A stretch of DNA of 24,398 bases. It comes from a virus (Duplodnaviria; Caudoviricetes). Both the position numbers and the translations under genes were made by a program. Of the stretch, positions 1 to 24,398 are shown piece by piece. The notes under the pieces are model-generated. The model was not told the origin of the DNA and ran no database searches. It saw nothing but the letters and a program-made list of their open reading frames with translations. Positions within the stretch are counted from its first letter, which is position 1. Every line of letters starts with the position of its first letter. The stretch is from IMG/VR virus record IMGVR_UViG_3300020044_006406, positions 1 through 24,398 of that record. One strand, written 5' to 3'.

Positions 1-2
1 TA

Positions 3-137
3 GTGCTACTTAAAAATGTTGTAACTCCACTTGGAACTATCAAAAGACTGATGGAATGTCAAGATTGTGGTCAGGTTTACGAGATAAGCAACTCAGCATA
101 CAAACTTCATTTAGAAATGAAGGATAAGTTTAGCTAA
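3..137 (+). CDS. 3' end of a gene entering the window; C-terminal Zn-ribbon half (possibly an RNase H-like/YprB-type exonuclease)
   Basis: Manual translation of frame 3: VLLKNVVTPLGTIKRLMECQDCGQVYEISNSAYKLHLEMKDKFS*, with a CxxC motif; followed by a terminator. Family call is a tentative recollection. Confidence 0.6.
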   Translation: MLLKNVVTPLGTIKRLMECQDCGQVYEISNSAYKLHLEMKDKFS

Positions 138-164
138 GCGGTAAATAAAGGCGATAATCACCGC

Positions 165-198
165 AACCCCTAATAAATAAATTTATTAGGGGTTTTTT
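165..198. terminator. Intrinsic terminator between convergent genome arms
   Basis: AACCCCTAATAAAT-AA-ATTTATTAGGGGTT 14-bp stem followed by a T-run on +; lies between the + stop at 137 and the - stop at 200; preceded by a GCGGT/ACCGC hairpin (138-164). Confidence 0.85.
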
Positions 199-199
199 A

Positions 200-889
200 T
201 TACAACTCAAATATATTTCCATTACTGCTCAACTTACCGAACCTTCTATCTGTTACTACCGAGCCATTACTGAATATCGTATCGCAAATAGATAGCTTCA
301 TTGTTCCAGCATTAATGATGTCATCGCTATTGTGAATATGTCCGAATAACATTAGTTTTGGCTTTATTCTTGTTATAACGTGTCGTTTTAACGCTTTACA
401 GCCACAAAATTCTAATTTACCATCTCTATCTTCAGAAATATCTAATATTCCCTTAGGCGGTGTGTGAGTAATCAATATATCGACATCATCATCAACACTT
501 CGTTCCCAATGCCTATCTAACTTATCTCTACTTTTCATAAAACTCCAATTACCAAAGTTTGGCGATACTGGACTTCCGTGAATCTTTAATCCATCTATAT
601 GAATAAAATCATTCTCAAGGTATATAATTCCTTTTTCTCCGAAATCTGCAATTGACACCAACTTCTTTTCAATTGATGAATCGTGGTTTCCAGCTACATA
701 GATTTTAATTGGAATAGGTAATTTAGAATACCAATCAATAAATTTTCTAACTTCAGGTTCATTATTATAAGCATCTCTTACATTACTACAATCTCCTGAA
801 TGAATTACTATATCAATGTCTTTAGGAATTTCTAATAAATCGTGATAGCTATGCGTGTCGCTTATGTGCCAAATTCTTTTCTTTTTCAC
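200..889 (-). CDS. Calcineurin-like metallophosphoesterase
   Basis: Motifs ISDTH, HSGD, GNHD, THTPP and FGHIH in canonical order; GTG start. Confidence 0.93.
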   Translation of the reverse strand: MKKKRIWHISDTHSYHDLLEIPKDIDIVIHSGDCSNVRDAYNNEPEVRKFIDWYSKLPIPIKIYVAGNHDSSIEKKLVSIADFGEKGIIYLENDFIHIDGLKIHGSPVSPNFGNWSFMKSRDKLDRHWERSVDDDVDILITHTPPKGILDISEDRDGKLEFCGCKALKRHVITRIKPKLMLFGHIHNSDDIINAGTMKLSICDTIFSNGSVVTDRRFGKLSSNGNIFEL

Positions 890-992
890 GTTCTTTACAT
901 TTTTCTAACAGTTCTTTTGCTTTTTGTTTTTGCTCTGCGGCATACTCCCATATAGAGAGTCTTTTTTCTACTGTGTGTTTGCTATAAGCCAT
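849..992 (-). CDS. Small hypothetical protein (47 aa)
   Basis: Manual translation MAYSKHTVEKRLSIWEYAAEQKQKAKELLEKCKEREKEKNLAHKRHA*; fills the gap in the operon. Confidence 0.6.
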   Translation of the reverse strand: MAYSKHTVEKRLSIWEYAAEQKQKAKELLEKCKEREKEKNLAHKRHA

Positions 993-1129
993 TCTTTTCT
1001 AATTTTTTTAATGAAATCTTTTACTGCTCCTTCCATTTCTGTTGGTACACGTAACTGTAATATCTTGAAATCGTAATCCAAAGGCTTTCTTCCAGCCCCT
1101 TCTCTTTTTCCGCCTTGTGTATTACTCAT
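968..1129 (-). CDS. Small DNA-binding protein (GGxRxGAGRK motif plus ribbon-helix-helix-like region), 53 aa
   Basis: Manual translation MSNTQGGKREGAGRKPLDYDFKILQLRVPTEMEGAVKDFIKKIRKEWLIANTQ*. Confidence 0.75.
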   Translation of the reverse strand: MSNTQGGKREGAGRKPLDYDFKILQLRVPTEMEGAVKDFIKKIRKEWLIANTQ

Positions 1130-1301
1130 TGTCGTTTTGTATTAGTGAATAAATGTATTCCAATGTTTCAATCTCTCTCAATTGGGAATCAACTAACTTA
1201 ATAGCATCTTCAACTCCAATCTTCCAAAATGGCTCATTGTCTAACTCTCTTTTTGCTACTTCAATCATAGTGCTTATTTTAATCATTGCGTTTTCTTTCA
1301 T
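1122..1301 (-). CDS. Hypothetical protein (59 aa)
   Basis: Manual translation MKENAMIKISTMIEVAKRELDNEPFWKIGVEDAIKLVDSQLREIETLEYIYSLIQNDNE*; its stop overlaps the next start. Confidence 0.7.
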   Translation of the reverse strand: MKENAMIKISTMIEVAKRELDNEPFWKIGVEDAIKLVDSQLREIETLEYIYSLIQNDNE

Positions 1302-1315
1302 AGTTTATAATTTAG

Positions 1316-1389
1316 AAGCAAGGACAGGAATCGAACCTGTAACTTAACATATCTGCTCTGCTTTTTCCATTGTTTTAAGCTACCTTGCT
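1316..1389 (-). ncRNA. tRNA-like RNA with truncated anticodon arm
   Basis: Minus strand: AGCAAGG-TA-GCTT(AAAACAATGGAAA)AAGC-AG-AGCA(GATA)TGTT-AAGTT-ACAGG(TTCGATT)CCTGT-CCTTGCT-T. Perfect 7-bp acceptor stem and T arm; no 7-nt anticodon loop. Confidence 0.8.
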
Positions 1390-1527
1390 AACTGATGAGG
1401 TTGTGGGTGTTGAAAATTCAATCATAAGTACTCATCCCCTATTCTGCCCGATAGGACTTAACATTCGTGAGAAGCCAAATTTCTCCAATGTCTGTTGCTG
1501 TACATATTTGACATCAAGCAACTGCTG

Positions 1528-1587
1528 TTGTCAGGGTGGGAATCGAACCCACTTGTAGTTTAAACTACCGAACCATTTCGCCTGACT
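1528..1587 (-). ncRNA. Miniature (60-nt) tRNA-like RNA
   Basis: Minus strand: A-GTCAGG-CGAA(ATGG)TTCG-GTAGT(TTAA)ACTAC-AA-GTGGG(TTCGATT)CCCAC-CCTGAC-A-A. All four stems are Watson-Crick paired apart from an A1/A72 mismatch. Confidence 0.8.
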
Positions 1588-1638
1588 TCCCGACCGAGGA
1601 CACCTCAATCCCATTTTCGCTCTTATTCTATTACCCCT

Positions 1639-1941
1639 TTATTTCGAGCCAACCTGCTTATCCTTATATACGAGTTTTTCAGGGGTACAGGTATAATCTT
1701 CTTTATATTTAGTCCAAATTTCTACATCAAATCCGTTTTCACGGAGGGTTTTTATCACGTGGTCTTGGATTGGAGATAGCACTCCTTTAGGCTGTTTTAC
1801 CTCCACGAACATAGCTTTACCATTCTTTAATGCGAGTATGTCGGGAATCCCTGTAAGCGAGGTCTTTATGAGCTTTATTACTATCCATCCATCCTCTTGC
1901 AACTTTTTCTTAATCTGTGTCTGACGAGCTGACTCTAACAT
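1639..1941 (-). CDS. VRR-NUC domain nuclease (PD-(D/E)XK, resolvase-like)
   Basis: N-terminal LESxxQ, GIPDIL, FVEVK and LSPIQ motifs. Confidence 0.9.
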   Translation of the reverse strand: MLESARQTQIKKKLQEDGWIVIKLIKTSLTGIPDILALKNGKAMFVEVKQPKGVLSPIQDHVIKTLRENGFDVEIWTKYKEDYTCTPEKLVYKDKQVGSK

Positions 1942-2188
1942 ACCTTTTTATATTGTTATCATAATCACATTCAAACTCCAACAATCCGCTTCCATCTAAA
2001 TAAATAAATGTATATATCCAATGCCTTCTACCATATAAGTATGGCATATCCTCATTCAATCTAATCCCACTATATCTAATTTCTTTCCCTAATGGAGTTA
2101 GTTGAATACGTTGGTCTAACCAAAACTCAACACCTTTGAAATTTATACATTCAGGAGGTAGTGGTTTATATTCGATTGGCTTTTTCAT
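1910..2188 (-). CDS. Hypothetical protein
   Basis: 92-aa ORF in operon orientation, directly downstream of a TATATTTG promoter element. Confidence 0.7.
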   Translation of the reverse strand: MKKPIEYKPLPPECINFKGVEFWLDQRIQLTPLGKEIRYSGIRLNEDMPYLYGRRHWIYTFIYLDGSGLLEFECDYDNNIKRYVRVSSSDTD

Positions 2189-2432
2189 TTGACAAATATA
2201 ATACTTTTTTTAAAAATGGACAAATATTTTTAGGTATTATTTCAATATAATTATTTATATCAGATTTCTTATAAAATTTAGAATTTATATAGTAACCTAT
2301 ACTACCTCCGTTTTTAGTGCATTTTATAATTTTGCCAGTCTTACAATTTATTATCTTCTTACAAGTTGAAACCTTATAGTATGGATATTCTTTGAACTGC
2401 CACTTTACTGTAAAATTGATTTGTACTATCAT
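2166..2432 (-). CDS. Hypothetical protein resembling an isolated NUMOD4-like N-terminal domain
   Basis: YPYYKVSTCKKIINCKTGKIIK...GY pattern resembles the N-terminus of NUMOD4-HNH proteins; no HNH catalytic motif. Confidence 0.6.
   Translation of the reverse strand: MIVQINFTVKWQFKEYPYYKVSTCKKIINCKTGKIIKCTKNGGSIGYYINSKFYKKSDINNYIEIIPKNICPFLKKVLYLSNEKANRI
2188..2207 (-). promoter_or_regulatory. Bacteroidota sigma-70-type promoter (-7 element), repeat copy 1
   Basis: Minus strand AAAGTATTATATTTGTCAAA contains TAnnTTTG; identical at 3122-3141, 19/20 match at 10959-10978. Confidence 0.75.
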
Positions 2433-2545
2433 ATCTTAAATATTTAATAATCAATAAAATAATGTATAGTATTGTAACTGTTAGCAAGTAGTTATGCGTC
2501 AGCTTCGTGAGTATAACTATCATTTCGTTGAAGCCAACAATATGA

Positions 2546-2770
2546 TTATAAAAAATCATCTTCTGGCGCGTCTGGCAAATAAGCCCAATGGGATATCTGG
2601 AATTTATTTTCTTTTCCTGTTTCTAAAAACCTATAAATTCCGTCACTATGGTAATTTACAGTTATTCCAATCCCGCCATTATTTTGCGGACTATATGTCA
2701 ATACATTAATTCCATTTTCAGGGTCTTTTTCGTCTTCTGAAATCCAATTTATTATACTTTGATTTTTCAT
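2546..2770 (-). CDS. DUF551-like phage protein
   Basis: WIS...P...VL...ISHWAYLPDAP pattern typical of DUF551. Confidence 0.75.
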   Translation of the reverse strand: MKNQSIINWISEDEKDPENGINVLTYSPQNNGGIGITVNYHSDGIYRFLETGKENKFQISHWAYLPDAPEDDFL

Positions 2771-2775
2771 ATTTT

Positions 2776-2952
2776 TTAATTTAAGTGTAAACTTTCATTT
2801 TTAACCCACAATCTAATAAAAATTAAATCAATTTTAAATACCCAAAAAACTTCATATCTACCATAAGGAGGATTAAATTCTACTCCAATTCCTAACCCCA
2901 TTGGTTTTTTTGAAAAGCAAATTCTTCCTTCTAATCTAAAATCTTTACTCAT
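2776..2952 (-). CDS. Hypothetical protein (58 aa, MSKDFRLEG...)
   Basis: Internal ATG at 2952 has an A-rich leader; the longer start at 3012 lies inside the attC hairpin. Confidence 0.6.
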   Translation of the reverse strand: MSKDFRLEGRICFSKKPMGLGIGVEFNPPYGRYEVFWVFKIDLIFIRLWVKNESLHLN

Positions 2953-2980
2953 AATGTTTTGTTGTTTTAAAAAGCCGAAC

Positions 2981-3115
2981 GCATAACAACTGCTATATTC
3001 AATAGCGATCATCGGGTTTAATTCAATAATTTGTTTGTACTTGTTATTTTATGTCATCATCCGAAACTTGGTTTTGTGTTTTCCGCTACTGAAATATAGC
3101 AGTGAACCGTTATGC
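2981..3115 (+). repeat. attC-like recombination site (135 bp)
   Basis: R'' GCATAAC (2981-2987); arm ACTGCTATATT-CAATAGCG; variable centre; arm CGCTACTGAAATATAGCAGT; spacer GAACC; R' GTTATGC (3109-3115). TAACA...CGTTA polarity. Confidence 0.8.
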
Positions 3116-3121
3116 CTTATT

Positions 3122-3141
3122 TTTGACAAATATAATACTTT
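3122..3141 (-). promoter_or_regulatory. Promoter (-7 TATATTTG), repeat copy 2, firing through attC into the cassette genes
   Basis: 20-bp identity with 2188-2207; TTTG upstream at 3153-3156 is a possible -33 element. Confidence 0.75.
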
Positions 3142-3189
3142 AATTTGAATTACAAAATGTTTTCACGTTTAAAATAAATTTTTTTTTAT

Positions 3190-3894
3190 TTATACAAATA
3201 TAAACGGTAACTTTTTCTTTGTTCTTCCATTTATATAATGATTAAATCTATTGTAACTCCAACCTAAACTAAAAGCAGCGTCTTTTGCTGTATCATAATA
3301 AATACCTGTTTCTATATTTAACATTTGTTTTGAAAAACTATTATTTATTCCTTTTTGATTTTCACTTTTTATAATTCTTGTTTCTATACTGTCTTTTCTT
3401 CCAGCTCTTGTTTCTACACTTTTTTTAATAGATTCTGGACTCCTTTTCAATCCTGTTTGAGCAACAGACATTGCTTTTATATGAGATTCACTTAATTTTT
3501 TTCCTGTTAAAGATTCTGATATTCTTTTATTTCTTAACTTAATGTCTTTATAATTAGGAACTATGCCCTTTCTTGATTTTGATATTTTAAACTTACTTTC
3601 TTCACTTATTAATCCGCTTTTATCATTTGTCGTTGTTAGTCTACAATTTAAACCATTATTTAAAACATCATAAAAGTCCTGCCAATATCTTTCACGTTCA
3701 TTTAATAAGTCAATATCACATTCCTCTATAACTTCAAACTTATGATTTTCATATCCATATTTGTTTATAGAATAAAATATTTTAGTTTGATTTATTTTTA
3801 AATATTTATAGTCTGTAAATCTTTTTTTAATATTAATACTTTGTCCTATATAAACTCTGTTACTTGGACTTGTAATCTTATAAATTCCTATCAT
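3190..3894 (-). CDS. GIY-YIG homing endonuclease with NUMOD3 repeats and C-terminal NUMOD1-like HTH
   Basis: MIGIYKITSPSNRVYIGQS...R...E(RE)...N; repeats such as GKKLSESHIKAMS. Start placed at 3894 because upstream codons lie in a leader hairpin. Confidence 0.92.
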   Translation of the reverse strand: MIGIYKITSPSNRVYIGQSINIKKRFTDYKYLKINQTKIFYSINKYGYENHKFEVIEECDIDLLNERERYWQDFYDVLNNGLNCRLTTTNDKSGLISEESKFKISKSRKGIVPNYKDIKLRNKRISESLTGKKLSESHIKAMSVAQTGLKRSPESIKKSVETRAGRKDSIETRIIKSENQKGINNSFSKQMLNIETGIYYDTAKDAAFSLGWSYNRFNHYINGRTKKKLPFIFV

Positions 3895-3900
3895 AATAAT

Positions 3901-3980
3901 AAAAAACCTGCACATCAAAAGGTCGTAGTCTTTATCAATGCAGGAATTTAAAAAAGTTTTAGTTGTAGCTACGACTCTAC
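3901..3980 (-). ncRNA. Kissing-loop leader RNA, copy A
   Basis: GTAG(A-GTCGTAG)CTAC ... CCTGCAT-TGAT-AAAG(A-CTACGAC)CTTT-TGAT-GTGCAGG-TTTTTT; the two loops are exactly complementary. Confidence 0.75.
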
Positions 3981-3985
3981 TGGTG

Positions 3986-4000
3986 CAAATATAATAAATT
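3986..4000 (-). promoter_or_regulatory. Promoter for the GIY-YIG gene and its leader
   Basis: AATTTATTATATTTG (TAnnTTTG), with upstream TTTG at 4009-4012. Confidence 0.75.
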
Positions 4001-4013
4001 ATTTATTTCAAAC

Positions 4014-5240
4014 CTAATAGTCTTTCTTAAAATTTGATAATGTATAGTTTTTTTTGTTCATTACCGACTTGTAAATATTTTTTTCTATTGAGTTATTTCC
4101 TTTAGAAAATATCCAATATATATCGTTTGATGGTCTGTCAGAAGTCGTAAGTCGTGCCCTTGACTGCCAGTAACTTGTAGCACTAAAATCAATATTATAA
4201 TAGACAAGATACTTTGCGTTTTTTAAACTTATACCTTCACGACCTGACACGATTTGTAAAGCTATAACTTTATTTGTTGTATTAAATTCATCTAAATCTT
4301 CTGTCAAGTTTTCTGCTCCATATACTTGACGCAAAGCATTTAATTCTTCTTTAAACTTATAAAATATCCCAATCTTTTCGTTTTCAAACTTCCATTTAAT
4401 AAACTTTGCTTTACTATAATCAATAACCATCGATGTGCCATCCTCAAACTTACAAGTGCCACTTGATAATTGATGTACCTTCTGCATTAATTTAACGCCA
4501 GTATCTCCTAATATCAATCCGCTTTTACCTTGCACAATTTTATCACGTTTTAATCGCTTAATAATATCATAAGTAATATCCTCCATTTTACACTCCAATA
4601 TATGTTCGTTTACTTCTGAAGTAAAACCAGCTTGTGCTTGTGTAAAAGTTATAATATACGGTTGTATTTGTGGCAAAATTTTACTTTCAATACCATCTTT
4701 ATATACCTTTACTTTTGCATAACCTAAATTTTGCTCGGTAACATTTACATAATCATTCGCCCATTTGTAAAAGTTAGTGTAATGTTTGAATGGGGATTTG
4801 TCGGTTACCTGCAATTGATGATACCATTGAGAAAAACTCTCTGGCGTGGCAGTCCCTGATAAAAATATAATTGGTTTTTTATTAAATCTTTTACGGATGT
4901 CCTTTTGGTATTTACTTGCTTTTGGGAATGCAGCCAATCCGTGAGCTTCGTCAATTATAACTACATCAAAATCATTCTCCTCAATTGTATGCAATGATTC
5001 CTTGTTGATGATAGTTAGATTGTATAGATACCCAATGTTATCATAATCGCTTTTGATTGAGGAAAATGCCTTGATTTTAGTTATGAATAGCACACGTTCA
5101 GCACCGAAGTTATAAGCAGTTTCTAAAGCAGTAATTGTTTTACCAGTTCTCACTTCCATCGATAGGTAAACAAATCCACATTCTTTTAGGATTTTGGTAG
5201 CTTTTTTAGCTATTTCGTCTTGATAAGGTCTTAATTCCAT
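4014..5240 (-). CDS. Superfamily 2 (SNF2/DEAH-like) helicase
   Basis: Q motif LRPYQ, Walker A RTGKT, DEAH, LSGT, GREGISL, QSRAR. Confidence 0.92.
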   Translation of the reverse strand: MELRPYQDEIAKKATKILKECGFVYLSMEVRTGKTITALETAYNFGAERVLFITKIKAFSSIKSDYDNIGYLYNLTIINKESLHTIEENDFDVVIIDEAHGLAAFPKASKYQKDIRKRFNKKPIIFLSGTATPESFSQWYHQLQVTDKSPFKHYTNFYKWANDYVNVTEQNLGYAKVKVYKDGIESKILPQIQPYIITFTQAQAGFTSEVNEHILECKMEDITYDIIKRLKRDKIVQGKSGLILGDTGVKLMQKVHQLSSGTCKFEDGTSMVIDYSKAKFIKWKFENEKIGIFYKFKEELNALRQVYGAENLTEDLDEFNTTNKVIALQIVSGREGISLKNAKYLVYYNIDFSATSYWQSRARLTTSDRPSNDIYWIFSKGNNSIEKNIYKSVMNKKNYTLSNFKKDY

Positions 5241-5482
5241 TACTCGATTAATTTATCAATGTTAATGTTATGTTCCTCAAGTATATCTGATATTCCTTTT
5301 GCCATTGCATCTATTCCATCGAATACATCGTTATTAGTATTATCTATACTCTCAAATCTGCTATCCATTACCTTACGCAATTGTAATATATCAAACAAAG
5401 CACAAGCCATATCTAAAGACTGATTTACTCTATTAAACTCCATTTGGTCATCGGGTAAATTAAATTCTAATATTGCTCTCAT
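5240..5482 (-). CDS. Hypothetical phage protein (MRAILEFNLPDD...)
   Basis: ATG at 5482 overlaps the upstream stop; longer annotated start is unlikely. Confidence 0.75.
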   Translation of the reverse strand: MRAILEFNLPDDQMEFNRVNQSLDMACALFDILQLRKVMDSRFESIDNTNNDVFDGIDAMAKGISDILEEHNINIDKLIE

Positions 5483-5664
5483 AATTTCTCTATTTCTGAT
5501 TTTACATCGTACCAATATTTCTTTCCAGTTTCTTTTATCAATTCACTAACCATTAATAATGCAAATTGTTTTGAAAATTCATTCATAGAAACTCCCCTTG
5601 TGAAGTCCTTAGCCAAGTCATTGCAAGAGTTTACAAGCTCTATTGCTTTTAATCTTGCTTCCAT
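5479..5664 (-). CDS. Hypothetical phage protein
   Basis: 61-aa ORF coupled to neighbours; ends YWYDVKSEIEKL. Confidence 0.7.
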   Translation of the reverse strand: MEARLKAIELVNSCNDLAKDFTRGVSMNEFSKQFALLMVSELIKETGKKYWYDVKSEIEKL

Positions 5665-6152
5665 ATTAATGTTGTTTTATTTTTTCTATTACTTCTGAAA
5701 TAATTTTTTAAAGTATGATAATTAATTCCTAAATCTAATGAAGCTTCTTTTAAAGATTCATAAAGAATATTAGTTTTTGTGTCTAATACTTTTTTACTAA
5801 ATCTAAGTTTTACCCCATCAATTTGTTTATTAGTTATGGTTTTTAATCCATTTTTAAAAGCGTGTTTTATATTTTCGCTTCTTGTACACCATTCTAAATT
5901 AGAAATATTATTGTTTGCTTTATTTCCATCTATGTGATTAACATCTTTTTTACTTTCAATGTTATCTATAAATGTTTCAGCTACAAGTCTATGTACTTTT
6001 ATAGTTTTACTTTTATAGTTTCCTACATATAAACCTACTCTTTGATAACCTTGCTGGTCATAACTAAATTTTAAAAATTTGTTTGTTTTTGAACTAAATA
6101 CTAAACCTTCTTCAGTTACAAAATACTTTGGATATTGTTTTATTGCTTTCAT
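5649..6152 (-). CDS. NUMOD4-HNH homing endonuclease
   Basis: VHRLVAETF, VNHIDGNKANNNISNLEWCTRSENIKH; C-terminal YESLKEAS HTH. Confidence 0.93.
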   Translation of the reverse strand: MKAIKQYPKYFVTEEGLVFSSKTNKFLKFSYDQQGYQRVGLYVGNYKSKTIKVHRLVAETFIDNIESKKDVNHIDGNKANNNISNLEWCTRSENIKHAFKNGLKTITNKQIDGVKLRFSKKVLDTKTNILYESLKEASLDLGINYHTLKNYFRSNRKNKTTLIWKQD

Positions 6153-6156
6153 AATA

Positions 6157-6171
6157 CAAATATAATAAATT
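6157..6171 (-). promoter_or_regulatory. Promoter for the HNH gene
   Basis: AATTTATTATATTTG, identical to 3986-4000, then 4 nt and ATG; upstream TTTG at 6185-6188. Confidence 0.75.
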
Positions 6172-6198
6172 TATCCTAATAATACAAATCTTTTGGTG

Positions 6199-6381
6199 TC
6201 ATAATATTTCATATTTAAAATTAGAAGTTTGCCCTATTTCATCTCCAGCTTCATTACTCCACAATATTAGCATTGTATTTTCTTTGTCAGTTAAAGTTTC
6301 AATAAACCATTCTTTTTCTTCATCATCATTAAACCATAGAGTTTCATCAACTTCTATCTCACATTCTATTTTTATTTTCAT
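6199..6381 (-). CDS. Hypothetical acidic protein
   Basis: 60-aa ORF whose start overlaps the upstream stop. Confidence 0.65.
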   Translation of the reverse strand: MKIKIECEIEVDETLWFNDDEEKEWFIETLTDKENTMLILWSNEAGDEIGQTSNFKYEIL

Positions 6382-6575
6382 AATGTTTTTTTATAAATTT
6401 CTAATAGTTCTTTTATACTCCATTCTCCTTTAGGTTTACCTTCTGAATCAATGAACCACTCTGCAAATCCAATAGCAAATTCTTCTGCTACTTTTACTGA
6501 TTTATCTGCAAATCTTCCAGCTTCGCCTTGTGTATTTATAGATGTGGTTGGCTTTAATTTATCTCTTAGTGTCAT
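6378..6575 (-). CDS. Hypothetical phage protein
   Basis: 65-aa ORF with EEFAIGFAEW...KELLEIYKK pattern. Confidence 0.7.
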   Translation of the reverse strand: MTLRDKLKPTTSINTQGEAGRFADKSVKVAEEFAIGFAEWFIDSEGKPKGEWSIKELLEIYKKTL

Positions 6576-6615
6576 ATCTAAAACTTTGTATTTATAGTCG
6601 AAATTTCGACTATTG

Positions 6616-8934
6616 TTAAAATGCTAAATCGTTATCTTCTTCTTCTACTTCTCCAATCATAAACCATTTCATTCCGTTGCTATTGCCATCTGTATATTTC
6701 AAATCTTTGAACTGACAATATTTCTGTATGAATATTTGGAATCGTTTATGTGTTAATTTGAATTGAGCGAAATCGGGATAATCTCTTTTGAAATTATCTA
6801 AATATATTTGCTTATCTAATCGTATTCCCATCGGTAGGTTTTCGCTATCCATTGTCCATTCGTTAAACTCAGGAGATGTACTTGCTATAAATCTACGTAG
6901 TTGGGTATTCTTACTATTTTGTGCAATAAGACCAAAGGTAAAGTAATCTTGTAAACATTCAACCATATAATTGTCAAATCTATGGAAATCTTCCAATTCC
7001 CAATCATCAAACAATTGCCTTCCGAAATCCTGCTCAGGAGTTAGGTTTTTGCCATAGAATTGAGCAATCTCTAATTCGTGTCTTCTACGGTCTTGCGAGT
7101 GTCCATCTCCTTTGATTGCATAATTGGTTGATATAATTACCTTTGGAGATTCGTGAACATTTAACTTAATCGCATCCTTATTCTTCTTCTCCAGCGTAAT
7201 CCCCTCTGTAATTAAGCTAAAATTATTTTCAAAGTCAAATCCTTTTTTTACATCATCAAACACAAGAACTTTGGTTTCTAACGATATGGTCTGATATGCA
7301 AATGATTTCTTATTATCGTATTGCTTACCATCTATAATATCTGTTCTTCTAATTTGACCGATGCCTTGTACAAACAATCCTTTTCCAGTTCCTCCTTCGG
7401 GAGATTCAGATATAATTTCATCATTAAGGATTACAGCTTTGTTTTGAGAACGATTTTTATAATTCAATAGTAAGTAACCTATCGTGCATTTCATTGCGGT
7501 AGAATCCTCGTGGGATATGTTCTCTATGAATTTCTGATAGTCATTGTCAGTTGTGTTTGTTTTTACCCAATTACGTTCTAATATTTGACTTTCCCATATA
7601 TACTCATCCATCTCAAAATATTCCTTCAATTCTGTTCCTGTTTGTGTTACTTTTAAAACACCATTTGAGAACGGAATATAACTATAATCTTTGGAATCCT
7701 TCAGCATCATTAAGTCGATAGTTTCAAGCATTATCAAGTATTGCTCCGTAAACAAGTTATGATAGGTTGAGCAGTAATTAAAAACATCAATATGCTTTCC
7801 TTGAAGTAGGTAGGTAAGAACAAAATCCTTAATCCTTGATATAGACGACTCCTTTACTTTATTTTCGCTTATGAATACAAACATCGGTTTGTCGCTACCA
7901 TTTGGGTAGTGCTTAGCAAATCCTTTTTCCTCCAAAAACATTTTATATTTAAGGGAATCAATCTTTACATTGTCCTTTTTATCCAAGAACCAAAAGTTAG
8001 AGTTTTCACTTACTTCTTTCAAGTCATCAAACGTACTCTCATCGATATTGTGGATTTTCATTACTTCTGCTTTGCCCCGATGCAAGTCCAATTTAATTCT
8101 GTCTATTTTCTGATAATCCTCGAAGTATTTAGAATCGAATTGTCTTTTACGGTAGGCAGATTTAATTGTGTTCTTTGCTTCTTGCTCTGAAAAATCTCCA
8201 ATGATTACGTTATTTATAATATATCCTTCGGCAGTATACTGACTGATTCCGTACTCACAAAACGCTCCAGCTATATCGAAGACAAATGCGTTACGCTCTC
8301 CATCATTAAATCCTTTACCCCAATTGAATTTCATTATCTTATCAATGATTTTATCCTCATCACCAATTGGAACTAATGGCACACGTTCTGAAATTGTAAA
8401 CCCTTCATCAATTAGTTTTGCATCAAACATTTCAGCATCGTAATTAACATAGATATTCGGGTCGTAAGATTCAAAACAAACTCTGTCTACATTTGAATTA
8501 GCAATGTCAAAATAATCAAAATCAAATTTCTTCTGAAATGCTTTGAAGTATTTAGGATGAGTTTCCTTTGTAGAAACTGGGATTTTTACAACTCCTTTTA
8601 TACCATTCCCTGAAGGAGAAATAAACAATAACACGAAGTGTGGATTTTGCTTCAATAATTCAAAATGTTCGTTAATAACGTCATTATTGGGGTATTTGTC
8701 GTAATCTACAACCATTAGTCCTGAATGAGTAATCAATCCATTTGAATTTCTTTCGCTAAACTCTCCTGCAAATAAGATACAAGGTAGTTGTTTTTTTAAA
8801 TCCTCTCCATTGCGGATGCGTTCGATTAGGTCTTTACTTTTACCTTCTTTTATTCGTGCTACAACTTTTTCGATTGGAACAATGAATGGAACTTCTTTTG
8901 ATTTTAATAAATCTTTGAATACTGATATTTTCAT
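6616..8934 (-). CDS. Primase-helicase (BT4734/VirE-N-like primase domain, PriCT, P-loop helicase)
   Basis: LKKQLP..F.G.F..R, HSGLMVVDYD, FISPSGNGIK, RVCFESYDP; GERN (PriCT); Walker A GGTGKG, Walker B VLVFDD, ISTN. Confidence 0.88.
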   Translation of the reverse strand: MKISVFKDLLKSKEVPFIVPIEKVVARIKEGKSKDLIERIRNGEDLKKQLPCILFAGEFSERNSNGLITHSGLMVVDYDKYPNNDVINEHFELLKQNPHFVLLFISPSGNGIKGVVKIPVSTKETHPKYFKAFQKKFDFDYFDIANSNVDRVCFESYDPNIYVNYDAEMFDAKLIDEGFTISERVPLVPIGDEDKIIDKIMKFNWGKGFNDGERNAFVFDIAGAFCEYGISQYTAEGYIINNVIIGDFSEQEAKNTIKSAYRKRQFDSKYFEDYQKIDRIKLDLHRGKAEVMKIHNIDESTFDDLKEVSENSNFWFLDKKDNVKIDSLKYKMFLEEKGFAKHYPNGSDKPMFVFISENKVKESSISRIKDFVLTYLLQGKHIDVFNYCSTYHNLFTEQYLIMLETIDLMMLKDSKDYSYIPFSNGVLKVTQTGTELKEYFEMDEYIWESQILERNWVKTNTTDNDYQKFIENISHEDSTAMKCTIGYLLLNYKNRSQNKAVILNDEIISESPEGGTGKGLFVQGIGQIRRTDIIDGKQYDNKKSFAYQTISLETKVLVFDDVKKGFDFENNFSLITEGITLEKKNKDAIKLNVHESPKVIISTNYAIKGDGHSQDRRRHELEIAQFYGKNLTPEQDFGRQLFDDWELEDFHRFDNYMVECLQDYFTFGLIAQNSKNTQLRRFIASTSPEFNEWTMDSENLPMGIRLDKQIYLDNFKRDYPDFAQFKLTHKRFQIFIQKYCQFKDLKYTDGNSNGMKWFMIGEVEEEDNDLAF

Positions 8935-9815
8935 TATTGTATATTTTTAAATATATGTGCAATTACATCAACAGTCCAAGAGTTCCCCAACGCTTCCAAT
9001 CTTTTATTTTTAGATATTATAGAAGTGTAATTGTCAGGTAATGTTTGACATCTTTCCGCTTCTACTGGATGTAATCTTCTGTATATATCTTTTTCATAAT
9101 CTATTAATATGTTTAATTTATTAGAAGGATTAGCTTTTGGTAATGTGCAAATTTTACCTTCTTTGTAATAAGCTCTATCTTGTTGCGACCAGTACTGTTT
9201 TCCACTTAAATCCCATTTTACATAGTTTTTAGTTTTCTTTTTAGTGTTTACAATCCTAATGTCAGTAAAGATAGAATAGGTATCATCATATATAATATCT
9301 TTTACTAATATACCTTTATCGATAGGTTGTTCTATACTTTCTATATTAGTCCAATAGTATCTTAACCTATTTTGAGCAGAAACTAATGCACTATTTATAA
9401 TTATTGGTTTAACTTCTAAATGCTCTGAAATGACATCTTGATACTCTTGTTTCATTCTGACATTTTCTAACAATAATTTTACATTTGGATTTAAAGATTT
9501 AATATGTTTTAATATATCTGAAAACTCAAAAAACAATTTACTTCTTTCATCTTCAAAATTTAATTGTTTACCTGCAAAGCTAAATCCCTGACACGGACTT
9601 CCTCCCATAACTAAATCAATAGTACTAAAATCAATATCCCATTCTTTCCAATTTGTAACACTACCTAACTGAATAGTATTAGGATAGTTTTTCATTGTTA
9701 CTTGTATAGCATATTTATCTATCTCACTTGCGTAGTAATTATCTACTTTAATTCTAGCTCTCTCTAAAGCTACTTGACCTGCCGATATTCCATCGAATAA
9801 ACTTAATACATTCAT
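8934..9815 (-). CDS. DNA (cytosine-5)-methyltransferase
   Basis: Motif I LSLFDGISAG, IV GGSPCQ, VI LLENV, VIII QNRLR, X LGNSW. Confidence 0.95.
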   Translation of the reverse strand: MNVLSLFDGISAGQVALERARIKVDNYYASEIDKYAIQVTMKNYPNTIQLGSVTNWKEWDIDFSTIDLVMGGSPCQGFSFAGKQLNFEDERSKLFFEFSDILKHIKSLNPNVKLLLENVRMKQEYQDVISEHLEVKPIIINSALVSAQNRLRYYWTNIESIEQPIDKGILVKDIIYDDTYSIFTDIRIVNTKKKTKNYVKWDLSGKQYWSQQDRAYYKEGKICTLPKANPSNKLNILIDYEKDIYRRLHPVEAERCQTLPDNYTSIISKNKRLEALGNSWTVDVIAHIFKNIQ

Positions 9816-9829
9816 ATTGTTATAATTTA

Positions 9830-9920
9830 AAGAGCCTTAAATCATTGCCATCCACTGCAAATCATTAAGGCTCTTATGGTTTTTACACCTAATTTCTTAA
9901 AGTATGTGGATGTTATACTT
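9830..9920 (-). ncRNA. Kissing-loop leader RNA, copy B
   Basis: AAGTAT(AA-CATCCAC)ATACTT ... AAGAGCCTTAA-TGAT-TTGC(A-GTGGATG)GCAA-TGAT-TTAAGGCTCTT; the two loops are exactly complementary. Confidence 0.75.
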
Positions 9921-10041
9921 ATATGTGAGTCGTACGACTTACAATTTAATGTTAGATAAACCCCATTTTTTAGGGTCTTTCTTACCACGAATGGTAATGT
10001 TCATTAACAATGAACAGCTGAAAAAAATGAACACATTGGTT

Positions 10042-10069
10042 AAAAAACCCCCGAATTTCAGTTCAGGGG
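10042..10069 (-). terminator. Intrinsic terminator
   Basis: CCCCTGAA(CTGAAA)TTCGGGGG followed by TTTTTT on the minus strand. Confidence 0.85.
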
Positions 10070-10246
10070 AATTAAGTAACGTAAGAAAGCACCAACAAAC
10101 GTACGTTATAAAATGTTAGCCTTTCCCACCGTTCTTACTAACTCGCTAATTAACGCTTCATTTTTTAGCTCCCGATACCACAATCCTGTAAAGTGGATTT
10201 GTATTCCCTTTAGTTTTCTTTACTTTCTAAAGCCAGTTACTTTATG

Positions 10247-10909
10247 CTAAAATGGCATATGGTCTACCTCTTCCTCAACATCAATATCCTCAACATCAAC
10301 TTTAGCAAGATATGTTTTAAGATATGCTTCTAACTCATCAAACTTTGCATCAGCATCTCTTGCTTCTAAGTCGTGAATATCATCACCTATTGTGAAGTTT
10401 GGTACGGAGAATACAACCTTACCTTTTTTACTCTCGGTAGCAGTTTTTACATTTACCCAAGTACGAGTAATGCTTTGTCTGTTTGCTTTTACAAACTCTC
10501 CCCATTGTTGGGTAGCAGAACCCTTCAACTGGATGTTAGCTAACGATCCATCTTCTAACATAATGTAGACAGACTTTGAGTAGTGTCCACCTGCGTTCTT
10601 AACACGCTCTTTAATCTCATTGTATAATCCTTTGGCAATCTCTCCGCCTTTAAAAGCCTTAACGGTCATTGGTTCTTTAGAAAGATACTTAACCTCATTT
10701 GCGAAGATACCCGAAGAACTGGCATCATTCCAACCTTTAACGGTTGATAGTTCGTCAAGGAAAACAAACTTAAATGGAAGCGATACTTCAACATTTTTTG
10801 CTAATCCTTTGTCGTAATAAGAAAATCCCTTTTGGTCAGATTTCCACTCTAAAAATTTGGTAGCTGGATTTTTAGATCCTCCAGCGAAAACTTGTGTGCG
10901 ATTGCTCAT
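10247..10909 (-). CDS. Putative single-stranded DNA-binding/annealing protein
   Basis: Beta-rich 220 aa with acidic tail ending VEDIDVEEEVDHMPF (SSB-Ct-like); upstream of the primase. Function inferred. Confidence 0.6.
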   Translation of the reverse strand: MSNRTQVFAGGSKNPATKFLEWKSDQKGFSYYDKGLAKNVEVSLPFKFVFLDELSTVKGWNDASSSGIFANEVKYLSKEPMTVKAFKGGEIAKGLYNEIKERVKNAGGHYSKSVYIMLEDGSLANIQLKGSATQQWGEFVKANRQSITRTWVNVKTATESKKGKVVFSVPNFTIGDDIHDLEARDADAKFDELEAYLKTYLAKVDVEDIDVEEEVDHMPF

Positions 10910-10958
10910 GGCATATAAATATTAATTAGGAGAAATTATGTTGCTCTCCCATAACAAC

Positions 10959-10978
10959 TTTGACAAAGATAATACTTT
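10959..10978 (-). promoter_or_regulatory. Promoter (-7 TATCTTTG), repeat copy 3
   Basis: AAAGTATTATCTTTGTCAAA, 19/20 match to the other two copies. Confidence 0.75.
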
Positions 10979-11190
10979 TATTCAGTTACCCAAATAAAAT
11001 TGAAAGAAAATACAAAAAAAAGTATTTGGATGATATGCTCGGTATCTTCTTCTTCAATTTCCTCACTATTATATAACGCTCCGAGCATTATACCCTTGAT
11101 TGGAACTATTGTTATTTCTCCTTGATAATGGTAAATTACTTCCATTAATACCCAAACTATTCCTACTAATAAACATATTGACTGTATCAT
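10978..11190 (-). CDS. Small membrane protein
   Basis: Hydrophobic N- and C-terminal segments; ATGA overlap with the upstream ORF. Confidence 0.65.
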   Translation of the reverse strand: MIQSICLLVGIVWVLMEVIYHYQGEITIVPIKGIMLGALYNSEEIEEEDTEHIIQILFFVFSFNFIWVTE

Positions 11191-11315
11191 TTCGCTAATC
11201 TTATTAAGTTAATTTTTCTGTACACTTCGTTTACTCGTTCAGAATTAAGACCTCTTTTGTAGTTGAAGTTCATAACTCTTAATATTCTCTGCCAATCGCT
11301 ATACTTTTTCTTCAT
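11187..11315 (-). CDS. Small basic hypothetical protein (42 aa)
   Basis: Manual translation MKKKYSDWQRILRVMNFNYKRGLNSERVNEVYRKINLIRLAK*. Confidence 0.6.
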   Translation of the reverse strand: MKKKYSDWQRILRVMNFNYKRGLNSERVNEVYRKINLIRLAK

Positions 11316-11622
11316 AGATATATATGTATTTAATTATTTCTTTTAATCCGTTGCAATGGTCGTAAATTTGATTCAGACCTACACCGTTATCTTTAGCGGC
11401 AAGTTTTACAGAATCATATATCTTTCCATCACTTAATCTTTTTATTCTCCTATCGATTGAAAATTCACTTATCGATTTTTTTTTTGCTATTGGAAGTCCA
11501 CGTCTAATGCATTCCAAAACTATAAAATCATAATCATTCCATTTAGGTCTTGGTTTATCCCAAAGGCGATGCTCTTTTACTCCAGCATCCATAAGAATTT
11601 TGCTTATCTCGTGGTTTCTCAT
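11299..11622 (-). CDS. Protein with C-terminal NUMOD1-like HTH
   Basis: IKRLSDGKIYDSVKLAAKDNGVGLNQIYDHCNG pattern. Confidence 0.65.
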   Translation of the reverse strand: MRNHEISKILMDAGVKEHRLWDKPRPKWNDYDFIVLECIRRGLPIAKKKSISEFSIDRRIKRLSDGKIYDSVKLAAKDNGVGLNQIYDHCNGLKEIIKYIYIYEEKV

Positions 11623-11864
11623 AATGATTTTATATATTGTCCATTAGCACTCATAAGCAAGACTATCTCAAATTTTCTATCGTATTCAGTTACAACATAA
11701 TTAAGAATAGAATTTACATCGTTGTACATCTGAACGTACATCATTAGTTCGTTTCTACTCAATTCAGGTTTATGTTTGTAGCCATCAAACTTTTCTTTAT
11801 AGTATATATAAATTAATTCGGTGGGGTTGGTCTGTTTCAATCTGATATAATCTTGCCTTGTCAT
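11619..11864 (-). CDS. Hypothetical protein
   Basis: 81-aa ORF preceded by TATATTTG-TAGA-ATG. Confidence 0.7.
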   Translation of the reverse strand: MTRQDYIRLKQTNPTELIYIYYKEKFDGYKHKPELSRNELMMYVQMYNDVNSILNYVVTEYDRKFEIVLLMSANGQYIKSL

Positions 11865-11877
11865 TCTACAAATATAG

Positions 11878-12105
11878 TTAAAATTTCATTGTTATCTTAC
11901 CTGTTGAGCAACTTAATTTATGAATACCAGCGTATTGACCGCAATAGGGACATTTTATTTCCCAGTACTCATCGCAAGTTCCATCTTTTTTTATCGGTGC
12001 ATCTACGAAATAAGATTGTCTGTACTTATCTGCCATTGCGGTAAATCGATAACAAAATTCTCGTTTGTCGCAATTCTTTCCTGAACATTTACAAATATCT
12101 GCCAT
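11878..12105 (-). CDS. Cys-rich small phage protein (putative Zn-binding)
   Basis: DICKCSGKNCDKREFCYRF...CDEYW...CPYCG...H..SC. Confidence 0.75.
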   Translation of the reverse strand: MADICKCSGKNCDKREFCYRFTAMADKYRQSYFVDAPIKKDGTCDEYWEIKCPYCGQYAGIHKLSCSTGKITMKF

Positions 12106-12475
12106 TTTTCTCTACTTTTATTATAAATTTATCTTCTATTGATGTATCTTTTCTAATATAATACCTATCACTCCATTTAAACGCATCGTACACTTCAAGT
12201 TTTTCATTGTAATTAGTATACACTTTGTATTGATTGTCAGGGTCAAATCTCGCATTAAATATTAAGCAATCCTCATTCCCTTGTTCTATACTGTCTTGCA
12301 TACAAGCATTTCTATTAATCCACACAAATAACTTAATTCTTTCACTTGTGCTTAATGCATTGTAGTGTTTGTTAATTACATCATCCCAAAACATTGCTCT
12401 TGCAATTGGTCTTGGAGGAATACACGCTTCGACTAAAAAGCTAAACTCAAAGAAATCTATATTAAATCTACTCAT
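12089..12475 (-). CDS. Hypothetical protein
   Basis: 128-aa ORF coupled to neighbours. Confidence 0.75.
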   Translation of the reverse strand: MSRFNIDFFEFSFLVEACIPPRPIARAMFWDDVINKHYNALSTSERIKLFVWINRNACMQDSIEQGNEDCLIFNARFDPDNQYKVYTNYNEKLEVYDAFKWSDRYYIRKDTSIEDKFIIKVEKNGRYL

Positions 12476-12621
12476 AATAATTTCTTAAACTTAATAAAAT
12501 CCTTGTTGTTTGCCCACCATCTTTGATTTATAATCTTGATGCGTTCTTTATTTTTTGCTCTGTACTCACGCATATAAGCAGCGTGTTCTTCAGGTGTTTT
12601 CTTCGGTACGTATATTCCCAT
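12472..12621 (-). CDS. Small basic hypothetical protein (49 aa)
   Basis: Manual translation MGIYVPKKTPEEHAAYMREYRAKNKERIKIINQRWWANNKDFIKFKKLL*; TAATG and ATGA overlaps on both sides. Confidence 0.7.
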   Translation of the reverse strand: MGIYVPKKTPEEHAAYMREYRAKNKERIKIINQRWWANNKDFIKFKKLL

Positions 12622-12896
12622 TATAGTAATACTTTAGTTCCTATTTCGTATTTCGCTGGTTGCATTGCTAATTTAAGAAGTACAAACAATCTTTCCGCTT
12701 CTGCGTAATCAATTCTATTTTCTTCTCTAAACTTAGATATTAATCCATTTCCATCATCTACTATTTGCATTGCAACATATCCTTGAACATTGCTTGACCA
12801 TTGACTTGCATCACTATAATACAAAGTATGTCTATTATCATCAATTAATTCATAATCATACTCGTGTATGTCATCTATAAAAATTTGTTTTTTCAT
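12621..12896 (-). CDS. Hypothetical protein
   Basis: 91-aa ORF coupled to neighbours. Confidence 0.75.
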   Translation of the reverse strand: MKKQIFIDDIHEYDYELIDDNRHTLYYSDASQWSSNVQGYVAMQIVDDGNGLISKFREENRIDYAEAERLFVLLKLAMQPAKYEIGTKVLL

Positions 12897-13243
12897 TCTT
12901 TGTTCATTTTACTTGGTACGGTTATACATAAATCATTTTTTAAATACTCACTTAAAATTCTATCAATCCTATGTTGAGGGATGAAAAATACTTTTTCTAT
13001 ATCCATAGCTCTGTTATCACGGTGGGTAAGGAAGTATTCTACAATCGCAAATCTCTCGTTAGGAGTGATAAAATTGCGTGGGTTTTTCATCGTGTGTAGC
13101 AAATCAATATTAGACCTTAAGTAATACAATTTGTGGTTTAGGTTTAATGGTTGGATGTCCAATTTAGCAAATCTCTCAACTACTGTATTCTTACTTATCC
13201 TTAATTTATCTGCTATATCTATTGCAGTTACATAGTTAGCCAT
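12893..13243 (-). CDS. Putative HTH DNA-binding protein
   Basis: TAIDIADKLRISKNTV HTH-like N-terminus and a second HTH-like segment. Confidence 0.65.
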   Translation of the reverse strand: MANYVTAIDIADKLRISKNTVVERFAKLDIQPLNLNHKLYYLRSNIDLLHTMKNPRNFITPNERFAIVEYFLTHRDNRAMDIEKVFFIPQHRIDRILSEYLKNDLCITVPSKMNKE

Positions 13244-13920
13244 TACTTCTGCAATTTGCTATTTATCTTTTCAATATACGCTTCCTTAATAGCAATAGCT
13301 TCTTCCAATCTCTCTTTAATAAGAGCAATCATTTCCTCATCTCTTTTTACTTCTATTGTGTGATGAAATTCCTCACCATCAATGATGCAATAGTTAAAGA
13401 AATATGCCTTATCAGAATTACTACATAACATTTGCATCTGCATTTGAGCATAATATTCCTTATCGATATTCTCATCAGCTACAATCTTAAAGAACTTTGT
13501 TGCTCTTGGACACTTGATTTCAAGTATCGCATCAGAACCTACAACTCCATCGGGAGATGCTCCAGCGTGTTTTCCATAAGGAAACATAAATGATTCAGTT
13601 GCTTCGGGATGCATCTCTTGGAATTTAGCAAAGGCTAATGGCTCTAACTCAACTCCACGTTGCATATCTGCACCACGATAAGAATCTTCAACCTGACCAT
13701 ACAATTCCTCAATTGCTTTTTCAATAGCGTAAGTCTTTCCTGTTTCTCCCAATCCACGAACTCCTAAAAGTTTATGGATTTCCGATGCCGTGAATTTACC
13801 GTATCTTTCTTTAAACCACTCTTTGCTACGCTGGGTTGCCTCGTAGGCATTGGTTGCCTCGTTGGTATGGTTCATTGTGTAGTATTCGCTATACTCTAAT
13901 GCTTGGTGTCTATTGCTCAT
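13243..13920 (-). CDS. YqaJ/lambda-exonuclease family recombination nuclease
   Basis: QRSKEWFKERYGKFTASE, MQRGVELEP, GASPDG, LEIKCP, YYAQMQMQM; ATG at 13920 overlaps the upstream stop. Confidence 0.93.
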   Translation of the reverse strand: MSNRHQALEYSEYYTMNHTNEATNAYEATQRSKEWFKERYGKFTASEIHKLLGVRGLGETGKTYAIEKAIEELYGQVEDSYRGADMQRGVELEPLAFAKFQEMHPEATESFMFPYGKHAGASPDGVVGSDAILEIKCPRATKFFKIVADENIDKEYYAQMQMQMLCSNSDKAYFFNYCIIDGEEFHHTIEVKRDEEMIALIKERLEEAIAIKEAYIEKINSKLQK

Positions 13921-14078
13921 AATGTTTTTAATTTCCAAATTCCTACTAAATTACTTGCGTGTCTTTTTATTGGTATTCTAAATCTATATTGACCTATTTG
14001 GTTTAAACCGATAAAGTTATATACTTCTATAAAATCTCCAATTCCAATTGTCGGTAAAACTTTATATCCTTCTTTCAT
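13917..14078 (-). CDS. Small hypothetical protein (53 aa)
   Basis: Manual translation MKEGYKVLPTIGIGDFIEVYNFIGLNQIGQYRFRIPIKRHASNLVGIWKLKTL*; ATGA overlaps at both ends. Confidence 0.65.
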   Translation of the reverse strand: MKEGYKVLPTIGIGDFIEVYNFIGLNQIGQYRFRIPIKRHASNLVGIWKLKTL

Positions 14079-14668
14079 TTGTTTAAATGTATTAAATATG
14101 ATTTATAAGCTAAATATACTGCTTCAATTTGTTTAAATTCATCTGTATTTCTTTTTGTTTCGTAAATTTTATCTGATTCAAAGAATAAATCCCATTCTTC
14201 TATTGTTTTTATTTTACAACCAATTTTGATGTTATTATCTATAATTGAATGACTCCATTTACAAAAAATTGGTAAATCGGCTGAACGTAAATTGGCTGAA
14301 CTTAAATCGGCTGAACGTAAATTGGCTGAACGTAAATCGGCTGAATATAAATTGGCTGAACTTAAATCGGCTGAATATAAATTGGCTGAACGTAAATCGG
14401 CTGAACTTAAATCGGCTAAATATAAATTGGCTGAATATAAATTGGCTGAATATAAATTGGCTGAACGTAAATCGGCTGAACGTAAATTGGCTGAACGTAA
14501 ATCGGCTGAACGTAAATTGGCTGAACGTAAATTGGCTGAACGTAAATCGGCTGAACGTAAAGAAACTTTTTCTTTTACAGCTTTTTCAACTGTTTTTTTA
14601 ATTGTATTATTTTCACACTCATATTCAAAAATTAACTCTCCAAATATTGATTTTATTTCTATTTTCAT
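14075..14668 (-). CDS. Pentapeptide repeat protein
   Basis: 19 tandem A(D/N)L(R/Y/S)S units; C-terminal IKIGC...EEW domain. Confidence 0.93.
   Translation of the reverse strand: MKIEIKSIFGELIFEYECENNTIKKTVEKAVKEKVSLRSADLRSANLRSANLRSADLRSANLRSADLRSANLYSANLYSANLYLADLSSADLRSANLYSADLSSANLYSADLRSANLRSADLSSANLRSADLPIFCKWSHSIIDNNIKIGCKIKTIEEWDLFFESDKIYETKRNTDEFKQIEAVYLAYKSYLIHLNK
14273..14560. repeat. 15-bp tandem repeat x19 (coding)
   Basis: Minus-strand unit TTA-(CGT/TAT/AGT)-TCA-GCC-(G/A)AT. Confidence 0.95.
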
Positions 14669-14772
14669 TTCTTAATTCTTTCATAAGCGTTACACATTCT
14701 TTCGTTGTCGTGGTAATATATGGATTGGATTGTTTTTCTCATCCACTTGTCAAACTTTTTTATCTCTTTCAT
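14665..14772 (-). CDS. Small hypothetical protein (35 aa)
   Basis: Manual translation MKEIKKFDKWMRKTIQSIYYHDNERMCNAYERIKK*; overlaps both neighbours by start/stop. Confidence 0.6.
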   Translation of the reverse strand: MKEIKKFDKWMRKTIQSIYYHDNERMCNAYERIKK

Positions 14773-14960
14773 TATAAGTATTGTGCTAAAATTATTTGTT
14801 TATCTAACTGTTCTTCTGCTGATAACGAACCAAAGGTAATGAAATTTGCTTCAATTTTAGCTAATTCTTTTAAATGATTTTTAGCTATATCCAATTGCCT
14901 TTGTTGGCTATTCATTATTAATTCTAATGATTCTATTTGTTGTAGGATTATTTCTTCCAT
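14772..14960 (-). CDS. Hypothetical coiled-coil protein
   Basis: 62 aa; ITFG motif shared with the upstream gene. Confidence 0.7.
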   Translation of the reverse strand: MEEIILQQIESLELIMNSQQRQLDIAKNHLKELAKIEANFITFGSLSAEEQLDKQIILAQYL

Positions 14961-15199
14961 TATAGTTTATTTATTTCTTTAGTTAATGATTGTTTTAATT
15001 TAATAAGTTCTAATTCTAATGCAGTACTAATATTACCAAAAGTAATTTGTTCTTGTTCAATAACATTAATACGTTTGTTTATTTTGTAAATGTTTCCAGC
15101 TACAAAGTTTGTCATTTCGATGTAATCGTTCAATTCATCGTCATTAAATGTGTTTTCCACATACTCAATTAAATTTTCAAGTGTTGTTTGCATAAGCAT
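14960..15199 (-). CDS. Hypothetical protein, first gene of the leftward arm
   Basis: ORF with ATG at 15199 (alternative GTG at 15217); downstream of a TAGATTTG element. Confidence 0.7.
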   Translation of the reverse strand: MLMQTTLENLIEYVENTFNDDELNDYIEMTNFVAGNIYKINKRINVIEQEQITFGNISTALELELIKLKQSLTKEINKL

Positions 15200-15242
15200 A
15201 TATTTAAAGTCTGCCACAAATTTGCTTCCTTGACTTCGAGTA

Positions 15243-15250
15243 CAAATCTA
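15243..15250 (-). promoter_or_regulatory. Leftward promoter -7 element (TAGATTTG)
   Basis: Matches TAnnTTTG at the head of the leftward arm. Confidence 0.6.
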
Positions 15251-15393
15251 TATAAGATAATTAAATCCACAAAATAATTTAGAAAACTTTAACATATTTA
15301 TCGCACCATTCGCTTCGCAAACGCTGTTTTGTAGGAAAAAAGTATTGATAAGTGCCATATTTCAATTTTTAATAAAAAAAAGTGCGTTTTTAT

Positions 15394-15434
15394 ACCCCCC
15401 CCCTAAAAAGTGTATCAAGAAATAGGGGGGGGGT
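15394..15434. repeat. A-C9-TA / TA-G9-T inverted repeat in the divergent intergenic region
   Basis: 12-bp arms at 15394-15405 and 15423-15434 with a 17-bp spacer. Confidence 0.85.
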
Positions 15435-15511
15435 CTATTTCCTTTATTTTATAAAATATTATTATTATTAAAAAAAATATATATAATATATAATAGTATT
15501 AATTAATTTTG

Positions 15512-15519
15512 TAACTTTG
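15512..15519 (+). promoter_or_regulatory. Rightward promoter -7 element (TAACTTTG) for packaging genes
   Basis: TAnnTTTG 24 nt before the terS ATG; GTAACTTTGTA recurs before the capsid gene. Confidence 0.65.
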
Positions 15520-15543
15520 TAGCAATTATTATTAAATATAATT

Positions 15544-15984
15544 ATGGAAAGAGATAAAGTATTTTTGGATATTATTCAACAGATAGAGTTGGGTCGTTCA
15601 ATAAAGAATATATTAGATGGTGATGATTACCCAATCACACGAAGTACTTTCTACAACTGGTTAAATGAAAATCCCGATAGAATAGAATTATATAAGAAAG
15701 CTACTGAAATACGAGCTGATGGTATCTTTGACGATATGTTAGAGATTTCTGATGATGGTACTAAGGACTACTACTATGATGTTAATGGGAACAGACAACA
15801 AAGTATGGTAGCTGTAAACAGGTCAAGGTTGCAACTTGATACTCGTAAATGGGTATTGGGAAGGATGAACCCTAAAAAGTACAGCGAGAAGCTCGATATT
15901 ACTTCAGGAGGTGATAAATTGAAAGTAGTTCCGATTATAGGGATGCAGATTATTAACCAAGAGGAAGAAGAAGTTGCAGAATAA
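15544..15984 (+). CDS. terS: Terminase small subunit
   Basis: N-terminal HTH (TRSTFYNWL), EISDD, RSRLQLDTRKWVLGRMNPKKYSEK pattern; directly upstream of TerL. Confidence 0.9.
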   Translation: MERDKVFLDIIQQIELGRSIKNILDGDDYPITRSTFYNWLNENPDRIELYKKATEIRADGIFDDMLEISDDGTKDYYYDVNGNRQQSMVAVNRSRLQLDTRKWVLGRMNPKKYSEKLDITSGGDKLKVVPIIGMQIINQEEEEVAE

Positions 15985-17332
15985 AAGCCTATCATTAAAT
16001 GTTAGAGGTAATTTAAAGCAATTAGAAGCCATAAAGGCTTGGACTGATAAAACTACCATTGATATTGTGTATGGAGGCTCTAAAGGAAGCGGAAAGACTT
16101 TCATAGGTTGTTCTTTGATATGTGCAGATGCACTAATGTATCCTGAAACGCATTATTTTATTGCGAGAAAGACATTAGCAGATTTACGAAAATTTACTAT
16201 TCCTTCAATTCAAGAGGTTTTGAGTGGATGGGGAATAACAGAGGATTATTATAGCTTCAATGGTCAAGACAACTATTTTAAGTTTCATAATAAATCTAAG
16301 ATATTTTTGATTGATGCGAAGTATTTGCCAAGCGACCCAAACTATATGCGATTTGGAGGTATGCAGAATACTCGTGGATGGATAGAAGAAGCTGGGGAGT
16401 TTGACATTGAGTGTAAGAATAACTTACAAGCGAGTATAGGGCGTTGGAAGAATAAGGAATATGACCTGTCGCCAAAGTTGCTACAAACGTGTAACCCCAG
16501 CAAGAATTATTTGTACAAGGATTATTATAAAGCGACAATTGATAGAACTATTCCAAGTCATATGAAGTTCATTCAGGCATTGCCAACAGATAATAAGACA
16601 TTGCCAGTTGATTACGTTCCTAACTTAATGAAAATATTAAGCCATAACGAAGTTCAAAGGCTTGTGTATGGGAATTGGGAGTTTGATGATAATCCTTATG
16701 CGATGTTTGAGTATTCAGATATTCTTGGATTGTACACCAATGAGTTTATAAAGCCTACTCAAGATAGGTATATGACTTGTGATATTGCTTATACAGGTTC
16801 GGATAAGTTTGTTATTGTTATTTGGGCAGGATTTGTAGCATTGAAGATAATTGCCATTGATAAGATTGACGATACGATGGTGAGTAAGAAAATAAATGAG
16901 TTACGCATAGAGAATAGAGTGCCTTTGAAAAATGTGATATATGATGCTGATGGATTGCAGACATTTACAAGGGCATCAACAAAGTTAGGTAATTTAGTAG
17001 GAGCAACTCCATTTAACAATAATGGTAAGCCAATAAAGATGCACGGTAAAACGGAGAACTTTAAGAATTTAAAGGCACAATGTTACTGGTACTTTGCAGA
17101 AGCAGTTAAGGATTCTAAGATGTTTATTCAAGAGGATAAATACAGGAAGCAAGTGATTGAGGAGTTAGAGCAGATAAATAGACAGCCATTGCAGGATGAT
17201 GGTAAAATAGCGTTAGAGAAAAAAGAGGAGATAAAAAAGAGGATAGGTCGTTCTCCCGATTTTGCTGATGCACTTATGATGAGATTTTTCTTTGAATTGA
17301 AAGGTAAGCCGAGATTACGAATAATTTGGTAA
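15974..17332 (+). CDS. terL: Terminase large subunit
   Basis: Walker A YGGSKGSGKT, Walker B GWIEEAGE, TCNP, GNWEF, nuclease DIA...D and SPDFADAL; TTG start. Confidence 0.95.
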   Translation: MQNKSLSLNVRGNLKQLEAIKAWTDKTTIDIVYGGSKGSGKTFIGCSLICADALMYPETHYFIARKTLADLRKFTIPSIQEVLSGWGITEDYYSFNGQDNYFKFHNKSKIFLIDAKYLPSDPNYMRFGGMQNTRGWIEEAGEFDIECKNNLQASIGRWKNKEYDLSPKLLQTCNPSKNYLYKDYYKATIDRTIPSHMKFIQALPTDNKTLPVDYVPNLMKILSHNEVQRLVYGNWEFDDNPYAMFEYSDILGLYTNEFIKPTQDRYMTCDIAYTGSDKFVIVIWAGFVALKIIAIDKIDDTMVSKKINELRIENRVPLKNVIYDADGLQTFTRASTKLGNLVGATPFNNNGKPIKMHGKTENFKNLKAQCYWYFAEAVKDSKMFIQEDKYRKQVIEELEQINRQPLQDDGKIALEKKEEIKKRIGRSPDFADALMMRFFFELKGKPRLRIIW

Positions 17333-17342
17333 ATAAATAACT

Positions 17343-18980
17343 ATGATATTTAAAAACAACGAAGAAGCCATATCGGCTATTAAGAGTAATCTTAAAATCA
17401 ATGAAGAATTTGTCGAAATGCGTGAATGTTCTGATGAACTAAAAGCGTTAGTAAATGGAGATGACTTCATAGAGGAGCTTATAGAGAACATAGAAGGAAT
17501 TGAGAGTAATGTAAAAGCAGAAGCAAGGAGAAAATACTCAAGAAGCATCAAAGACTTATTCGGAAGAATATTTCAGCCTATCGATAATATTTATTACGCT
17601 ACTGGAGGGATAAAAGACTACGACATTTTAAACCCTAAAATTAAAGCAGATTTCTTAAATAAAATTGCAAGTGTTAGAGATGGGAAGTCTTTAACGGAAT
17701 GGGTACAAGACTACGCAATTAAATTAATGAACACAGACCCTAATGGATTGATGTTCTTAGAATATACTACTGAACCCGAAGTAGATATTTATCCAACTTA
17801 CAAATCTATTGACAGTATTCGTTATTACGAGTCAAGAGGACAGATGGTCGAGTATGTAATATTTGAACCAAAGAGATTAGACAACAGACAATTTTGGAGA
17901 GTAGTTGATGATTTGACAGACAGAACATTTGAGCAAGTGGGTAGTGCATTTAACATTATACCTGAATTAACATTTGAGCATCCATTTGGTCAAGTACCTG
18001 CGCTTATCTGTTCTAACATTCAAATTCCAGCAGAGGAGGAGAGATTATCAGCCATTGATAACATTATAGACATCTCCAAAGAATATGCTCGTGACCAATC
18101 ATTCTTAACATTATATAAAATTTACAAAGCCAATCCAATCTTTTGGAAATACGTTCAGTATTGTGGCGACTGTGGAGGAACAGGTAAAGTAGAGGAAGAA
18201 ACTTGTACTACTTGTGATGGTCACGGTAAAATGATGGGTAAAAGCGATGTAACAGGTGTTGTTGAGTTACCTATTCCTGACGACAGAGATACTCCAGTTA
18301 TCGCACCAAACATTGCAGGATTTATATCTCCTGATTTAGATGTGTGGAAACAATACTCAGAAGAATTGAATTTACTTGAGGAGAAGATGTATAAAACACA
18401 TTGGGGAACAAGTTATGGTATTCAGAATATGAACAATGTAGAGAAAACAGCTACTGAAATAATTTACAACAAACAACCATTAGAAAATCAACTTAACAAA
18501 TATGCTGACTTTATAGAATATGTTGAGTGGAAGTTCTGCGAATGGATATTAAACTTTTATGACTTAGGAAAAAGCAGAAGTGAAAGTAGAATAACAATTA
18601 ATTTAGGTCGTAGATATATCGTTGAAGGTTATGACACATTATTGGAAAGATACGAGATGTCTGTTAAGGCTGAAGAAAATAGTGTGGTGTTGGATAAGCT
18701 GTTTAGTGAGTATTTATCGGCAAAATATAGAAATAATCCAATTGATTTGCAAATTAATCTCGTAAAAATGCGAATCGAACCATATTTACACTTACCTTTA
18801 CAAACAGTTTTAAGTATCTTTGGAAACGAAGAAGCACAAAGAAAAGTATTATATCAAAAATGGTGGCAGACAGTTACAGATTATAGCAAGTCAGAAGAAG
18901 TATTGACTGCTGAATTTAATAGCTGGTTTGAATTAAATAAAAAGGTTGTAGCACCGCCAGTTGCACCAATAACTAAATAA
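17343..18980 (+). CDS. Portal protein with DnaJ-type zinc-finger insert
   Basis: Position after TerL, size 545 aa, HPFGQVP and KTATEI motifs; CGDCGGTG...CTTCDGHG. Confidence 0.8.
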   Translation: MIFKNNEEAISAIKSNLKINEEFVEMRECSDELKALVNGDDFIEELIENIEGIESNVKAEARRKYSRSIKDLFGRIFQPIDNIYYATGGIKDYDILNPKIKADFLNKIASVRDGKSLTEWVQDYAIKLMNTDPNGLMFLEYTTEPEVDIYPTYKSIDSIRYYESRGQMVEYVIFEPKRLDNRQFWRVVDDLTDRTFEQVGSAFNIIPELTFEHPFGQVPALICSNIQIPAEEERLSAIDNIIDISKEYARDQSFLTLYKIYKANPIFWKYVQYCGDCGGTGKVEEETCTTCDGHGKMMGKSDVTGVVELPIPDDRDTPVIAPNIAGFISPDLDVWKQYSEELNLLEEKMYKTHWGTSYGIQNMNNVEKTATEIIYNKQPLENQLNKYADFIEYVEWKFCEWILNFYDLGKSRSESRITINLGRRYIVEGYDTLLERYEMSVKAEENSVVLDKLFSEYLSAKYRNNPIDLQINLVKMRIEPYLHLPLQTVLSIFGNEEAQRKVLYQKWWQTVTDYSKSEEVLTAEFNSWFELNKKVVAPPVAPITK

Positions 18981-18987
18981 AAATTAT

Positions 18988-19323
18988 ATGAGTCAAGTTG
19001 CAGTTTACGTATTACACAAATTAGGCAGAGAGGGAAATGGATTTAACAAGGACTACAAATTATCAGTAGAAAGACCTCCGCATTTAGTACACATTACTTT
19101 TGCAGACACAACGAATGACAATTGCAGGATTAATGGATTATGGTATGAGAAAGACGAAAAACTTACTAAATTACATTTAGAAGGAAAAGACTTTTTAGAA
19201 GTACAAGAGGAAGTACCAAGTAAAGATGAGTTAATTAAAGAATACGAATTGCTATCAGGAGAGAAAGCAAAACCTATTTGGGGCGTAAACAAATTAACTG
19301 AAGAAATAACCAAACTAAAGTAA
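18988..19323 (+). CDS. Head-module hypothetical protein with C-terminal helix-extension-helix-like motif
   Basis: SKDELIKEYELLSGEKAKPIWGVNKLTEEI. Confidence 0.7.
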   Translation: MSQVAVYVLHKLGREGNGFNKDYKLSVERPPHLVHITFADTTNDNCRINGLWYEKDEKLTKLHLEGKDFLEVQEEVPSKDELIKEYELLSGEKAKPIWGVNKLTEEITKLK

Positions 19324-19324
19324 T

Positions 19325-20116
19325 ATGGCGTTAGACAACATCGCAGAAATCGAAACCACATTAGGAATTGAAAGTGGTAAGTTAATCGAAATGATAAATA
19401 GTGAAGAAGCGTTTTCAGTAGATTTATCAGAAAAAGTATTCTTGAGTAAAACCGCTTATGAGGAGCGAATTGCAAATATCAAGAAAGAAAGTGCAACAGT
19501 AGCAATTGAAACTGCTGTAAAAGAACAAAGAAACAATCTTGGATTAGATTTTCAAGGAAAAACAATTGAGAATTTAGTAAGTGCTATTAAAGCAAAGTCA
19601 GAGTCTGAAAGCAAGATTGAGCCTGAGGAAAAATACAAAACTTTAAAATCTGAGTTTGATGGATTAGTTTCTAAATTAAATGAAAAAGATGCTGAATTTA
19701 ATTCATTCAAAACAAAGATTGAACAAACAAATACATTGAATGAAATTAAAAACGAGTTTACGAAATATATTCCTGACAATGTATTGGTGTCTAAATCTAC
19801 AATTTTTACTGAAGCAAAAGAAAAAGGATTCTCTTTTGAAAAAGAAGATGGTAATGTAGTAGTAAAGGATTCAAATGGTAACATTTTAAAAGATGATAAC
19901 TACTCTCCAATAACTGTAAAGGATTGGGTATCTAATTTCTCAACACCATATTTAGCTAAAGTTGAAGGTGGAGCTGGAAAAGGAGATGATACTGGAGAAG
20001 GTAAAGCTGGAAGTTTTGAAGCGTTTATGAAAGAGTCTGAAAGAAATAATTGGGATGCTTCTAAACAAAATTCAGAGATGGCTAAACGTATTTCTAATGG
20101 AACGTTGAAAATATGA
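19325..20116 (+). CDS. Putative capsid scaffolding protein
   Basis: Charged coiled-coil with a Gly-rich linker near the C-terminus; lies between portal and capsid. Confidence 0.7.
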   Translation: MALDNIAEIETTLGIESGKLIEMINSEEAFSVDLSEKVFLSKTAYEERIANIKKESATVAIETAVKEQRNNLGLDFQGKTIENLVSAIKAKSESESKIEPEEKYKTLKSEFDGLVSKLNEKDAEFNSFKTKIEQTNTLNEIKNEFTKYIPDNVLVSKSTIFTEAKEKGFSFEKEDGNVVVKDSNGNILKDDNYSPITVKDWVSNFSTPYLAKVEGGAGKGDDTGEGKAGSFEAFMKESERNNWDASKQNSEMAKRISNGTLKI

Positions 20117-20277
20117 GAAGGCTAATTGAATGGTTCTTTTCTCTATTCATAAGTAAATCTAAAATAGAAGCGTTAAAAAAAGAAGCAGCAAAAGAACTTG
20201 GCAGAGAGTATCTTGAGTACAAAAACAAAGTTTATTTTAATAAATTAAGTAGAAATGCCACTAAAAAAAGGTTATAG
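20113..20277 (+). CDS. Small hypothetical protein (54 aa)
   Basis: Manual translation MRRLIEWFFSLFISKSKIEALKKEAAKELGREYLEYKNKVYFNKLSRNATKKRL*; ATGA overlap. Confidence 0.6.
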   Translation: MRRLIEWFFSLFISKSKIEALKKEAAKELGREYLEYKNKVYFNKLSRNATKKRL

Positions 20278-20398
20278 CAAGAAATCAATAAGTTCTAATA
20301 TTAGAACTGAAATGAAACGTGGAAAAAGTCAGAAGCAATCAGTTGCAATTGCTCTTAGCGTAGCTCGTAAAGCTAAAATGAAAGCTAAGAAGAAGTAA
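20255..20398 (+). CDS. Small highly basic phage protein (MPLKKG...KQxVAIA family), 47 aa
   Basis: Manual translation MPLKKGYSKKSISSNIRTEMKRGKSQKQSVAIALSVARKAKMKAKKK*. Confidence 0.8.
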   Translation: MPLKKGYSKKSISSNIRTEMKRGKSQKQSVAIALSVARKAKMKAKKK

Positions 20399-20424
20399 GT
20401 TACGCATTAATTAATGCGTAAAAT

Positions 20425-20466
20425 AAAAAAAATCCCTTACGAATTAAAAACTTGTAGGGGATTTTT
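20425..20466. terminator. Intrinsic terminator, likely bidirectional
   Basis: A-run, ATCCCTTACGA / TTGTAGGGGAT stem, then TTTT. Confidence 0.75.
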
Positions 20467-20468
20467 CG

Positions 20469-20476
20469 TAACTTTG
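20469..20476 (+). promoter_or_regulatory. Capsid promoter -7 element (TAACTTTG)
   Basis: TAnnTTTG immediately after the terminator. Confidence 0.65.
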
Positions 20477-20559
20477 TATCACTTTGGCGGTAGTTGGAGG
20501 GAATCGGGCGGTATGCTCATAAACAAAAAAAGAGTATTATCAATTAAAATTTAAACAAA

Positions 20560-21591
20560 ATGCCGAACAAAGTCTCCGCAAATTTAGTAAAAGCTCAAGC
20601 AAGATTGCTTGGAGCATTCCAATCTTCTGAATTAAGATTCAGATACCCAGCTACTTATTTAGCACTTAAACGTAATTCACCTATTATGTTCCCTAACTAC
20701 GATGAACTTCGTACAAGAGAGGACAGAACAGTAGAAACAAACTTCATCGCAAGAGCAAAACGTTCTCTTGGAACAGGTGGTAGAACCCACAATCACACTG
20801 GTGTGAAACAAGATTCAGCAATACTAACTCCATCTTGGACTCAGTATTCTGATAAATTCAATATGTCATTGAAACAAGCTGACAACTCTTTGTTTAATGC
20901 AGATGAGCAATTGTTCAACGAAATTTCAAATGCAGTATCTAACTTTATGGAAGGATATGAAACAGCTGCTACTTCTTACATCTTTACAAACAGAAGTGCT
21001 GTTGTTGCTACAACTCCTGAATGTACGTTTATTACTGCTGGTACAGTAAATGCTTACGAAATTGCTTCTGCTAACGAAAGTAGAGCTATGCAAATCACTA
21101 AGATTGCGATGATGGCTAACAAATATCCTGAAGGATATACTATTTTCTGTGATTCAGTTGCTTACGCTAAATTTGAGTATCAAGCTGCTCAAGGTATTTC
21201 TAACTCTGCTAACTTGTCATTCCAATTCAATGGAGTAACATTTGTTCACTCAGTAGAACTTAATGCTCTTGCAATTGCAGTAAAAGCTGGTCATACAAAA
21301 GGATATTGGATTGTAGTTCCTGATGGAACTGTATCTACATTGCCTTGGATTCCTAAACAAAACAGAGTTGGAGTTGATACAGTAGTAGGTAACTACTCTA
21401 ATATCATCAACCCTATCGATGGAGAATCTTACGCATTGCATACTTATGTAACTGCTGCTGATGATAGTGCAAATAATGGTTATACTCAAGACGTTGTTAC
21501 TCAATACGAAATATCTCAAGATATGTCATTTGCTAAAGCTCCACTTACAGTATCAACTGAAACTCCTATCATTGCTTTTGCAATTATCTAA
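20560..21591 (+). CDS. Major capsid protein (putative)
   Basis: 343 aa after the scaffold, own promoter, Ala/Thr-rich; assigned from synteny. Confidence 0.75.
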   Translation: MPNKVSANLVKAQARLLGAFQSSELRFRYPATYLALKRNSPIMFPNYDELRTREDRTVETNFIARAKRSLGTGGRTHNHTGVKQDSAILTPSWTQYSDKFNMSLKQADNSLFNADEQLFNEISNAVSNFMEGYETAATSYIFTNRSAVVATTPECTFITAGTVNAYEIASANESRAMQITKIAMMANKYPEGYTIFCDSVAYAKFEYQAAQGISNSANLSFQFNGVTFVHSVELNALAIAVKAGHTKGYWIVVPDGTVSTLPWIPKQNRVGVDTVVGNYSNIINPIDGESYALHTYVTAADDSANNGYTQDVVTQYEISQDMSFAKAPLTVSTETPIIAFAII

Positions 21592-21594
21592 TAG

Positions 21595-22668
21595 ATGATA
21601 AACATCACTAAAATACAAACAGCGTTATCGGGACTTGTAGGGTTTAAACAGCCTTACAATCCTGATTATGCTATTGTAGATTCAACAAATCAAGCAAGTT
21701 CTTCAGGTTATTACATAACGGATAATCCGTATGCTAAAATTGAATACATAAAGGACAACCAAGATTACGTTGATATATCTACAACAGATTTCAATTCGTT
21801 ACTTACTGACATTAAAAAATCTTCAGTAGCAAGTGTTTGTAATCAAGTATTTAGCGATTATGATTTCATTGATAGAACATTATTGTTCAAAAATGCTTCT
21901 AATAAAATAGAAGTAGAAACATTACCAACAGGATTTGTCGGGTATCATATTAGAGTAACAGGTCAGAAAAATGTGGCTTTTAAAATAAGTCGTGTGTTAC
22001 TCGATTTTCAAGGTACAGGAAGTTTTACTTTACTACTTTGGAATACTGCAAAGAAGGCAGCGATACAATCTAAGGTAATAACAATTACAACCGACCATCA
22101 AGAAGTAGTACTTGACTGGGTTATAGACAATTCAGACACCACTTACAAAGGAGAGTACTATATCGGGTATATTAATAACTCGCTTACTGTAACTCCGTAT
22201 AAAAGAGAGTGGAACTCAGGCAATGTCTTATCAAACCCAACCTACTTAAAAGTTGAAAGAGTGAAAGTGCCAAATCATTTGACTACTACACTATTCGATT
22301 TAGATGATGTTGATGGATTGTCAGAAGATTCAGGATTGAATTTAGACATATCGGTTTACGAAGATTATACTGATTTCATTATAAATAACAAAATGATTTT
22401 CGCAAGAGCGATTCAGATTGAAGGTATTATTGGTTGTATTCAACTATACGTATCATCATTAAGAAGTAACTCAAACCAATCTCAATCAGCTCAGTTATAT
22501 GAGAAATTAATGATTGAATTAAAAGGTACAGGTAGCGAAAGCATTGTTAAAGTAATCGGTTTAGAGAATCAGTTGTTAGGAGAGATTGCTTCTATAAGAA
22601 CAGAAATAGGTAAGTTAAAAAAAGGTTTAGTTAAACAAAATCAAGTCTTTGCTTATACATTAAGATAA
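21595..22668 (+). CDS. Virion structural protein (head-tail adaptor-like)
   Basis: Synteny after the capsid; helical termini flanking a beta-rich centre. Confidence 0.55.
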   Translation: MINITKIQTALSGLVGFKQPYNPDYAIVDSTNQASSSGYYITDNPYAKIEYIKDNQDYVDISTTDFNSLLTDIKKSSVASVCNQVFSDYDFIDRTLLFKNASNKIEVETLPTGFVGYHIRVTGQKNVAFKISRVLLDFQGTGSFTLLLWNTAKKAAIQSKVITITTDHQEVVLDWVIDNSDTTYKGEYYIGYINNSLTVTPYKREWNSGNVLSNPTYLKVERVKVPNHLTTTLFDLDDVDGLSEDSGLNLDISVYEDYTDFIINNKMIFARAIQIEGIIGCIQLYVSSLRSNSNQSQSAQLYEKLMIELKGTGSESIVKVIGLENQLLGEIASIRTEIGKLKKGLVKQNQVFAYTLR

Positions 22669-23186
22669 TGGCAAACTATATAAAAACAAATCCAGTTGGA
22701 TTAGACAAAGTTATAGATATAATCCAAAAGAGATTGTATGACAAACTAACTCCATTATGGAATGTAAAATTAGAAGGATATCCGAGATGTTATGAGATTA
22801 AAAGAGCTAAGAAAACAACTGTTGAGCATTACAAAGGAAAGGGTGAATACGAATCATTAATTCATAGTGATACAAATAAATTCTTCTTTGTAGTAAAAGA
22901 TAATATAAAACAAGTTAGTTACACTACTTACAATGCGGTTATAGAATTGTATTTTATTTTAAATATACAGGACTGCAAACCATCTATTCATCATAGAGCA
23001 GATGAGGAAGTAAGGAACGAGGTTATAACTGTGTTATCCACAATTGGGGTTGCTGATGCTTTAAAAACAATTATAATTGATACGCCTTCGGTATTTAGAG
23101 GGTACGATTACGAATTGTTAAATGATATGCATCCTCACGATTGTTTCAAGGTTATTTTTGAGATAAGAGATTTTAAATTAAAGTAG
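22668..23186 (+). CDS. Putative neck/tail-completion protein
   Basis: 172 aa between adaptor and tail tube; synteny only. Confidence 0.5.
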   Translation: MANYIKTNPVGLDKVIDIIQKRLYDKLTPLWNVKLEGYPRCYEIKRAKKTTVEHYKGKGEYESLIHSDTNKFFFVVKDNIKQVSYTTYNAVIELYFILNIQDCKPSIHHRADEEVRNEVITVLSTIGVADALKTIIIDTPSVFRGYDYELLNDMHPHDCFKVIFEIRDFKLK

Positions 23187-23348
23187 ATGGAATACAAAGT
23201 AATTAAGCCATTTACATTTGACAAATATTACAACAAAGGAGAAGTAATTAATCTCCATACAAAACAATTAATAAAACGTTTAATTAATAACAAATACATA
23301 GAAAAAAATGCCATTAGCAAATCAAATTATAGTAGTTCCAAGCTCTAA
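23187..23348 (+). CDS. Small hypothetical protein (53 aa)
   Basis: Manual translation MEYKVIKPFTFDKYYNKGEVINLHTKQLIKRLINNKYIEKNAISKSNYSSSKL*. Confidence 0.6.
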   Translation: MEYKVIKPFTFDKYYNKGEVINLHTKQLIKRLINNKYIEKNAISKSNYSSSKL

Positions 23349-24276
23349 AGCAGACTTATTAGGAACAGGATTGGAAGCAACAGCTTTCGATTGGGATAGA
23401 GTAGAAACAATTGAGCTTTCTGCAAGAAGTTATGTTTATCCAACAGCAACAGACCAAACATTAGCGTCTGTTCAAGCAGCTCAAGTAAATAACGACTTAA
23501 TTATCCTTCAAGGAATTAAATCTTTCAAAATTACTGCTGTTGAGCCACAAATCAATACAGCTGATGGTTCAGGTTACAAGACAGTAACAGGAGAACTTCC
23601 TTACGAATATGAAGTAATGTTTGATAACAACGGTGTAAACATTTGGAAAGCGTTAAGAAAACTTAACTCTAAAGATGCTTACAACTGTGCGTTTTATGAT
23701 GTTGAAGGAAACAAAATTTTCACAACTAACAAAGCAGGTACAGTATTCAAAGGATTCCAAACTAAAATGTTGTTCACAGGACAGTACAAAGGTAAAGAAG
23801 GAAATAACCCTGCTGAGGTTAAAATGAATATTCAATTAGCTGATACAGGAGAAATGGAAAGACAAGTATGGATTTCAGGAGATACTCTTGATTTTGATGC
23901 TAAATCTGACTTAGATGGTATCAACGATTTGTATCTTGGAACTACAACTACGGTTACAGCCGCTTCAACTTCTTGGGCGTTTACTAACACATTAGCAGAC
24001 CGTTCTCAATATGTTGCAGGTATTCCATTAGCCAACTGGGCAATTAGAAAAGTAGCTACTTCAGGTGGTGCTGTTACTTACATCATTCCAAGTGCAGTAG
24101 TTGAAAATCCAGTAACTAAAACTTACACGCTTACTCATACTGCAATTGGAGCAGGATTTACAGCTTCAGTTATTACAGCTACTACTCCTACTGTAAGTTC
24201 AATTGCTTCTAATACGATTCAATTAACTGCTACTAAATTGCTTTACAAAGGAGCATCAGCAGGTGTTGTATTGTAG
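23308..24276 (+). CDS. Major tail tube protein (putative) with Thr/Ala-rich C-terminal domain
   Basis: 322 aa, beta-rich, followed by a terminator; synteny. Confidence 0.6.
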   Translation: MPLANQIIVVPSSKADLLGTGLEATAFDWDRVETIELSARSYVYPTATDQTLASVQAAQVNNDLIILQGIKSFKITAVEPQINTADGSGYKTVTGELPYEYEVMFDNNGVNIWKALRKLNSKDAYNCAFYDVEGNKIFTTNKAGTVFKGFQTKMLFTGQYKGKEGNNPAEVKMNIQLADTGEMERQVWISGDTLDFDAKSDLDGINDLYLGTTTTVTAASTSWAFTNTLADRSQYVAGIPLANWAIRKVATSGGAVTYIIPSAVVENPVTKTYTLTHTAIGAGFTASVITATTPTVSSIASNTIQLTATKLLYKGASAGVVL

Positions 24277-24300
24277 TATTTAGATTAGATTATTTTATTA

Positions 24301-24331
24301 GACCCGATATAAATTTATATCGGGTTTTCTT
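24301..24331 (+). terminator. Intrinsic terminator
   Basis: ACCCGATATAAATTTATATCGGGT perfect palindrome (24302-24325) followed by TTTCTT. Confidence 0.8.
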
Positions 24332-24362
24332 ATTTTACATATTAATTAAGTATCTTTGTATT

Positions 24363-24398
24363 ATGGCAACAACAGTTAGAGATTATATAGATAAAGCA
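24363..24398 (+). CDS. 5' end of the next gene (MATTVRDYIDKA...), truncated by the window edge
   Basis: ATG 4 nt after a TATCTTTG promoter element (24351-24358). Confidence 0.6.
   Translation, partial: MATTVRDYIDKA

Follow-up and report, generated by a model that had tools for sequence, protein, structure and literature searches.

A probable integron-like gene cassette with inverted genes in a Bacteroidota-type tailed phage

The hairpin and the cassette in the phage genome

The window analysed here, 24,398 nucleotides long, is an entire contig and represents part of the genome of a tailed phage of Bacteroidota type. Similar DNA is mainly found in freshwater, lake and estuary metagenomes. We infer a Flavobacterium-like host because the hairpin of the window is 78% identical to a hairpin of Flavobacterium phage 2A and because relatives of ORF73, the gene to the left of the cassette, occur in Flavobacterium, Lacinutrix and Paludibacter assemblies. 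The features of the locus are given in Table 1. The window also contains two homing-endonuclease genes, one of GIY-YIG type (3190-3918, minus strand) and one of HNH type (5649-6152, minus strand). The GIY-YIG gene is present or absent directly behind the helicase gene, independently of the cassette module. A tRNA-like element (1316-1389, minus strand; Rfam, 38.2 bits) and a pentapeptide-repeat protein gene with a 15-bp tandem array (14075-14668, minus strand) were also observed.

Table 1 Features of the cassette locus and its phage context
Feature	Position	Strand	Remarks
ORF73, recombinase-slot gene	2166-2432	-	natively 73 aa ending ...ICPF; 88 aa in this assembly
20-bp promoter repeat, copy 1	2188-2207		module boundary; predicted +1 on the ATG at 2188
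Terminal attI-like junction (putative), GTTAGC-N5-G|TT	2480-2498	+	bottom strand TAAC TACTT GCTAAC
Gene cassette (almost certain)	2492-3109 (618 bp)	+	end rule; junction swaps; cargo recurrence
Cargo ORF 2	2546-2770	-	74 aa; DUF551, PF04448 E 1.2e-5; phrog_7704 E 2.6e-5
Cargo ORF 1	2776-2952	-	58 aa; 78 aa with the start at 3012 inside the hairpin
attC-like hairpin	2981-3115 (135 bp)	+	R'' GCATAAC 2981-2987; R' GTTATGC 3109-3115
Right flank	3110-3121	+	matches the end of the first cassette of L171, ...CAAAATAAGGCATAAC
20-bp promoter repeat, copy 2	3122-3141		module boundary; homology of relatives stops at 3122
Predicted Bacteroidota sigma-A -7 box TATATTTG (TAnnTTTG)	3127-3134	-	predicted +1 ~3122, 7 nt before R'
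YqaJ domain	13243-13938		domain search
Helicase, primase, C5 methylase, YqaJ nuclease		-	
Terminases		+	

A covariance model built from 43 hairpins, all from Flavobacterium chromosomal arrays and none from phages, matches exactly the hairpin interval on the plus strand with 74.7 bits (E ~5e-14), the next match in the window reaching 11.2 bits. A Rfam scan at the hairpin gave no attC-type match. For 2981-3115 the folding energy of the bottom strand is -18.8 kcal/mol (z -4.16), which none of 200 shuffles equalled; the z of the plus strand is -2.36. As in the rest of this Bacteroidota family, the spacers are short at R'' (2 nt) and longer at R' (5-6 nt). In all four runs one extra T follows position 3078, which brings the hairpin to 136 nt and the cassette to 619 bp. 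In an alignment of 82 distinct phage hairpins that had been fitted to the structure of the model, 91.4% of the stem cells are paired (28-44% in slid controls) and 15 of the 16 stem pairs show double changes. On these sequence grounds, host and phage hairpins make up a single family.

The left junction, G2491|TTATGCGTCAGCTT, is 489 bp away from R''. Reverse-complemented, the R'' end agrees exactly with 9 bases there, against 7 at the right flank. The same end rule, by which the R'' of a cassette complements its other end, was tested on 51 host and 27 viral cassettes. Out of 5 possible matches, host cassettes have 4.71 (2.69 when permuted) and viral ones 3.78 (2.18 when permuted); none of 10,000 permutations scored as high. 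With the junction swaps and the recurrence of the cargo described below, 2492-3109 is almost certainly a cassette.

No match was found in Pfam or PHROG for cargo ORF 1. A search for the window cargo in 301 Flavobacterium genomes returned nothing beyond short, AT-rich stretches of 117 bp or less (E at least 2e-6). The first ATG is located inside the hairpin in 24 of 77 bottom-strand viral cassettes, and judging from the reading frames the proteins of such cassettes may start with hairpin-encoded peptides.

Much of the initial annotation of this DNA stands. The attC-like hairpin holds with all its coordinates, as does the longer R'' match at the left junction. The cassette ends at G2491|T2492 and G3109|T3110 agree with the end rule, with five cassettes found at 3109/3110 and with a break of homology at 2491 in L175. 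Both cargo ORFs, one of them DUF551-like, are indeed on the minus strand, and a phage promoter reading through from beyond R' is predicted from the box at 3134-3127. The single bulged base was correctly seen, but it is carried by the R'-side arm and not by L'' as in classical attC sites. No integron integrase had been noticed, and we likewise found no tyrosine-recombinase motif in the window.

Cassette exchange and gene polarity

Exact-junction scans of viral and metagenome contigs retrieved 6 contigs besides the window; among them L170 ends early and L173 is seemingly chimeric behind its hairpin. In the window and its relatives, five different cassettes, each with its hairpin and cargo, lie behind an identical ...AATAAGGCATAAC at the 3109/3110 junction. 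The sequences switch within 1-2 bases of AAC, and the hairpin bodies behind are unrelated. In L033, the same promoter and ...AATAAGGCATAAC are followed by another hairpin, ending GTTAGGGG, and by another cargo (PAPS-reductase-like), while its terminal junction carries its own CCCCTAAC. Both L033 and L172 have their own complementary R'' ending at the terminal site. Conversely, the window cargo is found 95% identical in L175, in an unrelated context and beside a different slot gene, and identity stops at the 2483-2491 junction. Certain hairpins are also found again next to a different cargo (L178, 89%). Shuffling of accessory early genes, which the initial annotation had envisaged, is thus seen as different cassettes at the same junction in relatives.

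Two side observations concern these contigs. In L175 (2440-2976) the window cargo keeps the R'' half of the hairpin only and is fused to a VRR-NUC gene; from its sequence, this unit is a domesticated cassette. In L021 (9265-10130) and L031 (2266-3034) the same phage slot holds other cassettes, which end at an RHH-like gene.

Arrays were also found in cultured phages. Phages 2A, 6H, 23T and FPSV-D35 have 5-6 hairpins each and share identical cassettes in different orders. Two identical cassettes are neighbours in 2A and 6H and are split by two others in FPSV-D35, and one cassette is present twice in 6H. Assembled contigs of four runs contained no excision or circle joint, which is no evidence of absence.

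The end rule fixes the polarity of a cassette independently of its genes. Counts were made for rule-obeying cassettes in which the longest ORF spans 60% or more of the cargo. The bottom strand carries the genes in 66 of 67 viral cassettes and in all 12 from cultured phages; in host cassettes the top strand carries them in 29 of 31 cases. These polarity counts apply to this hairpin family, since the hairpin finder and the model share one motif. When all rule-obeying cassettes are considered, the values are 77/79 (viral) and 14/14 (cultured) for the bottom strand and 38/47 (host) for the top strand. All 83 model matches in 60 viral sources run against the direction of the phage genes. The gene is inverted within the cassette, as opposed to the flip of a whole cassette that results from top-strand recombination (PMC5027507).

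Phage-polarity cassettes were also found inside a Flavobacterium chromosomal array (L158, 6344-8389). One carries a gene of phage exoribonuclease type (182 aa; phrog_2259, E 1.5e-56). The other carries an 88-aa ORF, and its cassette ends are the same as in phage L021. The phage and host pools are thus connected, and gene flow from phage into host arrays is demonstrated. From their orientation, these cassettes would be antisense to transcription from the host array promoter. Three inverted host ORFs have no relative among the viral loci compared.

The terminal site, its slot genes and the promoter module

The left end of the cassette adjoins a site that recurs upstream of three kinds of genes. 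The motif TAACT[AC], at a distance of no more than 75 nt, precedes 31/38 ORF73, 58/69 RHH-like and 4/6 recombinase genes, versus 85/1244 control ORFs. The full core is found upstream of 12/38 ORF73 and 38/69 RHH-like genes, versus 2/1244 controls; the junctions that precede recombinase genes are devoid of the full GCTAAC core (0/6). A hairpin is found no farther than 2.5 kb from 23/29 ORF73, 57/67 RHH-like and 4/6 recombinase genes. These sequences point to a conserved attI-like platform at the left end, with a putative role as insertion site.

In this assembly a 1-nt insertion near position 2212 removes the stop codon of ORF73; it is absent from three of the four runs. The 105 close homologues are mostly 73 aa long, and the standalone family (~74 aa) comprises 236 clusters. 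The model of ORF73 (pLDDT 92.6) aligns with residues 1-63 of I-HmuI (Z 5.4, rmsd 2.6, 57 aligned; next row 2.4), and a Foldseek search with the same model gave E 0.6. PF07463 is matched by 7/96 members (best E 2.1e-5), and in some long homologues the domain is fused behind GIY-YIG-like domains. ORF73 is predicted to be a NUMOD4-like DNA-binding domain. It has no match in the cultured phages. The second slot gene is called RHH-like from weak matches only (DUF6290, E ~1e-3; RHH_1, E 0.085). Right before its start in L021 and L031 is the palindrome TGTATTACA, a possible operator.

Both slot proteins tend to end in ...PF. This dipeptide terminates 92/150 ORF73 representatives versus 25/1173 control ORFs, and 21/26 distinct RHH-like tails; the control ORFs that end in PF are mostly acidic. 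The host recombinase described below carries a KSPF motif, and ORF73 and the RHH-like proteins likewise end in ...PF. In integron integrases, the SPLD tail docks in a pocket of the neighbouring subunit, and mimicking peptides destabilise the synapse (10.64898/2026.03.10.710562). By analogy, a slot protein could be an adaptor or a brake on the host enzyme, which it would have to bind; we regard this idea as speculative and rather unlikely. Alternatively, the tail may resemble that of SSB proteins, or the slot proteins may serve autoregulation only.

On the other side of the cassette, the box at copy 2 of the promoter repeat fits the TAnnTTTG -7 box of Bacteroidota, at -12 to -5 (PMC9723704). 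A sigma-70 promoter scan performed at chance level, its consensus being of the wrong promoter type. At copy 1 (2188-2200) transcription is predicted to begin at the A of the start codon, as in a leaderless early gene, and this arrangement is conserved in relatives.

The promoter, the cassette, the terminal site and ORF73 form a module of 934 bp. Of 72 helicase loci, 32 are close; after removal of 8 without the downstream marker gene and of the ambiguous L029, 23 could be scored. The module is absent from 20 of these and 3 carry a cassette module, although short hairpins may have been missed in the 20 "empty" relatives, as the model missed the 77-nt hairpin of L033. Three of the 20 (L010, L013, L016) have other ORFs at the module site. 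The breakpoints of presence and absence coincide with the 20-bp repeat (2188 and 3122), which contains the -7 box. Two levels of mobility emerge: cassettes swap at G|TT, and the module moves between promoter repeats, likely by homologous recombination. Since the right flank matches a cassette end of L171, it is probably a cassette remnant; its sequence likely represents the 5' end of another cassette, fused to the promoter.

Recombinase, mechanism and known systems

In some phages (L053, L127-L132) a 276-aa tyrosine recombinase occupies the slot of ORF73, and in L088 the C-terminus of the recombinase abuts ORF73. In L133 (~6000-6144) a C-terminal fragment of the recombinase is in frame with a cassette ORF, a fusion that suggests deletion of the enzyme from a slot. 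Compared with VchIntIA, the phage enzyme aligns in two pieces separated by 21 versus 64 residues, so that ~43 residues including I2 are missing. The host enzymes have no insert relative to the phage enzyme, and the recombinases beside arrays score 159-165 bits with TIGR02249, below the integron-integrase cut-off of 265. An integron-like recombinase subgroup with an incompletely conserved insertion has been reported (PMC8138268).

A ~347-aa relative is present in 25 of 41 Flavobacterium genomes searched; no match was obtained in the other 16. The gene is co-directional with arrays in most of 13 extended regions, where arrays reach 20 or more cassettes; none lies beside the host recombinase in L164 and L165. 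A quick tree of 35 proteins unites the phage enzymes in a single clade, which sits with the enzymes of the host arrays and away from XerC/XerD (SH-aLRT 99). In the cultured phages 2A, 6H, 23T and FPSV-D35, whose arrays are shuffled, no recombinase was matched at E 1e-20, a result in favour of supply by the host. The contig is incomplete, and a phage-encoded enzyme elsewhere in the genome is possible. The acting enzyme is probably a short Xer-like host recombinase without I2. Supply in trans had been proposed in the initial annotation and fits the contig, which encodes no such enzyme.

Taken together, we consider it likely that 2492-3109 is a cassette of an integron-like system common to Flavobacterium-type phages and host chromosomes, with genes inverted relative to the hairpin, cut and inserted at G|TT by this host enzyme. 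As in integrons, the bottom strand of the cassette would fold as single-stranded DNA and be cut between A and C of AAC, and joining of R' to the terminal site would release a 618-bp circle; the ~347-aa host recombinase would catalyse both. The promoter at 3134-3127 would read through the hairpin, the cargo and ORF73. Inverted cargo would thereby be expressed in the phage early direction, and cargo of host polarity would be antisense. Transfer of the whole module from phage to phage would rely on homologous recombination at the promoter repeat. More speculatively, ORF73 could bind DNA at the platform and tune the host enzyme. An extended version, which we also find doubtful, would have cassettes travel both ways between phage and host behind a polarity firewall, each side's cassettes being antisense in the arrays of the other. 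In phages without a recombinase of their own, NUMOD4-like or RHH-like proteins would then stand in for it: their ...[CT]PF tails would mimic the C-terminal SPF docking motif of the recombinase and so draw the host enzyme to the phage attI or hold it back there.

The initial annotation had favoured insertion by an integron integrase at an attG site. A classical IntI of some host could have placed a single cassette into a chance site, since the G|TT junctions and the end rule are those of integrons and IntI inserts at GWT sites (10.1101/2022.09.11.507474). We judge this very improbable: the left junction is a terminal site conserved across dozens of phages, always adjoining a slot gene, the right flank matches the end of an L171 cassette, the hairpin geometry is non-canonical, and the neighbouring enzymes lack I2 and fall below the integrase cut-off. 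Moreover, IntI1 failed to recombine one family hairpin, P12002L_attC1 (22.9 bits on the host-only model), in a published assay (PMC9892861; n = 1). The empty site that had been predicted was not seen either: in all 6 other junction-bearing contigs G|TT is filled, and the 20 of 23 relatives without the whole module break at the promoter repeat, not at G|TT.

Swapping by homologous recombination between similar hairpins would dispense with a site-specific enzyme. In its favour are the YqaJ-type nuclease gene of the window, the presence or absence of the module as a unit at the 20-bp repeat, and the L178 hairpin with its other cargo. Yet the switch lies 1-2 bases from AAC with unrelated hairpin bodies behind, and such swapping would not maintain the complementary ends proper to each cassette, which makes it quite improbable. 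It is also improbable that the cassette is a fossil, captured by an ancestor with its own recombinase and now carried as a moron. The missing enzyme, the remnant at the right flank, the frameshifted ORF73 of this assembly and the lack of an excision joint in the contigs of four runs would agree with it. Against it, the occurrence of five cassettes at one truncated junction implies that swapping continued once the flank was in place, the hairpin is intact, and three of the four runs do not have the frameshift.

The system envisaged here shares with integrons the AAC/GTT cores, cassette-specific complementary ends, a variable-loop hairpin conserved by structure, a putative attI-like terminal site, beside which some phages have a divergently oriented recombinase gene, and an SP-type C-terminal motif in the recombinase. 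It differs by the ~43 aa, including I2, that the enzyme lacks, and by spacers of 1-3 nt at R'' and 5-7 nt at R' instead of 5-6 nt per arm. In classical attC sites both arms have an unpaired central spacer of 5-6 nt, and L'' carries extrahelical bases (PMC5027507), whereas here no L'' extrahelical base is conserved, a wobble or mismatch is conserved instead, and many members are bulge-free. Phage cargo is inverted with its promoter at the far end, while host arrays do follow the top-strand rule (29/31), and small predicted DNA-binding genes often occupy the place of the recombinase. The window cassette thus works like an integron cassette and stands outside classical integrons in I2, spacer geometry and polarity.

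Partial precedents exist. Of six sites assayed with IntI1, attC1 from the CALIN of Polaribacter phage P12002L was the only one that failed to recombine (Qi et al. 2023, PMC9892861). That attC1 is a short member of the present family, the methyltransferase genes are on the bottom strand, the end rule holds, and the attC2 oligonucleotide is the terminal region read in reverse. The accessible text of that paper describes ordinary CALINs with "divergent" attC sites and does not mention a dedicated enzyme, an inverted polarity or a terminal platform. The rAID-1 clusters of Bacteroidales are chromosomal immunity-gene clusters, defined by co-directional low-GC genes and a XerD-like recombinase more than 44% identical to BF9343_RS08045 (10.1101/471110). 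By layout only, they resemble the Flavobacterium host arrays in their XerD-like recombinase, co-directional genes and integron-like intergenic repeats; the available part of the report mentions neither phage arrays nor inverted cargo. Insertions at attG and SALINs likewise have a single attC with no integrase nearby, but their GWT targets are unconserved (10.1101/2022.09.11.507474), in contrast to the conserved, position-fixed platform found here. Within the openly available literature, subscription papers being outside the search, phage CALINs and rAID-1 are only partial precedents and none describes the phage system as such. The overlap with rAID-1 motifs and with the annotations of Qi et al. 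may be larger than is apparent.

These observations point to site-specific shuffling of genes in the early regions of phages, by a device that standard integron definitions, which rely on an I2-bearing IntI and a canonical attC, would miss. In the phylum concerned, Bacteroidota, chromosomes hold large arrays of such sites. The device would provide a concrete mechanism for the hypervariable accessory genes of Bacteroidota phages (methyltransferases, PAPS-reductase-like, DUF551), and it can already be put to the test in the cultured phages whose arrays are shuffled.

Two plasmids carry recombinases of the host-array family. On NZ_CP094556.1 (L276, 2474-4423), a truncated one (58% identity) is found directly before tet(X3), in the position of a first cassette; no family hairpin was found near tet(X3). 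On Chryseobacterium plasmid NZ_CP041688.1 (L277, 4001-7250), a recombinase gene is accompanied by two hairpins (92.8 and 47.7 bits), which by these matches is a plasmid-borne system of host type.

Follow-up and report, generated by a model that had tools for sequence, protein, structure and literature searches.

The locus raises the question of whether the short stretch in front of a phage GIY-YIG endonuclease gene is a structured regulatory RNA and, if so, how it could act. The window, that is, the whole stretch of DNA analyzed (24,398 nt, IMG/VR record IMGVR_UViG_3300020044_006406, Caudoviricetes), is the sole contig of its record and carries replication genes on the minus strand (YqaJ recombinase, primase-like protein, C5 methylase, SNF2 helicase, HNH and GIY-YIG nucleases, VRR-NUC) and terminase and structural genes on the plus strand. 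Its host probably belongs to the Flavobacteria, as suggested by the blastn matches of the leader considered first (copy A; of the 40 records matched, 34 of Flavobacterium and 4 of Polaribacter phages align over most of the leader) and by promoter boxes of the form TAnnTTTG, which we take to be the Bacteroidota -7 consensus.

Two leaders in the window

Copy A consists of the following elements.

3986-3993, minus: -7 promoter box TATATTTG of the cassette, presumably of the Bacteroidota type judging by the same consensus
3965-3980, minus: hairpin P1, 4-bp stem (GTAG 3980-3977, CTAC 3968-3965; all four pairs with both-side changes), loop A + GTCGTAG (3976-3969; kissing strand 3975-3969)
3945-3964, minus: A/U-rich linker of 20 nt, A well kept at linker positions 5, 7 and 8
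3907-3944, minus: hairpin P2, 7-bp terminator-type stem, UGAU/UGAU internal loop, 4-bp stem and loop A + CTACGAC, in the order CCTGCAT (3944-3938), TGAT, AAAG, A + CTACGAC (3929-3922; kissing strand 3928-3922), CTTT, TGAT, GTGCAGG (3913-3907)
3901-3906, minus: U-run after P2 (T6), predicted termination site

A letter-by-letter check of the minus strand confirmed both the layout given in the initial annotation and the exact complementarity of the two 7-nt loops. Transcription would start 4-6 nt past the promoter box, at the foot of P1, and the GIY-YIG start codon (ATG at 3894) lies 12 nt past the P2 stem. A descriptor search found two sites in the window, copy A and a second leader (copy B), and none in 300 dinucleotide-preserving shuffles. 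Neither copy was listed by a sigma-70 promoter/terminator scan, as expected given the promoter type and the large loop. A TTTG at 4012-4009 was considered as the -33 element; it is only 15 nt from the -7 box, below the usual spacing, and is not claimed.

Copy A lies between a helicase gene and the endonuclease gene, with the displaced end of the former behind the latter.

4014-5240, minus: SNF2-type helicase gene, its last codons supplied by the cassette
3190-3894, minus: GIY-YIG homing endonuclease gene, 234 aa (Pfam PF01541, E 4e-6)
3150-3173, minus: displaced original 3' end of the helicase gene, behind the cassette; the same sequence ends the helicase in empty-site relatives
3127-3134, minus: native promoter box of the downstream phage genes, kept behind the cassette

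Among 31 close helicase relatives with enough downstream DNA, the leader was found in five, all of which also have an endonuclease (three GIY-YIG, two NUMOD4-HNH); four had a GIY-YIG gene without the leader, and 22 had neither. Where the site is filled, the helicase is closed by new codons, while its original last codons are found, together with the native promoter, behind the nuclease (window 3173-3127); therefore, promoter, leader and nuclease constitute one insertion, and copy A consequently governs the nuclease alone. At one site, the same leader is followed by one or another unrelated endonuclease, and a contig from run X2 replaces window positions 3187-3901. Homing endonucleases have likely captured one leader family and carry it as cargo. 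Behind the native promoter in the window (approximately 3113-3020) there is also an element headed by ATAACG, which in four loci (among L102, L109, L122, L187, L031, and L033 listed) directly follows family-A leaders and replaces the start codon.

Copy B precedes the primase region of the window.

9900-9920, minus: hairpin P1, 6-bp stem, loop AA + CATCCAC (9912-9906)
9878-9889, minus: small 3-bp hairpin inside the linker
9830-9875, minus: hairpin P2, 11-bp stem, UGAU/UGAU, 4 bp, loop A + GTGGATG (9855-9849), followed by a weak U-run
8934-9815, minus: C5 DNA methyltransferase gene (PF00145), between leader B and the primase gene
6616-8934, minus: primase-like gene (PriCT_1, BT4734-like N, DUF5906), the conserved partner of family B

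The claim that copy B repeats the layout of copy A holds for P2, but P1 (6-bp stem, AA loop) and the extra linker hairpin differ, the TAnnTTTG promoter is absent directly upstream, and the U-run is weak. The two copies share an architecture and represent two families, which carry the GUGG/GUCG strand in opposite loops. As they belong to separate families with this strand exchanged, the difference between them, initially taken as within-genome covariation, is weaker evidence than the covariation inside each family. Cross-pairing between the loops of A and B is indeed negligible (-1.5 and +0.5 kcal/mol vs. -8.5 and -9.1 kcal/mol for their own kisses), as supposed initially; however, distinct codes are not required, as one of eight multi-leader contigs has the same code twice, the codes differing within the other seven.

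The site of family B is before the primase gene, often with methylase genes intervening; in L016, L204, L417, and L441 the leader is directly 5' of the primase gene. Across the 13 rows of the family-B alignment, pairing reaches 98%, and the kiss contains one compensated change. In distant members, a promoter box lies immediately 5' of the leader and the U-run is good, whereas in copy B and its close kin the adjacent promoter is lost, as is most of the U-run, and a compensated kiss is kept. The copy-B pattern with an exact UGAU/UGAU gave one real match among 12 distinct contexts, so this exact loop is not what family B keeps. Upstream of leader B, between it and the PHROG-6706 gene, positions 9924-10240 (minus) form a mosaic of short hairpin modules, variably present in close relatives, which includes a near-palindrome at 9924-9943 and a terminator at 10069-10048.

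Homologs, covariation and downstream genes

Homologs with the compensatory loop-loop changes expected from the postulated kiss were found: 150 of 152 pooled distinct promoter-plus-hairpin homologs of family A have a perfect 7-pair kiss, written in ten letter codes. A viral scan in which loop 2 was left free yielded 120 loci in 100 distinct contexts; the exact loop-2 complement occurred 37-41 nt upstream in 84 of these, in seven codes, one had a G-U pair, and 15, lacking both the outer stem and a partner, were chance matches. When a 3-bp inner stem was sought, 58 of the 63 contexts obtained had the hairpin, all 58 with the partner, while in metagenomes the hairpin was present in 31 of 108 contexts and the partner in 30 of those 31; the patterns of these two scans fixed five loop-2 positions, and loop 1 was part of no pattern. 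On a rough tree of 134 leaders built with the kissing columns omitted, the code changed at least 36 times, compared with a mean of 84 for shuffled labels.

In an alignment of 44 rows, drawn from leaders that kiss, 18 of 22 pairs showed both-side changes, and all four helices covaried. The kissing helix was 100% paired in these rows, with four of its seven pairs changed on both sides (slid controls, 31-50% paired), and it was the only covarying alternative contact. Four of the seven kiss positions are nearly fixed in family A, and no duplex extends beyond the seven pairs, the flanks being unpaired in the family-A alignment. G-U pairs and GA loops are consistent with the minus strand only. In one leader, L570, the P1 loop is inverted between the stem arms, so that both loops read alike and no kiss is possible; this may reflect a natural off-state, inversion of the hairpin or faulty assembly.

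The scan of cellular genomes (about three quarters of the collection, 4-bp subtype only) gave three real matches in 116 contexts, with the same genes as in phage contigs and two of them on 2-7 kb MAG contigs; the three look phage-derived. The family-A model matched none of 151 genomes from the family of Paucihalobacter record G001, in a weak search with 29 candidates scored per genome, and blastn with a leader of the 3-bp subtype matched no cultured phage.

A census of 134 distinct family-A leaders revealed a rather rigid layout. The promoter box is present in all 134, 9-11 nt before the kissing segment in 127; loop 1 and the internal loop are 37-41 nt apart. In either subtype (3+4+8 or 4+4+7), P2 is 15 steps long; its pairing stops there in 128 of 134 leaders, and T follows immediately in 132. 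All leaders have 5-8 T within 8 nt past the stem, a count to be read with the preselection of the 3-bp subset on GGTTTT. The ATG is 9-12 nt past the stem in 109 of 129 leaders, and 5 of the 134 have no ATG nearby. The base 5' of loop 1 is A in 97 leaders, U in 32 and G in 5. An exact UGAU/UGAU internal loop occurs in 98 of 134; the others vary at the flanks and keep two GA pairs, the resulting NGAN/NGAN, with probable tandem G.A/A.G geometry, having been required by the search patterns and left free in no scan. One relative has AGUA/GAA at this position, presumably a loop-E-type motif.

Homing endonucleases of unrelated folds were found in 96 of the 128 reading frames behind family-A leaders: 94 of HNH, GIY-YIG or T5orf172 type, according to profiles seeded on Pfam-confirmed members, and two more assigned to HNH or endonuclease VII by PHROGs. 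The other frames include eight helicases, three primase/helicases, one methylase and, in Polaribacter phage P12002L, an O-like initiator, with some of the helicase, primase and other assignments made by an N-terminus common to a tested member. The commonest non-nuclease product is a protein of 78-79 aa behind ten leaders (e.g., L090:1547-1783), with no Pfam or PHROG match, which is a candidate regulator of the leader. In L018 (11347-12120), a family-A leader precedes a GIY-YIG gene split into two pieces of 94 and 150 aa, and the contig has the same code a second time, upstream of the helicase gene.

The leader is common before endonuclease genes, but it is not required. Of 50 endonuclease genes in neighbor-chosen loci, 20 have the leader, 10 start right at the promoter, and 20 scored as neither, although at least one of the latter has a kiss according to the census of promoter-proximal terminators described below. 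NUMOD4-HNH genes without the kissing leader are preceded by another conserved sequence [L043:14850-14956 (+), L409:27920-28030 (+), L409:13080-13183 (+), L055, L052], apparently an H-type pseudoknot; Rfam at the gathering score gave no match to it in L043 or L409.

The two families belong to a wider class. The cultured phage hattifnatt9-1, with Flavobacterium sp. LMO9 as host, carries three unrelated leaders; one precedes its helicase gene, another a NUMOD4-HNH gene, and the primase operon begins with the third. They lie at approximately 9372-9458, 13312-13387 and 14348-14441 of MN812207.1. With a sequence-free descriptor, 19 matches (two of them doubtful) were obtained at 5,696 promoter-like sites and none in 17,088 shuffles, and an imperfect descriptor flagged 21 of 68 upstream regions in relatives of the hattifnatt helicase. 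When promoter-proximal terminators were defined without regard to the kiss, 39 of 51 distinct leaders had an apical loop able to form at least seven contiguous pairs with the 5' region, as opposed to 0.7% in the shuffled control; this set, drawn from the helicase and primase neighborhoods, the window and two cultured phages chosen by way of copy A, represents related phages rather than all phages. Almost no nucleotide is common to different families: the shape is kept and the sequence is not. Kiss length (7-10) and loop sizes vary widely, internal loops are GA-rich, pyrimidine-rich or absent, and the start codon is 7-35 nt from the stem. The UGAU/UGAU loop, regarded initially as the defining element, has thus lost this role, being exact in only part of family A, variable in family B and replaced by other internal loops, or by none, elsewhere.

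Comparison with known RNA elements

The suggestion that the leader belongs to no named family was borne out by the Rfam covariance searches. Rfam 15 gave no match over either copy in the window at E<=5, only below-threshold terminator-type matches in 19 homolog loci at the same threshold, and no match at the gathering score in two cultured genomes and two loci. The leader is a real, uncatalogued phage RNA class, apparently a variant of the attenuator kind, whose proposed mechanism is deduced from its architecture.

Two structural motifs and one RNA class were considered and set aside. A k-turn has a 3-nt bulge before its GA pairs, and SECIS elements have a long upper helix with apical adenines; the leader has tandem G.A pairs, but in a symmetric 4x4 loop and under an upper helix of 3-4 bp. 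The RNAs of type III toxin-antitoxin systems are tandem repeats before one cognate endoribonuclease, whereas the leader is a single unit with unrelated DNase folds and replication genes downstream. Like HK022 put and lambda boxB, the leader is an RNA immediately downstream of an early phage promoter and may govern read-through; unlike them, its second hairpin is a terminator, 20 nt from the first, and a factor or a processive effect is hypothetical here.

Phage systems built of a promoter, a short RNA and a terminator include P4 CI RNA, P1 c4, and IsrK of prophage Gifsy-1. In the last of these, the short form acts on the read-through form (PMC4825925); a phage promoter, a short structured RNA, a terminator and a harmful or replication gene reached by read-through are common to both systems, but the leader has two complementary loops in one 80-nt unit and no sequence or Rfam match to IsrK, and its action in trans is hypothetical.

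The closest layout is that of the guanidine-IV riboswitch, where the kiss opposes terminator closure (PMC11611296). In both RNAs, a 5' hairpin loop kisses the apical loop of the terminator, with a linker, a U-run and a gene behind. The differences are that the leader has no Rfam match and no aptamer or pocket conserved across families, precedes nucleases, helicases and primases rather than guanidine exporters, and diversifies its codes, with several unrelated copies per genome.

According to the review PMC2988022, homing endonucleases of the T4 type are damped by ribosome-site hairpins and weak terminators; the review argues that stray cuts are limited when expression is kept low and timed to replication. 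In both cases, RNA structure damps GIY-YIG and HNH genes of the free-standing type; the T4-type hairpins are single and gene-specific, with a late-promoter bypass, whereas the leader is a covarying pseudoknot common to unrelated nuclease folds and mobile with them. The PeSL of T4-like phages, a terminator/promoter composite (PMC4122927), is likewise a repeated promoter plus stem-loop unit at gene-exchange points; in the leader, unlike PeSL, the promoter precedes the terminator, a kiss is present, and copies in one genome mostly differ.

Full-text literature contained no description of the leader, most subscription papers being outside the searched text. The words "kissing," "Bacteroid," and "endonuclease" are absent from main-text passages of PMC5737381, and the motif strings do not occur in four supplementary files of PMC10690425, among whose more than 10,000 viral candidates the leader may be an unnamed entry.

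Proposed attenuation mechanism and alternative readings

The initial proposal of a cis-regulatory RNA for DNA-acting enzymes agrees with the conserved leader, the covarying kiss and the gene context, although neither its definition by UGAU nor a translational switch by base pairing was supported; of the two mechanisms named at that time, attenuator and translational switch, the former is the better one. We give roughly even chances to a transcription attenuator in which the loop-loop kiss competes with terminator closure and so sets read-through, with no ligand pocket visible. The host polymerase would start at the foot of P1, which would fold first and wait approximately 40 nt for loop 2. If loop 2 kissed loop 1 first, the 5' arm of P2 would be held in a closed ring, the last terminator pairs would be strained, and the polymerase would pass the U-run; if P2 zipped first, an RNA of about 80 nt would be released. 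The GA-rich internal loop might serve as the stalling point between these outcomes, and polymerase speed, Mg2+ or a phage protein might shift the balance. In phages, such gates would stand before operons for helicases, primases and initiators, and a captured gate would hold endonuclease expression low and in step with the replication genes.

Several observations bear on the attenuator. A promoter, a terminator-type hairpin with a U-run and a gene lacking its own promoter are all found in copy A and are weak in copy B. In the wider class, 7-25 nt separate such terminators from genes likely essential for replication, which leaves no space for a separate promoter, so read-through must occur. No conserved nested rival helix over the start codon was found in 129 family-A leaders, which leaves the kiss as the sole conserved contact able to act on the terminator. 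The terminator stem is slightly weaker in real than in control transcripts (0.64 vs. 0.75). The covariation fits the kiss and the full terminator equally well whether they are exclusive or coexist. By our own estimate, the 20-nt linker of family A could span both helices (about 70 Å needed, about 125 Å available), while in three leaders a linker of 13 nt accompanies a P2 of 19-20 steps and could not, on a rough calculation, reach across the two helices in an end-to-end stack. Linker and P2 lengths are correlated with rho -0.48 in 38 rows, but with families collapsed by hand the correlation is not significant (rho -0.29, p 0.19, n 22). Against the attenuator count the 30 of 50 endonuclease genes scored as lacking the leader, and a pure terminator model poorly explains the promoterless B clade, which keeps a compensated kiss with a poor U-run.

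If the kissed fold and the terminator coexist, the compact shape could be bound by an antitermination protein of the phage or host, or it could itself contact the polymerase, lambda N/boxB and HK022 put being working models for such folds. Conservation of shape without sequence, the several unrelated leaders per genome at the head of replication operons, and, in family A, the 15-step P2, GA pairs, linker adenines and four fixed kiss positions, which suit a folded surface, speak for this reading, and if it were true, one early factor would open all leaders whatever their letters. Nevertheless, we regard it as possible but rather unlikely, as internal loops, kiss length and loop sizes differ so widely between families, and no antiterminator-like protein was found among the 25 window proteins scanned in this partial genome (17 + 8 with some overlap, one in neither library). 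Regulation after transcription, by which the fold would protect the 5' end or tune ribosome loading about 11 nt from the stem, with the U-run as part of the initiation region, fits the narrow stem-to-ATG distance in most of family A, the retention of the fold in copy B without a good U-run, the ability of copy A alone to refold over its own AUG and the frequent ribosome-site hairpin control of T4-type endonucleases (PMC2988022). It is made improbable by start-codon pairing at the control level (0.51 vs. 0.53 in 129 leaders), which shows no conserved sequestration, by the broader stem-to-start range of the wider class, by the leaders without a nearby ATG, and by the G-C-rich stem bases followed by U-runs, which look like terminators.

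The frequent code changes, the different codes in most multi-leader contigs and the promoter-RNA-terminator-gene order seen in IsrK (PMC4825925) would be expected if the released RNA of about 80 nt acted in trans on nascent leaders of the same code, as a timer, copy control or exclusion between related phages. We are doubtful of such action: a cis partner 40 nt away should win over a trans partner, one contig has the same code twice, and four hardly varying positions out of seven leave limited specificity. A composite of cis and trans steps is held to be similarly unlikely; it would be a protein-free replication timer with an identity code, in which kissing first opens the terminator, and the released short RNAs accumulate, capture waiting loops of the same code and close the replication operons, the gate having been taken over by endonucleases of at least four unrelated folds for co-expression with replication genes. 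A small-molecule or ion riboswitch could account for the two-hairpin, kiss-on-terminator layout held in common with guanidine-IV and for the few fixed nucleotides in family A; yet with almost no nucleotide common to families, downstream genes without a common metabolite and no matching Rfam riboswitch model, we consider it very improbable. Finally, a PeSL-like DNA repeat that shuffles genes by recombination, its folding being incidental, would explain the alternation of unrelated endonucleases at one site and the replacement in the X2 contig, but it leaves the compensated loop-loop pairing, one-strand G-U pairs and GA loops unexplained and has hardly any probability; gene shuffling at the leader may be a side effect.

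The order of gene expression in Bacteroidota phages is little known, and the leader class points to a general layer of control missed by catalogues. It could be tested at once, as cultured Flavobacterium and Polaribacter phages carry the leader, one phage having three versions. Compact gates whose 7-letter codes can be exchanged would also make useful parts in the genetics of Bacteroidota.

Elsewhere in the window, the promoter boxes at 6164, 2200, and 11876 (minus) stop 4-5 nt short of an ATG and suggest leaderless mRNAs, including one for the HNH gene 5649-6152. A tRNA-like gene was found at 1316-1389 (minus; Rfam RF00005, 38 bits, local gaps), and the early region contains a pentapeptide-repeat gene (14075-14668, minus).
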